IMG/VR virus record: IMGVR_UViG_3300012917_000001
Span: 1 to 43,514 of that record
Reading direction: 5' to 3' (one strand)
DNA: 43,514 nt
From: a virus
In this document: in pieces, positions 1 through 43,514 of the stretch
Numbering within the stretch: position 1 is the stretch's first letter
How the letters are laid out: the number at the start of each line of letters is the position of its first letter
The notes under the pieces: model-generated
Told to the model about the DNA's origin: nothing
Seen by the model: the letters and a program-made list of their open reading frames with translations, nothing else
Databases searched by the model: none
Made by a program: the position numbers and the translations under genes

Positions 1-123
1 AACCCAGTCAGTGGATTATACGTCGCCTGTAGTGCGTTAGGCGTCTCTTTGGTAATCTGTGCTAACAGAGAATCGCGGACATACTTGCCGAGATTGTATG
101 TAGGATTATTGCGGTCTGCTGTC
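1..123. repeat. Exact 123-bp direct repeat of 43392..43514: circularisation overlap or terminal redundancy of a complete genome
   Basis: Read base by base: 1-123 is identical to 43392-43514. The repeat lies inside a coding frame that stays open across the junction. Confidence 0.9.
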
Positions 124-1247
124 AGGCGTGCTAGACTCTGGGCACCATTAGACGACAGAAAGATATAATCAGATTCACCCATCGGCTGCGCGGTCCATTG
201 GGAAGTGCAGCCAGTCCCAGTCAGTACGTCAAAGACATAAGCCTGCGTAGGGTCCATACCGATAATCGAACCACGTCCATCTGTGAAGAAGATGATGTGG
301 TTGCGGCCACATACAACTAGTGCAGCGTTGAACGCGAATATGGCTGTAACCTGATCCGTACCAGCAGACCAGATATTGTGCATGTTGATGACGCCAGCAG
401 ACGGAGAACCTACATCAGTTTCGTCTAGCAGGCCGCAGTACGTGATAGTCTGCCCGTCAGATTGACTTACACTCCATATGCGGCCAAAGGCAGAGGCTCC
501 TACACCGTTACTAAGCGGCCATGTACCTTGTGTTTCCACTATGGTATTGAGGACGCCGCCTGCCTTTGTATATACTGCTGGCTTCTGCCCGTTCTGGAAC
601 CCAACCATTTTGTTATTGAAGTTCTGTAAGAACCATGTGCCATTGGCTAGGGAGGCAGTTCCAGCAATGCTATGGCCTTGCGGATTGATGATGTCGTTAG
701 CGGCTCCGCCATCCCAGCTTACAATGATCTGATAGGTACCATCGCCGGCGTTGTACTCAAAAATCTCTTTGATACTAGGCGTATAAGTATACGTTGCCTT
801 GACTTGCGTACCGTTTGTAGGAGCAACGGTATAGGTTAGCGTAAAATCGCCAGTCTGATAATTCAGCGTACCAGATACGCCTGCTCCGCTAAGCCGTCCT
901 GCGCCGTTATCCGTGGCCGTTACGGCACCAGCCGTGACAGTAACAGTACTAGGAATAATAGGCGAATGCAGAAATGTACCAGAAAAACTAACAGTCGTTC
1001 CATCGCTCGTCGCCTCAACTTCGTTCGTGATAACGACGTTAGTCAACGGCGTAGTCGTCTGATTAACAATACCCTGCCTAGCAGCTAGCCGGCCGGCCGT
1101 ATCTATCACAGCGTTCAGCGCCTGTGAAGCGTAAGAAGGGTCCATTAACTGCCCAGCTTGTACAGTATTCAATCCCTTATTGCCGGGAGCTACTATATCT
1201 AGCGGGACTAGTTGCTGTTTTGGTGCGACACGGGCTAAGCGCGGCAT
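1..1247 (-). CDS. N-terminal ~415 codons of a 613-aa virion/tail structural protein (possibly nozzle / tail-tubular-B-like); it continues at 43391..42797
   Basis: ATG at 1247 lies 4 nt after the upstream stop at 1252. The minus frame is open to base 1. 1247 nt + 595 nt (43391..42797) = 1842 nt = 614 codons, in the same frame as track ORF 42797..43312. Confidence 0.8.
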   Translation of the reverse strand, partial: MPRLARVAPKQQLVPLDIVAPGNKGLNTVQAGQLMDPSYASQALNAVIDTAGRLAARQGIVNQTTTPLTNVVITNEVEATSDGTTVSFSGTFLHSPIIPSTVTVTAGAVTATDNGAGRLSGAGVSGTLNYQTGDFTLTYTVAPTNGTQVKATYTYTPSIKEIFEYNAGDGTYQIIVSWDGGAANDIINPQGHSIAGTASLANGTWFLQNFNNKMVGFQNGQKPAVYTKAGGVLNTIVETQGTWPLSNGVGASAFGRIWSVSQSDGQTITYCGLLDETDVGSPSAGVINMHNIWSAGTDQVTAIFAFNAALVVCGRNHIIFFTDGRGSIIGMDPTQAYVFDVLTGTGCTSQWTAQPMGESDYIFLSSNGAQSLARLTADRNNPTYNLGKYVRDSLLAQITKETPNALQATYNPLTG

Positions 1248-1251
1248 ACGG

Positions 1252-2037
1252 CTAAGCTATAATCATTTCGAGAGCAGTAGAGCCCGGATCGCGCGTAACC
1301 GCGTCATCCAGAGCCTCTCTGTACCGCTCCTCAGTAAACATCGAGGACGTGCCTAATTCTTCTCCTCGCTCTTGTAATGCATACCATGACGCTCCAAGCT
1401 CGATTGGAAAGTTTGGTACAAGTACAGGGCTGTCCAAGCCAACCGTACTACCTGTCCAACGGGAATCCAGCCACGGCTGGCAAGCAGTGCCAGCGACAGT
1501 GGCGTCAATACGAGGCTGCGGAACCACAAGTGTAGCAGCAATGATAAAGTTCGCATTAGCCCCCGGATACATGAGCATCTGTAGGTTATCATTACCTAGA
1601 TCCTGTATCGCGTAGTTAGTAGAGAATGCTACCGGAGTTTGATTTAGGACCGTATTGTAATAGATAATGTCCGCTAGAGGCATTTCCCCCACAAGGAACG
1701 GTATACCAAAGGTCGTTACGTTGAATACCAGACCTATTTCCCGGCCAAACCGTCGGTTGTACATCCGGGCTACGAAACTTCTGCTGTTCGCCTGCTTGCC
1801 CACTACCGCCTGATCCGTGACCTGCTGCGTGGTATTCGGGAACAGATAGTTGATGTTGAATAGTGTCCATAATGCACTCCATTGGGTAGCCGCCTCGACT
1901 TCCTCTTTGATATGATTGACAAAGTTGCAAATCTGTAGCTGATACGTATCCGTTACAGTTGTTTGCCCGGCAGGAATCGTCGTAGATCCGATATTCTGAA
2001 GGACGTTGTTTACGATTTGTCTGAATGTAGCTGCCAC
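1252..2037 (-). CDS. Virion structural protein, 261 aa (possibly head-tail adaptor / tail-tubular-A-like; function not established)
   Basis: Track ORF, packed 1 nt after the fibre-like gene and 4 nt before the next start. It sits between the capsid/fibre genes and a large tail protein. Confidence 0.65.
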   Translation of the reverse strand: MAATFRQIVNNVLQNIGSTTIPAGQTTVTDTYQLQICNFVNHIKEEVEAATQWSALWTLFNINYLFPNTTQQVTDQAVVGKQANSRSFVARMYNRRFGREIGLVFNVTTFGIPFLVGEMPLADIIYYNTVLNQTPVAFSTNYAIQDLGNDNLQMLMYPGANANFIIAATLVVPQPRIDATVAGTACQPWLDSRWTGSTVGLDSPVLVPNFPIELGASWYALQERGEELGTSSMFTEERYREALDDAVTRDPGSTALEMIIA

Positions 2038-2038
2038 G

Positions 2039-4081
2039 TTAGCTCCAATTGCCTACGCTTTGAACAGTTGCGCTACCGACAGGGCGGAAGCGAGCGAATG
2101 AGTTAGCGCCGACTACGGCTGCGGCAGCGGTTGTTTGCGATACCTGCGGGATGACCGTGCCGGCCACGGTGACGCGGATGATACCGGTGATTTGCGCGTA
2201 GCCGACAGTGCCGGTAGCTGCGCTAGCAATCAGGGTGTTCGCTGCAGTGTCAAACGTCATCTGTGGCGTAGCCGCGGTTGCGAGCGCCGTCGGCTTATCT
2301 GCTATCGCCCACCAAGCCTGCGTGAAAGTCGCCGTACCGCCAAGGGCGAAACCAAAGGCTCCTGATGTGGCAGACAGCGCGGTAAGCGAGAAGAAGCAGT
2401 CAAACTCATATGTACCGATTGGTAATGTAACCGCGCCATTAGTAGTACCGTTTAGAATGGCCTGCGCCGCGGTTTGGCTGACAAGCGTTTTCGTGCCTGA
2501 CATTACCTCGACGTATTCAGTACCAATTACAGCTCGACTTGACGCTGCTGGCGTAAAATAGGCCGCCGTACCATCAAACTCTGTTGCGCCAGCCGCCGGC
2601 GTCGTTAAAGTTACGCCTGAATTTATAAGCAGCGGATATACCGTCGCGGTGCCGGCGGGGAGGGACAGCGCAGCACCAGTAGTCGGCGCAGCTGCGATGA
2701 TGTTTCCTGTAATGTTGATGAGAAGTGGGATGGCATTGCGCGTAATGTCGCGAAACTCGAACGATTTGTTCGTGCCGCCACCCGTGTCGATGCCGATATC
2801 CCACTGCTGCACTGTAGTTTTAGACGCCGTGAACCGCATGACAGAGCGTCCGTCCGCTAATCCCGAAGCGGCGCTTACCTCAACCCCTGGTTGAGCGCTG
2901 GCGTTGTTGACTAACAAGGCACGCCCACTAGTGGGGGCGGCAACTATTACGTTGCCGGCGGCATTCCAGCTTAGGCCAAGTGTCGCAGAGGGGCCAAGGG
3001 TGCCGGAGCCGTCGCCGAAAATCTGCAAGAAATTTAGTGTCTGAGCTTGGTTACCAATCGTGACTGCGTAGTCAGCGACAGTTGTTCCTGCCAGGACATG
3101 CAGCCCCTTAGATTGTCCGCTGGTGCCAGAGCCAAAGATGGTTGCTGTGTCAGAACCAGCGAAACCAGTGGCAGATAACGCTACGCCGCTAGTTGGCGCA
3201 TTGATGGTGACATTACCAGCGGTCCCAATAACCACACGCGAGGCGTTATTCGCCCACCAATGAAGCTCGCTGGCTGTGGTCGTGCCGAAGTTGACGGCGT
3301 TGGGCGCGCTCTGGGTGAACACTGCGGCGGTGTTCGTGCCGTCTTGCCACTGTACTATGTTGGCTCCGTTGATCGTGCCGGAAAAGATGTGCTTGCCGGT
3401 CCACGTCGGCGCAATCGTCACATCGAGTTGGATAGTGCAATCAGATCGAAGGGCGGTAGTAGCTACACCGGCGGCATTAACAGACAATGAGATTTTATTG
3501 GCTGGAATAGCGAATCCACTAAACGATCCCGGCAGAATCGAACTAGGGACATCTGCCGCTACTAGTGCTCTAAACGTAGGCTGGGCTGCGCCTCCGCTAG
3601 TCGGACCGGCGAATACTGTATTAACAGCCTGTGCCTTTAGCGTTAACGTCAGTGTGCCAGAAGTCGTAACTGGCGAACCAGTTACATTGAAGATTGAGCC
3701 TTCGGCTAGTCCTACCGAACTGACCGTTCCTGCTCCAGCTACGCCGGGAGAAGCCGATATAATCGACCATGTACCGTTTAGTTCGCAGAACAGGCCTAAG
3801 AAGGCCCCTACAGTGTTCAGAGTAACTGCAACTCCGTTGCCATTGCCTACAATGTGGTCAGTGGCTTGCGGCTGCACAACTATGACGTTGTTAGCAGCCT
3901 GCTCACAGAAATACATCGGACCTGCACCCGCTTTAGCTGCGGGCAGCGTAAATATTATGGTACCGACGACTACATGAGTCCAGACTTTGTACGCATCCAT
4001 GCCAGTCAACGTCGTATTGACGGATACCTGCTGAGGGCACAGGATCTGCTGCCGGAAATTAGGACTGATGCGTGTAGTCAT
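2039..4081 (-). CDS. Tail-fibre/spike-like protein, 680 aa
   Basis: Track ORF. A/G/T/S/V-rich, low-charge, beta-type composition. The segment VTGSPVTTSGTLTLTL...PTFRALVAADVP resembles motifs common in phage fibre proteins. Confidence 0.65.
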   Translation of the reverse strand: MTTRISPNFRQQILCPQQVSVNTTLTGMDAYKVWTHVVVGTIIFTLPAAKAGAGPMYFCEQAANNVIVVQPQATDHIVGNGNGVAVTLNTVGAFLGLFCELNGTWSIISASPGVAGAGTVSSVGLAEGSIFNVTGSPVTTSGTLTLTLKAQAVNTVFAGPTSGGAAQPTFRALVAADVPSSILPGSFSGFAIPANKISLSVNAAGVATTALRSDCTIQLDVTIAPTWTGKHIFSGTINGANIVQWQDGTNTAAVFTQSAPNAVNFGTTTASELHWWANNASRVVIGTAGNVTINAPTSGVALSATGFAGSDTATIFGSGTSGQSKGLHVLAGTTVADYAVTIGNQAQTLNFLQIFGDGSGTLGPSATLGLSWNAAGNVIVAAPTSGRALLVNNASAQPGVEVSAASGLADGRSVMRFTASKTTVQQWDIGIDTGGGTNKSFEFRDITRNAIPLLINITGNIIAAAPTTGAALSLPAGTATVYPLLINSGVTLTTPAAGATEFDGTAAYFTPAASSRAVIGTEYVEVMSGTKTLVSQTAAQAILNGTTNGAVTLPIGTYEFDCFFSLTALSATSGAFGFALGGTATFTQAWWAIADKPTALATAATPQMTFDTAANTLIASAATGTVGYAQITGIIRVTVAGTVIPQVSQTTAAAAVVGANSFARFRPVGSATVQSVGNWS

Positions 4082-4110
4082 AAATTAGGTAGGGGTGTTA
4101 CCCACACCCC
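4081..4110 (-). terminator. Hairpin plus weak U-tract immediately downstream of the major capsid gene (possible attenuator/terminator)
   Basis: Plus-strand GGGGTGT(4092-4098)-TACCC-ACACCCC(4104-4110). On the minus strand it is followed by TACCTAATTTA. It lies in the 46-nt gap between the capsid stop and the next start. Confidence 0.4.
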
Positions 4111-4127
4111 CAAAGGGCTAAACGCTA

Positions 4128-5165
4128 TTAGGCGTCAAGGATCGAGGGGACCACATATGCCACAGCGCTTCCGCCGCGGAGCATGCCAGTTCCATAGATC
4201 ATATCAGCAGTGAAGAGATCCGCGAGGAACTCCTGCTTGTACTGCTGCTGGGTACGAATACCCATCTGCTCGACGAGAACCGTCGCATCACGCTGTAGCA
4301 TCCAAGCCACAGATGCCACGCCGCCGTTGGCATTCAACACACCCGGCAGGTTGTTAGACACATACACTTCAACAGCGTACACGTTACCAACCAGCCCGTT
4401 ACGGATGGTATTGCCAGGACCAGCTTCGCCCGTGAAGGCTTGCTGGGTAAAGCGCGCAACTCCGAGGAGCAGCGCCTTCGTGACAGGCGGGAGAACCAGA
4501 TAGCGCGCAGCCATCGGAGCATCCACCTTGTCTAAGGCGAACACACCGCGACGAATGCCCAGATCCGTAAGATCCGTCTGGTTGCCGTTGGTCGCACTGT
4601 TCCACACAGTCGAACCGTCACCAATGAACGCACTCCAGGTGGAGCCGCTAGTGATATTGCCGGTCGCCGCATCTTCAATAGCCGTTCCGGCTACGCCAGC
4701 AACGGTAGTACCCGCAGCTAACTGAAAGAAAATGTCGCGATCAACGCGCTTTGCGATGGCGTATCCTGCATCGTCGGTATAGAACCGGCGAAGGCTAGGA
4801 AGCGCCTGAACGTCAACGATATCCTCAATCAAGCGCGAGTATTCCTTGTGCTTGCTGATGGAGATCGTGATGCCGCCGACTCCAGAGGAGTCTACGAACG
4901 GCTGGAGGGTCACAACAGACTGTGCGACCTTGTTGACTGCCACGCCACGAGCCGGAGTCGGGATGTGGATGGTGTCACCTTTCTTGCCTCGATGATTGAG
5001 CTTCCGAACCAGGTTGGCAAGAACCAGATTCGACTTATACTGCGCTACAACCTCATCGGACCACAAAGCGGGTACGAAGTTAGCGGCATGGACATCGTTC
5101 GGAGAACCGGGTCCACCCGTGAGGCTTGTTGCAATATCATTGCTCAGGACTAAAGAAGTTGCCAT
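4128..5165 (-). CDS. Major capsid protein (HK97-fold type), 345 aa
   Basis: Portal-scaffold-capsid synteny. The N-terminal FVPALWSDEVVAQYKSNLVLANLV...GDTIHIP pattern resembles podoviral major capsid proteins. The gene is followed by a hairpin. Confidence 0.75.
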   Translation of the reverse strand: MATSLVLSNDIATSLTGGPGSPNDVHAANFVPALWSDEVVAQYKSNLVLANLVRKLNHRGKKGDTIHIPTPARGVAVNKVAQSVVTLQPFVDSSGVGGITISISKHKEYSRLIEDIVDVQALPSLRRFYTDDAGYAIAKRVDRDIFFQLAAGTTVAGVAGTAIEDAATGNITSGSTWSAFIGDGSTVWNSATNGNQTDLTDLGIRRGVFALDKVDAPMAARYLVLPPVTKALLLGVARFTQQAFTGEAGPGNTIRNGLVGNVYAVEVYVSNNLPGVLNANGGVASVAWMLQRDATVLVEQMGIRTQQQYKQEFLADLFTADMIYGTGMLRGGSAVAYVVPSILDA

Positions 5166-5222
5166 GAGAATTTGCCTTTACAAGTTGTTGTTAGTAGTGT
5201 CGCTATGGCAACCCATTATCGC

Positions 5223-6095
5223 CTAATCGCCGACTACGCGCCCTTGGAGATAAGCCTTTGAGACTTCCTCTTTAAGCGTTTCATCAGATTCATAGGCCCG
5301 ACTTTGCATAAGCGCTCGCATTTGACCGCGAGTGTATGTTTTGCCGGGTTTTGCTCCACCAGTAGTCCCCTCGTTGCCAGTCCGGGACTGCTCTAGTGAC
5401 ACGCGAGACGCTGCCGATAGCCGAGTATTATCGTCAGTCTCCGCGTTGGCCCTTTCGGCCGCTTTAGTAGACTTGTACTCGCTCAGCAGTTCATCAGCCG
5501 CCTGCGTATTGCCCTGCGATGCCAAAGATGCGATACTACGCCGAAGCGGAGTTTCGCGAACCCATGCGGCGAACTCAGGAGTTTCCATAACCGTCGCAGC
5601 ATCGCCATGATGGTTATTGAACACTGAGCTACCCAGCATCTGTTCCATACGGGACAATTGCTGTTGCAAGGGAATGATGGCTCGATTGACGCGCTCCTCG
5701 ATAAAGGGATCTAGCGCCTCAGTAGGACGTTGCAGCAAATCAGCGGGATCAACCTTTGTGGGTTGCTTCACGCCGTTTGCGTTAAGGTCACGAGCACGTT
5801 TGTCAATAATCAGCTCTTGCACAGCACGCTGCGTCTGACCGAGATCGTTAGCCAGTCTGCCTGAATGCTGTTCGAGGTTGACATACATGTTCAATATGTC
5901 CTCGCGCGATTTACCGGCAAATCTGCGCGGTTCGGCGTGTACTTCCTCGTCAGTTTTCTGGACAGCGGGTTTAGCAGCTCTAGGCTGCGCCCCTGCATTA
6001 CGAAGCTCGTCTGCCAGCTTGGCAGTGTCCGTGTTTGAAATGTCAACGTCGCTTATGATACTTACAGCCATTTTGGTTCTCCTTACCACGTCCAA
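5223..6095 (-). CDS. Scaffolding-like protein, 290 aa
   Basis: Highly charged, A/E/R/Q-rich, helical-looking ORF between the portal and capsid genes, as in the T7-type order. Confidence 0.5.
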   Translation of the reverse strand: MDVVRRTKMAVSIISDVDISNTDTAKLADELRNAGAQPRAAKPAVQKTDEEVHAEPRRFAGKSREDILNMYVNLEQHSGRLANDLGQTQRAVQELIIDKRARDLNANGVKQPTKVDPADLLQRPTEALDPFIEERVNRAIIPLQQQLSRMEQMLGSSVFNNHHGDAATVMETPEFAAWVRETPLRRSIASLASQGNTQAADELLSEYKSTKAAERANAETDDNTRLSAASRVSLEQSRTGNEGTTGGAKPGKTYTRGQMRALMQSRAYESDETLKEEVSKAYLQGRVVGD

Positions 6096-6130
6096 GCTAC
6101 GGATTATGTGGGTGAGTTGAAGAAGGGGAT

Positions 6131-6412
6131 TTAATCGCTGCCGGGGGACTTGCCATAGTCACCGTGATCCCGGTAGCACTTTTCCTCTTTTGCCTTCTGT
6201 TGCAAATGCGTCCGCTCGAAATGACGTAGAGACGTTTCGGTAGCACCTTCTTGTAAGGCCATGGCCGTCTTGTCAATCCGGGGACAACTTATGATGCGCA
6301 GCGCAGTCTCACTACACTTTGGGCACTGAATCCTAAAGATATCGGATTTTACCAGTTCCTCAAACTCGTGCTTGCACGTTTTGCATCGGAAATCGAACAT
6401 AAGTAGTTTCAC
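6131..6412 (-). CDS. Zinc-ribbon protein (FmdB-like CxxC...CxxC), 93 aa
   Basis: FRCKTCKHEFEELV...IQCPKCSE motif. GTG start overlaps the upstream stop by 1 nt; an alternative ATG lies at 6400. Confidence 0.6.
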   Translation of the reverse strand: MKLLMFDFRCKTCKHEFEELVKSDIFRIQCPKCSETALRIISCPRIDKTAMALQEGATETSLRHFERTHLQQKAKEEKCYRDHGDYGKSPGSD

Positions 6413-6768
6413 TACTCATTGTCCTGTTCGTCGAGAGCAGTCTGCGCCTCTGCGGCACGTTCGACCGACTCCCCTATGATCTGGCGGAACTGAAAGGCCA
6501 CGCTTTTCTCCATATTCAGGAGTTCAAGGAAGCCATCCCGCTTGCCGCGCGCGTATACTGTCTGGTCCCAGTTGGGAGCTTGCAGTATTGCACCAATCTG
6601 CTGATCTGCTGACTTCTGGGACCAAGCCTTAACGTATTCCCATGCCTTGTCGCCGAATAGGCGCTCAAGTAGCATGTATCGGTCCTTGAACTCATTGGGG
6701 AGCTGCTTAAGCTCGTTCATATCCAATGGTTCAAAATCCGCCTCTGTTGGGTTTCCACCTATTGCCAT
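6412..6768 (-). CDS. Hypothetical protein, 118 aa
   Basis: Track ORF with normal charged composition, lying between the portal and the Zn-ribbon gene. Confidence 0.65.
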   Translation of the reverse strand: MAIGGNPTEADFEPLDMNELKQLPNEFKDRYMLLERLFGDKAWEYVKAWSQKSADQQIGAILQAPNWDQTVYARGKRDGFLELLNMEKSVAFQFRQIIGESVERAAEAQTALDEQDNE

Positions 6769-6788
6769 AATCCTCTCCTACTATGGTA

Positions 6789-8885
6789 TTACTTACTACT
6801 AGTCATTGGGCGACTAGCTGCCTTCATTGCGGCTTGCGCCGCGAGATACGATGCCTGGGCCTTCAGGTGCTCAATAGGCAGCTTGGCTGCACTAATATGC
6901 AACTGCCCGTGCTGAACGTCCTGCTCGGTCTTCTCTAACTGCAACCGAGAGATATCAACCATATGGCTATTGCCGTCCATCTGTGCCTCGTGGGTTATCT
7001 TGAACGCTTGTGCGTGAGCAAGATCGGCTTGCGCCTGTGCCCTGCCGGCCTCTGCCTTAGCTAGTTCCATCTGCATCTGAACTAGCTGTTGCTGCATCTG
7101 TTGTTCCTGCTGTTGCGCCTGCTGTGCCTGCGGGCTGGGATTGATTACACCATCTATGATCTTGAGAATCTCGCCCTTATTGGACAAGCTAGTGTTCTCG
7201 ATAATGCCCTTAGCCAGCACAAGCTGTACTTGATGGAAGTCTGGGGGCATCATACCCATCAACTGAGTCATCTGCATAGCCTCGACTTCGCGGGCTACAA
7301 TACCGATGGTCGTCTTAATGCTGATATCAAAGTCTTTGGGATACCGCATCGGATCAAACTGCATATAACGCCAGAGGCACTTCTGCACAATAGGATGCAC
7401 GAAGTTACGGCAAATGCCCGCGATTGAACGCTTTGACCTCTTTACAAAGGCGCCCATTAGGGCCGAGTTTGAAGAAGCGCCATTGGCACCGCTCTGCGAT
7501 TGGGCCTTGAGAGCACTTGCAGTATCGAAACTGCCCGTTCCCATCTGCACCATACGCTCCATTTCCTGCGTCTGTTGGAACGTCAGGCTGCTGTAGTCGC
7601 CTACTGTCACTGGCTGGAGGACATCCTTCGGCGGACCCTGCGTTGTCCATACTTTTCCGGGTTTGACTTCGAATCTGAATCCACGAGGCAAGCGACCGGA
7701 GTCAACCCCAAGCATAGGAGCGCTAATATACCCAAGAGCGTCCATCCTAGCCCGAAGTTCCGCATCAAGCGCCTTCTGCGGGTTATATCCTTTCTCAGCC
7801 ACACCGCGTCCCCAAAAGCGACCGGGTACTTTCTCAAACTGAGCAGCAACAATCGAGCGATCTTGCATCGTGAAAGGATTAACCATAGCCCGAAGCAGGA
7901 CACCATTATTTGCAATAGTAACAATAGCTTCGACGTACGGTCCCATCCCGTTCATATCAACGTCAGTGCTTTTGGTGCCTTCGCCTATAGCGCGGTCAAG
8001 AGCAGAACGTTCCTCTTTCTTGCCAAGCGCGGTCATATAGCGTAGAGGAACTTTGCCGTGGTATTCGATAAGATCGACCTGCCCGCTCTCATAAGTCGTA
8101 TTGATCGATTGCGGGTCTTCCTGATCTATATCCGAGTTCTTCAGGCGCCGAGTAGGGAATATCTGAGCTAGTGCATCCTTTCTGTACACACCCTGCTCAA
8201 TCCTTTCAAGGACATAGTGCATGGTTCTCTGCACACGCTGCGCGCAGCCTTCCATCTGCTGAATGTCTTTGCCTACCGGATCAGGTACAAACTCGTCGGG
8301 CCTTACCGACTCTACAGATACGAATACCCGCTTTTTATTGTTTGATTGTAGTTCTTGGGATTTTGGGTTTCGCGAGAGTTTTTGATCGTGCCCGACGAAA
8401 ACATTAACCTTACCAATCATAGTGCCAAACAAGGCACCGTTGGTAATGGCTTCCATGATCTGATCTTTGGCGTTAACCTTCTCCAGATCATCTATTAGTT
8501 GATCGCGCATTAACAGAGACAGAAGTTCATCTGCTAACTTGTCCTTTTCACCAACATCGAACCATTCCTTACGAGAGAAGATAGCCTCCTCAATCTCGCT
8601 AACGGTTTGTTCGATGGCTTGTGCAAGCGCGGGGGCTACAAGCTTACTGCGTTCGGATAGGCGGTTCATATCCGCTTCGTTCCACTTACCGCGCCACATG
8701 CGCCAATACTCGCCCCAAAGGCGCTGGTAGCCGCGGTTACGGACATCTTCCCAGATATTGACTTTAGTCGTGATCCAGCCGACCAGCATAGCGCCCGCCG
8801 GCTGCTCTAGGCGGCTTTTCTGAGCATCTATGGATTCTGGCGTCTCGACCAGAATGGATTGGCCGCGTGTCGGCATTACAGTCAT
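6789..8885 (-). CDS. Portal (head-tail connector) protein, 698 aa
   Basis: Lies directly downstream of the large terminase. Contains RGYQRLWGEYWRMWRGKW and a Q/A-rich coiled C-terminal tail. Size and synteny fit a portal. Confidence 0.8.
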   Translation of the reverse strand: MTVMPTRGQSILVETPESIDAQKSRLEQPAGAMLVGWITTKVNIWEDVRNRGYQRLWGEYWRMWRGKWNEADMNRLSERSKLVAPALAQAIEQTVSEIEEAIFSRKEWFDVGEKDKLADELLSLLMRDQLIDDLEKVNAKDQIMEAITNGALFGTMIGKVNVFVGHDQKLSRNPKSQELQSNNKKRVFVSVESVRPDEFVPDPVGKDIQQMEGCAQRVQRTMHYVLERIEQGVYRKDALAQIFPTRRLKNSDIDQEDPQSINTTYESGQVDLIEYHGKVPLRYMTALGKKEERSALDRAIGEGTKSTDVDMNGMGPYVEAIVTIANNGVLLRAMVNPFTMQDRSIVAAQFEKVPGRFWGRGVAEKGYNPQKALDAELRARMDALGYISAPMLGVDSGRLPRGFRFEVKPGKVWTTQGPPKDVLQPVTVGDYSSLTFQQTQEMERMVQMGTGSFDTASALKAQSQSGANGASSNSALMGAFVKRSKRSIAGICRNFVHPIVQKCLWRYMQFDPMRYPKDFDISIKTTIGIVAREVEAMQMTQLMGMMPPDFHQVQLVLAKGIIENTSLSNKGEILKIIDGVINPSPQAQQAQQQEQQMQQQLVQMQMELAKAEAGRAQAQADLAHAQAFKITHEAQMDGNSHMVDISRLQLEKTEQDVQHGQLHISAAKLPIEHLKAQASYLAAQAAMKAASRPMTSSK

Positions 8886-8893
8886 GTATGGTC

Positions 8894-10198
8894 CTAGTGA
8901 ATATACAGCTCAACTTCGTCCCACTCCTGAATATCAGTAGTTTCAGCGAAGTTTGCGGTTGACATCTGGTCAACGTAAGACAGGGCATCAATGCCATCAT
9001 CGTGAGACAACGGGTCAGGGAAGTCGGCTATCTGATCTAGCAGGTAATTATTCCAGTCATCTTTTACAAGACTGATTTTATGCCGCTGTGCTCGTCCTTG
9101 CAGTGCCCATTGAATACGGTCGTATTTCCGCGTGTTATTGTGCCTAAGCGGCTCGGGAGTAATATATCGTCCGAAGGTACGCATGTATTCTTCGAGATAA
9201 GGCCCAACAGCGTTAAGTAAAGCTCCCTGTTCCACGCCAAGGCGGCAGCCTGGATATGAACGCGCTGTTCCAATAATTCTTGCTGCTGTCTCACGTACTC
9301 CCCAGTGACCATGTAGAACATCAAGCACCGTCCAGTCGTCTTCTATTACCGATGTTACGCAGATTACGCTTTCGTCAGTCCGCAGTACTTTCTTACCTTG
9401 ATTGCTGGTTGTGAACCCTGCCAGATCACATGTGAGAAACAGCGAGCCGAATGTTGGCGGAACTGCTAGTATCGGGAAGTCGGCAGGGCTAAGTACCTTC
9501 CCGCCCCCGCTCACGAAGTCTGCCTCCAGCTCCTGCCGGATCATGTCGCGGCTCTTGTTGGGGTTGTTATAGATGCGAGCTATCTCGCGCTCTTTCAGAT
9601 AAGGGTTATCCCGTGATACGAAGTGGAACGCCTCCCAATCCTCGAATCCTGTCCTGCCTTCTAGGGCACTGATGAATAGCTCATAGAAGTGGTTTTTGCC
9701 TTTCGGCGTACCGATAAACAGCGCACCGCCTTCTACGTCCATCAATGCGGGATCTATAATGTCATCCCAGACATTCGATTTCATGTCGGCATACTCGTCG
9801 AGTACTACGAAGGAATAGCCTTCGCCGCGCAGGGCGTCTTCGTTATCGGCCCCCTTGACATAGATACGCCGACCGTTGATTAGCTCAAAGTACCCATCGT
9901 TAATATTCTCGCCTCGTATAAAGCCGCCCTGCTTCTCGTATCCAAGCAGGATACGTAGGCGTCTCCACATAATTCGTTTGGCTTGGTCAAACGTGGGTGC
10001 AACGTAATAGACGCCATGTTCTGGCGTTAGCGTGTAGCCGCGCTCATTAACTTTCTTGAGAGCTTCTATCCCTAATAGACAAGCGGCCAAGTAGGTCTTG
10101 CCGAACCGCCGGCCAGCAGCGCATATTCGGAACCTCTTGGCCGAGTTGAAAATAGCTTGCTGCGCAGGATGCAGCGCTATGCGGAAGACTCTCTCCAT
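8894..10198 (-). CDS. terL: Terminase large subunit, 434 aa
   Basis: Walker A-like AAGRRFGKT and Walker B-like FVVLDEYADM, followed by a C-terminal nuclease-like half. Lies immediately upstream of the portal. Confidence 0.9.
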   Translation of the reverse strand: MERVFRIALHPAQQAIFNSAKRFRICAAGRRFGKTYLAACLLGIEALKKVNERGYTLTPEHGVYYVAPTFDQAKRIMWRRLRILLGYEKQGGFIRGENINDGYFELINGRRIYVKGADNEDALRGEGYSFVVLDEYADMKSNVWDDIIDPALMDVEGGALFIGTPKGKNHFYELFISALEGRTGFEDWEAFHFVSRDNPYLKEREIARIYNNPNKSRDMIRQELEADFVSGGGKVLSPADFPILAVPPTFGSLFLTCDLAGFTTSNQGKKVLRTDESVICVTSVIEDDWTVLDVLHGHWGVRETAARIIGTARSYPGCRLGVEQGALLNAVGPYLEEYMRTFGRYITPEPLRHNNTRKYDRIQWALQGRAQRHKISLVKDDWNNYLLDQIADFPDPLSHDDGIDALSYVDQMSTANFAETTDIQEWDEVELYIH

Positions 10199-10212
10199 CG
10201 TCCACCGTTATG

Positions 10213-10461
10213 TTAATACTTGTTATACGAGTCGCTACTTTGCGCGGCGGTTCCAGCGTTGCTCGGCGTACTGCTAGAATGCGCGCCGGGTCCATAAATA
10301 GCTTCATCCGCATCCTTCTCGACTTGGCTTTTCTGCCGTTTAGGAGGAGGAGACGGAGCAGGGGTAGGAGCCGGCCTAGGAGCCGGCGCCCTGCCTGATG
10401 CCTTATCAACCGCCGCATCTATATATGCAGCACGATCTGTTACTGGACTCGCGTCAGCCAT
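10213..10461 (-). CDS. Pro/Ala-rich hypothetical protein, 82 aa
   Basis: Track ORF packed between neighbours; contains the low-complexity stretch APAPRPAPTPAPSPPP. Confidence 0.45.
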   Translation of the reverse strand: MADASPVTDRAAYIDAAVDKASGRAPAPRPAPTPAPSPPPKRQKSQVEKDADEAIYGPGAHSSSTPSNAGTAAQSSDSYNKY

Positions 10462-10464
10462 GAC

Positions 10465-10788
10465 TTAGTTCGCGCCCTTTTGGCTTGAACGTAGTACGTA
10501 GAACGTATAGGTCTGCGCGCCAGGATTGAACGTCGAGCCACCAGTTGGGTTAACGCAGGTGATAACGAATGTACCAGCCGCAGTGACAGTAGCCGTTACA
10601 ATGGCCCCAGCCGTATTAACGGGGCAACTAAGCAGCACTTCGTCGCCGATAACTGCCTGACTACCAGTCGGTGTAATCGAACTAGTAACCGAACTAGCGC
10701 CCGCAGCCGTCGAAGCGACTGTAGCGGAAGCCTGTACGACTTCGCAGAGATCGAATATATTTTCAAACTGTCGTGCGAAAAGAGCCAT
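10465..10788 (-). CDS. Hypothetical beta-rich protein, 107 aa (T/A/S/V/G-rich; possibly an Ig-like decoration or fibre accessory)
   Basis: Track ORF whose start overlaps the upstream stop by 1 nt. Confidence 0.55.
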   Translation of the reverse strand: MALFARQFENIFDLCEVVQASATVASTAAGASSVTSSITPTGSQAVIGDEVLLSCPVNTAGAIVTATVTAAGTFVITCVNPTGGSTFNPGAQTYTFYVLRSSQKGAN

Positions 10789-11000
10789 TAGGTACTCCCC
10801 TTTGGGCGGTCGGTGGACTGATTATTAGGCTGTCCGCTCTTGCCCTGAAAATCTGTAACCATATGTAAAGTCACTTCAGGATCATGGCCGGCTAGATTGC
10901 CGCCATGGTATTGATCCGTCGGTGCTTCCTGACAGCCTCTATCCATCGCTGCCGGCATGGGCTTTGACGGGGGCTGAGAATCAGTCGTGCCCTTAGCCAT
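10788..11000 (-). CDS. Hypothetical protein, 70 aa
   Basis: Track ORF overlapping both neighbours by a few nt. Confidence 0.45.
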   Translation of the reverse strand: MAKGTTDSQPPSKPMPAAMDRGCQEAPTDQYHGGNLAGHDPEVTLHMVTDFQGKSGQPNNQSTDRPKGST

Positions 11001-11418
11001 TCGATACTACCTCTGTATAAGTGCCCTCTAGGGGCGGTTTGTCTTCTTGCTGCGCTTTGAACGTAGCATTTTCAATCTTGATCGTTATGCTTTGCCCTTG
11101 GTGGGTTTCTTCTTCTGCCATCTTCGGTTTCTGAATGAAGTACTCGAAGATCAACTTACGGCAAGCCAGCCCCGCCTTATCGTTGTGTGTGGCGTCTCTG
11201 AAAGTCGCCTCGACGACCTTAATGATTCGCTCAGCCGGGAAGTGCTTACGCACTGCCTTTTCAATATGCAACTGTATGTCGCCGATCTCTAACTTAGGAG
11301 GACGGCCGGGACTATTCACAGTACCCGGAAGGAAACGCCCAGCCGAGTCTCTAGTTGTGACCGAGCCCGCCGCCGGTGCCGCCGGCTCCGCTAGAACTTG
11401 GTCCTTGGTTTGATCCAT
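10993..11418 (-). CDS. Small-terminase-like protein, 141 aa
   Basis: The N-terminal RDSAGRFLPGTVNSPGRPPK resembles the GRF-x-x-G-x-SGNP-x-GRP motif of DUF5681-type small terminases. It lies upstream of terL but is separated from it by three small ORFs. Confidence 0.5.
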   Translation of the reverse strand: MDQTKDQVLAEPAAPAAGSVTTRDSAGRFLPGTVNSPGRPPKLEIGDIQLHIEKAVRKHFPAERIIKVVEATFRDATHNDKAGLACRKLIFEYFIQKPKMAEEETHQGQSITIKIENATFKAQQEDKPPLEGTYTEVVSNG

Positions 11419-11566
11419 ATGCCATCTGACTCCGCATGTGTCCGCCTATCCAGTGCGGGGCATCACTGCCCACGTCAAACAACTGTAGTCCAGTGCTTGG
11501 CGCTTTCGGATACGGCCAATTGACGTTTGGGTAAGGCGGCCCTCCCGTCTGAATAGTATCGCCCAT
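11351..11566 (-). CDS. Hypothetical protein, 71 aa
   Basis: TAATG-coupled to the upstream ORF. Its 3' end overlaps the next gene by 68 nt. Confidence 0.4.
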   Translation of the reverse strand: MGDTIQTGGPPYPNVNWPYPKAPSTGLQLFDVGSDAPHWIGGHMRSQMAYGSNQGPSSSGAGGTGGGLGHN

Positions 11567-11934
11567 TACGGACCTACGCCTGTGCCTCGCTGCACATAGA
11601 TAATAGTCGGGCCGGCTGCTGAGCCAATAGCCGCGAAGCTATCAGCGTTGGCGGGTATATCGAAAAAGGCTGTGGCGCCCGGAGCTATGATAATGACGGG
11701 TTGTCCAGTGGGCGGCGCGCCATCCACAGGAAACGTCAAACTCGGATCTGCTCCAGTAATAGCAAAACTATATGCCTGAAAGGCTATAGTTACTGTCGTG
11801 CTAGAATTAAATACGCGACAGGAGCACTCGCCCGCACCAAACATTGCGGGTTGTCGAGCTGCTACTGTCGCGGCAGTAATTGATCTAGCAAAGGTTAAAG
11901 CATTGCCAAATCGCCAAGTAGATGAAACGCCCAT
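11566..11934 (-). CDS. Hypothetical beta-rich protein, 122 aa
   Basis: Track ORF, 3 nt after the upstream fibre-like gene. Confidence 0.55.
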   Translation of the reverse strand: MGVSSTWRFGNALTFARSITAATVAARQPAMFGAGECSCRVFNSSTTVTIAFQAYSFAITGADPSLTFPVDGAPPTGQPVIIIAPGATAFFDIPANADSFAAIGSAAGPTIIYVQRGTGVGP

Positions 11935-11937
11935 TGC

Positions 11938-12765
11938 TTAGATCAGCGGATAGACAACGGCGCTATTGAGTACGCCCTTGTTTACCGCAGTCGTAAAGAC
12001 CGCCGTAAAGCCAGTCGCCACAACTGAGTACTGCTGGAACACGAGGGAGCCAGTTGAACCCGGAGTCGCGCCGCTCGTAAGAACAGCGTAACCCGGAACG
12101 TAGATCGCGCCCGAAGCCGAACCCAGAATGACACAGGTCTGACCAGGAGCCTTCGAGCTATTCGACAAGAACGCCGGAATACCAGTGATCGACATAGCCG
12201 TACCAGAACCAGCAGTCGTGGTAAACGTCGGGATCTGGAACACAACGCAACCTTCATTCGTCACTTTGTAAGTGATCGTGGCAGTTGCGGTGCCCGTGCC
12301 GCCGTCCGTCAGGGTACCAGTAAACGTACCAGACATGACGTTTTCAAAGATATTGGCCGCGTTGTCATCAGGGATACGCTGCCAGTAAGCAACGCTTGAC
12401 GCAAACAAGTTAGCGTTCGAATAGACGTTCTTCGTGCCCGCCGCGAAATTGACGAATCCAGCACCACCAGTCTGCGTGGTAAGTGAAATCAATCCGCCCG
12501 TGTATGAACCCAGAACGTAGTCACGAGTCAGAGTGGTCGTGCCGTTGAACGTACCAAGGCCAACTTCAATGTTACCTGAACCGTCAACAATAGCATAGAA
12601 TGTATTGCCCGGATAAGTCTGCGCGACAGCTCCGAACTGTGTAGCGAAAGTCGTGGAACCAGGAGCAGCGCCCGACGGAACCGTATTCGCAAGAGTGATA
12701 GCGCCAGTGCCTGTGGTCGTAGTCGTGTCCTGAACCAGTGCGCCAACGAGTGTACCAATACCCAT
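11938..12765 (-). CDS. Fibre / receptor-binding-like protein, 275 aa
   Basis: The N-terminal FYAIVDGSGNIEVGLGTFNGTTTLTRDYVLGS motif resembles N-termini of podoviral fibre proteins. The rest of the protein is T/G/A-rich. Confidence 0.6.
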   Translation of the reverse strand: MGIGTLVGALVQDTTTTTGTGAITLANTVPSGAAPGSTTFATQFGAVAQTYPGNTFYAIVDGSGNIEVGLGTFNGTTTLTRDYVLGSYTGGLISLTTQTGGAGFVNFAAGTKNVYSNANLFASSVAYWQRIPDDNAANIFENVMSGTFTGTLTDGGTGTATATITYKVTNEGCVVFQIPTFTTTAGSGTAMSITGIPAFLSNSSKAPGQTCVILGSASGAIYVPGYAVLTSGATPGSTGSLVFQQYSVVATGFTAVFTTAVNKGVLNSAVVYPLI

Positions 12766-12834
12766 GATTTAATTACCTTTTATTATGCGCTCGTTGAGGA
12801 ACGCGACTCGCCGCTGTAACCCGCGGCCGGATAG

Positions 12835-13164
12835 TTATTCGTGAAATGTGTACTTAAGCTGGTCGGCGGTGTTGCGCCAAGCACTCCAGCAATAGGCGCG
12901 CCAGCGCGCACCGGACGATAATTTATACGATACCCGTAATCCGTTCTCCCAGACCATGGCATACTTACCACTTACCCCATCCTCTGTGTTACCGTATACA
13001 GCGTTGAGGGCATGCCAGCGCCAGCGGTCAATAGGATGCGGAGGGTATGGCCCTTCTGTAGACATGCAATCTTCCCATGCCTTTAGGGTGCAGAAAGGAG
13101 CCAGAATGACCAATCCGAGGATAGACGCTATGATATCTAGCGCCTTCTGAGCAACGCTAACCAT
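12835..13164 (-). CDS. Membrane-anchored hypothetical protein, 109 aa
   Basis: N-terminal hydrophobic segment IIASILGLVILAPF followed by a Trp-rich body. Its start codon overlaps the upstream stop by 1 nt (TAATG). Confidence 0.55.
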   Translation of the reverse strand: MVSVAQKALDIIASILGLVILAPFCTLKAWEDCMSTEGPYPPHPIDRWRWHALNAVYGNTEDGVSGKYAMVWENGLRVSYKLSSGARWRAYCWSAWRNTADQLKYTFHE

Positions 13165-13460
13165 TAGGTCAACAGGTCGCGGATCTGCCCGCAGGTCAAC
13201 GGAGGGTAGATCAAGACGGCCTTACGAAGCTCTACGACGTCCTCTGGGGCGAAGTCCGTGTTATCCGTAGCCTTCTTGACTGCCTTGTACAGCGCGTAGC
13301 GTACGAGCTTAGCTTCACCCTTAAGGGGCGTCATATCCCCATCGAACTCTGACAGGATGGCCCGGATAAGAGCAGCCCTAAGAGTAACGGCCTGTCCCTT
13401 CTCGTCAGTAGCCGGCGTGTCGTCTGTATTAAATAAAACCTGATTCAAATCGAGCTTCAT
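13164..13460 (-). CDS. Hypothetical protein, 98 aa
   Basis: Good SD (GTAGGAGAGACT before the ATG) and a balanced composition. Confidence 0.65.
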   Translation of the reverse strand: MKLDLNQVLFNTDDTPATDEKGQAVTLRAALIRAILSEFDGDMTPLKGEAKLVRYALYKAVKKATDNTDFAPEDVVELRKAVLIYPPLTCGQIRDLLT

Positions 13461-13532
13461 AGTCTCTCCTACTTTGAAGTTTAATCTTCTGCGTCGTCTT
13501 CGGCGTCGTCGTGGTCACGCCAAGGCCATCGC

Positions 13533-13751
13533 CTATATTCTAGCGTGATGTACAACATGCGCACCCTGCATCCCACCGGCATAGCTATGCGTCGGGGGCG
13601 GGAACGAAGTCTTTGCGCTCTCTTGCGGCTTATTGAAATGCACGTCAAAGCCGGCTACGGCTTTAGGCAGAATAACTCCGCCAGCAAGGCCATGAGCCAC
13701 TGAGGAGCCGGTCATGCCGCTAGCGGCTTCTGGACGATAGGGACTTGCCAT
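13533..13751 (-). CDS. Hypothetical protein, 72 aa
   Basis: TAATG overlap with the upstream His-rich ORF. Confidence 0.5.
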   Translation of the reverse strand: MASPYRPEAASGMTGSSVAHGLAGGVILPKAVAGFDVHFNKPQESAKTSFPPPTHSYAGGMQGAHVVHHARI

Positions 13752-14089
13752 TAGTATCCTGCCTTATGTTCCATGCCTTTCTGCCTACGATCATGGACCG
13801 TATGCCGATGCTGGTGATGTGGAACCCCGCCCCTAACGGAGTGGGTAGACTGGTCATAGCTCTTGGTATTAGGGGCTATCGGGAGCTTACTCATGCCATG
13901 ATGTGGCTGGGAATGGCTCTGGTGGGGATGGGCATTGCCAATATTATGACTGGCATGATGATCGTCGTTATGATTGGATTCGTGAGCTGCATGCATGGCT
14001 ATGGCTACTATCTGTTTGTGGGAGCGGGGCCTACTCCCATGATGGGTAAGCTCGTGGATGTTCTCTGAGACGTTACCAGTTAGAGGCAT
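13751..14089 (-). CDS. Histidine-rich protein, 112 aa
   Basis: 22 His in 112 residues by my count. It starts 3 nt after the upstream stop and is TAATG-coupled downstream. The antisense Met-rich ORF mirrors its CAT codons. Confidence 0.55.
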   Translation of the reverse strand: MPLTGNVSENIHELTHHGSRPRSHKQIVAIAMHAAHESNHNDDHHASHNIGNAHPHQSHSQPHHGMSKLPIAPNTKSYDQSTHSVRGGVPHHQHRHTVHDRRQKGMEHKAGY

Positions 14090-14092
14090 AGA

Positions 14093-14212
14093 TTACGGCC
14101 TGTCGCTCATTCCTTTCGCAAAAGACCAAAGCAAGCCAATGCCTGCTCCAGCAATTACGATAAGAATACCAACGAACTTTAGTAATCCACCAATGGTAAT
14201 GGCATGATTCAT
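14093..14212 (-). CDS. Single-pass micro-membrane protein, 39 aa (below the track cut-off)
   Basis: Hand-translated as MNHAITIGGLLKFVGILIVIAGAGIGLLWSFAKGMSDRP. Its ATG shares one base with the upstream TAA (TAATG). Confidence 0.5.
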   Translation of the reverse strand: MNHAITIGGLLKFVGILIVIAGAGIGLLWSFAKGMSDRP

Positions 14213-14643
14213 TAGATTCTCCGGGTAATGACTGTACCGATAGAGAACTCTACGGCTGTGGGCAAGTCCCCATGGGATAAATTCTTATCGCCAGAGGGCT
14301 CTCCTGGGTAGCCATGTACCTCTCCGATAGCCAAGGGAATACCGCGGTTGTCATCGTAGTCCCCATCGTCAACTGGGTTGTACCTGTGAGTGGTAGCAGA
14401 TTCTGATACATCCCCTTCCTCGAAGAACTCTCTGTAGTCATCGTTTTCCTGCCAAGCGGATAAAGGCCCGGCTCTCCACGGGTGGAGATCCAGGAACGGG
14501 GCGTTGCCAGAAAGGTTCGGATCTTGGGAGACCGGAACGTCGTTAAGCTCGTCATCTGCCTGTGCATGCCCGGCGTTCTCCGTATGCCCAGTGCTAGGAG
14601 TAGTCGTACTATGATTGGCTTCTACGCCTGTGACATCAGCCAT
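14212..14643 (-). CDS. Strongly acidic protein, 143 aa; first gene of the minus arm
   Basis: 27 D+E versus 7 K+R by my count. It lies directly next to the control region. Confidence 0.65.
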   Translation of the reverse strand: MADVTGVEANHSTTTPSTGHTENAGHAQADDELNDVPVSQDPNLSGNAPFLDLHPWRAGPLSAWQENDDYREFFEEGDVSESATTHRYNPVDDGDYDDNRGIPLAIGEVHGYPGEPSGDKNLSHGDLPTAVEFSIGTVITRRI

Positions 14644-14714
14644 TCTAGGGGTCTACCTATGGTATATCCGCGAGCAGGGTACAGCGCGAGCGCTATCCGC
14701 AAGCAGGAAAAGTG

Positions 14715-14942
14715 GGGGGCGCTAAGCCCCCATACAGAGGGACTATAGCTATAGTAAGACAATAGTCTTGTTCTTAGGAGGTAGATAGGAACCCTTTTAG
14801 GGTTCATATCATGGGAGGAGTCTTCGACGACCGCATATACACCCCTTCGGGGTATTGCAAGTGAGGACACTTGCTTTAGGATCGACTTTCGCAAATGCTT
14901 AAAGCGCATTTGCTACAGTCTTAGATGTGCACCAAATGCATC
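14715..14942. other. Cluster of seven unrelated stem-loops/palindromes (candidate structured RNA or ssDNA signal)
   Basis: 14715-31 GGGGGC/GCCCCC. 14742-55 ACTATAGCTATAGT. 14756-69 AAGAC-AATA-GTCTT. 14789-805 GAACCC-TTTTA-GGGTTC. 14841-53 ACCCC-TTC-GGGGT. 14857-74 GCAAGTG-AGGA-CACTTGC. 14891-913 GCAAATGC-7nt-GCATTTGC. 14924-42 is imperfect. Confidence 0.6.
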
Positions 14943-14973
14943 GAAAATTATGTTAAATTGAAGCAGATTTGAA

Positions 14974-14995
14974 AAACTTAATGTAAACTTAATGT
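14974..14995. repeat. Perfect tandem 2 x 11-nt repeat AAACTTAATGT in the AT-rich core
   Basis: 14974-84 equals 14985-95. A degenerate third copy, TTATGTTAAA, lies just upstream. Confidence 0.8.
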
Positions 14996-15332
14996 TCGCT
15001 ATGCGAAAAGTCTAAATCTGCCTAAGTCTATTTTGTGATACTACTCACACTATGAAGTTATCCATATTTAACATCCTAGAGCATTGACTATCGCAAGCCG
15101 GATATGGCCCATATAGTGTCCCTAATCTTGCCTCCGCCGCGCCTATTATTTTTACTTTTTGGCGTGGGTGCGGGTCGCTACGCTCGGAGCCTCCTTGGCT
15201 GCCATGAGGGGGTACCCCCATAGCTCTAAGCCTATGATATCCTTGCACATTGAGATGTTGACAGACAGTATGAACTGTGATCTGTTACGATTATGTTCAA
15301 TTGTGTTCATGCAATAACTGTGCCATTGATTG

Positions 15333-15415
15333 TACTTGACAAGTGTAAGATGATGTGGCAGGCACATGTGTAAGGTAGGCTTTACACTTGGGCTGTAAGA
15401 TATCCCGACACTTGC
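15333..15415. promoter_or_regulatory. Operator/iteron-like repeat array (CAAGTG/CACTTG inverted repeats; TGTAAG x3 at 25-bp spacing)
   Basis: ACTTG-A-CAAGT palindrome at 15334-44. CAAGTGTAA (15340-48) pairs with TTACACTTG (15382-90). ACACTTG recurs at 15408-14. TGTAAG occurs at 15344, 15369 and 15394. Confidence 0.55.
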
Positions 15416-15865
15416 CACTCTCAAAGCACTGTACATATCCACAGTATGTCAAGCTCTTTGTGGTCAAAGTGTGATGCACTTCTCAGTATTCAAAATAGAT
15501 TAGAACATTGTCAAATTGATCGCACTTCGGCCCAGCAATCGGCAATACTGTGCGCTGATGGTTGATTGGCTGAGACGGTAGAGCTGGATAAAGCCTACGC
15601 TCTCGGGCCCGGTAAGGAAGGCCGGAGACAGTGAGCGCACCGCGCGCCGCAGCGTTAGAGCTGGCATGAGGCGGGAGCACTAGAGCACTCGCGACAGTGT
15701 GTGCGGACGGCAATCCAATGAGATAGCCGCATATTATGGAAAATAGCGGAATCCAGAATGTACTTGGTTCTTACATAATGCCAGACTCGTGTAGTCCCTC
15801 GCTTATGTTCATTCCCGAGTACATTAAGGATTCTGTTCAATTCCCCCCAACTGATAAGGTGAGTT

Positions 15866-16084
15866 ATGACAAATGTATCCTACAAGCTGGATGGCGACAA
15901 GCTGGTTATCACGGTCAATCTGTCGGAGCGGCATGGTCCGAGTGCCTCCGGGAAGACACAGATTGTCGCGACTACCAGTGGCAACGCCAAGCTTGACGGC
16001 AAGTTCAGCGGCATTGCGTTCGGGCTGAACGTCTACACCAAGAGCACCGCACCGGCCACGGCCGTTGCCAAGCTCGCGGCGTAA
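15866..16084 (+). CDS. First early protein, 72 aa, beta-rich, unknown function
   Basis: Strong SD (AAGGTGAG, then 4 nt, then ATG) and a terminator-like hairpin 13 nt downstream. Confidence 0.75.
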   Translation: MTNVSYKLDGDKLVITVNLSERHGPSASGKTQIVATTSGNAKLDGKFSGIAFGLNVYTKSTAPATAVAKLAA

Positions 16085-16096
16085 TCAAGCCTGCGG

Positions 16097-16132
16097 CATT
16101 CGGAATTCAGTTCCGAGTGTCGCATTTTGATT
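16097..16132 (+). terminator. Putative intrinsic terminator after the first early gene
   Basis: CATTCGGAA-TTCAG-TTCCGAGTG stem (9 bp including one G-U pair), followed by TCGCATTTTGATT. Confidence 0.5.
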
Positions 16133-16157
16133 ATGTACGGCAAAATCGAAGGAAATT

Positions 16158-16328
16158 ATGGCAAATCGCGCTAATCGGCTTTGGAAGCCGCCAGCGGGCA
16201 CATCGGCCGCGCTGCGGCGAGGGTCGCGGTTTACACCGATCGCCGCGCTGAACGCGGCTCAACGCGATAGGCGCGATGCTGGCGCGGCATCCGCGATTCG
16301 CGGGAGCAGCGGCTGCCTTCTGATTTAA
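16158..16328 (+). CDS. Possible Arg/Ala-rich micro-protein, 56 aa (below the track cut-off)
   Basis: SD GAAGGAAATT precedes the ATG. Hand-translated as MANRANRLWKPPAGTSAALRRGSRF.... The composition is weakly protein-like. Confidence 0.3.
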   Translation: MANRANRLWKPPAGTSAALRRGSRFTPIAALNAAQRDRRDAGAASAIRGSSGCLLI

Positions 16329-16349
16329 GTTAAACCAAAGGGTAACGAT

Positions 16350-16535
16350 ATGACGATACACAGGCCATTGAGTACAGAACCATGGTCTCTACCGTTGCAG
16401 TTCCGTGACAGCACGGGAGAGTGGCATCTATTCGGGGCGACATGGTTCGCTCGCAATAGCGAGCATGTCGACATGCAGGGTGAACACGCCCTTATCCGTG
16501 GCGCGAATACGCATGGCGTATTGGAGTTTGTATGA
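16350..16535 (+). CDS. Early hypothetical protein, 61 aa
   Basis: Track ORF with an ATGA overlap to the next ORF. Confidence 0.5.
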   Translation: MTIHRPLSTEPWSLPLQFRDSTGEWHLFGATWFARNSEHVDMQGEHALIRGANTHGVLEFV

Positions 16536-16729
16536 CCATACACGCAAGCAAGTCCCGCTTTGCCAAGTGGGAAAGCATCGCACAGGCAGCAAGGCTAGCG
16601 TATGCGTATAACAACGCACTGTTACTGCGCGGCCATGGGCACAGCACAGCAGAGTGCGCGCAATGCCTCGCTAATGTGGGCGTTGTCGATAGTCCGACAG
16701 TCCATACAAGCTATGGCGGCACGGACTGA
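16532..16729 (+). CDS. Early hypothetical protein, 65 aa
   Basis: Track ORF, ATGA-coupled. Starts MTIH, like its upstream neighbour. Confidence 0.5.
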   Translation: MTIHASKSRFAKWESIAQAARLAYAYNNALLLRGHGHSTAECAQCLANVGVVDSPTVHTSYGGTD

Positions 16730-16747
16730 GTTGATGTGACATAACAG

Positions 16748-16785
16748 AGAGCATTGCACGGTCCCGGTACGGGCCGCAGTGCTCT
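16748..16785 (+). other. Long imperfect stem-loop between early sub-operons
   Basis: AGAGCATTGC...GCAGTGCTCT outer stem (10 bp with one G-U pair) enclosing GG(T)CCC/GGGCC. There is no U-tract. Confidence 0.45.
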
Positions 16786-16876
16786 CGATTATGACCAATC
16801 TACTACTCTCCCAGCTATTTGCCTTAATCATAGGTACTCTTATCCTATGGTGTATGTTTGCATAACAAGGTGACAT

Positions 16877-17047
16877 ATGTCGAAGCAAGCCACAAAGGAC
16901 AAGCGACGTGTACGCCGCGTGCGGTCGATACGTGCGCGACAGTCGAGACAGGCGATACGCACCAATCCAAGTCGAATCAATCGACAGCTTGGCTTGGGCT
17001 TCCAAGCAAGCCCTACGTTCACCTGTCGAAACGAGGATATATGCTGA
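16877..17047 (+). CDS. Highly basic micro-protein, 56 aa (ORF A of the coupled train)
   Basis: Strong SD AAGGTGA precedes the ATG. 12 R + 3 K in 56 aa. The stop lies within ATGCTGA, which contains the next start. Confidence 0.45.
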   Translation: MSKQATKDKRRVRRVRSIRARQSRQAIRTNPSRINRQLGLGFQASPTFTCRNEDIC

Positions 17048-17217
17048 GTGCAATAGCATGGCGGGCCAAGGCGCACCAATGGCTGCGCGTCGCACGACGC
17101 AAGACGGCAGACGAGAGGGCAGCAGCTATCAGAGCGGCTGCCTATTGCCGTTCCATGTCGATCAAGTCGCGGGCCATGCCGGCCAACGCCACACCGAGGA
17201 GGGCAGTAGCATGCTAG
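17041..17217 (+). CDS. Basic micro-protein, 58 aa (ORF B)
   Basis: Internal Met of track ORF 16858..17217, starting inside ATGCTGA. The stop lies inside ATGCTAG. Confidence 0.45.
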   Translation: MLSAIAWRAKAHQWLRVARRKTADERAAAIRAAAYCRSMSIKSRAMPANATPRRAVAC

Positions 17218-17381
17218 AGCCACAGACACTGCGAAACAATCGCGGGCATGATTGCGAATTGGACGGGCATGTTTACATGTCCGATCAAGTCTGCAACGGC
17301 GAGCCGGATAAAGGCTCAATATGTCACGAATGTAAGGCAGTACACAAGGGATGGACTGTCGAAGGCATGCCAATATGCTAA
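17211..17381 (+). CDS. Cys-containing micro-protein, 56 aa (ORF C; possibly Zn-binding, C..C...CxxC)
   Basis: MLEPQTLRNNRGHDCELDGHVYMSDQVCNGEPDKGSICHECKAVHKGW.... It starts in ATGCTAG and ends in ATGCTAA. Confidence 0.5.
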   Translation: MLEPQTLRNNRGHDCELDGHVYMSDQVCNGEPDKGSICHECKAVHKGWTVEGMPIC

Positions 17382-17650
17382 TCCCATACAAGCAATGGCT
17401 GCTAGCCAAGCAGCGCAGACGCATGCAAGGTTCATGGGGCGGAGACATACATCCGTCGAGCGGTACTGATTGTGGCGATCTGCATGATGTGGTACATTCA
17501 CCACAGTTCAAAGCTCGCTTTGCCGATCTGATAGGCATGGGCACACAAAATTCGGTGGTAACGCCACCAATCCGCTGCAGGGCGGTTTCCTGCGATACTA
17601 GTATCAGCGACGATAATGTTGGGCTAACGCCCAAAGGAGAGGACAAATGA
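17375..17650 (+). CDS. Hypothetical protein, 91 aa (ORF D)
   Basis: Starts in ATGCTAA and has an ATGA overlap with the next ORF. Confidence 0.5.
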   Translation: MLIPYKQWLLAKQRRRMQGSWGGDIHPSSGTDCGDLHDVVHSPQFKARFADLIGMGTQNSVVTPPIRCRAVSCDTSISDDNVGLTPKGEDK

Positions 17651-17901
17651 GTGGGATTCTGAAGTCAGTCAATGCGGCGGCCAAGAAGGACGTTCCGCAG
17701 ACCACGGGGCTCGTGTATCGTGGAGAGAAGGACGGAAGCACTATCGTGGGCTACTGGCTCAACGGTGTGTTCGTCGTGCTGTCACGGCACTCGACCCGTG
17801 GCGCAGCGTTGAACAAGATCAACGCTCTGAACGGCGGCACGGGCTGCGCGTTCGACTCGAAGGGCAACACATACGCGGTGTCTGCCGCGCGCGCTGCCTA
17901 A
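17647..17901 (+). CDS. Hypothetical protein, 84 aa (ORF E; last gene of the early unit)
   Basis: Track ORF with normal composition, followed by a strong terminator. Confidence 0.7.
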   Translation: MSGILKSVNAAAKKDVPQTTGLVYRGEKDGSTIVGYWLNGVFVVLSRHSTRGAALNKINALNGGTGCAFDSKGNTYAVSAARAA

Positions 17902-17903
17902 CA

Positions 17904-17950
17904 GGTTAGAGTAGCTAACCCTTGCCCCCCCGAAAGGGGGGGTAATTTTA
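17904..17950 (+). terminator. Tandem hairpins ending in a strong intrinsic terminator
   Basis: GGTTAG-AGTAG-CTAACC at 17904-20, then CCCCCCC-GAAA-GGGGGGG at 17925-42, followed by TAATTTTA. Confidence 0.8.
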
Positions 17951-17973
17951 GATACTCCATAGGAGAAAAAAGA

Positions 17974-19674
17974 ATGCCCCTGCGTTTCGATGCATCGGAG
18001 ATTACTAGCGCCGGCAGTAATTACATAACGAGCAGTACTTTACCTGGCAATGCTAGGTTTCATGTGCTTTTGGATAATCGTGGCACCGGGCGCTGTGTCA
18101 GATGTGATACACTTGCCCATGGTAGGTGTTGGGGTGGGGATGCATGGGTCATGTGCGCACGATGTGCGGTAGAATTCCACGGTGCCCCAGATTTACGCGA
18201 AGACATATCTGTGCCAGCAGGCACAGAAAACGGCGATGGCTTCAGTGAAGAGCCAGAAGTCTTAACTACCAAGCGAGATAAGTCATTTGATCCTGCGCAG
18301 TATCACACGTACAAGCACAATAGAGACCTGAATGGGCGCAGTGGCTGTTCCGGCTACAAATGTGAGACATGCCCCGCTCCGCACCGCACGCTTGTCAAGA
18401 ACAAGCAATTCTACATGGGCACAGGGGACAGGGGCTATCTATGCGAGGCATGCTTCCATAAGCTCAAGGCCAAATGGGAGATTACTCCGCGGTCACGTTG
18501 CCGTCTATGCGAACTAACCCACGTCACTGCAAAAATGACTGTGACACTGTATGAAGGTACAGTATGCGCTTACTGCGCGCACGAGTATTTTATCCTGACT
18601 CCGCATACAGATGGCGGCCTTGTCAATAGGTCCGGTACGGCATGGTGCAATACCGCGGCGCATGGGCGTGTCTATGCTTCACAGCGGTGGGCTACGGATC
18701 ATTGGTTCCGCGCTGGTGATATGTGGTACGAGACACAGGAAGCCGCGGAGGCCATTAACTACAGTACGGATACAACCTATCGCGACCATCGCGTTGCCAC
18801 CAATACTGGTAATACGATATTCCCGTATGGCACCAATATCATCAAAATGCTAGGCTTTCCTAGCGTTACTGCCAAAGATGCTCTATGCTTCGGCGTAGAG
18901 CTTGAAATGGTACCAAAGATGAACAACCATCACCAAAACGTAGTGGATACGTTGGGCGGCAAATGGGTGCCTGAGCGTCCGTACATTCTCTGTCGTGATG
19001 GTAGCTTAGGCGACGCTGGCGTAGAAATGATTACGCTGCCGTTTACGCTCGCCGCTCATAAATCAGACAGATACATGCCATGGAAAGCGACACTGGCTGG
19101 CCTGCGCCATGTTGCTATGTCCGGCAAGAATACCAAAGTATGCGGCATGCATGTGCATATCAATCGCCGTGCCTTATCGCAGCTACAAATGGGTAAGATG
19201 CTTGTAGTTGTCAATGCCCCTGAAATGCAGGAACTGATATGCTGCATAGCGCAGCGCAATGACGGTGGCTATGCTCACCGCAAGTTCGCCAAGATTAGTG
19301 ACGGTAAGTTCATTGAGGGAACGCACTTTGACGCACTGAACATTGCTACTAGCAAGGGCACATGCGAGTTACGCATATTCCGAGGAAACCTGCGATATGA
19401 GCGGGTAATGAAAAATCTGGAGTTTACCGAAGCACTCTGCGCGTACGCTGCGCAACAAAGCATGCAGTTGCTCACGAATCCTGCCTTACTGGTTGAGTGG
19501 ATACACTCTCATGCCGGGCATTATCCGTACTTGAGCCGGTTTCTAACGGAAACCTACAAGCCAAAGGCTGACTATGTAGCGCTCGCCAAGAAGGCCAGCG
19601 CATCGCATAGTAACGAGCAATGGCGATCGATTGCAATCGGAATTACAGTAGCCGAAACAGAAGGGGACATCTAA
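17974..19674 (+). CDS. Triple Zn-ribbon domain fused to an Amidoligase_2-like (carboxylate-amine ligase) domain, 566 aa
   Basis: N-terminal half: CVRCD..CARC, CETC..CEAC and CRLC..CAYC. C-terminal half: FGVELEM, DGSLGDAGVEMITLPF, CGMHVHINR and CELRIFRGN, recognised as amidoligase family motifs. Confidence 0.65.
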   Translation: MPLRFDASEITSAGSNYITSSTLPGNARFHVLLDNRGTGRCVRCDTLAHGRCWGGDAWVMCARCAVEFHGAPDLREDISVPAGTENGDGFSEEPEVLTTKRDKSFDPAQYHTYKHNRDLNGRSGCSGYKCETCPAPHRTLVKNKQFYMGTGDRGYLCEACFHKLKAKWEITPRSRCRLCELTHVTAKMTVTLYEGTVCAYCAHEYFILTPHTDGGLVNRSGTAWCNTAAHGRVYASQRWATDHWFRAGDMWYETQEAAEAINYSTDTTYRDHRVATNTGNTIFPYGTNIIKMLGFPSVTAKDALCFGVELEMVPKMNNHHQNVVDTLGGKWVPERPYILCRDGSLGDAGVEMITLPFTLAAHKSDRYMPWKATLAGLRHVAMSGKNTKVCGMHVHINRRALSQLQMGKMLVVVNAPEMQELICCIAQRNDGGYAHRKFAKISDGKFIEGTHFDALNIATSKGTCELRIFRGNLRYERVMKNLEFTEALCAYAAQQSMQLLTNPALLVEWIHSHAGHYPYLSRFLTETYKPKADYVALAKKASASHSNEQWRSIAIGITVAETEGDI

Positions 19675-20886
19675 ATGTGCTTGATCGCCTATATACCTGC
19701 CGGTAAGGCCGTTTCCCGCGCGGTATTTGACAAGGCGCATACTACCAATTCCGACGGGATTGGCATCATGTCCATCCAAGGCGTGCAAAAATTCTTTGGC
19801 AGCAAAGCTCTCAAGCGCGCCCGTAACTACGTGGATTCGCTGGTAGCTGCCAAGGTAGCGCATGCTATCCACTGGCGTTTCGCTACTCATGGCACCAAAC
19901 AACTGGCCTTGTGCCATCCATTCAAGCTTCCCAATCTTGACGTATATCTCATGCACAATGGCGTGATAGGAGCTACTTCGCAGGAAGCTACGGAAGATGC
20001 CAGCGATACGCTGTTGTACGTAAACAAGCTGACAGATGCTCCACAGTCGCATGAGGACTTAGAGTATTGGAGCAAAGTCTGTACGGACATTGGTCGCTAT
20101 AACAAAGCGTGTGTTATGTACCCGGACGGGCACTTTATCATTCTGAACAAGGAAGAAGGCACGGAAATAGACGGCATTTGGTACAGCAACCAGTACAGTC
20201 TGCCTTCTGCGTTGCGTACAAACAACAACTATTTCACACCATCTCGCTTACGTCAGCAGCAAGAATCCTCCCGTTGGCAGAGTGGCGGATATTGGGTGCC
20301 ATGGGATCCGACTACCAAAACCGGCGGCTACTATGAAACTAACCGCCATAGCCGCCCCGCCGATGCTTGGGATAAAGGCCCGTTTGGTAGCATGATTTAC
20401 TGGAGTGCTCAGTATGATTGTTACGGATATTGGGAACACGAAGCTTTCGTTAAACTGTCAGTGGGGAAGGCGCTGGTGCAGGACAATACTGTGCCGGCGT
20501 CTACTCCTGCACCTATCGCATTGCTACCTGCCCCCTCACAAGCTACTACACCTGTAGTACTTGACGCCGGGGAACGGTGTGCTAGATGCAATCGCCCCAA
20601 GAACCGTACAGCGTTTTATGTGCAGTGTTTCTGTGAGCCTGGCGAACTGGCTAGATGGTACACAGGGCAGGGCATTAAGCCGCCGTTGGCTAGCGGACCT
20701 ACGCTCGACACTGACGAGACTGCGCTAACGAGCGGCATGACTCACGAGGGCATGTGTGAGCATGGCGAGCTATCATGGGAGAATTGTAAAGAGTGCATCA
20801 ATAGACTTGAGGCAGCAGATACACAAGTGCGAGCCGATAAGCTTGCCAGCAAAATCATCGACTTATCCCGCGCTAGCGAGAAATAA
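19675..20886 (+). CDS. Class-II (Ntn) glutamine amidotransferase / thiol-peptidase-like protein with a Cys-rich C-terminal extension, 403 aa
   Basis: Starts MCLIAY (nucleophile Cys2), with HWRFATHG and MHNGVI motifs. The ATG abuts the amidoligase stop. The tail carries CARCN...CFC and CEHG...CKEC. Confidence 0.7.
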   Translation: MCLIAYIPAGKAVSRAVFDKAHTTNSDGIGIMSIQGVQKFFGSKALKRARNYVDSLVAAKVAHAIHWRFATHGTKQLALCHPFKLPNLDVYLMHNGVIGATSQEATEDASDTLLYVNKLTDAPQSHEDLEYWSKVCTDIGRYNKACVMYPDGHFIILNKEEGTEIDGIWYSNQYSLPSALRTNNNYFTPSRLRQQQESSRWQSGGYWVPWDPTTKTGGYYETNRHSRPADAWDKGPFGSMIYWSAQYDCYGYWEHEAFVKLSVGKALVQDNTVPASTPAPIALLPAPSQATTPVVLDAGERCARCNRPKNRTAFYVQCFCEPGELARWYTGQGIKPPLASGPTLDTDETALTSGMTHEGMCEHGELSWENCKECINRLEAADTQVRADKLASKIIDLSRASEK

Positions 20887-20895
20887 GGAGACATA

Positions 20896-20985
20896 ATGAC
20901 ACGAGTGAATATAATGACCGGGTACATAATGGCCGGAACAATCATCCTAGTACTGGCCTGCGGCAGTATAGCAGCAATGCTGTGA
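20896..20985 (+). CDS. Hydrophobic micro-peptide, 29 aa (below the track cut-off)
   Basis: SD TAAGGAG lies 6 nt before the ATG. Sequence MTRVNIMTGYIMAGTIILVLACGSIAAML. Its TGA overlaps the GTG start of the next gene (GTGA). Confidence 0.45.
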   Translation: MTRVNIMTGYIMAGTIILVLACGSIAAML

Positions 20986-21377
20986 AACTCGACGATACGC
21001 ATATAGCGGCGATACAGGCGCTATCTGTTTCGATCATCGCCCAATTACGACGAGACGGACGCTTTCCTGCTCGTTTAGACGAGGAGGATTATGCGGACAT
21101 ATCACAGGATGGGACACTCGCAGCACTCGGGCTATTCAATCGGTATGATCCTAATAGGGGCAGCCTGCGTGCTTTTATGGGTCCTGCTATGGCACGCGCT
21201 ATGCTGGCTTGTGCGTGGGCTCAGGCACAAGTGGGTATCACAGGCGACCATGGTGCCTTACAAGTCTGGAGTACAGACGACAACGAAGCAGAAGTCGAAC
21301 TACCTTTAGCGGATGACGTAGCCGCAGAGATAGAGGCTTTCGATCATGTGTGGCAATCGCATTATGTTCGCGATTGA
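20982..21377 (+). CDS. Sigma-70 region-2-only protein, 131 aa (gp55-like late sigma, or a decoy?)
   Basis: DISQDGTLAALGLFNRYDPNRGSLRAFMGPAMARAM parallels sigma-70 region 2.1-2.3 ([37 protein letters not shown]). No region 3 or 4 follows. Confidence 0.55.
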   Translation: MKLDDTHIAAIQALSVSIIAQLRRDGRFPARLDEEDYADISQDGTLAALGLFNRYDPNRGSLRAFMGPAMARAMLACAWAQAQVGITGDHGALQVWSTDDNEAEVELPLADDVAAEIEAFDHVWQSHYVRD

Positions 21378-21467
21378 ACATAATTTCGATAGCATTTGCC
21401 TAACATTACAAACTGCGAGAGCAAACATCTTTGACCCCATTTCCATGTCTCGCCAAGGTCATATCTG

Positions 21468-21484
21468 CAGTTAGTCACTAACTG
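21468..21484. repeat. Perfect 8-1-8 palindrome CAGTTAGT-C-ACTAACTG
   Basis: Read directly. It lies in the 244-nt gap after the sigma-like gene. Confidence 0.85.
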
Positions 21485-21507
21485 TATCTCCGGTAGTCGG
21501 CAGGCAT

Positions 21508-21561
21508 TTGCAATTGCAATGCGGCCCCTCTGGGGGGCCGGCTAAGTAGTTCCTGCATTGC
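21508..21561. promoter_or_regulatory. Nested palindromes and GC hairpin (TTGCAATTGCAA; CGGCCCC-5nt-GGGGCCG; flanking GCAATGC/GCATTGC)
   Basis: Palindrome at 21508-19. 7-bp GC stem at 21522-40. Outer arms at 21516-22 and 21555-61. There is no U-tract. Confidence 0.5.
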
Positions 21562-21621
21562 GATTGTCATTCGGTCGAGCTTCGCTCTCCCCTATAACAT
21601 GACCTGCCGGAAAGGGGTCTT

Positions 21622-21840
21622 ATGGAGAATCAGATGATACGTATATTGGCTAGGCTGTGGATATGGTTAATCATCACTGCCGGCATTACGTTGCTAGGAA
21701 CTGTCATTATTTTACTGCTATTAGCTGCTATACATGGAGAGCCGACGGCTCAAGCAGCATGCAAATTCATGGGTGGTTGTTTAGCGATAGCCGCATTTGC
21801 TATCATAACTGTTTGGTCTATTAACCATTATGCCGCCTAA
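21622..21840 (+). CDS. Two-TM membrane protein, 72 aa
   Basis: Two long hydrophobic segments. Its stop abuts the primase ATG. Confidence 0.65.
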   Translation: MENQMIRILARLWIWLIITAGITLLGTVIILLLLAAIHGEPTAQAACKFMGGCLAIAAFAIITVWSINHYAA

Positions 21841-22647
21841 ATGTCGATAGACTACGCAATGCAGGTACTCGCCTCCGAGCTTGGCAACGGCCAGCACGGA
21901 GGCATTTGCTGTCCTGTTTGCAAGTCTGACGACAACGCAATGTCGATCATGGTCGATGGAGAAGCCATTAGAGCCGTCTGCCATCGCGCATCATGCGGAT
22001 TCAAGTACAACAATGATCGCCGCATTAGCGGCGCTATAAGCCGCCCCAGCCGCGTCCGGCCGTATACGGGTGCATTGGCTCTACTTGACCGAGCGGATTA
22101 CGTTTGGTTGTGTACAAGATTCGACGCTCCCATAAGTGCGTTCGGAGCCATGCGTAAGTCAGATGGTAGGTACTTTTTACCGATCATCGGCCCTGAAGGT
22201 ACGAGGCGCGGCTGGGTAAGTAGACGAGCATGGGAAGGGAGCCCGCTATATGATGCGGGCGATAAGTCACCAAAATCGTTGACGTATATGGAGACGGATG
22301 ATCCGGTGCAATGCTGGAATACGTCTGGTGGCGTGCCTGTCGATGTGGAGGATACCGTCGTATTGGTCGAAGATCAGATCAGCGCAGTGCGCGTGTTAAT
22401 TGACACGGGCCTGGTCAGTGTCGCTATCCTCGGAACAGGTATCAACGAAGAAAAGGTTGCAGAGCTACAGGGCCACGCGCGTAACATCTTGATCGCCCTA
22501 GACTCTGACGCCACGGGCCAAGCGTTTGCGATGGCCCGGAAGTGGGGACAAGCGTTCAATAGCTGTCGTGTTGTCATTCTCTCGAAAGATATCAAGGACA
22601 TGCAACGTGAAATGGTTCAAAAGACTTTTCAACGCAAAGCTACGTAG
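21841..22647 (+). CDS. DNA primase (Zn-ribbon + TOPRIM), 268 aa
   Basis: CPVCKSDDN...CHRASCGF zinc ribbon, plus TOPRIM-like VVLVEDQISAVRV and ALDSDATGQ. Confidence 0.7.
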   Translation: MSIDYAMQVLASELGNGQHGGICCPVCKSDDNAMSIMVDGEAIRAVCHRASCGFKYNNDRRISGAISRPSRVRPYTGALALLDRADYVWLCTRFDAPISAFGAMRKSDGRYFLPIIGPEGTRRGWVSRRAWEGSPLYDAGDKSPKSLTYMETDDPVQCWNTSGGVPVDVEDTVVLVEDQISAVRVLIDTGLVSVAILGTGINEEKVAELQGHARNILIALDSDATGQAFAMARKWGQAFNSCRVVILSKDIKDMQREMVQKTFQRKAT

Positions 22648-22716
22648 TTCCGCATCACATCAGTTCTATAAGCGGACTGAAATTCGCAATGGTTTCGAGT
22701 TTCGCACGACATAATA

Positions 22717-23142
22717 ATGTCGATATTTACCCCACATAAAAGGCATCCCATGGAAAATCGACCACATTTGGGCGCGCTAAATCTGAAGGCGCAAGGCGCA
22801 CATAAGCGCGTCCTATTCGTTTGCAGCGGCGGCATGCTTCGCTCTGCGACTTCCGCGCAGTTCATGTCTGCCCTTGGCGATTGGAATACCCGAAATGCAG
22901 GAACCATGCCTTCTGCACTTCCACCTGTACATGCCAATCTGGTCGAATGGGCGGAGATTATTTATTGCATGGAAGACCATCACGCAGAGTTCATGGCCGA
23001 GGAATTCCCGTGGGCACAGGCAAAGATTAGGACGTTAGACATACCGGACCAATATTTCTATCGCGATCCTAAGCTCATTCAGCTTCTACATGAGAAGTTT
23101 GCGAAGGAAATAAAGGAGGCTGCCAGCCATGTCGATCCCTAA
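22717..23142 (+). CDS. Low-molecular-weight phosphotyrosine-phosphatase-like protein, 141 aa
   Basis: P-loop VLFVCSGGMLRSAT (C-x5-R-S), NAGT, IIYCMEDHH and LDIPDQY (Asp loop) follow the LMW-PTP motif order. The second ArsC-type Cys is absent. Confidence 0.55.
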   Translation: MSIFTPHKRHPMENRPHLGALNLKAQGAHKRVLFVCSGGMLRSATSAQFMSALGDWNTRNAGTMPSALPPVHANLVEWAEIIYCMEDHHAEFMAEEFPWAQAKIRTLDIPDQYFYRDPKLIQLLHEKFAKEIKEAASHVDP

Positions 23143-23401
23143 CGATGATGTAAGCCTAGCCGCGCACAACGCATTCTTGCTGTATTTCCGGCACCTAAGC
23201 GAGTTGCCGAAAGAAATAGCAACAGTGCCGCGCCATTGGGTCGAGGAACTGCTGAATCAGTTGCTAGCCGTACTGGACGAGAACGATGAGCTACATAATG
23301 CTATTGATCCGCCAGCAGGCGGATATGACGAAGATCCTGCATTGTTCGAGGAGATAACGGAGTGGGGAGCAGAAGGGACGCAGCTTGAAACGGATTATTA
23401 A
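23129..23401 (+). CDS. Acidic hypothetical protein, 90 aa
   Basis: Track ORF with a 14-nt overlap with the upstream gene. Confidence 0.6.
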   Translation: MSIPNDDVSLAAHNAFLLYFRHLSELPKEIATVPRHWVEELLNQLLAVLDENDELHNAIDPPAGGYDEDPALFEEITEWGAEGTQLETDY

Positions 23402-23585
23402 AGCCAAGCCGACCGAGTGCGTTACCTGCCAAGGGCAAGGCTACACTCGGGCGACTTGCACTGAAATTATCAATGCCATTGGGGCGGATGGGAGAAGCAA
23501 ACTTGTCACATCGAAACTTGGTTCTGGGTGTGTCGATTGTCTTGGCACTGGGCAGCGCGGGCTGCGGCGCGCTACCGCCGTTTAA
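23385..23585 (+). CDS. DnaJ-type zinc-finger micro-protein (2 x CxxCxGxG), 66 aa
   Basis: CVTCQGQG and CVDCLGTG. TTG start with AAGGGA 9 nt upstream. Its 3' ~100 nt overlap the next gene out of frame. Confidence 0.45.
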   Translation: MKRIIKAKPTECVTCQGQGYTRATCTEIINAIGADGRSKLVTSKLGSGCVDCLGTGQRGLRRATAV

Positions 23586-23739
23586 CGCCAAGGTAACGGA
23601 TTGCGATACGCATCCGTCCGGCTGGTGTCGCCATGCGGAGCAGTCGTGGGATCAAGAGCGGCTGAAGCGTAACGACATCGGTTGTCCGACAGCAGTGTAT
23701 ATCGCCCCTAACGGTAATCTGGAGCTATGCCATCCATGA
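23473..23739 (+). CDS. Predicted lipoprotein, 88 aa (or 83 aa from the ATG at 23488)
   Basis: Signal peptide HRNLVLGVSIVLALGSAG|C with a lipobox-compatible SAGC. The mature part carries four further Cys. Confidence 0.55.
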   Translation: MPLGRMGEANLSHRNLVLGVSIVLALGSAGCGALPPFNAKVTDCDTHPSGWCRHAEQSWDQERLKRNDIGCPTAVYIAPNGNLELCHP

Positions 23740-23987
23740 ACGCATTTGTATTCGTATTGATCCTGTTCCTTTCGCCGGATGGCGCTATCGTAGGATATGC
23801 GGAAGGTGTGGCAGCAGACGTAGCCATGTGTCATCAGATGATCGACGCAAAGCTGAAGATGCACGACGTAGTGCCAGAAGGTACGAAGCCAAAGGGTATC
23901 TGCATCAATAACAAGCCGCTCCCTTCAGACGAGAGCAATCACTTCCAGCCCCGTCCGCCGCTCAGCACTAACTCAGTGACAATTTAA
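23736..23987 (+). CDS. Secreted or membrane-anchored small protein, 83 aa
   Basis: ATGA-coupled start. Hydrophobic N-terminus MNAFVFVLILFLSPDGA. Confidence 0.55.
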   Translation: MNAFVFVLILFLSPDGAIVGYAEGVAADVAMCHQMIDAKLKMHDVVPEGTKPKGICINNKPLPSDESNHFQPRPPLSTNSVTI

Positions 23988-24193
23988 TGGAGGCGGTGAC
24001 GAGCTTTAGCGGTTGCCGCAAAGAGCACAAGCCTATACACCAGTGCGTATATTGCGAATATGACCGCCTGCGCAGCGTGTTGTCGAACATAGCTCTTGGC
24101 CGCGTAGGCGAACAGCTTATCATGGATGTCGAACGGTATGCTAACGCGCAGTTGCGCCGGTTCCCTAGCGAGGCAAAAAATGCTGGTGGTTAA
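23987..24193 (+). CDS. Hypothetical protein, 68 aa
   Basis: TAATG-coupled. Contains C...CxxC. Confidence 0.5.
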   Translation: MEAVTSFSGCRKEHKPIHQCVYCEYDRLRSVLSNIALGRVGEQLIMDVERYANAQLRRFPSEAKNAGG

Positions 24194-24473
24194 AGTCGAG
24201 CTGCATCCGTTCGGGGATTCTGCCAAAGCACGAGAAATCGCGTGTATGGTAATAGGAAATGATAGGAGCGGCGATTCTCAGGAAGGCGGTTACCGGGGGC
24301 TCGCGAGCACTGGCCGAGCCACGGCTGCCGTGGAAAGACTTAGAGAGGCTATTTTGGACGAAATGGCAGGCTTATCGGACGGGCCAGTGACGACTAAATG
24401 TACTCATCGCCGGTCGGACCACGTATGGTTCTTGCTCGGACGCATGCTTAAGGCAATGCGTTATGTCACTTGA
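24180..24473 (+). CDS. Hypothetical protein, 97 aa
   Basis: Internal ATG of track ORF 24126..24473, chosen because it overlaps the upstream stop by only 14 nt. Confidence 0.5.
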   Translation: MLVVKVELHPFGDSAKAREIACMVIGNDRSGDSQEGGYRGLASTGRATAAVERLREAILDEMAGLSDGPVTTKCTHRRSDHVWFLLGRMLKAMRYVT

Positions 24474-25689
24474 TGCCCATGTCTTACATGCATGTATAGC
24501 TGACAGGAAAGCATATGAGAGAGTCAAGGATCATATCGACCCCAAAGACTTTACTCCGCCTGTTAAATTCTGGTGGGGAATCGTGGGGGAATACTACGGC
24601 CGCGATAACGGAGCTACCCGAGTCGATGTTGCAGTACTTGGAGAACTTGGAAGTAGGCGGATTACGAATCCCAAGCACCATGACAGCATTATGGGCGTGC
24701 TTAGTAATCCCGATAATGCTAGTAGTCATCCCAACGTGGTTGCTGCTGTCCTTGGCCTTCGCCGCTATAACGCTTCCGCTGAGTTCGCTGCTGCTGCTAT
24801 GGCTGGCGATAGCGACAAAGCTAAGGAACTCCTAAGTGAAGTCAACGACTTGTGGGAGCGCGACACCCTTAGCGGGGCAGAGTCAGAACGACAATACGCC
24901 GTATCAGTGGAGGCTCTCTTTGAGGAGATCGGATCGGAACGTCGAATACCTATATTTCCCTCTGCCCTTAACGAACGAATTGGTGGCGGAGTTATGGCCG
25001 GTCATAATGTCCTTATTTTTGGCCGCACAGAGGTTGGCAAATCCACCTTTGCTATCAACATGGCGGCAGGTCTTGTGCGCAAAGGTCATCGAGTATTGTA
25101 CGTCAGCAATGAGGACGGAGTAAATGCGATCAAAGGACGATTTGTCTGCCGACTCACCGGCAAGCGGTGGATCGACGTGGAAGCTGATAAGCAGTCAGCG
25201 GCACAGACTTTCCGCGAACGGGGAGGCGAGGAGCGTCTACGTCTCGTGCATATGCAACCCGGAACCATTGACTCTATTCGAGCAGATATCGAGGAATTTG
25301 AGCCTGCTTTCGTATTTGTGGACCAGATACGAAACATTACCGGCCCCGAAGCGCCAGATTTAGTCAGACTACAGGCAGCAAATGCAACCCGCTTTCGTAA
25401 CCTTATCAGCAGTACTGGCGTTGTCGGAGTGGGAATCGCTCAGGCTCGCGACGCCAGCGAACGTCATAATCAGGAGCCTCCGGTGTGGCTTAGCACTGGC
25501 GACATTGCCGATAGCCGCGTGGGACTTCCCTCCCAAATGGACCTTATCATCGGAATTGGCGGTAATAGCGATATGCTTAAGCGGAATCAGCGTAGCATAT
25601 CTTTATGTAAAAACAAACTTGCTTCTGACGAGCGTAGCCGAGAGGGCTTCATCGTCGAAGTGGACTTAGCTAGGAGTGGAGTAAAATGA
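24463..25689 (+). CDS. DnaB-like replicative helicase, 408 aa
   Basis: Walker A GRTEVGKST and Walker B FVFVDQIRN, with a RecA-fold C-terminal half and a DnaB-like N-terminal region. Confidence 0.85.
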   Translation: MSLDAHVLHACIADRKAYERVKDHIDPKDFTPPVKFWWGIVGEYYGRDNGATRVDVAVLGELGSRRITNPKHHDSIMGVLSNPDNASSHPNVVAAVLGLRRYNASAEFAAAAMAGDSDKAKELLSEVNDLWERDTLSGAESERQYAVSVEALFEEIGSERRIPIFPSALNERIGGGVMAGHNVLIFGRTEVGKSTFAINMAAGLVRKGHRVLYVSNEDGVNAIKGRFVCRLTGKRWIDVEADKQSAAQTFRERGGEERLRLVHMQPGTIDSIRADIEEFEPAFVFVDQIRNITGPEAPDLVRLQAANATRFRNLISSTGVVGVGIAQARDASERHNQEPPVWLSTGDIADSRVGLPSQMDLIIGIGGNSDMLKRNQRSISLCKNKLASDERSREGFIVEVDLARSGVK

Positions 25690-25847
25690 GCGCAGTATCA
25701 CTTGCTTTTTGGGGAACACTTGTAGTCGTTAATAGTATGGCGCTTTCCTTTAATGTTACACATAGTCTATTCGTAGAGACAATATTTTCTACGATTGGGC
25801 TATTTGGCAGCTTTTGCTTCTTACTGATTAAAGCGGGGCAGGCATGA
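25686..25847 (+). CDS. Two-TM micro-membrane protein, 53 aa (below the track cut-off)
   Basis: Hand-translated as MSAVSLAFWGTLVVVNSMALSF...FGSFCFLLIKAGQA. ATGA overlaps at both ends. Confidence 0.55.
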   Translation: MSAVSLAFWGTLVVVNSMALSFNVTHSLFVETIFSTIGLFGSFCFLLIKAGQA

Positions 25848-26065
25848 ATATTGCACAAGCATTAGCAATCGTAAACGATTGCGCCCGTATCAGGAAGCTA
25901 GCCGGCCAGTTGGCGATGTATCCGTATAGCACGGATCAGCTTGCGGAAGCCGCCCTTATGATCCACGATACGATGGCCGCAGAGCGCAATCTTGCTCTAG
26001 ATCAGCTATCTGTTGTGAAGAAACAACTGAGCATGGCAAATGCCCGCGCAGCAAAAAATGGCTAA
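25844..26065 (+). CDS. Hypothetical helical protein, 73 aa
   Basis: Track ORF, ATGA-coupled. Confidence 0.6.
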   Translation: MNIAQALAIVNDCARIRKLAGQLAMYPYSTDQLAEAALMIHDTMAAERNLALDQLSVVKKQLSMANARAAKNG

Positions 26066-26222
26066 GAAACATTGGGAGACGCCATGCCTCGCCCGCGACG
26101 ACAAGCAGCATTGCGAGTGCTGGTATGACGGACTCGCTTGTTGTGCCTGCGGAGACCCCCCCGCAGATGCAGATACCGAAGTGGCTAAGCGCGCCATCGT
26201 CCGACATCTATCTAAGGGATGA
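26058..26222 (+). CDS. Possible Cys-rich micro-protein, 54 aa, overlapping the polymerase 5' end
   Basis: Starts in ATGGCTAA, which contains the upstream stop. Contains HCECWYDGLACCACG. Overlaps the pol ORF by ~98 nt, so it may be spurious. Confidence 0.3.
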   Translation: MAKKHWETPCLARDDKQHCECWYDGLACCACGDPPADADTEVAKRAIVRHLSKG

Positions 26223-28101
26223 CTACCTTGTTCTCGATTTTGAGTGTGTGGCTGGAGATGGTCGTTACGGCAGTCCTGTTGATCCCCGTAGCCAGCTTCA
26301 TCTGGCTTGCTGGACATGGCAGGGTAGACGACGCTATTGCTTCGGCGGCGAACTGGAGCAGCGCGCACTGGTGGAAGCCATCCATAAGGCGTCCTTTCTT
26401 GTCGGTCACAATATCAAGTATGAGCTTGGCTGGTTACGGCGTATGGGCGTCGATATTAGCAAACTACTGGTATTCGATACCCAGCTTGGTGAGTATGTTC
26501 TGCTTGGCAACCTTGCTTCTGGGGACAGTAAGCGCGGCCTTCGACCTCGCTCTATCAGCTTGGATGCTTGCTGTATACGCCGCGGTTGGGGCAGGAAAGA
26601 TCCGGTAATCAATCTATGGATGAAGCACGGAATAACGGTAGATCAGATGCCGCAGCTATGGGTGCTGCGCAGATGCCAGCGCGATGTGGCGGATACGGAG
26701 AGGTTGTTTTTCTCTCAGCGCTCTGCGCTTGCAGCTACCAACCGGCTGCCTGTCCAATACACACGATGCTTATTGACGCCAGTACTGGCCGATATCGAAG
26801 CACAGGGGATGCATCTTGACAAAGAAAGGGTTACGAAAGCGTGGACCGAGTACAAAACACGGTTCAATACACTTGAGCAAGCGATGTCTGAGTTTACTGG
26901 GGGCATCAATTGGCGCTCGACGGATCAAGCCGCTGCCTTCATCTACGATACTCTCGGCTTTGGGGAACTTGCGGGCCGCAGTGGGAAACCTAAAAGGACT
27001 CCAACTGGAAAACGCTCCGCTAGCACAAAGACGCTTGATAAGCTCGTGGCTAGGACTGATCGCCAGCGAGCTTTCCTCGTTCTCCGTAGAGATTTGGGCA
27101 AAGTCAACGCTGCATTAACCAAGAACCTTAACTATTTCAAGGCTATAGTAGATGACCCGGCAAACGGATGTGTATTCTTCGCCGAGCTTAATCAGACTCG
27201 CACGGCGACGCATAGACTCAGCAGTACTGGTATTCCTTGTGCTGCTGGCTCTGTGCAGTTTCAGAATCTCCCGCGTGCTTTTAAGAAGCTGTTTTCGCCG
27301 CGGCGACCGGGCTGGGTTATCGCCGAAGCAGATTCTGCGCAATTGGAGTTCCGTGTCGCTGGGTTTCTGGGAAATGATGCGCAAGCTAAGCATGACATCG
27401 CCGACATAGAGTGGGATGCACATGTCACGAGTGCTGCTGCCATGGCAGGATGCAGATACGGAGAGCTATATGCCGCCTACAAAGGCGGAGACGAGGGAGC
27501 GGCGGAAAAGCGTCAGGCTGCGAAGCCTGAGACATTCAAGCCCCTATACGGAGGGCAGAGAGGAACACCGGAGCAAGAGCGCTGGTACGCGGAGTTTCGT
27601 AAGAGATACCCCGGAATAAATGCAGAGCAAGAGAGCTGGAAGCATGAAGTTATCACAAGCCGAGATAGATGCCTTATCACGCCTTGGGGGCTGCGGTTCT
27701 ACTTCCCACATGCGCGAATGGCTGAAAGTGGTTATGTCAATGTCACCGCGAGTATATATAACTACCCTGTTCAATGTTTGGCTACTGCTGAAATTATACC
27801 AATTGCTCTGGCGTTTCTATGGCACAGAATTAAAGCTGCTGGCTATGAGGAACGAATCAGACTCGTTAACACCGTCCACGACTCTGTTGCCGCAGAACTT
27901 GATGAGGAACTTGCCCCGTGGTTTGAGCAGGCATGCATTGAAGCTTTTACAATGGACGTATATATCTACCTTAGACAAGTCTATAAATTGAAATTCGATC
28001 TGCCCCTCGGGGCGGGCATTAAAGTGGGGATGCACCTAAGCGAAGGCAAAGAAAGGGCCATCGACGTGTACCCCGACGGCAGACAAGTGAAACGTAAATA
28101 G
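26125..28101 (+). CDS. Family-A DNA polymerase with 3'-5' exonuclease domain, 658 aa
   Basis: Exo I LVLDFE, Exo II GHNIKYELGWL, motif A ADSAQLEFRV, motif B RQAAKPETFKPLYG and motif C NTVHDSV. Confidence 0.9.
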   Translation: MTDSLVVPAETPPQMQIPKWLSAPSSDIYLRDDYLVLDFECVAGDGRYGSPVDPRSQLHLACWTWQGRRRYCFGGELEQRALVEAIHKASFLVGHNIKYELGWLRRMGVDISKLLVFDTQLGEYVLLGNLASGDSKRGLRPRSISLDACCIRRGWGRKDPVINLWMKHGITVDQMPQLWVLRRCQRDVADTERLFFSQRSALAATNRLPVQYTRCLLTPVLADIEAQGMHLDKERVTKAWTEYKTRFNTLEQAMSEFTGGINWRSTDQAAAFIYDTLGFGELAGRSGKPKRTPTGKRSASTKTLDKLVARTDRQRAFLVLRRDLGKVNAALTKNLNYFKAIVDDPANGCVFFAELNQTRTATHRLSSTGIPCAAGSVQFQNLPRAFKKLFSPRRPGWVIAEADSAQLEFRVAGFLGNDAQAKHDIADIEWDAHVTSAAAMAGCRYGELYAAYKGGDEGAAEKRQAAKPETFKPLYGGQRGTPEQERWYAEFRKRYPGINAEQESWKHEVITSRDRCLITPWGLRFYFPHARMAESGYVNVTASIYNYPVQCLATAEIIPIALAFLWHRIKAAGYEERIRLVNTVHDSVAAELDEELAPWFEQACIEAFTMDVYIYLRQVYKLKFDLPLGAGIKVGMHLSEGKERAIDVYPDGRQVKRK

Positions 28102-28110
28102 GAGAGACAC

Positions 28111-28323
28111 ATGACTATGGCACAGACGACAGTTGTTCTTGAGTTGACCACTAAAGAGGCGGAGTTCTTGGCGTCATTTCTTCTGCAGGGCGTTGAGTGG
28201 GCGCACGAGGCTGGTGATATTGCCGAAGGTATCTATAACGCGCTCGCAGACGATGCTGGTGTAAAGGAAGGCGATTTTGAGTTCAGCGTCAGAGGTCACT
28301 GGCTGCGGGCAGAGGCTGCCTAA
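28111..28323 (+). CDS. Acidic hypothetical protein, 70 aa
   Basis: SD AGGAGAG, and TAATG-coupled downstream. Confidence 0.6.
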   Translation: MTMAQTTVVLELTTKEAEFLASFLLQGVEWAHEAGDIAEGIYNALADDAGVKEGDFEFSVRGHWLRAEAA

Positions 28324-28973
28324 TGGCTCTCAAGACCTTTACCGGCGATATTGCGGTCCTTATTGCAAAGAAGGTAGATGGCCGCAACGGTCCCATTACT
28401 GCGTACTCCGCTAAGATCACCAAGCCTAGTGGTGAGGAGTACGCCGAGTGGGTTGGCTTCGGGTTCAAGAAGCCGATTTGTGAGAAAGGCGATAATGTTA
28501 AGATCGCCGCTAAGCAGGAGAATGGCTATTGGAAAGCAGTGGACGTGGAAATAACGGCGAAGGGGGAGGATCAGGAAGCTGGGGAGCCGGAGCAGGCGGA
28601 GCCGGTCTCTGGAGCCAGTGGTTCCAAGGCCAGCGCCGCCTCATCGGCCCCAGCGGTGTCGTCGTCCTCGTCGAAAAAGACGACAGTGGACCAGCGGATA
28701 GGATATCAGAACAGCCGGACAGCAGCCTTACAGTTAGCCGGTCTTCTGCTGGCGAACAAGGCAGTCCCTCTCGTAGCAACGGCAGGAAAGGCCGGGGACG
28801 CAAAGCGCTTCGAGGAAGTGACGGCGCTGGTGGACAAGCTGACAGTAAAGCTGTTCCATGACCTTGAGACATTCCGCTTGATTGCTGACGTTGAGGATGC
28901 CTATGAGGCTCCGGGATCGGCGGAATCGCCGACGGGTGACTTCGATGGCGAGGAAGATCCTGATGTCGAGTGA
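28323..28973 (+). CDS. Putative ssDNA-binding protein, 216 aa
   Basis: Compact N-terminal domain, a Ser/Ala/Glu low-complexity linker and an acidic C-terminal tail DFDGEEDPDVE, as in T7 gp2.5-type SSBs. Lies next to the polymerase. Confidence 0.45.
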   Translation: MALKTFTGDIAVLIAKKVDGRNGPITAYSAKITKPSGEEYAEWVGFGFKKPICEKGDNVKIAAKQENGYWKAVDVEITAKGEDQEAGEPEQAEPVSGASGSKASAASSAPAVSSSSSKKTTVDQRIGYQNSRTAALQLAGLLLANKAVPLVATAGKAGDAKRFEEVTALVDKLTVKLFHDLETFRLIADVEDAYEAPGSAESPTGDFDGEEDPDVE

Positions 28974-29220
28974 TAAAGTACTAGCCGAAACGGCGATGTA
29001 CGTCATACGGACCGAAACAGTCAAGTCTAACATAACGCTTACAGGTACGGATGAACTGTATACGATTGTGAACAAAGAGACTGGCGTAGTGGAGGGCAGG
29101 GCCGGAAACCTGCCCGACGCTCTCGGGTACATGCACAATGTTCAGTTGGGCTATGACAATATCACTAAGCAAGCGACACAAATACCTATTGTGCCGGGCG
29201 ATACGCAGGGATACGACTAA
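28963..29220 (+). CDS. Hypothetical protein, 85 aa
   Basis: Internal ATG of the track ORF, overlapping the upstream stop by 11 nt. Confidence 0.55.
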   Translation: MSSDKVLAETAMYVIRTETVKSNITLTGTDELYTIVNKETGVVEGRAGNLPDALGYMHNVQLGYDNITKQATQIPIVPGDTQGYD

Positions 29221-29619
29221 ATGAAGGTACTTGTAGAGAATCCTCCTAATTTCGAGCAGATTGTGGCGGTCTTCCCTGAAGCCGCGGGCAAGGTGCTGTT
29301 TGCTTGGGGGGATACCATCTACAATCCACAGCGCATCTATATCCCCAACTACTTGTTAGCGCACGAGGCCGTACATGGCATGCGCCAGCTAGGACTTGGT
29401 GGTATAGAAGCGTGGTGGGATAAGTACCTGATTGATGAGGAGTTTCGCTATTTGGAGGAACTGGCCGCGCACAGGGTAGAATACGCCGTTCAGGCTCAAT
29501 CCTTGGGCGACCGGAATGCTAGGGCAAAGCTGCTGATGGCTACTGCAGCACGGCTCGTTGCTCCGCTTTATCACTGCAAGAAGCCGCTTCTGGCGGCTCA
29601 GAAGGATTTGCTGTCGTGA
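29221..29619 (+). CDS. Small HExxH protein (putative Zn-metallopeptidase-like), 132 aa
   Basis: LLAHEAVHGM motif. The ATG abuts the upstream stop. Confidence 0.5.
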   Translation: MKVLVENPPNFEQIVAVFPEAAGKVLFAWGDTIYNPQRIYIPNYLLAHEAVHGMRQLGLGGIEAWWDKYLIDEEFRYLEELAAHRVEYAVQAQSLGDRNARAKLLMATAARLVAPLYHCKKPLLAAQKDLLS

Positions 29620-29786
29620 CGTATTGCTGCACACAATTCGGCACTGCTGTCAGTAGCGGCCTAATTGAGCGCAAAGTAGATTGTTCGCCAGCAGCAGATT
29701 GGATAATCTGGATGTTTGGGGAATACCGCGCATCGGATAGTTGGCGCTACGTCAATTATTGCCCATTTTGTGGAGAACCTACATGA
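29616..29786 (+). CDS. Cys-rich micro-protein, 56 aa (below the track cut-off)
   Basis: GTGA overlap at the start and ATGA overlap at the end. Sequence (M)TYCCTQFG...VDCSP...YVNYCPFCGEPT. Confidence 0.5.
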   Translation: MTYCCTQFGTAVSSGLIERKVDCSPAADWIIWMFGEYRASDSWRYVNYCPFCGEPT

Positions 29787-29923
29787 ACGACGCAGAGTTC
29801 TTGCGCTACCTCGCGCAGAATGACTACATGATCGACCAGTACTATCTGCCGGATGGCGAGCGATTGCTTCAAATTGCAGACAATCTAGATGAAGCCTTCC
29901 TTTTGGCAGTTTTGCCTTGCTAG
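29783..29923 (+). CDS. Hypothetical micro-protein, 46 aa
   Basis: ATGA-coupled internal start of track ORF 29741..29923. Confidence 0.45.
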   Translation: MNDAEFLRYLAQNDYMIDQYYLPDGERLLQIADNLDEAFLLAVLPC

Positions 29924-31062
29924 TCCTTATTGACGCAGACCCAATAGTTTATAGATGCGGCTTCGCCGCGGAGAAGACTAGCTGGCACATAATCTACTCT
30001 ACGCCTACGTCAGAGGCAGAGGAGATTCTGTTCTCGTCAGACGAGAATGGCACTGCTGGCTACTATATGAAGGAATGGACAAAGTTCAACGAAGGCAAAG
30101 TTACAATACTCGATAAGAGCCGTAAGATCATTCCTGATCCTCTGAGTTATGCTCTACGAGCTGTCAAGGTGCAGGTAGAGAGCATCATGGAGGAATGTGA
30201 AGTCCATCACAAAGAGTCCGGCAAGATGCTGATGTATCTGTCCGGTCGCGGCGGCAGCTTTCGCGATAAGATCGCCAAAGTGCGCCCCTATAAGGGCAAC
30301 CGCGATCCGACTCATAAACCGTACCACTACGATGCTATACGAGACTACCTGCGGGCGCAATACGGCTCGCTGATGACCAGCGGCATCGAAGCAGATGATG
30401 CCGTATCAATCTTTGCTCACAATCACTACGAAAGGGGGACGCCTGAGCGTTTAGTTATAGCGACTATCGACAAGGATCTTGACCAGATTCCCGGTCACCA
30501 CTACAACTATATGCACAAGGTACATTATGCCATCACGCCAGCCGAGGCCGAACGCTTCTTCGTCTACCAGATCCTTGCCGGAGATCCGACCGATAACGTC
30601 ATCGGGGTCTGGAGGTGTGGAGAGACAGCAGCTAACAAGATTGCAAGCCAATTCAGTTATCATAGACGAATACTCTCAGATGCCGAACTTGCGGCCGGGA
30701 GCAATCTACTGCATTCCGGGGCCGCCAAGCCAGAACAGCATGTTTCGACAGCAAATCGAGCGGATGTCGCAACAGCAGAGCAATTGGCACAGTCAGAATT
30801 TCGACCAGATGATGCAGAATCGGCTAATACTCAACCCTCGTATGGAAATACCAACGTTCGAGCCCCTAGTTGGTGGCCTACAGTCATCGCGGAGTACGCG
30901 GCTTCCCGACGCAAGGCCGGGTGTCCATATGCGCAGGATAACCCTGAAACCATTGCCGTAGAAATGGCGCAATTACTTAAATTGCAGGAGTATCCGGGGA
31001 TGCTCTGGCATCCATACGGAAATCTAGTTGTTGAAGGTTTTGGACAGGAGGACTTTGACTAA
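29917..31062 (+). CDS. 5'-3' exonuclease / flap endonuclease (T7 gp6 / Pol I N-terminal type) with a ~140-aa C-terminal extension, 381 aa
   Basis: LIDADPIVYR, GIEADDAVS, ATIDKDLDQIPG and H3TH-like GDPTDNVIGVWRCGETAANKI. Confidence 0.8.
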   Translation: MLVLIDADPIVYRCGFAAEKTSWHIIYSTPTSEAEEILFSSDENGTAGYYMKEWTKFNEGKVTILDKSRKIIPDPLSYALRAVKVQVESIMEECEVHHKESGKMLMYLSGRGGSFRDKIAKVRPYKGNRDPTHKPYHYDAIRDYLRAQYGSLMTSGIEADDAVSIFAHNHYERGTPERLVIATIDKDLDQIPGHHYNYMHKVHYAITPAEAERFFVYQILAGDPTDNVIGVWRCGETAANKIASQFSYHRRILSDAELAAGSNLLHSGAAKPEQHVSTANRADVATAEQLAQSEFRPDDAESANTQPSYGNTNVRAPSWWPTVIAEYAASRRKAGCPYAQDNPETIAVEMAQLLKLQEYPGMLWHPYGNLVVEGFGQEDFD

Positions 31063-31310
31063 TGCCCTACATTAAGCAAGACGATAGAGATGCTCTGGAA
31101 ACAGGTGCCCCGATAGAAACTGTCGGCGAACTAAACTATACGCTGACGATGGTTCTTAAGACATATATGCTTGAGCACGGTCTTAGCTACGCAGTCATCA
31201 ATGACATTATCGGCGCCCTAGAGGGAGCCAAGTTGGAGTTCTACAGACGCGTAGTTGTGCCCTACGAGAACGCCAAGATGGCGGAGAATGGTGACGTATA
31301 TGGAGACTAG
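31062..31310 (+). CDS. Conserved-looking hypothetical protein, 82 aa
   Basis: MPYIKQDDR...GELNYTLT...IIGALEGAKLEFYRRVVVPYENAKMAENGDVY looks like a widespread small phage protein family that I cannot name. Confidence 0.6.
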   Translation: MPYIKQDDRDALETGAPIETVGELNYTLTMVLKTYMLEHGLSYAVINDIIGALEGAKLEFYRRVVVPYENAKMAENGDVYGD

Positions 31311-31950
31311 CAATGACTTCATCTATACTCAAGTCGGAAAATTTGTCATCGACGAGCCCGAGTTTCGTCCTGAAGCCATATCGCATAGTCTATCACAGAT
31401 GCCTAGATGGACAGGACACACTGATCGTAACGTCACATGTGCGGAGCACGCATGTTTTGTTGCGGGTATTATGGCCGTATCTGGACAAGGCAATCCCCTC
31501 GAAGGTCTCCTCGCAGATGCGCCCGACGCTTACATGGGACATCTGGCCCGGCCGTGGCGAAAGAAGTTCCCTGATTACGTCGCGGCTTGGACTAAGCTGG
31601 ATCGAGCCATCCGAGCTAAATGGAATCTCCCGCTCGATAAGACGGCAGATTGCACACGAGCAGACCAATTGGCGCTCCTCGTCGAAGCATATCTGTGCTT
31701 CCCAGATCACGGATTTGATATCCCTGATGTACTCGGTCTCAGAGCCGAGGCCATTTCACTCGTCAAGTCTAAGTGGCGCCTTCATGGAATTACTCAACAA
31801 TTTCCGTGGCAATTTTGGGATCACCTATGGATGAAAGCCTACCATGAGTACGGACCGCAAATCGTGGCGGCTACTAGCAGCAACCCGGAGGTTGCAATCG
31901 CGCAAGCACCTTTGGTTACGGAGTCTAAAGGTACGCTGCTTAGATTGTAA
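31300..31950 (+). CDS. HD-superfamily (YfbR-like 5'-nucleotidase-like) protein with a degenerate HD dyad, 216 aa
   Basis: RWTGHTDRNVTCAEHA parallels RW...NVAEHS. LLADAPDAYMGH stands where LLHDAxEAxTGD is expected. Confidence 0.5.
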   Translation: METSNDFIYTQVGKFVIDEPEFRPEAISHSLSQMPRWTGHTDRNVTCAEHACFVAGIMAVSGQGNPLEGLLADAPDAYMGHLARPWRKKFPDYVAAWTKLDRAIRAKWNLPLDKTADCTRADQLALLVEAYLCFPDHGFDIPDVLGLRAEAISLVKSKWRLHGITQQFPWQFWDHLWMKAYHEYGPQIVAATSSNPEVAIAQAPLVTESKGTLLRL

Positions 31951-32218
31951 GCAGGTATTTCCTGATTATGTATTAGAATTCGATCACTGCCGAGGAATTA
32001 AGGGAGGTAATCTTGTCGCGTTCGCCTGTAGCGCCGGCTGGTCCGCGCTTAAAGAAGAAGTTGAAAAGTGCGATGTTGTCTGCGCCAACTGTCACAAAAT
32101 CCGCACCTACACTCGGGGGAGTTTTAGGAAGGCGCGTAGGAACGAAGAGGCGCGATATGCGCTGGCAGACGCCGGACGGAGCGATGTGGGACAGCAAGTT
32201 CGAGGCACAGGTTTATGA
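31844..32218 (+). CDS. HNH endonuclease, up to 124 aa
   Basis: CLDC...EFDHCRGIKGGN...CANCHKIRTY. The ORF overlaps both neighbouring genes out of frame. Confidence 0.7.
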   Translation: MSTDRKSWRLLAATRRLQSRKHLWLRSLKVRCLDCKQVFPDYVLEFDHCRGIKGGNLVAFACSAGWSALKEEVEKCDVVCANCHKIRTYTRGSFRKARRNEEARYALADAGRSDVGQQVRGTGL

Positions 32219-32639
32219 AAGTATATACCGCTCAGGTCAATGCGAAATCCGTCGAACCGTTAAAGGACGACCCGAAGGTGATACGTTTGTTTATTCCTTG
32301 CCGGTTCGGAATGCTACCTGTGACTCTTGCGAGTCTACTGAGATTAGTCAACGACGGGAGTTTACGCCGGATTTATATTCTGCTTACGCATACCGTGGAA
32401 ATGAACGCACTTACAGCCATGCAGGATTTTACATTGAGAGCAAAGGGTATATTAGGGCTGACCAACGTGCGCTTCTCCGTGCGTTCTGTAAAGCGCGGCC
32501 GGACATTGATGTCCGCTTCGTACTCCAAAGGGATTGGAAACTTGGTTCCGGTACTGCCGCAAGTTGGATAGAGAAATATCTTAAGAGACCTGTTTGTGTG
32601 TGGAAAGGCCGGCTGCCCGAGGAGTGGTTACATGGTTAA
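32157..32639 (+). CDS. T7 endonuclease-I-like Holliday-junction resolvase, 160 aa
   Basis: FTPDL...YIESKG...DIDVRFVL...LPEEWL parallels T7 gp3 YTPDF...FVETKG...DIRIVF...IPAEWI (from memory). PD-(D/E)xK core present. Confidence 0.8.
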   Translation: MRWQTPDGAMWDSKFEAQVYESIYRSGQCEIRRTVKGRPEGDTFVYSLPVRNATCDSCESTEISQRREFTPDLYSAYAYRGNERTYSHAGFYIESKGYIRADQRALLRAFCKARPDIDVRFVLQRDWKLGSGTAASWIEKYLKRPVCVWKGRLPEEWLHG

Positions 32640-32784
32640 ACGATATGAAACAGAGAGTTACGATGAGGAACATGAGGCATGGGTGCTAGAGACCAGCCGC
32701 ACGTCCGAGAAGGTAGCAGAGGAAGACGTAGCGCTTCTCAAGAGCCTTGGCAAGAAAGCTAGGCTTGTAGGAGATTCCGATTAA
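32632..32784 (+). CDS. Acidic micro-protein, 50 aa
   Basis: Starts in ATGGTTAA, which contains the upstream stop. Confidence 0.5.
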   Translation: MVKRYETESYDEEHEAWVLETSRTSEKVAEEDVALLKSLGKKARLVGDSD

Positions 32785-32815
32785 CCTTAAACTAGCCAAG
32801 AAGATCCGGCAGGGC

Positions 32816-33034
32816 ATGCGCGAAATGGCACAAGTCTCTACCGGAGGGGCTATCTCCGCTACCTACCCTGATGACTACGAGGCAGAGATTCAGCGCAATC
32901 ACAAGGGCGAGCAATACGCCAAAGAGGTAGGAGAAGGTGAGGATAAGCAACTGGTGCCGACTAGGTTCGCTCTGCGCCTCAAGCTGATATCCGCCCGACA
33001 GGTCTACAAACGAGCAAAGAGGATGGTAGCATGA
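32816..33034 (+). CDS. Hypothetical protein, 72 aa
   Basis: Track ORF, ATGA-coupled downstream. Confidence 0.55.
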   Translation: MREMAQVSTGGAISATYPDDYEAEIQRNHKGEQYAKEVGEGEDKQLVPTRFALRLKLISARQVYKRAKRMVA

Positions 33035-33417
33035 ATGCTGTATCTGTACCCGCAAAGCCGATTATCCCGTTTCATTGGGGCCTGCCCTCTGACAGTTCTG
33101 CTCGTAAGCAGCATCCTATTGTCACTGGCTTCCTTGATTACTTCCCTGCTACTGCCGCTGGCGTTGCCTTTGTCAGTTGGGCTGGTAATCAGAAGCACAA
33201 CCACGGCCAAGCGCTCCATTGGGCTCGTGGAAAGAGCACCGATCAGGAAGATTGTATTGGTAGGCATACTGTGGAACGAGGCGATGTTGAGTATCTCGAA
33301 ACGGCTGATGCAATCTATGAAATCCCGCATTCAATGGCGAGAGCATGGAGAGCATGCGCCGCAGCACAGCTAGAGGCAGAGGCTAACGGAGCGCCAGTGG
33401 CGCGAGGAGCGAAGTAA
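33031..33417 (+). CDS. DUF5664-like protein (resembles the N-terminal domain of dATP/dGTP diphosphohydrolases), 128 aa
   Basis: The FPATAAGVAFVSWAGNQKH...HW..GKS...CIGRH...IPHSMARAWRACAAAQLE pattern resembles that family. The assignment is tentative. Confidence 0.4.
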   Translation: MNAVSVPAKPIIPFHWGLPSDSSARKQHPIVTGFLDYFPATAAGVAFVSWAGNQKHNHGQALHWARGKSTDQEDCIGRHTVERGDVEYLETADAIYEIPHSMARAWRACAAAQLEAEANGAPVARGAK

Positions 33418-33836
33418 TGGGAATCAAGGCATATGTAGCGGGACCGATGAGCGGCATTCCGCAGTACAACATTCCGGCTTTTGACGCTGCCTCATGGGCA
33501 CTCAGGGCTGCTGGCTGGGACATTGTTAGTCCGGCTGAACTCGATCATCCCGAAGTCCGCGCTGCCTGCATGGCTAGCCCGGATGGAGGTAAGATCGGGC
33601 AGACTAATGGAATAGGTGGAACATGGGGTGACTTCCTAGCCCGTGACGTGAAGATCGTTGCGGATCAGGTAGATGCTATCGTTCTACTTCCCGGCTGGGA
33701 AAATAGCAAAGGGGCCAATCTGGAGGCATTCGTCGGAACATTGTGTAAGAAGACGTTTTATCTGTACAACGCAGGCAAGCCTATTCCGACTAATATAGAA
33801 TGGGTACGTGATAATATGAAGTATTTTCAAGGATAA
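33417..33836 (+). CDS. DUF4406 / nucleoside 2-deoxyribosyltransferase-like protein, 139 aa
   Basis: AYVAGPMSGIPQYNIPAFDAA...LPGWENSKGANLEAFVG matches the typical YxAGPMxG...GWxxSxGAxxE pattern. Confidence 0.5.
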   Translation: MGIKAYVAGPMSGIPQYNIPAFDAASWALRAAGWDIVSPAELDHPEVRAACMASPDGGKIGQTNGIGGTWGDFLARDVKIVADQVDAIVLLPGWENSKGANLEAFVGTLCKKTFYLYNAGKPIPTNIEWVRDNMKYFQG

Positions 33837-33838
33837 TA

Positions 33839-34615
33839 ATGAAACCTGTAATAGCGACTGTAGACATCGAAACCTCGCCCTACCATGTGTATACATGGGG
33901 GCTCTGGCAGCAGAACATTGGGTTAGATCAGATCACCGATGATCGCACGATACTGTCTGTAGGATACAAGCGACTAGGCGGCGAGTTTGAGTACAAGGAT
34001 ACCAGTGGGAAAGGGCCGAGTCGGGTTCGCGAGGACGGGGCGCTCTGCGCGTGGCTTGCTGATAAACTCAACGAAACGGACATCGTAGTGGCTCAGAACG
34101 GCGCGGACTTTGACGTTCGTGTGATTAACTCCCGCCTGATTGCCAACCGTATCAAGCCTTATTCCCCTATTCGTGTGGTGGATACCAAGAAAGTTGCTAA
34201 GAAGGTAGCGTCCTTTGCCAGCAATAGGTTGGAGTGGCTTGACCGCGTAGTGAACGGCGGAGAAGGTAAGGACAAGCATAAGCAGTTTCTGGGGCAGAAT
34301 CTTTGGACAGCCTGTCTGATGGATGTGCCCAGTGCTTGGAAGGTCATGAAGACGTACAACAAAAAGGATGTACTCAAGACGGAGAAGCTGTACCTCAACC
34401 TACTTCCGTGGATTGAGCACCATCCGAATGTGTCTGTCTACACTGGCAAGAAGTTCTCATGCCCGAATTGCGGTAGCACGAAGGTAGAAAAGCGCGGTGT
34501 ACACTATACGCAAGCATCTGCATATCAGCAGTATCATTGCACGAACTGCGGCAAGTGGCCGAGGGGCAAGACAATGCTTAGCGTATTAGACGAACGTAAA
34601 GGACGATTGACATGA
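33839..34615 (+). CDS. DEDD-type 3'-5' exonuclease (RNase-H-like) with a C-terminal Zn ribbon, 258 aa
   Basis: VDIETSP, VAQNGADFDVRVI, then CPNCGS...CTNCGKW. Confidence 0.6.
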   Translation: MKPVIATVDIETSPYHVYTWGLWQQNIGLDQITDDRTILSVGYKRLGGEFEYKDTSGKGPSRVREDGALCAWLADKLNETDIVVAQNGADFDVRVINSRLIANRIKPYSPIRVVDTKKVAKKVASFASNRLEWLDRVVNGGEGKDKHKQFLGQNLWTACLMDVPSAWKVMKTYNKKDVLKTEKLYLNLLPWIEHHPNVSVYTGKKFSCPNCGSTKVEKRGVHYTQASAYQQYHCTNCGKWPRGKTMLSVLDERKGRLT

Positions 34616-35268
34616 GTAGACTAGCGGCAACTCCCGGCGCAAGTATGGAAGATACATTGGCAACTGCGGAAGCTGTGCCGAGCGTAGAGGGTGTAGATAT
34701 CAATGACGGCTGGATCATAGACAAGACCCAACAGGTTGACTGCGGCAACGGGCTTATGAAGTATGTCATTGCCCTCCCTGGCGACCCCACTCCCTTCGAG
34801 TGTACACCATTCCAGATCGACATGCGCCGGGACATGATTAAGATATGGATGGGGGCAGTACGCAGCGCTATTGTCGAGAGGGCAGGGGCAGCGGCTGCCC
34901 TTACCCGCGAGGCTGCTCTGAAGGCCAAGCGAGAGAAGCAGATGGGCGGAGCTGGTATCCAGATAGCTGATGTTGTTCCGACTGCTGAGGAAGCTGCCCT
35001 GCTGGCGGGAGCAGTTCGCGCAAAGCCGGCCGATCCGGCTATAGCGGATAAGATCGTTCATCAGATGCGGGAAATGAAAAAGCCTCCCGAGGGGGAGGCT
35101 GATTTGGTAGAGGCTAGGAAGCAGTTGGCGATGACTAAGGCGAATATGGCCTACTGGAAGGCTATGGTTAAGGCTTTAGAACCCGCTCCGGTGAAAGCGG
35201 CCGAAGTCGTAATCCATACGGCTTCAACGACGCGCGCAGAAAAGCTGGCTCGTAAACTTCAAACTTGA
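34612..35268 (+). CDS. Hypothetical protein, 218 aa; last gene of the plus arm
   Basis: ATGA-coupled. Ala-rich helical C-terminus. Its 3' end overlaps a convergent minus-strand ORF by 101 nt. Confidence 0.6.
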   Translation: MSRLAATPGASMEDTLATAEAVPSVEGVDINDGWIIDKTQQVDCGNGLMKYVIALPGDPTPFECTPFQIDMRRDMIKIWMGAVRSAIVERAGAAAALTREAALKAKREKQMGGAGIQIADVVPTAEEAALLAGAVRAKPADPAIADKIVHQMREMKKPPEGEADLVEARKQLAMTKANMAYWKAMVKALEPAPVKAAEVVIHTASTTRAEKLARKLQT

Positions 35269-35626
35269 GCAATAGCCACATATAGATGGAGAACCACTCA
35301 TGGGTATGATGCGTACAGTTTTCACTGCCAAAAAGAACGTCGGCGATGTGGTGGGCCGACTCGTGCAGCACTACGACCGGATTCTTGTGGAACGCCACGA
35401 ATCCAATTGCTTTGTCTGTCGGGCTATATCCGCTGAGTCTAGCCTTGGCGGGCAGGAATCCGACCTTGGGAGGGCGGACCCTGTAGAAGCGACAAGCCTT
35501 GGCAACCCACCGCCGAACTGTTCCTGATAGCATCATGTCAAGGCCAGCTATGCGCTGTCCATCTTCCCAGTTGTAGACCTTATAGCACAAGGGATCTTTA
35601 TGACTATATTTATTCGTAGACGCCAC
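35168..35626 (-). CDS. Small HExxH protein (SprT/WLM-like putative metallopeptidase), 152 aa
   Basis: VVVLHESAHHIADVLFG motif. GTG start. Confidence 0.55.
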   Translation of the reverse strand: MASTNKYSHKDPLCYKVYNWEDGQRIAGLDMMLSGTVRRWVAKACRFYRVRPPKVGFLPAKARLSGYSPTDKAIGFVAFHKNPVVVLHESAHHIADVLFGSENCTHHTHEWFSIYMWLLLKFEVYEPAFLRASLKPYGLRLRPLSPERVLKP

Positions 35627-35953
35627 TTTTATCTCTCCAGATGGTGGAACTCACGATTCGGTATGTGGCTGCGCCGCCAGCCGTGGACGCGCATCTGCCA
35701 GAAGCAGCAGCAATACTACGGGGAACGTTTCCGCTCATGGCGCGCACAGCGCGAACCAGAGACTAACCTACCATTTCCATACAATAATGCTGTGCTGCTT
35801 AATGCCTTCGAGGAAAACAAGCGCATGGCAAAGCCAGATCGTGAGGCGTACTGGCGAGAGCAGCAGCGTATATTGGACTATAAGTATGCATATGCAAAGG
35901 TCAAACTACTGAAAGGATACCCATGGGCAGACTTCCTAACCCTGATTCCATAG
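35600..35953 (+). CDS. Possible plus-strand orphan gene inside the minus arm (96 aa from the ATG at 35663)
   Basis: It is the only open frame filling the 310-nt gap between the lysozyme and HExxH genes. It has a charged, protein-like composition but no clear SD. Confidence 0.3.
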   Translation: MTIFIRRRHFYLSRWWNSRFGMWLRRQPWTRICQKQQQYYGERFRSWRAQREPETNLPFPYNNAVLLNAFEENKRMAKPDREAYWREQQRILDYKYAYAKVKLLKGYPWADFLTLIP

Positions 35954-36388
35954 CGCACATTCTGCTTTTCTTCGGCGGTCTAGCCCTGCGAGAATTTTAC
36001 CACCAGCTACGTCCCAGCGCAATAGTTGCGTTGGTACGTCGTCTAATTTCCCGAGTAGTAGGTCTTTACGTAAAGTGGAAGACTGAAATTGACCAATACC
36101 CTCATTGTACACGAAATCCAGCAGGGCAGCTTGTCGGGCCGGTGACATGTCCACGATGCGGGAATACGAAGACACTAGCTCTTGATAGTGAACTAGCATA
36201 TCTAATCCAAGTTGGGAGTCTGCCTGTGATTGAGTCCAAACAAGCCCCTCGTGTACCTCTGGCCCAGTGTGACCCCAGCCTATTGTCCACACTCCCACAG
36301 CGTCCTGATACGCTTGAAGTTTACAGCCTTCGGCAATATGCAGAACTGGCAGCAAAGCTGCGATTACAGCAGAAGGGACAGGATTCAT
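35936..36388 (-). CDS. Endolysin, GH24 (T4-lysozyme-type) muramidase, 150 aa
   Basis: E-8-D-5-T catalytic triad in HIAEGCKLQAYQDAVGVWTIGWGHT. Mildly hydrophobic N-terminus (possibly SAR-like). Confidence 0.85.
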   Translation of the reverse strand: MNPVPSAVIAALLPVLHIAEGCKLQAYQDAVGVWTIGWGHTGPEVHEGLVWTQSQADSQLGLDMLVHYQELVSSYSRIVDMSPARQAALLDFVYNEGIGQFQSSTLRKDLLLGKLDDVPTQLLRWDVAGGKILAGLDRRRKAECALWNQG

Positions 36389-36819
36389 TAATGGTTACCG
36401 GCGACGCCGGCCTGCTTCTCGTAGGTCCGCAACCCGAAGCCGAGTCCGAGCATACCAGCTAAGGTGGTCTTCAGGATAGGATCGTTAAGAGTAGGGAAGT
36501 CTACGGGATGGCCGCACAGGGCAGCAGTCCAATTGACTATCGGACGGATAATGCAATCCAGCCCAAGGGCTGTGCCGCAGATCCAGCCGACATAGGGGCG
36601 CCATCCGGCTACGAACAAAGACGTGCTGGCCGCTTCTACCTTATTGATGTCGGTCTGCGCCGTAGTCACAGCTTGAAGCTGTATCAGTTCTTCCTGCAGC
36701 GCTCCCTGAGCCCCTAGCAGGTTAAGCTGTGCTTTTATTGCGTCTCTGGCGGCTACATCAGGTGTAACCTTATCTATGATCTTCAGTATTGGTGCTGCCA
36801 CCAAATCCCATATACCCAT
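36388..36819 (-). CDS. Holin, 3TM GTA-holin-like, 143 aa
   Basis: AVTTAQTDINKVEAASTSLFVAGWRPYVGW followed by hydrophobic segments resembles the GTA_holin_3TM family. TAATG-coupled to the endolysin. Confidence 0.55.
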   Translation of the reverse strand: MGIWDLVAAPILKIIDKVTPDVAARDAIKAQLNLLGAQGALQEELIQLQAVTTAQTDINKVEAASTSLFVAGWRPYVGWICGTALGLDCIIRPIVNWTAALCGHPVDFPTLNDPILKTTLAGMLGLGFGLRTYEKQAGVAGNH

Positions 36820-36820
36820 G

Positions 36821-37666
36821 TTACTCTCCCTCTATTGCGTGCCATGTCTTACGAGCTACGGCGTAGCGTATTGACCATTTAGCCATTGTCTTTGCTTCAT
36901 CCAGAATCGGCTTCAGGAAGGCGCCAGTAGCAGCCACAGCTCTGCCGATAGCCGGGTAGATGGTAGGAGGAACGGCTGTTCCCATTGCCTGCGCCGCCCT
37001 ATTAGCAGCGCCAGTTAGCCCCGCCCCTGCTGTTACAGCCGCGGTAGTTCCGCCTATAAGGCTACCGGCTTGCGCAGTTACCGGATTGGCTGTATCCCGG
37101 CTCTTGCGCAACTGACCATATTCTGACGCGAGCTGATCCCACGACTTATTGGAGCCCATGCTATCTAGCACAGTGGACATGTGATCTTTCACATTGTCGT
37201 TCAGGAAGAACAAAGCTGCCCGGTTGATATTGTCTCCCAAGGTAGTCTTTATGCCTTCCTGCTTTAGATGGGCCTGCACGAGAGCCCTAGCAGTATCCTC
37301 AGACATCAGATGCCGTAGAGGAGATTTAGAATAATCAAAGGCTTGGGCTTCTTTAGCAGTTTTCTCGTCATATGTAAAATTGACAGGTGGCTGCGGAACA
37401 GGGGCTTCCCCCGGCCGCTGTATAAGGCCATGGGTCTGATCGACTGGTAGGGAGGTCTCGTCAATGGTATCCCCGACCTTATAGGAAGCCCTAGGAGCGG
37501 CGACAGGCCCCCCCGCCGGGGCAGTATCAGATGCCTGTGCCGGAGGCTCTGGCGGCCTTCCTATTGCGCCTTTCGGGTTATCCGGAGTCGCAGAAGCAGG
37601 CTCACCGAGCTTAGCCGCCTCTACATGCTCAGGATCAGGGATAGCGTCGCCTACCTTGAAAGCCAT
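36821..37666 (-). CDS. Internal virion / ejection-type protein with a hydrophobic Gly/Ala-rich C-terminal half, 281 aa
   Basis: Track ORF lying between the ejection-protein-like genes and the holin. Confidence 0.5.
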   Translation of the reverse strand: MAFKVGDAIPDPEHVEAAKLGEPASATPDNPKGAIGRPPEPPAQASDTAPAGGPVAAPRASYKVGDTIDETSLPVDQTHGLIQRPGEAPVPQPPVNFTYDEKTAKEAQAFDYSKSPLRHLMSEDTARALVQAHLKQEGIKTTLGDNINRAALFFLNDNVKDHMSTVLDSMGSNKSWDQLASEYGQLRKSRDTANPVTAQAGSLIGGTTAAVTAGAGLTGAANRAAQAMGTAVPPTIYPAIGRAVAATGAFLKPILDEAKTMAKWSIRYAVARKTWHAIEGE

Positions 37667-39222
37667 TAATGCACCCTTGTAACAATCTTCTTGCCGCCGC
37701 GTATTACATAATCAAGAGTCTGTCCGTTCTGGGTAACGGTACCTGTAGTACCTTCGCCCGGAGCAGAGGCGATCTGGGAAGCCTCACTACGAGCCGGCGT
37801 CTTACCGCCCTGTGACTTCTCTGCCCATGCCTTAGCTTCTGGGGTCACCTTACCGACATTGGTTTCATCGCCATACCAGTATTTATCCAGTAGAGCCTTG
37901 TCCCACGTATCGCCGTTGCCTTTACGAAGGCCACTAGCCCATTCACGGTGATAGCCTTCGAGCTGGCCGGAGGCGAGGTTCTGCCACGAATCAATGACGC
38001 TGTTATACTGCGCAGGAGACGAGGTTTTATTCGTCTTCTTCTGAGCTGATATACGATCTGTCAAGGCAGTGCCGTTCTTAGCGCCGATAATAGCGCTAGA
38101 CGCTTCGTCAGCGAGGAACTCATTAACCGAATCTACGGTTATAGGGCCGCTTTCACCAGTCATAGCCTGCCAGCGATTAGTAATAGCGTTGAGCAGCGGA
38201 ATCTTTCCCTTATCGAATTCCGATTCCTTTAGCGTGGCAAAGTATTGCCGCGCCAATTCCGCGTGGGTCATCATAACGCCAAAGCGCCGAATATTGTCTG
38301 CCTGAGTGCCTTCATTGAAAGCCCGCTGATGCGTCAGATTGTTCTGATAGACTTCGCGATGGATAGAACCGGGGTCCATGCCATCGGCACTAATCTGATC
38401 GGCCAGGCGATTGTAGTTCAGCATCAATACAGGATTGCGGCCGGCCGGAGGCGTCGGTAGCTGCTCTAGGCCATTTTCTACGCGCTCCGCCTGCGCCTTA
38501 ACCGCCTCTGGCGACTGCACAGATAGCATCTGCAAATCCTGCATCTGCTTAGCGCGGATAGCCTGAGCTAACGTGCGGTTCTCATTAGACATGAACTTAT
38601 TGTAGTCGGACTGCTTCATAAACGTCAGGTCGGGCGTCCCTCCAGCCTTCTGCATTTCCCCGCGGATATCGTTGCTCCAACCTGTCCGCGAGGTACCATC
38701 ATCATTGAACATCGTCACAGGAGCGCCTACCCGTTCCATGGTGTCAAGGCCATATTGATCTTTCTTATTACGAACCACGATCATAGGATCGGCAGCAGCT
38801 TCAGCAGTCTGCATCTTCGCCTTAGTCGTTTCTGCCTTCTGGTATTCCGTAGTAGCATTCAGCTTAGCCTGCTCGGCCTTGGCATTCTGTAAGCGGATTA
38901 CTTGTTGATCGGCATTCATGCTAATGCGGGGATCGGCGTTAGCAAACCCTCTGGAGACAGCCCTAGCTTGCCGCATCTGGAAGTCTAGAGGATCTTCATC
39001 ATCTTTGGCTTCCCCAGTAGTCTGAAGAATTTGTGCCATGCGCGTCTGAACAAACCTAGCTCTATTAAGGTCTGAGTTGCCGCCAGCAGCGGCTAATCCT
39101 TGCTGGATGCCACCAGCAACACCAGTTTGCTGATTCTTCTGCGTCATATCCTGAAATAGTTGCGTGGGATCTTGCGTCCCATATGGATTACTTTGATATG
39201 CGCTGTCGTCTTGCTGTGCCAT
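37666..39222 (-). CDS. Internal virion protein, 518 aa
   Basis: Track ORF; Q/A/K-rich helical protein downstream of the Gly-rich protein. TAATG-coupled. Confidence 0.55.
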   Translation of the reverse strand: MAQQDDSAYQSNPYGTQDPTQLFQDMTQKNQQTGVAGGIQQGLAAAGGNSDLNRARFVQTRMAQILQTTGEAKDDEDPLDFQMRQARAVSRGFANADPRISMNADQQVIRLQNAKAEQAKLNATTEYQKAETTKAKMQTAEAAADPMIVVRNKKDQYGLDTMERVGAPVTMFNDDGTSRTGWSNDIRGEMQKAGGTPDLTFMKQSDYNKFMSNENRTLAQAIRAKQMQDLQMLSVQSPEAVKAQAERVENGLEQLPTPPAGRNPVLMLNYNRLADQISADGMDPGSIHREVYQNNLTHQRAFNEGTQADNIRRFGVMMTHAELARQYFATLKESEFDKGKIPLLNAITNRWQAMTGESGPITVDSVNEFLADEASSAIIGAKNGTALTDRISAQKKTNKTSSPAQYNSVIDSWQNLASGQLEGYHREWASGLRKGNGDTWDKALLDKYWYGDETNVGKVTPEAKAWAEKSQGGKTPARSEASQIASAPGEGTTGTVTQNGQTLDYVIRGGKKIVTRVH

Positions 39223-39224
39223 AG

Positions 39225-41405
39225 TTATCCCATTATGTTCCCGTTACCCGGTGCGGCAGCAATAGGAGGAGGAGCTGCATAAGTCCCCCCTCCCGGTGCC
39301 TGTAACCCGCTAATAGTCTGCCCGTTTACGCCAACTTGGCTATAAGCAGTCAGATTACCTTTCTCCCACGAACTCATTAGAGACTGTAGATCACCAACTA
39401 GAGCTTGGCCTTCGTTAGCCCCTGTTGAAGTCTTAGCATTTGGATCAATCGTAGCGCCTTTACTAGCAAGCCACGGATAAATCTGCTGATTCCATTGCTC
39501 AGCAATGGATTCTCCAGGTGTAATAGTCCCAGATTTCAAATCTTGATTAAGTTGCCCCGTAAGGGCTGTCATCAGGTTATTCTCGCCCATGCGCCCGAAT
39601 ACCTGCTCAATGGGCTCACTATGACCCGGTGTATTGTTCTTAGCATCCATGACGCCAGCAAGGTTCTGATATGCCTGCGAAGGGCTCAGACTTTGCATCA
39701 TGGCAGATTGCGTAGCCGGATTGGCCTTATCATATGCTGCGGCATAGTTGTTCCATCCGCCAGTCTCTAGGTCGGGCCTACCTCCACCGAATGCACTAGA
39801 TAGTGCCCCAACAGCTCCACCGATAACGGCTCCGGCGACTGTGCCTACTGGGCCGAACATGCTACCCCATGCAGCCCCGGCTTCTGCCCCCTGAATGGCA
39901 TCACTGCCAGTATTGCCTGATTGCCAATTCTTGATCGCACTATATGTGCTAAGCACTGCGCTCGCCGGCCCAAGGGCCGGGATGCTAGTAGCCCCAGACA
40001 TATTAGCTAGCTTACCTGCATCTATAGCGGCCGTGCCGTATCCCATGACGCCGCCTTTCTGTATCCCTTGATACATGCCCATAGCAGCGTTACCGACGTT
40101 CATAGCACTTCCAAGCATATTAGTTATGCCCGGACCTGATCCTGCTGCCTGTGTAGCGGAACCAGTAGCGGCTTGCCCGCCAGCCCCCTTAAAACCTAGA
40201 CTCGGATCTACAGCACCATAGTCAGACATGCTATAACCCTGGCTCATATCAGGCGCCCCGTAATTGCTCATGCTGAATCCGTTGCTCATGTCACCTGTAG
40301 CGCCCGGATTCTGCGTGCTGCCGCCCATCGTATCGAATCCTGTACCGCTAGAAGGAGGACCAGTCATGGCATTGTAAAGCGAGCGGCCTCCGTTAATCAG
40401 ATTGCCGATAGTGCCAAGTGAATTGCCGCCCGGCCCGGCGTTAGCGCCCATGCCATTAGATAATCCCGTAGCTAGTCCGCCCATTCCGCCGCCAGCGGCG
40501 CCTAAAGCCCCGCCGCGTCCGGCCACAGCCCCTATCATGCCACCCATGGCATTTGTAGCACCGATTTGCTGATTTCCGTATAGACCACTGTAGGCTAGAG
40601 GATTCTGGGCGAGCGCATTCTGCGCGCCGATCATGCCCAATCCAGTATTGGTAGCTCCCTGACTCATCCCGGACAGAGCACTCGCACCTTGTAGGTTACT
40701 GTTGAAGAAGTTAAGCCCTTGATTCTGTGCAGCAGTAATAGCGTTCAGATCCTGCTGTGCGAATCCTGCACCAAGGCTCTGAGTCGTTAGATTAACAGGG
40801 TTTCCGCCAGCACCCATCTGCCCGAAGCTGCCACTGCCCATCTGTCCCCGCTGGAACAGGGCGTTGTTATTAGCAGACAGGAGATTGCCCTGCATCTGCT
40901 GCAACTGCGGCATAATGCTGGCAAGAGCCGACTGATAGGCTCCAGTTGCGCCTCCGGCTGCTGTATTAGCTAGTCCTTGGCTCTGCCCTAGGAAACCTCC
41001 CGCGGCTCCGGCGTAATTGCCGTACATCGGATTCATGGCCCCTAATGACGAGTTAATGGAACCCGGCCCCCCATTGGTGGGAGAGGACACCGAGAAGCCG
41101 GTTCCACCAACCCCACTGCTTTGAAACAGCGAAGGGTTGTACGCGCCGCTAGCCATACCATATCCGGTATTACCAGCGTTAAGAGTATTCTGCCCTTGCT
41201 GGGCGTTGCTATAAGCGCCGTATAATCCGGCACCTGTGCCTAGCACATTGCCGAGGGAATTACCAATTGAGCCCCAATCTATACCAGTGCCGCCACTAGG
41301 AGATCCGCCTTGCCCAAATGGATTGGCAAACCCAGCTCCAGCCGGCTGGTAACCAGTCTGAGGCGCTGTCATCTGCGGGGAAGGATCATTGCCAAATACA
41401 CCCAT
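39225..41405 (-). CDS. Gly/Ala/Asn/Ser/Met/Gln-rich low-complexity internal virion (ejection) protein, 726 aa
   Basis: Track ORF. The N-terminal ~540 aa are almost free of charged residues. The C-terminal ~180 aa look globular. Confidence 0.55.
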   Translation of the reverse strand: MGVFGNDPSPQMTAPQTGYQPAGAGFANPFGQGGSPSGGTGIDWGSIGNSLGNVLGTGAGLYGAYSNAQQGQNTLNAGNTGYGMASGAYNPSLFQSSGVGGTGFSVSSPTNGGPGSINSSLGAMNPMYGNYAGAAGGFLGQSQGLANTAAGGATGAYQSALASIMPQLQQMQGNLLSANNNALFQRGQMGSGSFGQMGAGGNPVNLTTQSLGAGFAQQDLNAITAAQNQGLNFFNSNLQGASALSGMSQGATNTGLGMIGAQNALAQNPLAYSGLYGNQQIGATNAMGGMIGAVAGRGGALGAAGGGMGGLATGLSNGMGANAGPGGNSLGTIGNLINGGRSLYNAMTGPPSSGTGFDTMGGSTQNPGATGDMSNGFSMSNYGAPDMSQGYSMSDYGAVDPSLGFKGAGGQAATGSATQAAGSGPGITNMLGSAMNVGNAAMGMYQGIQKGGVMGYGTAAIDAGKLANMSGATSIPALGPASAVLSTYSAIKNWQSGNTGSDAIQGAEAGAAWGSMFGPVGTVAGAVIGGAVGALSSAFGGGRPDLETGGWNNYAAAYDKANPATQSAMMQSLSPSQAYQNLAGVMDAKNNTPGHSEPIEQVFGRMGENNLMTALTGQLNQDLKSGTITPGESIAEQWNQQIYPWLASKGATIDPNAKTSTGANEGQALVGDLQSLMSSWEKGNLTAYSQVGVNGQTISGLQAPGGGTYAAPPPIAAAPGNGNIMG

Positions 41406-41408
41406 ATT

Positions 41409-41588
41409 TTACTTCTTATTCCGAAACTTATAATAGATCGTAACTGCTGCTACCACGAGCGTAGCAATATAGGATAGGCTAGCAAGCCATCCTTGCGCTC
41501 CAGCAAGCCGCTCTAAGACATTCGATACAGCCAGCAGTCCGCCCACCCCAACTGCCGCCATGTCTGTATGATGATATTGCATTGACAT
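41409..41588 (-). CDS. Two-TM micro-membrane protein, 59 aa (below the track cut-off)
   Basis: Hand-translated as MSMQYHHTDMAAVGVGGLLAVSNVLERLAGAQGWLASLSYIATLVVAAVTIYYKFRNKK. Its stop lies 3 nt before the next start. Confidence 0.5.
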   Translation of the reverse strand: MSMQYHHTDMAAVGVGGLLAVSNVLERLAGAQGWLASLSYIATLVVAAVTIYYKFRNKK

Positions 41589-41600
41589 AGATATTCTCTT

Positions 41601-42797
41601 TTACGCGATAAAACCGGAAGCAGTTGAAATCCAATTGAAGGCAATCTTCACGGGCGCCGTCGTAGCAGTTCCAGTACTAATATAGAACCGAGGCATGAGA
41701 GTTGCGTTAGCTACCGGCAATTTAGCAGTAGCTGTTGGGATATTATAGGTAACAGTACCCTGGCCTCCAGATTCCAAATCTGTTAACGTAGCGACAACAT
41801 TACCTAATACGTCGCATGTTATGTACATTTTAAGCATGTGGTCTTGTATACCAATCCATGTCATGCCAGTATCGGTTTTGGTAGCAGTTCCTGAGTTGTT
41901 GTTATAGATGAACTGTATATTTGTGTCGCCAGTATCTTTACTGAAGCCCACGCAGTTCAAAATGGCACTAGGTACTTGATTACCCGCTAGAGCGGCGCCA
42001 GAAGGGCCTATTCCAACAAACATAGTGTTGCCGGTTATTCCGCTGTCAAACCCGCCATACCACACGAGGGCGAAGCCGCCTACTGGCAACGCCGGGCTTA
42101 AGAGGCGGAACATTGATTGCTCTAAGGCAGAGCCAAATAGACCGCCGTCTAGCTCACTCTGCTGGTTAGCAGAACCTGTAGCAGTCGCTAGCCTTGCATT
42201 CGCGGAAGCTGCGAAAATCGTAGTTGCCCCCGGCACTGCAGCAAAGCCGGCAAAGCCGCCAGTACTTCCGGCCGATGACCATGCGGGGCCGTTACCCCCT
42301 GAGCCAGTTCCGGCCGCAAGCGAACCTGCTCCAGTACATTCGGTAGTAGTCCATCGCATAACAGATCCGAAACCAGAACTGAACGACGCGCTGGGGTTGC
42401 CATTTATGGCATATTGCCCCGGCGGGGCAGTCAGCGCAGGTATGCCATTTACAAACAAACCAGTGGCATTGATTGTGCCCGACCCTTGGCTACTACCCGT
42501 GGCTCCTGCCAAGAATACACCGCCATCGCTAGCTATCGACACACGCAATACACTATTTGAAGCTAGACCGAGCGTATTAGCGGAAGGTAGATATATGCCA
42601 TTAGCCGGAGCTACATTCCCCGTGACATTTATACTCGCAAAGCTAGTACCAAAGCCGGAGTCTTGCTTACTATTTATAGCAGTTTGAATATTACCAAACT
42701 CTACGTCGTACGCGGCCCCAAAGATCGTTTTATTAGGATCAGTTGCCGGCAGCGTATCTTTCGGAGTGAAGAAGGTAGTCTGGGTGTAGTTACTCAT
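41601..42797 (-). CDS. Fibre/tail-appendage-like protein, 398 aa
   Basis: N-terminal FFTPKDTLPATDPNKTIFGAAYDVEFGNIQTAINSKQD is fibre-type. The body is G/A/T/S-rich. TAATG-coupled upstream. Confidence 0.6.
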   Translation of the reverse strand: MSNYTQTTFFTPKDTLPATDPNKTIFGAAYDVEFGNIQTAINSKQDSGFGTSFASINVTGNVAPANGIYLPSANTLGLASNSVLRVSIASDGGVFLAGATGSSQGSGTINATGLFVNGIPALTAPPGQYAINGNPSASFSSGFGSVMRWTTTECTGAGSLAAGTGSGGNGPAWSSAGSTGGFAGFAAVPGATTIFAASANARLATATGSANQQSELDGGLFGSALEQSMFRLLSPALPVGGFALVWYGGFDSGITGNTMFVGIGPSGAALAGNQVPSAILNCVGFSKDTGDTNIQFIYNNNSGTATKTDTGMTWIGIQDHMLKMYITCDVLGNVVATLTDLESGGQGTVTYNIPTATAKLPVANATLMPRFYISTGTATTAPVKIAFNWISTASGFIA

Positions 42798-43514
42798 TAC
42801 GCGACACGTCCTAGTTTAACGGCGGCTTGAACCTGCTGTAGAGCGAAGACAGTGGTCACGCTCACAGTCATGCCAAATTGATAGTACTGGCCTCGGGCGC
42901 GCGAATCGTAGGTAACGAACACGGATGTTGCCCCGCCGCCATATTGGCCGATGCCATATTGACCAATACCGTACTGTGCATTGTTGCCAAAGCTGGCTAA
43001 ATTAAAGCTAGCTGAATTAGTCAGATTAGAGAAATCCGTACCCCAAGTTATACCCACAACGGCATTACCACCAGTGAATATGATGGCCTTGTAGCGCTTC
43101 AACATCTTCAGATGCACTGAAAGCTGTGGCCCGCCCTGTTGCGCAAAGGATATCCAAGGAGAAATCCAACTAAAGTCGTAGGCTAGGGTTTCGTCTGTAT
43201 TGCCAGTATATAGACCAACTTTGCCTGCTGTGCGCGCGATGTACATGAGGTTGTTATGGGATGTCATCATCGCCGTAGCGCGCATGCTCCATGTCGTTAC
43301 AGGCGAGCACACATTACCTGTGTCGTCTTGATAGCGCCTGCGTTGATCGAGCGCCCAAACCGTACTAGATGAAGGGGCATTTAATATGTAAAACCCAGTC
43401 AGTGGATTATACGTCGCCTGTAGTGCGTTAGGCGTCTCTTTGGTAATCTGTGCTAACAGAGAATCGCGGACATACTTGCCGAGATTGTATGTAGGATTAT
43501 TGCGGTCTGCTGTC
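42797..43514 (-). CDS. C-terminal part of the 613-aa wrap-around structural protein (unique part 42797..43391; 43392..43514 duplicates 1..123)
   Basis: The frame of track ORF 42797..43312 stays open upstream to the window end and is in phase with the ATG at 1247 across the repeat. Confidence 0.8.
   Translation of the reverse strand, partial: TADRNNPTYNLGKYVRDSLLAQITKETPNALQATYNPLTGFYILNAPSSSTVWALDQRRRYQDDTGNVCSPVTTWSMRATAMMTSHNNLMYIARTAGKVGLYTGNTDETLAYDFSWISPWISFAQQGGPQLSVHLKMLKRYKAIIFTGGNAVVGITWGTDFSNLTNSASFNLASFGNNAQYGIGQYGIGQYGGGATSVFVTYDSRARGQYYQFGMTVSVTTVFALQQVQAAVKLGRVA
43392..43514. repeat. Second copy of the 123-bp terminal direct repeat
   Basis: Identical to 1..123. Confidence 0.9.

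Follow-up and report, generated by a model that had tools for sequence, protein, structure and literature searches.

The run of hairpins at positions 14715-14942 of the window (the whole stretch of DNA that was analysed, 43,514 nt) is suggested, with moderate confidence, to be the body of a transcribed, structured 5' leader of about 300 nt on the leftward packaging/virion mRNA. The window is the complete circular genome (43.4 kb) of a podovirus-like phage, its assembly being circular by a 123-nt terminal overlap, and the hairpin run sits within a divergent region of 1.1-1.2 kb that holds no genes. It is bounded by a minus-strand sigma-70-like promoter (-10 at 14947-14952) on one side and by the first gene of the leftward arm (ATG at 14643) on the other, and the minus-strand genes leftward from 14643 include the large terminase (8894-10198) and the portal (6789-8885). 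Among the three roles proposed in the preliminary description, that of a 5' leader of the late arm is favoured because of this promoter-to-gene position, the same domain bounds in 27 relatives, the covarying stems and the asymmetry in mRNA sense. The promoter presumably fires, and RNA rather than DNA is probably the active form. All seven hairpins of the preliminary description, together with its palindrome at 14742-14755, were recovered at the same positions, and the features of the locus are, from 5' to 3' on the minus strand:

14972-14996, minus strand: two ACATTAAGTTT direct repeats, 11 bp apart, directly upstream of the promoter
14947-14975, minus strand: sigma-70-like promoter of the leftward arm, TTTTCA-17-CATAAT, 9/12 in the promoter scan
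14924-14942, minus strand: H7, imperfect hairpin (GATGCA..TGCACATC) with five pairs in the RNAfold model, lying where the transcript is predicted to begin
14884-14920, minus strand: H6, 8-bp stem GCAAAUGC/GCAUUUGC (14891-14913) with an outer 4-bp stem GACU/AGUC
14857-14874, minus strand: H5, 7-bp stem GCAAGUG/CACUUGC closed by a UCCU loop; this part of the leader is hypervariable
14839-14855, minus strand: H4, ACCCC GAA GGGGU; 5 bp (ACCCC/GGGGT) at 14841-14853
14784-14810, minus strand: H3, GAUA-U-GAACCCU AAA AGGGUUC-C-UAUC, with an A-rich loop
14765-14777, minus strand: conserved, single-stranded purine-rich motif CUAAGAA-C-AAGAC downstream of H3
14756-14769, minus strand: H2, AAGAC UAUU GUCUU, 5 bp (AAGAC/GTCTT)
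14742-14755, minus strand: 14-nt palindrome ACUAUAGCUAUAGU, given as ACTATAGCTATAGT in the coordinate check
14705-14731, minus strand: H1, GC-only 6-bp stem GGGGGC UUAGC GCCCCC at 14715-14731, followed by CACUUUUCC
14683-14694, minus strand: small hairpin AGCG CUCG CGCU
14669-14678, minus strand: conserved box CCUGCUCGCG, 26-35 nt upstream of the ATG
14212-14643, minus strand: first gene of the leftward arm, encoding an acidic protein of 143 aa (pI 4.25)

The amount of structure in the run exceeds that expected by chance. RNAfold gave -82.9 kcal/mol for the plus strand of 14700-14950 (z -4.10) and -82.1 for the minus strand (z -6.20), and none of 200 dinucleotide shuffles (shuffled controls had been proposed beforehand) folded as well. 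A scan of the whole window (230-nt steps, base-pair span of at most 30 nt, energy regressed on GC content) placed the hairpin run as the top outlier of the minus strand (z -4.03, the next being -3.16), while on the plus strand it ranked second (z -3.93) to 17741-17970 (z -4.25). The original statement that the density lies far above the rest of the window is hence slightly overstated. With unrestricted span the run is merely in the upper tail (z about -2.7).

The comparison was extended to about 27 related metagenomic loci from uncultured phages (numbered L003 to L068 below), which were located via homologues of the first gene. The 143-aa protein that served as anchor has 34 homologues at E<=1e-5, and Pfam and PHROG searches placed it in no family; neither the leader nor the first gene is covered by Rfam, Pfam or PHROG annotation. 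Megablast and blastn found no similar DNA in cultured phages, no relative was detected among 185,579 species genomes scanned with the first-gene alignment and with the terminase, and a pattern search of IMG/VR with an 18-mer of H3 gave no match. The portal shares only about 24% identity with its counterparts in Pelagibacter and Roseobacter podoviruses. A hairpin run occupies the same place in the approximately 27 relatives, most of its hairpin sequences being different. Within the 280 nt upstream of the homologous gene, short-range folding reaches z < -3 in 25 of the 27 loci, and the mean z is -5.4 for this leader segment, -1.4 for the segment 620-900 nt upstream and -1.0 for coding sequence. 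Of the bases between -300 and -101, 27-31% lie in perfect stems of 6 bp or more; the figure is 9-12% for the remainder of the intergenic region and 5% for coding sequence. Moreover, in eight of nine relatives hairpins cover more of the segment from the -10 element to the ATG than of the 250 nt that precede the -10.

Hairpins at homologous positions differ through compensatory changes. A covariance model built from H3 to the ATG matches only the minus strand at the leader position, in at least 15 loci, and nothing elsewhere in 284 kb. In the model-based alignment, which is biased towards the modelled structure, 92.8% of the cells pair and 15 of the 17 modelled pairs show double-sided changes. 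The covariation score is 0.273, compared with 0.073 for shuffles (0/500 reach the observed score) and 0.007-0.065 for slid controls, so that the check for covariation among homologues, as advised earlier, turned out positive. Helix 1 (H3) is 99% paired with double-sided changes in 7/7 pairs, and helix 2 (H1) is 100% paired with such changes in 4/6. Across the relatives the leader stems are perfect, 5-8 bp long and on average 59% GC. The hairpins of the run are mutually unrelated in sequence, as had been noted, and this proves to be a key property, for relatives often carry different hairpins at one and the same place. Stem sequence, loop and even the number of hairpins turn over, and for most hairpins selection apparently acts only on their being stable hairpins.

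The single elements differ in their degree of conservation. The flanks of H7 (TTTGG..ACATCTAAGA) are conserved in L057, L068 and L030. Homologues of H6 read GCAAATGC/GCATTTGC in L030 and GCAATTGC/GCAATTGC in L057 and L059, the latter representing a compensatory A-T to T-A change, and their loops are completely different. The stretch 14814-14914 cannot be aligned with L057, which possesses other perfect hairpins there. H4 can be extended to 7 pairs via one U-G pair on the minus strand only, and its positional homologues are GCCCCC GAA GGGGGC (L030), ACCCAC GTA GTGGGT (L066) and AGCCC TAC GGGCT (L057). The best conserved hairpin of the family is H3, whose stem at 14789-14805 can be drawn with 7 bp and a 3-nt loop or with 6 bp and a 5-nt loop. 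It is identical in L057, L066 and L068, its outer stem shows a compensatory change in L030 (CCAG..CCGG), and a GGAACCC..GGGTTCC stem is found again in the distant L054 and L039. At the position of the palindrome L057 has GCTAT GCT ATAGC, the outer pair being changed from A-T to G-C. Positional homologues of H1 are GGGGGTC/GACCCCC (L057, L068 and L030), GCACCC/GGGTGC (L060), GCCGGC/GCCGGC (L062) and AGCCCC/GGGGCT (L066), and they are followed by CA in most loci and by CC in L059. Closer to the gene, CCTGCTCGCG is identical in 10 of the 13 listed close-relative sequences and differs by one base in two more, while CCTGC of the CCUGCUCGCG-box region forms the 3' arm of a hairpin in L030 and L031.

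Eighteen of 28 leaders have the motif C[TA][TA]AGA[AT] at 38-270 nt before the ATG, in several of them within about 11 nt after a hairpin; its orientation is not discriminating, as the opposite-strand counts over the same stretches are similar. We rejected CUAAGAA as a genome-wide promoter element (6 copies of CTAAGAA in the window, about 5 expected) and found its interpretation as a mimic of a CRISPR repeat unsupported, with no match in Rfam.

The -10 hexamer of the putative promoter lies inside TTAACATAAT (14947-14956), and transcription would start near 14939-14942. ACATAA is invariant in an alignment of 11 relative sequences, 197-318 nt upstream of the ATG, and homologous promoter sites are seen in L003 (TTGAAA-17-CATAAT, 10/12) and L057 (ATGAAA-17-CATAAT). 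The assignment is a consensus match, and several relatives have a weak -35 element or none. The pair of ACATTAAGTTT repeats is a candidate regulator-binding site. The 25-mer that contains them is also present in L004 at an unchanged relative position, and variants in either orientation occur in L030, L031, L034, L036, L038, L048, L050, L059 and L060. The ACATTAAGTTT motif is unique within the window. A different repeat, ACTTAATGT, was discarded as a genome-wide motif, showing no enrichment in the window.

The leader does not seem to code for protein. The ORF at 14622-14909 has tblastn matches only where the DNA itself aligns, the frames of both strands being equal, and no conserved ORF was found in the leader. 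Rfam 15 gave no match at gathering scores in the whole window and none at E<=5 in 14550-15800. ARAGORN called no tRNA or tmRNA, in keeping with the earlier judgement that the run is not tRNA-like. RNAalifold suggested that a CCUCC-containing linker or the 3' arm of H3 pairs with the Shine-Dalgarno sequence, an idea that was dropped (mean z -0.24, 28 loci). A full-text literature search returned nothing describing such hairpin arrays. By its position between promoter and ATG, its conserved and covarying structure and its non-coding character, the region has, as far as sequence can tell, the properties of a generic structured cis-regulatory 5' leader.

We propose that host RNA polymerase would transcribe the leader leftward, on the minus strand, from the sigma-70-like promoter into the gene that starts at the ATG at 14643. 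Folding during transcription would give a chain of short, mutually independent stem-loops (H7 to H1) with G-poor single-stranded linkers in between. In their generic role the hairpins would cap the 5' end of the transcript and leave no long unstructured stretch, and may in this way shield it against endonucleases and Rho loading. They may also hold a few conserved elements in a defined context, namely H3 and its A-rich loop, the purine-rich CUAAGAA tract, the CCUGCUCGCG box and the GC-rich H1. Each of these is a candidate target of factors that regulate expression of the virion-gene block. A protective or regulatory role is inferred here from a generic argument, and the turnover in sequence, loop and number of hairpins fits a generic physical role. 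It is also possible, but clearly less so, that the leader represents a new type of cis-element, an array of interchangeable hairpins that acts by a specific mechanism and not by generic stabilisation. Single hairpins would then change their sequence freely, while the array itself would be kept ahead of the virion genes throughout a family of uncultured podoviruses. Under that alternative, H3 and CUAAGAA/(ARN)n might recruit or modify the host polymerase, Hfq or another RNA-binding factor, or the array might set the timing of late expression or act as a decoy against host defences that sense RNA or DNA structure.

Among known systems, the late-operon leader of lambda, with the pR' promoter, the 6S leader RNA, the tR' terminator and antitermination by Q, is similar to the phage leader in several respects. 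Both are ORF-free, span a few hundred nucleotides from a host-type promoter to the first packaging/virion gene, and have a GC-rich hairpin near the 3' end; here too a host-type promoter stands directly upstream of an ORF-free leader before virion genes. On the same logic it is conceivable, although rather unlikely, that the promoter is always active and that transcription stops or pauses in the run, chiefly at H1 and CACUUUUCC, until a phage factor from the rightward arm allows read-through into the virion genes, an RNA of about 230 nt accumulating in the uninduced state. H1 is listed as terminator-like by the terminator scan, the sole leader hairpin in the window to pass it. It is conserved in position, its GC-rich stems covary, and in most relatives CA and a pyrimidine-rich tail come after the homologous stem. 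Genes expected to be late are preceded by several leftward sigma-70-like promoters, and a small ORF of the other arm (20982-21377) has a weak Pfam match to Sigma70_r2 (22.7 bits, cut-off 24), with no match in PDB and PHROG searches. However, the hairpins of the run have the GC-rich stem-loops of intrinsic terminators but lack their U-tract within about 8 nt downstream. The only T-run, a weak one on the minus strand after the hairpin at 14715-14731 (CACTTTTCC), was rightly singled out in the preliminary description, and the terminator scan agrees; it is not conserved in L030, L059, L060, L066 and L003. After 129 leader hairpins the next 8 nt contain on average 2.4 T, with five or more T in only 7 cases, and a tandem array of terminators was rejected for want of T enrichment after the hairpins on either strand. 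The phage does have canonical T-run terminators elsewhere in the window (16092-16124 and 17925-17942). Searches of Pfam, PHROGs and PDB revealed no antiterminator family, Q and N included, for this genome (39 ORFs scanned against Pfam or PHROGs, many small ORFs lacking annotation). Lambda has one terminator in its late leader, whereas the phage here has at least seven independent hairpins with a weak, poorly kept U-tract, and no Q homologue, Q-binding element or sequence similarity to lambda was identified. The same weak and variable U-run of the last hairpin makes a stand-alone non-coding RNA, which had also been suggested, a weaker reading. In lambdoid phages the nut (boxA/boxB) and put antitermination sites likewise act in cis, as stem-loops of leaders close to a promoter. 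In stem and A-rich loop, H3 (CCCU AAA AGGG) bears a superficial likeness to lambda boxB (GCCCU GAAAA AGGGC), and CACAA/CCCAA pentaloops of relatives recall the loop of P22 boxB (GACAA). But the loop of H3 has three nucleotides, AAA (or reads UAAAA), without the initial G needed for a GNRA-like fold, and the pentaloops of the relatives are CCCAA, CACAA and ACCAA. The only boxA-like (CGCUCUUA-like) string, CCUGCUCGCG, is misplaced, lying about 100 nt downstream of H3 instead of a few nt upstream, and searches revealed no N-like protein. A put site, unlike the hairpin run, is a pair of specific stem-loops with conserved sequence.

The inverted repeats may instead act as DNA, either single-stranded or extruded, which we likewise consider doubtful. 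They could serve as signals for priming or assembly on the strand displaced at a transcription-primed (R-loop) replication origin downstream of the promoter, or cruciforms that take up negative supercoiling between divergent promoters. Hairpin signals in single-stranded DNA, raised as a role at the outset, are kept as a rival in view of stems that are Watson-Crick nearly throughout and show no clear bias to G-U; they are compatible with such stems, while nothing positively supports them. In broad counts on the sense strand G-U is not in excess over A-C (2 vs 5; 12 vs 17). The two best-aligned helices, H3 and H1, lean towards G-U (4 G-U cells versus 1 A-C cell), which speaks for the mRNA sense, as does the U-G pair of H4. 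Both strands fold equally well, the antisense strand being equal or slightly better in absolute energy and the difference in z-score between strands marginal (Wilcoxon p=0.054), and neither GNRA nor UUCG, the usual loop motifs of stable RNA hairpins, is enriched. C-GNA-G triloops (GAA, GTA, GGA), which are unusually stable in DNA, occur in several hairpins, yet GNA triloops are not enriched over their complement (8 vs 6). Genes for a Toprim primase, a DnaB-like helicase, a family A polymerase and an RNase H-like protein are present in the phage itself, and the divergent intergenic region also contains iteron-like repeats and an A-rich tract; these AT-rich and iteron-like features suited to an origin lie upstream of the run, however, and not inside it. 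The asymmetry between strands is in the mRNA sense, with A-rich loops (37% A vs 26% T, p=0.003) and G-poor linkers (24.5% C vs 19.9% G, p=7e-8), and a domain bounded by promoter and start codon would be needless for a DNA element. N4 virion RNA polymerase promoters and single-strand initiation signals, such as the complementary-strand origins of G4 or phiX174 and plasmid ssi, resemble the run as non-coding clusters of perfect 5-8 bp stems with 3-5-nt loops. N4 hairpins, though, share conserved bases and are served by a giant virion RNA polymerase. We rejected promoters of this type, since the hairpins here have no common sequence and ORFs of up to 726 aa have no RNA polymerase domain; the largest in the window encode 726, 698, 680 and 658 aa, that of 698 aa being the portal and that of 658 aa the family A DNA polymerase. 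As for ssi signals, the genomes or strands on which they work are single-stranded as part of the life cycle. A packaging or genome-terminus recognition site, the third of the roles proposed earlier, finds no support and is extremely unlikely. The run does head the arm with the packaging genes, and a few hundred nucleotides at most separate it from the ends of some short contigs of relatives. On the other hand, the likely terminase genes are 3.2-5.7 kb away, the large terminase at 4.4 kb and the candidate small subunit at about 3.2 kb (ORF 10993-11418, whose homologues in L065 and L067 carry DUF5681). The window and the complete-length contigs of relatives start and end at varied positions relative to the first gene and give no sign of a terminus here, and the hairpins share no sequence, while terminase sites are normally repeated sequence motifs. 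Finally, perfect inverted repeats could build up without function in unconstrained non-coding DNA, for instance by template-switch correction of quasi-palindromes, as the fast turnover of single hairpins and the lack of constraint on loops and sequences might suggest. This explanation is already disfavoured and quite improbable, because the rest of the gene-free region is far poorer in hairpins, the richness recurs in 25 of 27 diverged loci and compensatory changes maintain homologous stems.

For the reading as a structured mRNA leader, further parallels are stabilising stem-loops at the 5' terminus of bacterial and phage mRNAs, such as those of the ompA 5' UTR and of the early leader that precedes gene 0.3 in T7 and contains an RNase III site. 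There as here, structure near the 5' end of a long untranslated leader outweighs sequence for stability, and the T7 leader similarly follows host-type promoters (in tandem) and precedes a small acidic first gene product. In those cases one or two hairpins are involved, whereas here 5-8 short stems fill the whole leader, their number being a conserved property of the family. RNase III sites need about 20 bp.

If this interpretation is true, the run would be an uncatalogued structured leader common to an entire phage family that has yet to be cultured (at least 27 distinct metagenomic loci). Its conserved trait would be unusual, namely that stable hairpins are present, and dense, within a delimited domain of 300 nt, together with three to four short motifs and no fixed fold. 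The leader would offer a clean natural case for asking what generic hairpins do for a long untranslated leader of a phage mRNA, possible answers being protection from RNases or Rho, timing of virion genes and recruitment of factors. The conserved -10 element, H3 and the CCUGCUCGCG box may further serve as an annotation landmark for the start of the virion-gene arm, and the covariance model from the H3-to-ATG alignment could seed an RNA family.

All seven hairpins and the palindrome that the preliminary description placed at 14715-14942 are present at these coordinates. The 251 nt around the run fold at z = -4.1 (plus strand) and z = -6.2 (minus strand), better than every one of 200 dinucleotide shuffles. 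In a genome scan for local hairpins (230-nt windows, pair span ≤30 nt, GC-corrected), the run is the strongest short-range folding outlier on the minus strand (z = -4.03) but second on the plus strand (z = -3.93); the earlier statement that its density is far above anything elsewhere is thus a little too strong. With unrestricted folding the run is merely in the upper tail of the genome, and what sets it apart is how densely short local hairpins are packed. The top plus-strand outlier, 17741-17970, is a second hairpin-dense stretch, mostly within a conserved 84-aa ORF (17647-17901); at its end, before a 566-aa amidoligase-like gene, stands a textbook terminator (CCCCCCC GAAA GGGGGGG followed by TAATTTT).

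The terminal 123 nt are identical (an exact direct repeat of 1-123 at 43392-43514), which shows the window to be a genome of 43,391 bp assembled as a closed circle. No DNA-level similarity to cultured phages was found, and the portal is about 24% identical to portals of Pelagibacter and Roseobacter podoviruses, and no closer. The run is located in a gene-free region of 1.1-1.2 kb between two divergent arms, directly upstream of the first leftward gene:

Features of the two arms and of the region between them
6789-8885, minus strand: SU10/P22-type portal, leftward arm
8894-10198, minus strand: T4-type large terminase, leftward arm
13751-14089, minus strand: second leftward gene, product with 22 histidines in 112 aa
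14212-14643, minus strand: first leftward gene, 143-aa strongly acidic product (pI 4.25, 27 D+E) with invariant DYDDN and NDDY motifs
14975-14947, minus strand: predicted promoter TTTTCA-17-CATAAT (consensus match), at the upstream edge of the hairpin run
14972-14996: direct repeat of ACATTAAGTTT (two copies, 11 bp apart), shortly upstream of this promoter
About 15770 to 36462, plus strand: rightward arm with Toprim primase, DnaB-like helicase, family A DNA polymerase, 5'-3' exonuclease and RNase H-like protein

By circularity, the leftward arm extends through 43312-36388, where a holin is found. Neither the first nor the second gene product matched a Pfam or PHROG family; in the related loci L003 and L004 the second gene likewise encodes a His-rich product. 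No RNA polymerase gene was found in the genome.

Relatives were collected from IMG/VR with a terminase query, from JGI metagenomes with an alignment of the first-gene product, and from a collection of 5.8 billion proteins with the same product, the contigs of the hits then being looked up. About 27 distinct loci with an upstream region were obtained, and their first gene is between 75% and about 35% identical to that of the window (start codons are approximate in some of them). About 0.8-1.1 kb without a called gene precedes the first gene in all six contigs fetched with 3 kb upstream. The 280 nt directly upstream of the homologous gene show short-range folding at z < -3 in 25 of 27 loci (mean z = -5.4 for the gene's strand, -5.0 for its complement), compared with control means of -1.4 (620-900 nt upstream) and -1.0 (coding sequence). 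Measured as the fraction of bases in perfect stems of 6 bp or more, hairpin coverage is 27-31% from -300 to -101 relative to the ATG, 19% from -100 to -1, 9-12% in the rest of the intergenic region and about 5% in coding DNA on both sides. Moreover, this richness persists where the DNA is not alignable between relatives. For instance, the window and L057 (first-gene products 74% identical) align at about 80% over 14602-14814 and 14914-14960, while 14814-14914, which holds H4 to H6, is not alignable and is occupied by other perfect hairpins in L057.

Compensatory changes separate the positional homologues of four of the hairpins, numbered H7 to H1 along the minus strand:

Stems with compensatory changes
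H6 (14891-14913): GCAAATGC/GCATTTGC in the window and L030; GCAATTGC/GCAATTGC in L057 and L059, loops unrelated
H4 (14841-14853): ACCCC GAA GGGGT in the window; GCCCCC GAA GGGGGC in L030; ACCCAC GTA GTGGGT in L066
H3 outer stem (within 14784-14810): GATA/TATC in the window; CCAG/CCGG in L030
H1 (14715-14731): GGGGGC/GCCCCC in the window; GGGGGTC/GACCCCC, GCACCC/GGGTGC, GCCGGC/GCCGGC and AGCCCC/GGGGCT in relatives

The same is seen at a position without a clear hairpin in the window (GGCCAAG/CTTGGCC in L068 versus GGCCTTG/CAAGGCC in L057). A covariance model of the part from H3 to the ATG, built from four sequences, matches at least 15 loci (E = 1e-60 to 1e-4), only on the gene's strand and in the leader position; elsewhere in 284 kb, on both strands, it has no match. 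Covariation with homologues is also found, as 92.8% of cells pair and 15 of 17 pairs have changed on both sides, in an alignment that was fitted to the model and is biased towards it. The covariation score is 0.273, versus 0.073 in shuffles (none of 500 reaches it) and 0.007-0.065 with slid partners. The hairpin conserved most widely is H3 (GAACCC..GGGTTC, A-rich loop), which reappears in the distant L054 and L039. As read from these comparisons, with an alignment that leans to the model, the stems are under selection.

In a distant subgroup (L034, L036, L041, L045 and L035), one leader hairpin, some 200-260 nt ahead of the ATG, has a 3' arm with two possible partners, its own 5' arm or a repeat of that arm further downstream, as in L045 (GAAACACT..AGTGTTTC CCCAA GAAACAC). 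Both pairings covary, because the sequences differ between loci, and the hairpin is a possible RNA switch; none was seen in the window.

All promoter calls here are consensus matches. When 11 sequences from relatives are aligned, ACATAA never varies within the motif T(T/A/G)ACATAA(T/A), which lies 197-318 nt ahead of the ATG. A scan located homologous sites in L003 (TTGAAA-17-CATAAT, 10/12) and L057 (ATGAAA-17-CATAAT). Further copies of the -10-like motif (15299-15290, minus; 15771-15779 and 21375-21384, plus) are all intergenic and oriented as the downstream genes. Hairpin coverage between the -10 and the ATG exceeds that of the 250 nt upstream of the -10 in eight of nine relatives. The start is inferred near 14940, the 5' foot of H7, and hence the transcript would open with a stem-loop. 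The exact 25-mer 14972-14996 also occurs in L004, whose terminase is only 66% identical, and variants of the ACATTAAGTTT repeat occur in about ten relatives in either orientation; these repeats are probably a regulator binding site.

Several other elements were observed. The non-coding block 15142-15233 (minus-strand sense) is about 90% identical to L057, far above the leader or neighbouring proteins. Within it are the palindrome GGGGGTACCCCC, the sequence GAGCGTAGCGAC and a tract rich in A, CCAAAAAGTAAAAATAATAGG, that reappears as CCAAAAAATAAAAAATA in many relatives. A conserved promoter-like element, TCAACA-16-TATCAT, and another copy of the TGAACATAAT motif come before the block (promoter-like sites: 15234-15261 and 15290-15299). 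This block could be a small RNA, the upstream part of a longer leader or an origin unwinding element. In more distant relatives, the leader is preceded by (A/T)ATCAA(T/C)GACTTAC, repeated in tandem three or four times at a spacing of 43-45 bp (L006, 5626-5727; L053, 2408-2573; also L049, L050, L045, L041 and L036), with single copies inside the leader of L036, L041, L045 and L050 and no good copy in the window; the motif conforms to WATCAANNNNTTR, the IHF consensus. A perfect palindrome with 9-bp arms at 21361-21384 (ATTATGTTC GCGATT GAACATAAT) contains the leader-type -10-like motif in each orientation. It lies at the stop codon of an ORF of 131 aa (20982-21377), which has a Sigma70_r2 match of 22.7 bits, under the cut-off of 24, and no PDB or PHROG match.

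Protein coding in the run was ruled out, and so was sequestration of the ribosome-binding site by the hairpins, which was tested. The run matches no tRNA, as had been described, and fails the defining tests of intrinsic terminators, nut/boxB, N4 hairpin promoters and every Rfam family. Usual terminators are rejected by the lack of T enrichment after 129 leader hairpins; textbook ones lie elsewhere in the window, at 16092-16124 and 17925-17942. The reported shortage of U-tracts was borne out, with a T-run solely at H1 on the minus strand. The leader reading has one main variant, a lambda-like scheme of attenuation and antitermination with H1 at its centre; H1 is terminator-like in the window and its closest relatives only, and the T-run is not conserved.

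The weakest point of the analysis is whether the hairpins act as RNA or DNA, and on which strand. The main true rival is a DNA-level role in a transcription-primed origin. Against RNA, the stems are nearly all Watson-Crick, and in two broad counts G-U does not outnumber A-C on the gene's strand (2 versus 5 and 12 versus 17); in favour of sense-strand RNA, the two best-aligned helices have four G-U cells against one A-C cell and H4 gains two pairs via a U-G pair on the gene's strand only. The non-gene strand folds equally well, yet the z-scores lean to the gene's strand (Wilcoxon p = 0.054) and the hairpin domain is bounded by the promoter and the start codon. The loops are not rich in GNRA or UUCG, but the pentaloop that recurs among them (CCCAA, CACAA or ACCAA) is specific to one strand, and on the gene's strand loops have 37% A versus 26% T (p = 0.003) and linkers 24.5% C versus 19.9% G (p = 7e-8), p values that are optimistic since related loci are not independent samples. 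On balance, minus-strand RNA is favoured as the predicted active form.

As such an RNA, the leftward arm would be transcribed by the host polymerase from the conserved promoter, and its first ~300 nt would fold as a string of independent stem-loops. Most hairpins seem to be constrained only to be stable, from which we infer a generic role: they would provide a capped 5' end and a leader without a long unstructured stretch. This leader should withstand 5'-end-dependent and endonucleolytic decay, and would offer no Rho loading site on untranslated RNA. Four elements in it are conserved: H3, a purine tract (CUAAGAA-N-AAGA) that may resemble an (ARN)n Hfq-type site, the GC-rich H1, which is followed by CA in most relatives, and a CCUGCUCGCG box 26-35 nt before the ATG. 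They are candidate sites for specific control of virion-gene expression. The closest analogue in layout is the lambda pR'-tR' late leader, and the closest in logic are 5' stabiliser hairpins and the T7 early leader. We class the run as a predicted structured phage mRNA leader, which would be distinctive among known ones in that conservation applies to an array of interchangeable hairpins rather than to a fixed fold.

Follow-up and report, generated by a model that had tools for sequence, protein, structure and literature searches.

A predicted carboxylate-amine ligase and a coupled class-II amidotransferase-fold protein form a minimal version of a known phage module

The locus lies in a 43,514-nucleotide viral record (IMG/VR IMGVR_UViG_3300012917_000001), the whole of which we call the window, and carries a ligase gene and a class-II amidotransferase-like (GAT-II) gene followed by a small hydrophobic open reading frame (ORF) and a sigma-like gene (Table 1). 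The ORFs, motifs and junctions described in the initial annotation are all present. The ligase stop codon abuts the GAT-II start (...ATC TAA followed directly by ATG TGC... at 19672–19680), the start region of the 29-aa ORF reads TAAGGAGACATA-ATG with the Shine–Dalgarno sequence AGGAG 6 nt 5′ of the start, and the end of this ORF, ATG CTG TGA, contains the GTG start of the sigma-like gene, giving a GTGA overlap. The metagenome's own gene call (P0002) is limited to the last 317 aa of the ligase; we consider the longer 566-aa ORF correct because 17 homologues align from Met1-Pro2 on. A hairpin and T-run before the ligase are kept in the relatives L003–L006 with differing stem sequences; lying 23 nt 5′ of the gene, they mark where the ligase transcription unit begins.

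Table 1. Coordinates of genes, predicted domains, metal sites and signals at the locus
Feature	Coordinates	Strand	Basis
GC hairpin and T-run, intrinsic-terminator-like	17922..17951	+	23 nt 5′ of ligase start
Ligase gene, 566 aa, Zn-ribbon-fused Amidoligase_2 (predicted GS/GCS2-fold carboxylate-amine ligase)	17974..19674	+	ORF list, homologues, Pfam, AF2, Foldseek
Ligase predicted Zn site 1 (C41, C44, C61, C64), clade-specific	18094..18165	+	conservation
Ligase predicted Zn site 2 (C125, C130, C157, C160), clade-specific	18346..18453	+	conservation, high pLDDT
Ligase predicted Zn site 3 (C176, C179, C198, C201), family-wide ribbon before core	18499..18576	+	conservation
Ligase predicted catalytic domain, residues ~281–529, GS-type metal and ATP motifs	18814..19560	+	invariant residues, fold search
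GAT-II-like Ntn (Cys1) hydrolase gene, 403 aa, starts MCLIAY, predicted Zn-binding tail	19675..20886	+	ORF, junction, homologues, profile, Foldseek
Predicted Ntn glutaminase-fold domain, residues 1–180 (Cys2 nucleophile, Arg68, Thr71, Asn95-Gly96, Asp111)	19675..20214	+	invariance, HMM alignment
GAT-II tail predicted metal site 1 (C302, C305, C318, C320)	20578..20634	+	invariant, 21 full-length homologues
GAT-II tail predicted metal site 2 (C361, H363, C371, C374)	20755..20796	+	invariant, 21 full-length homologues
29-aa single-pass hydrophobic ORF; enzyme-module membership doubtful	20896..20985	+	SD upstream, stop/start overlap
131-aa acidic sigma-70-region-2-like protein, GTG start; syntenic neighbour	20982..21377	+	sub-cutoff Pfam, homologues

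The first protein is a predicted ATP-dependent carboxylate-amine ligase of the GS/GCS2 fold (Amidoligase_2) with its metal and phosphate motifs all intact, and the earlier assignment of its C-terminal half to this family thus held. The match to Pfam PF12224 is marginal (23.0 bits against a gathering cutoff of 22, E 8e-5) and covers residues 416–488 only, but the same family appears in the precomputed records of most homologues, of which 17 are full-length with 45–72% identity, and phrog_2443, labelled 'amidoligase', matches at 3e-5. The motifs FGVELEM, DGSLGDAGVEMITLPF, CGMHVHINR and ELRIFRGN are present, and G307/E309/L310/E311, D342/G349/E351, G391/H393/H395 and E465/R467/F469 do not vary among the 18 full-length homologues or in the wider set of 102; by motif analogy, E309, E311, D342, E351, H393, H395, E465 and R467 would be the counterparts of GS metal ligands. 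With the AF2 model (pLDDT 92.2), a Foldseek search of the PDB placed YbdK first (1r8g; E 1.2e-6, probability 1.0), followed by GS, GmaS, GshF and Dop, the last at an E of about 1e-4, and a search of BFVD returned many phage 'amidoligase' models. The TM-scores are modest to low (0.26–0.44), so the fold is a weak basis for inferring the substrate.

Three predicted zinc-binding modules precede the ligase core. The zinc-ribbon units named in the initial annotation can be recognised as three conserved Cys4 clusters, though the second had been misdrawn: it has the form Cx4C...CxxC, and C133 of the 'CETC' is not conserved. Site 2 is invariant in the 18 full-length homologues and has high pLDDT in the AF2 model, while site 1 shows conservation of at least 90% in the same set and is absent in the wider family of 102 homologues. 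Site 3 is invariant in the full-length set and at least 90% conserved among the 102, and most of 87 phage loci carry two or more CxxC motifs on the N-terminal side of the ligase core; a zinc ribbon fused directly before the core is therefore not the unexplained oddity it had been taken for. An HMM of the ligase N-terminal region matched only the window and L003–L007, and a phmmer search with residues 1–275 against 1.84 billion representatives found nothing beyond the ligase's own subfamily. As judged from these comparisons, the extra zinc extensions appear confined to a small clade of about 20 metagenomic relatives.

The second protein is predicted, from both sequence and model, to be a cysteine hydrolase of the class-II (Ntn) amidotransferase fold, as had been proposed. 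None of GATase_2/4/6/7 scores above its gathering threshold (GATase_6 reaching 17.6 bits against a cutoff of 27), but at E ≤ 0.001 GATase_4 matches 33 and GATase_6 22 of 78 homologues, and the fold assignment holds despite the sub-threshold Pfam scores because the similarity to GlmS compensates for them: the family profile matches the GlmS glutaminase domain with E 8e-7, and also PurF and 1te5, and Foldseek gives GlmS at 2.8e-6, followed by PurF, EgtC (4zfj, E 3e-3) and AsnB. The pLDDT of the Ntn domain is about 97. The Met1-Cys2 start is invariant in sets of 21, 50 and 78 homologues, and the conservation of the putative nucleophile extends in the 78 phage homologues to Arg68, Thr71, Asn95-Gly96 and Asp111. 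HWRFATHG and MHNG are invariant in 21 full-length homologues, and in the HMM alignment HWRFATHG, HP, MHNG and SDT pair with HTRWATHG, HP, HNG and DT of GFAT/GlmS; Arg68, Asn95-Gly96 and Asp111 are Arg73, Asn98-Gly99 and Asp123 in E. coli GlmS numbering. The predicted pocket keeps every residue with which GlmS and PurF hold the free alpha-carboxylate and alpha-amino groups of glutamine or a gamma-glutamyl moiety. A true glutaminase would be expected to show the same conservation of the pocket. The Cys-rich tail had rightly been singled out, and contains the two conserved metal sites of Table 1; its HMM matched the window and L003–L007 only, but Cys-rich GAT-II tails recur in other phages, and the feature is less odd than was first thought.

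The ligase and GAT-II genes are a genuine, translationally coupled phage enzyme pair. Of the 87 phage loci with the ligase, 84 also have a neighbouring GAT-II ORF with a Met-Cys start, adjacent in nearly all of them, and in the other three the sequence ends at the ligase. With significant similarity of the ligase to its family, an invariant Cys2 and this co-localisation, none of the three outcomes named in the initial annotation as refuting it was observed. Among the 84, GAT-II mostly begins 0–60 nt downstream of the ligase or overlaps it, a few lying within about 3 kb; in five loci it is directly upstream with a 4-nt overlap. Genes of amidotransferase complexes typically show tight 1:1 coupling of this kind. 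Widely distributed among phages, the pair is already known as a module of phiEco32, LUZ24-like phages, Marvin and OM43 phages, and its novelty had been overstated. The blocks of phiEco32 and UFV-P2 (LUZ24-like) add a RimK-like ATP-grasp ligase and a GGACT gamma-glutamyl cyclotransferase, and in MW202828.1 a GAT-II domain next to a divergent ligase is fused to a GGACT gamma-glutamylamine cyclotransferase domain (PF06094, E 7.5e-18), the single such fusion among 78 GAT-II partners. GGACT genes accompany the extended modules only: Pfam scans of the 47 window ORFs found no ATP-grasp ligase, GGACT/AIG2 cyclotransferase or PF14395 ligase, and since these enzymes are missing we regard the window module as a reduced, minimal two-gene version. 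In directed evolution of a Pseudomonas phage, each of the two evolved lines acquired independent missense changes in both genes (PMC11450229). The literature searched still reports no substrate for the pair, as had been stated at the outset.

In the window, phiEco32 and UFV-P2, the pair is located directly upstream of primase, helicase and DNA polymerase genes. Together with the co-occurrence of amidoligase and glutaminotransferase genes with the 5-HMUDK and aGPT-Pplase genes of thymidine-hypermodification clusters (Lee et al. 2021, PMC8989533) and the presence in the window of a DUF4406 gene and a weakly dGTP_diPhyd_N-like gene, this location could indicate a step of phage DNA or nucleotide hypermodification, for instance one that adds a glutamyl or amino-alkyl moiety to a modified base or processes it there. 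We consider such a role improbable: among the 47 ORFs, the Pfam scans found no dUMP hydroxymethylase/ThyA-like, TET/JBP, 5-hmdU kinase or aGPT-Pplase family, an absence that is not absolute because about 30 of the ORFs match nothing in Pfam; the zinc modules are not strongly basic and thus show no sign of nucleic-acid binding; and proximity to replication genes may merely reflect middle-gene timing. The same gene set has also been read as auxiliary metabolic genes boosting host nitrogen or glutamine metabolism, in Phage-ZRK32 (PMC10945688) and OM43 phages (PMC10580990), and both enzymes are indeed related to those of central nitrogen metabolism. This we regard as quite unlikely, as the claims in the two studies are not backed by enzyme assays, structural alignments place the proteins far from the housekeeping GS and GlmS (9–16% identity), both carry phage-specific zinc modules, and the phages carrying the genes are of the strictly lytic podophage type, with the pair beside replication genes.

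The further genes at the locus had been linked to the pair as possible components. The 29-aa ORF encodes a hydrophobic membrane-spanning segment that ends in AAML with a non-conserved C-terminus. Its counterpart in L004 has 39 aa and, if an in-frame indel of 10 codons is set aside, matches it with 90% identity; L003, L005 and L006 have a different small hydrophobic ORF at the position. With two unrelated sequence types at one site, the linkage of the peptide is positional only. The sigma-like protein scores 22.7 bits against the Sigma70_r2 cutoff of 24; its homologues (45–85% identity) carry Sigma70_r2 in their precomputed Pfam records, without a weak mark only in L005. As the gene follows GAT-II in just 9 of the 87 loci, all of close lineages, the arrangement looks like synteny and not like a four-gene system, and the sigma-like gene probably does not belong to the enzyme module. 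We count neither gene as a component and treat both as neighbours in the same middle operon.

A tagging system was the original proposal, and in its Pup-like form the ligase would attach the 29-aa peptide or the 84-aa basic protein encoded upstream to host proteins, with GAT-II as the deconjugase. Dop is among the GS-fold matches of the ligase, all close relatives have small ORFs flanking the pair and the 84-aa protein is very conserved, but the PafA/Dop likeness remains an analogy with no Pup-like tag protein present. The 29-aa ORF has the features of a membrane segment described above, the 84-aa protein ends in ..AA and not in Gly-Gly-Gln/Glu and is separated from the ligase by the terminator, among the 87 loci neither ORF is found with the pair beyond the immediate clade, and Pfam scans of the 47 window ORFs found no Mpa, proteasome or AAA-unfoldase families. 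Of all the readings weighed here, we give this one the least credence.

We lean, tentatively and short of calling it probable, towards a reading in which the ligase makes a gamma-glutamyl-amine amide and GAT-II processes the same amide. In early to mid infection, the ligase would activate the glutamate gamma-carboxylate as an acyl-phosphate and join the gamma-glutamyl group to an acceptor amine. The acceptor might be a macromolecule, modified at a Lys or at its N-terminus, a precursor of the cell wall or of a peptide, or a polyamine-like metabolite. The Cys1 of GAT-II would attack this gamma-glutamyl amide and free glutamate, acting as a trimming or second-step enzyme, in a logic like that of EgtA/EgtC, GmaS/N-methylglutamate synthase and PafA/Dop. 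The clade-specific zinc modules of the two proteins would most likely be docking surfaces for each other or for the acceptor. The GAT-II/GGACT fusion and the shared gene block support gamma-glutamyl chemistry. On the other hand, with ligase and hydrolase acting on one bond and produced from translationally coupled genes, the result would be a futile cycle if no other step or substrate came between, and Pfam scans of the 47 window ORFs revealed no third enzyme for such a step.

The futile cycle is sidestepped in the main rival explanation, glutamine-dependent amidation, in which GAT-II frees ammonia from glutamine and the ligase amidates an ATP-activated carboxylate, the two forming a heteromeric amidotransferase. 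The carboxamide could be made on the D-iso-Glu/mDAP carboxylate of a peptidoglycan precursor, on protein Glu/Asp or on a metabolite. Ammonia is the natural nucleophile of GS-fold enzymes, the full glutamine-binding and oxyanion constellation of GAT-II is invariant, and its closest structural matches, GlmS and PurF, are true glutaminase domains; the obligate adjacency of the genes, often with overlapping stop and start, suggests 1:1 stoichiometry, and the complementary charges of the GAT-II tail (acidic, pI about 5) and the ligase (mildly basic, pI about 8.7) would be compatible with a complex. To our knowledge, the class-II amidotransferases characterised so far are fusions with their synthase, but no GAT-II–ligase fusion was found in the 84 loci, even where GAT-II is upstream. 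A gamma-glutamyl(amine) cyclotransferase, as fusion partner or neighbour, has no role in an ammonia relay. The characterised GS-fold ligases that we know of (GS, GCS, PuuA, GmaS and PafA) all activate the glutamate gamma-carboxylate, and if the window ligase does the same, the net reaction of amidation is null. We thus consider amidation possible though rather unlikely.

The window pair can be set against several known systems. The phage Amidoligase_2 and GAT-II module was reportedly described computationally by Iyer, Abhiman, Burroughs and Aravind in 2009 (Mol Biosyst 5:1636). With its phiEco32-like and LUZ24-like forms the window shares both catalytic domains, adjacent and on the same strand, a zinc ribbon before the ligase core in most members, small ORFs after GAT-II, and the location of the block directly upstream of primase/helicase and family-A DNA polymerase genes. 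It differs in lacking the RimK-like ATP-grasp enzyme, the second COOH-NH2 ligase (PF14395) and GGACT, and in having two extra zinc modules on the ligase and a two-site zinc tail on GAT-II. The OM43 (Methylophilales) phages MEP401 and MEP402, podophages of about 43 kb, have the same order of ligase (546 aa), GAT-II (289 aa), small ORFs, primase, helicase and DNA polymerase; their gp05–gp06 pair, listed by the authors as of unknown function, also has counterparts in over 30 related genomes of marine viruses (PMC10580990). The MEP401/MEP402 proteins are only 24–25% identical to those of the window, the N-terminal region differs, and the short GAT-II tail has three Cys and no match to the window tail HMM. 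PafA/Dop resembles the window pair in the GS fold and in combining a ligase with an amidase on the gamma-carboxyl(amide) of glutamate/glutamine, but both PafA and Dop are GS-fold enzymes, whereas the window hydrolase is a predicted Ntn GAT-II. In ergothioneine synthesis, EgtA is a GCS2-type gamma-glutamylcysteine ligase, and EgtC is a GAT-II that cleaves a gamma-glutamyl amide and not glutamine. EgtA/EgtC likewise combine a GS/GCS2-fold ligase with a Cys1 GAT-II that stands alone; the window has none of the other Egt enzymes, the identity is about 14%, and the window ligase belongs to another GS-fold family (Amidoligase_2). With GlmS, PurF and AsnB, the window GAT-II shares the alpha-beta-beta-alpha Ntn fold and the pocket of Cys1, Arg/Thr/His, Asn-Gly and Asp, but it has no fused synthase domain, and its tail is an unrelated 220-aa region with two predicted metal sites.

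The amidoligase locus of the window is a reduced, Zn-module-decorated version of a phage module that is already known and biochemically uncharacterized. Its core consists of a 566-aa Amidoligase_2 protein with the glutamine synthetase (GS) fold, hereafter the ligase, and a 403-aa class-II amidotransferase-fold protein, GAT-II. The initial annotation had proposed a four-gene tagging or modification system; all four ORFs were found where it had placed them, and its domain assignments are correct. The junctions are also as it described, with the TAA of the ligase directly adjoining the ATG of GAT-II, an AGGAG 6 nt 5′ of the 29-aa ORF, and an overlap between the peptide's TGA and the GTG that starts the 131-aa ORF. 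The source annotation of the ligase gene (P0002) covers only the C-terminal 317 aa. Since 17 homologues of 492–595 aa align from Met1–Pro2 onward, the true gene is the long ORF, whose unannotated 5′ part holds all three Zn sites. In NCBIfam, GAT-II had subthreshold GlmS matches only (~17 bits) and the other three proteins none, and PADLOC gave no match.

Features of the window at and around the amidoligase locus and in a second, nucleotide-related gene cluster
Feature	Position	Strand	Details
Region between divergent late (−) and early (+) blocks	14644-17646		~3 kb, small ORFs only
Second strong terminator-like hairpin	16092-16124
84-aa basic protein gene	17647-17901	+	pI ~9.9, no family match
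Terminator-like GC hairpin and T-run	17922-17951		CCCCCCC-GAAA-GGGGGGG + TAATTTT; between 84-aa gene and ligase, 23 nt 5′ of ligase start
Ligase ORF	17974-19674	+	566 aa
Unannotated 5′ part of ligase	17974-18723		N-terminal 249 aa
Ligase C terminus	19663-19671		...E-G-D-[ILVY]
GAT-II ORF	19675-20886	+	403 aa, N terminus MCLIAY
GAT-II C terminus	20872-20883		21-sequence consensus ...YLPxASxK; window ...LSRASEK
Small hydrophobic ORF	20896-20985	+	29 aa
Sigma-like ORF	20982-21377	+	131 aa, GTG start
Nucleotide-related gene cluster	33031-34615	+
dATP/dGTP diphosphohydrolase, weak N-terminal match	33031-33417	+	E 3e-4
DUF4406	33417-33836	+	E 3e-17
RNase-H-fold protein with C-terminal Zn ribbon	33839-34615	+

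The ligase just exceeded the cutoff of Pfam Amidoligase_2 (23.0 bits; cutoff 22). An AlphaFold2 model built from 102 homologues was very confident (mean pLDDT 92.2), and a Foldseek search of the PDB returned GS-fold carboxylate-amine ligases only, the best named match being YbdK (E 1.2e-6) and the others glutamine synthetases, γ-glutamylmethylamide synthetase, GshF, and the depupylase Dop. When the PDB was searched with a profile of the ligase alignment, the lone match, to a PHD finger, was due to chance, and it took the fold search to reveal the relationship to GS. Among viral models, Foldseek found dozens of phage “amidoligase” proteins, including those of Pseudomonas phage tf, Cellulophaga phi14:2, and crAss-like phages; one viral match carries the annotation “LIM domain containing.” The four motifs singled out in the initial annotation make up the family's invariant core: E309/E311, D342/E351, H393/H395, and E465/R467 are unchanged in all 102 sequences. 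At the C terminus, E563, G564, and D565 are invariant (n = 18) and the tail is conserved in the clade.

Three Cys4 sites lie N-terminal to the core. Site 3 (C176/C179/C198/C201) is conserved in at least 90% of the 102 homologues, which makes a Zn ribbon before the catalytic domain characteristic of the family. Sites 1 and 2 are restricted to a small clade, and an HMM of residues 1–170 matched only the window and its close relatives L003–L007. When residues 1–275 were searched with phmmer against 1.84 billion representative proteins, only the ligase's own subfamily was found, bar a match to a eukaryotic C2H2 zinc-finger protein that we regard as spurious, and the search gave no tie between the Zn array and another enzyme context.

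GAT-II scored below the cutoff of Pfam GATase_6 (17.6 bits; cutoff 27). Stronger support came from other searches: a profile of 50 homologues matched the glutaminase domains of PurF and, with E 8e-7, of GFAT/GlmS. Residues 1–180 were modeled with a pLDDT of ~97, and Foldseek returned GlmS (2.8e-6), PurF, EgtC, and AsnB; matches to D-Ala-D-Ala ligase and RimK had a probability of at most 0.47 and were taken as noise. In 78 nonidentical partners from phage contigs, M1, C2, N25, G30, H66, R68, T71, G73, H81, P82, H94, N95, G96, D111, and S171 are invariant. The HMM alignment places the GAT-II motifs HWRFATHG, HP, MHNG, and SDT onto HTRWATHG, HP, HNG, and DT of GFAT/GlmS, and we take the conserved pocket motifs to correspond to Arg73, Asn98–Gly99, and Asp123 in E. 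coli GlmS numbering. Pocket residues of the GlmS type form the oxyanion hole and bind glutamine through its free α-carboxylate and α-amino group. The alignment indicates an enzyme suited to glutamine or γ-glutamyl-X, predicted from its sequence to hold either and to attack the γ-amide via Cys1.

The GAT-II tail (residues ~181–403), modeled with lower confidence than residues 1–180, is acidic (pI ~5) and contains two invariant predicted metal sites, C302/C305/C318/C320 and C361/H363/C371/C374. Matches to its HMM were confined to the clade matched by the ligase N-terminal HMM, the window and L003–L007, and a homologue search with the tail alone found no match, although full-length homologues exist. 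The extreme C terminus is likewise clade-conserved. The ligase Zn extensions and the Cys-rich GAT-II tails occur together in all seven loci of the clade, but as these represent a single lineage they give no independent evidence for covariation.

We scanned IMG/VR with degenerate patterns based on the ligase alignment, confirming at least 300 encoding stretches, and compared 87 loci: the best 80 of these stretches, six other loci, and the window. The two genes are clearly colocalized in related phages. All 87 loci contained the ligase core and 84 a GAT-II ORF starting with Met-Cys, while in the remaining three (L022, L024, and L084) the sequence ends at the ligase. In most loci GAT-II lies 3′ of the ligase at a spacing of −9 to +60 nt; in five (L023, L025–L027, and L033) it lies 5′ with a 4-nt overlap. 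Three IMG/VR contigs of 94–103 kb (L043, L044, and L045) carry two pairs each, and the module is duplicated within genomes; some of their ligase N termini are Cys-rich, with 8 CxxC motifs. MW202733.1 also has the pair, as do the OM43 phages MEP401 and MEP402, and the order in MEP401 (ligase, GAT-II, small ORFs, primase, helicase, DNA polymerase) mirrors that of the window. In MW202828.1 (L088, 2218–5218), the GAT-II domain is fused to a γ-glutamylamine cyclotransferase (GGACT; PF06094, E 7.5e-18), giving a 405-aa protein of GAT-II, GGACT, a Gly/Tyr/Ser-rich segment, and a C-terminal CxxC...CxxC. Directly 5′ of the fusion gene lies a divergent 574-aa ligase, missed by Pfam and by our ligase HMM, that retains the four motifs as IGFEVEK, ERDGSCGYEAVTHILP, CGGHITIG, and LEFRLP. 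Clostridioides phage AR1086-1 (L087, 3087–5896) has an Amidoligase_2 gene without a GAT-II neighbor, flanked by genes for a DUF1653 protein and an RlaP-family (RNA-repair-associated) nucleotidyltransferase; this different setting may reflect another substrate class.

The locus encodes two intact enzymes of defined folds, with obligately adjacent genes and an invariant glutamine/γ-glutamyl pocket. Characterized GS-fold ligases (GS, GCS, PuuA, GmaS, and PafA) activate the γ-carboxylate of glutamate, stand-alone GAT-II domains such as EgtC can hydrolyze γ-glutamyl amides, and GGACT enzymes cleave γ-glutamyl-amines. The pair is repeatedly associated with GGACT, once as a fusion, which suggests a γ-glutamyl-amine bond as the shared intermediate. 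Because the association points to this bond, we tentatively favor, with somewhat less than even confidence, a mechanism in which the ligase would write a γ-glutamyl amide on some amine and GAT-II would process the product. The tight 1:1 coupling would be better explained, and without a futile cycle, if the two proteins formed a heteromeric glutamine-dependent amidotransferase. This main alternative leaves no role for GGACT, however, and a GAT-II–ligase fusion was not seen in any of the loci compared; we consider it possible but rather doubtful.

The Zn modules lack a basic character and so give no indication of nucleic-acid binding; protein–protein docking appears the more likely function. A further reading, unlikely in our estimation, is that the clade-specific modules would dock the pair on a host machine, be it RNA polymerase (about to be redirected by the cotranscribed sigma-like factor), the ribosome, or the replisome, where a γ-glutamyl or short glutamyl tag would be added by the ligase to a lysine or the N terminus of the target and would be edited or erased by GAT-II. 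If true, this would constitute a phage-encoded, ATP-dependent “glutamylation” system of host takeover, a mechanism that to our knowledge has been demonstrated in no phage.

Beyond the enzyme pair, the four-gene system finds no support. A sigma-like gene follows GAT-II in only 9 of the 87 loci, with 45–85% protein identity among close relatives, and L004 alone has a close counterpart of the 29-aa ORF, namely a 39-aa ORF 90% identical outside an in-frame 10-codon indel; L003, L005, and L006 have a different small hydrophobic ORF (MF+xLDxxP...) at that position. Both genes are best read as neighbors in the same middle-gene operon of the phage lineage. The 29-aa ORF probably encodes a genuine small membrane protein, and it bears no sign of being a tag or substrate. 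A Pup-like system that uses a phage peptide for tagging appears extremely unlikely. As Pup-like tags or RiPP-like substrates we rejected both the 29-aa peptide, which is hydrophobic/transmembrane with a nonconserved C terminus and belongs to one of two unrelated peptide families, and the 84-aa protein, whose C terminus is nonconserved and whose gene is separated from the ligase by the terminator; both are absent outside the clade. The 84-aa protein shows 69–90% identity in relatives, above the conservation of the ligase and GAT-II, and its variable C terminus mostly ends in Ala-Ala. The sigma-like protein is very acidic (pI ~4.5, net charge −12), matches sigma-70 region 2 only, and may be a minimal phage sigma or RNAP-binding factor.

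The hairpin and T-run 5′ of the ligase are kept in L003–L006 with differing stem sequences, so that the operon boundary is conserved; the structure may represent a conserved border between early and middle transcription, or else an attenuator. The motif GGCTTAATTCTCAAGCC just 5′ of the hairpin region is common to L003, L005, and L006. The region between the divergent blocks is probably an early-promoter and small-early-gene region, and its counterpart in relatives contains arrays of 40–140-aa ORFs.

The window appears to be a nearly complete podophage genome, with an SU10/phiEco32-type portal, terminase, holin, primase, helicase, family-A DNA polymerase, and 5′–3′ exonuclease, and no phage RNA polymerase was found in it. 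The DNA polymerase is no more than 40% identical to the enzymes of VpV262-type Vibrio phages. In a Megablast search with 17600–21500, none of 50,697 phage records matched, and close DNA relatives are found in metagenomes only. The DUF4406 protein of the second cluster is presumably nucleoside deoxyribosyltransferase-like.

The combination of Amidoligase_2 and GAT-II is among the more widespread phage enzyme modules without a known substrate, ranging from model phages (phiEco32 and the LUZ24 group) to abundant marine phages. Its ligation target would show whether phages apply γ-glutamyl or amide chemistry to host proteins, cell wall, polyamines, or nucleic acids, and the GAT-II–GGACT fusion points toward the γ-glutamyl-amine form. 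What such pairs do is a genuine and broad question, to which the window, itself unsurprising to a specialist, adds the minimal two-gene form, essentially obligate adjacency, and the invariance of the pocket. The window, a metagenomic instance, is no easier test case than cultured phages with the module.

Papers on LUZ24-like phages, phage tf, the OM43 phages, and others name an amidoligase and a glutamine amidotransferase but give no functional data on them, crediting the prediction to Iyer et al. 2009. One experimental hint comes from directed evolution of a Pseudomonas phage, where both evolved lines had missense changes in the amidoligase and GAT-II genes (PMC11450229). Cooccurrence data (PMC8989533) suggest DNA hypermodification, but Pfam scans of 47 window ORFs yielded none of the companion genes and we regard this role as quite unlikely; a role in nitrogen metabolism as an AMG (PMC10945688) is very unlikely. 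In phiEco32 and UFV-P2 (LUZ24-like), the block comprises GAT-II with one or two GS-fold ligases, plus two small ORFs, an ATP-grasp protein resembling RimK, and a GGACT/AIG2 cyclotransferase. The window, in comparison, has the two core enzymes only: the scans of the 47 ORFs revealed neither an ATP-grasp protein nor GGACT nor a PF14395 ligase. In those phages the block lies directly 5′ of the primase/helicase and DNA polymerase genes, and the pair in the window occupies the same position.
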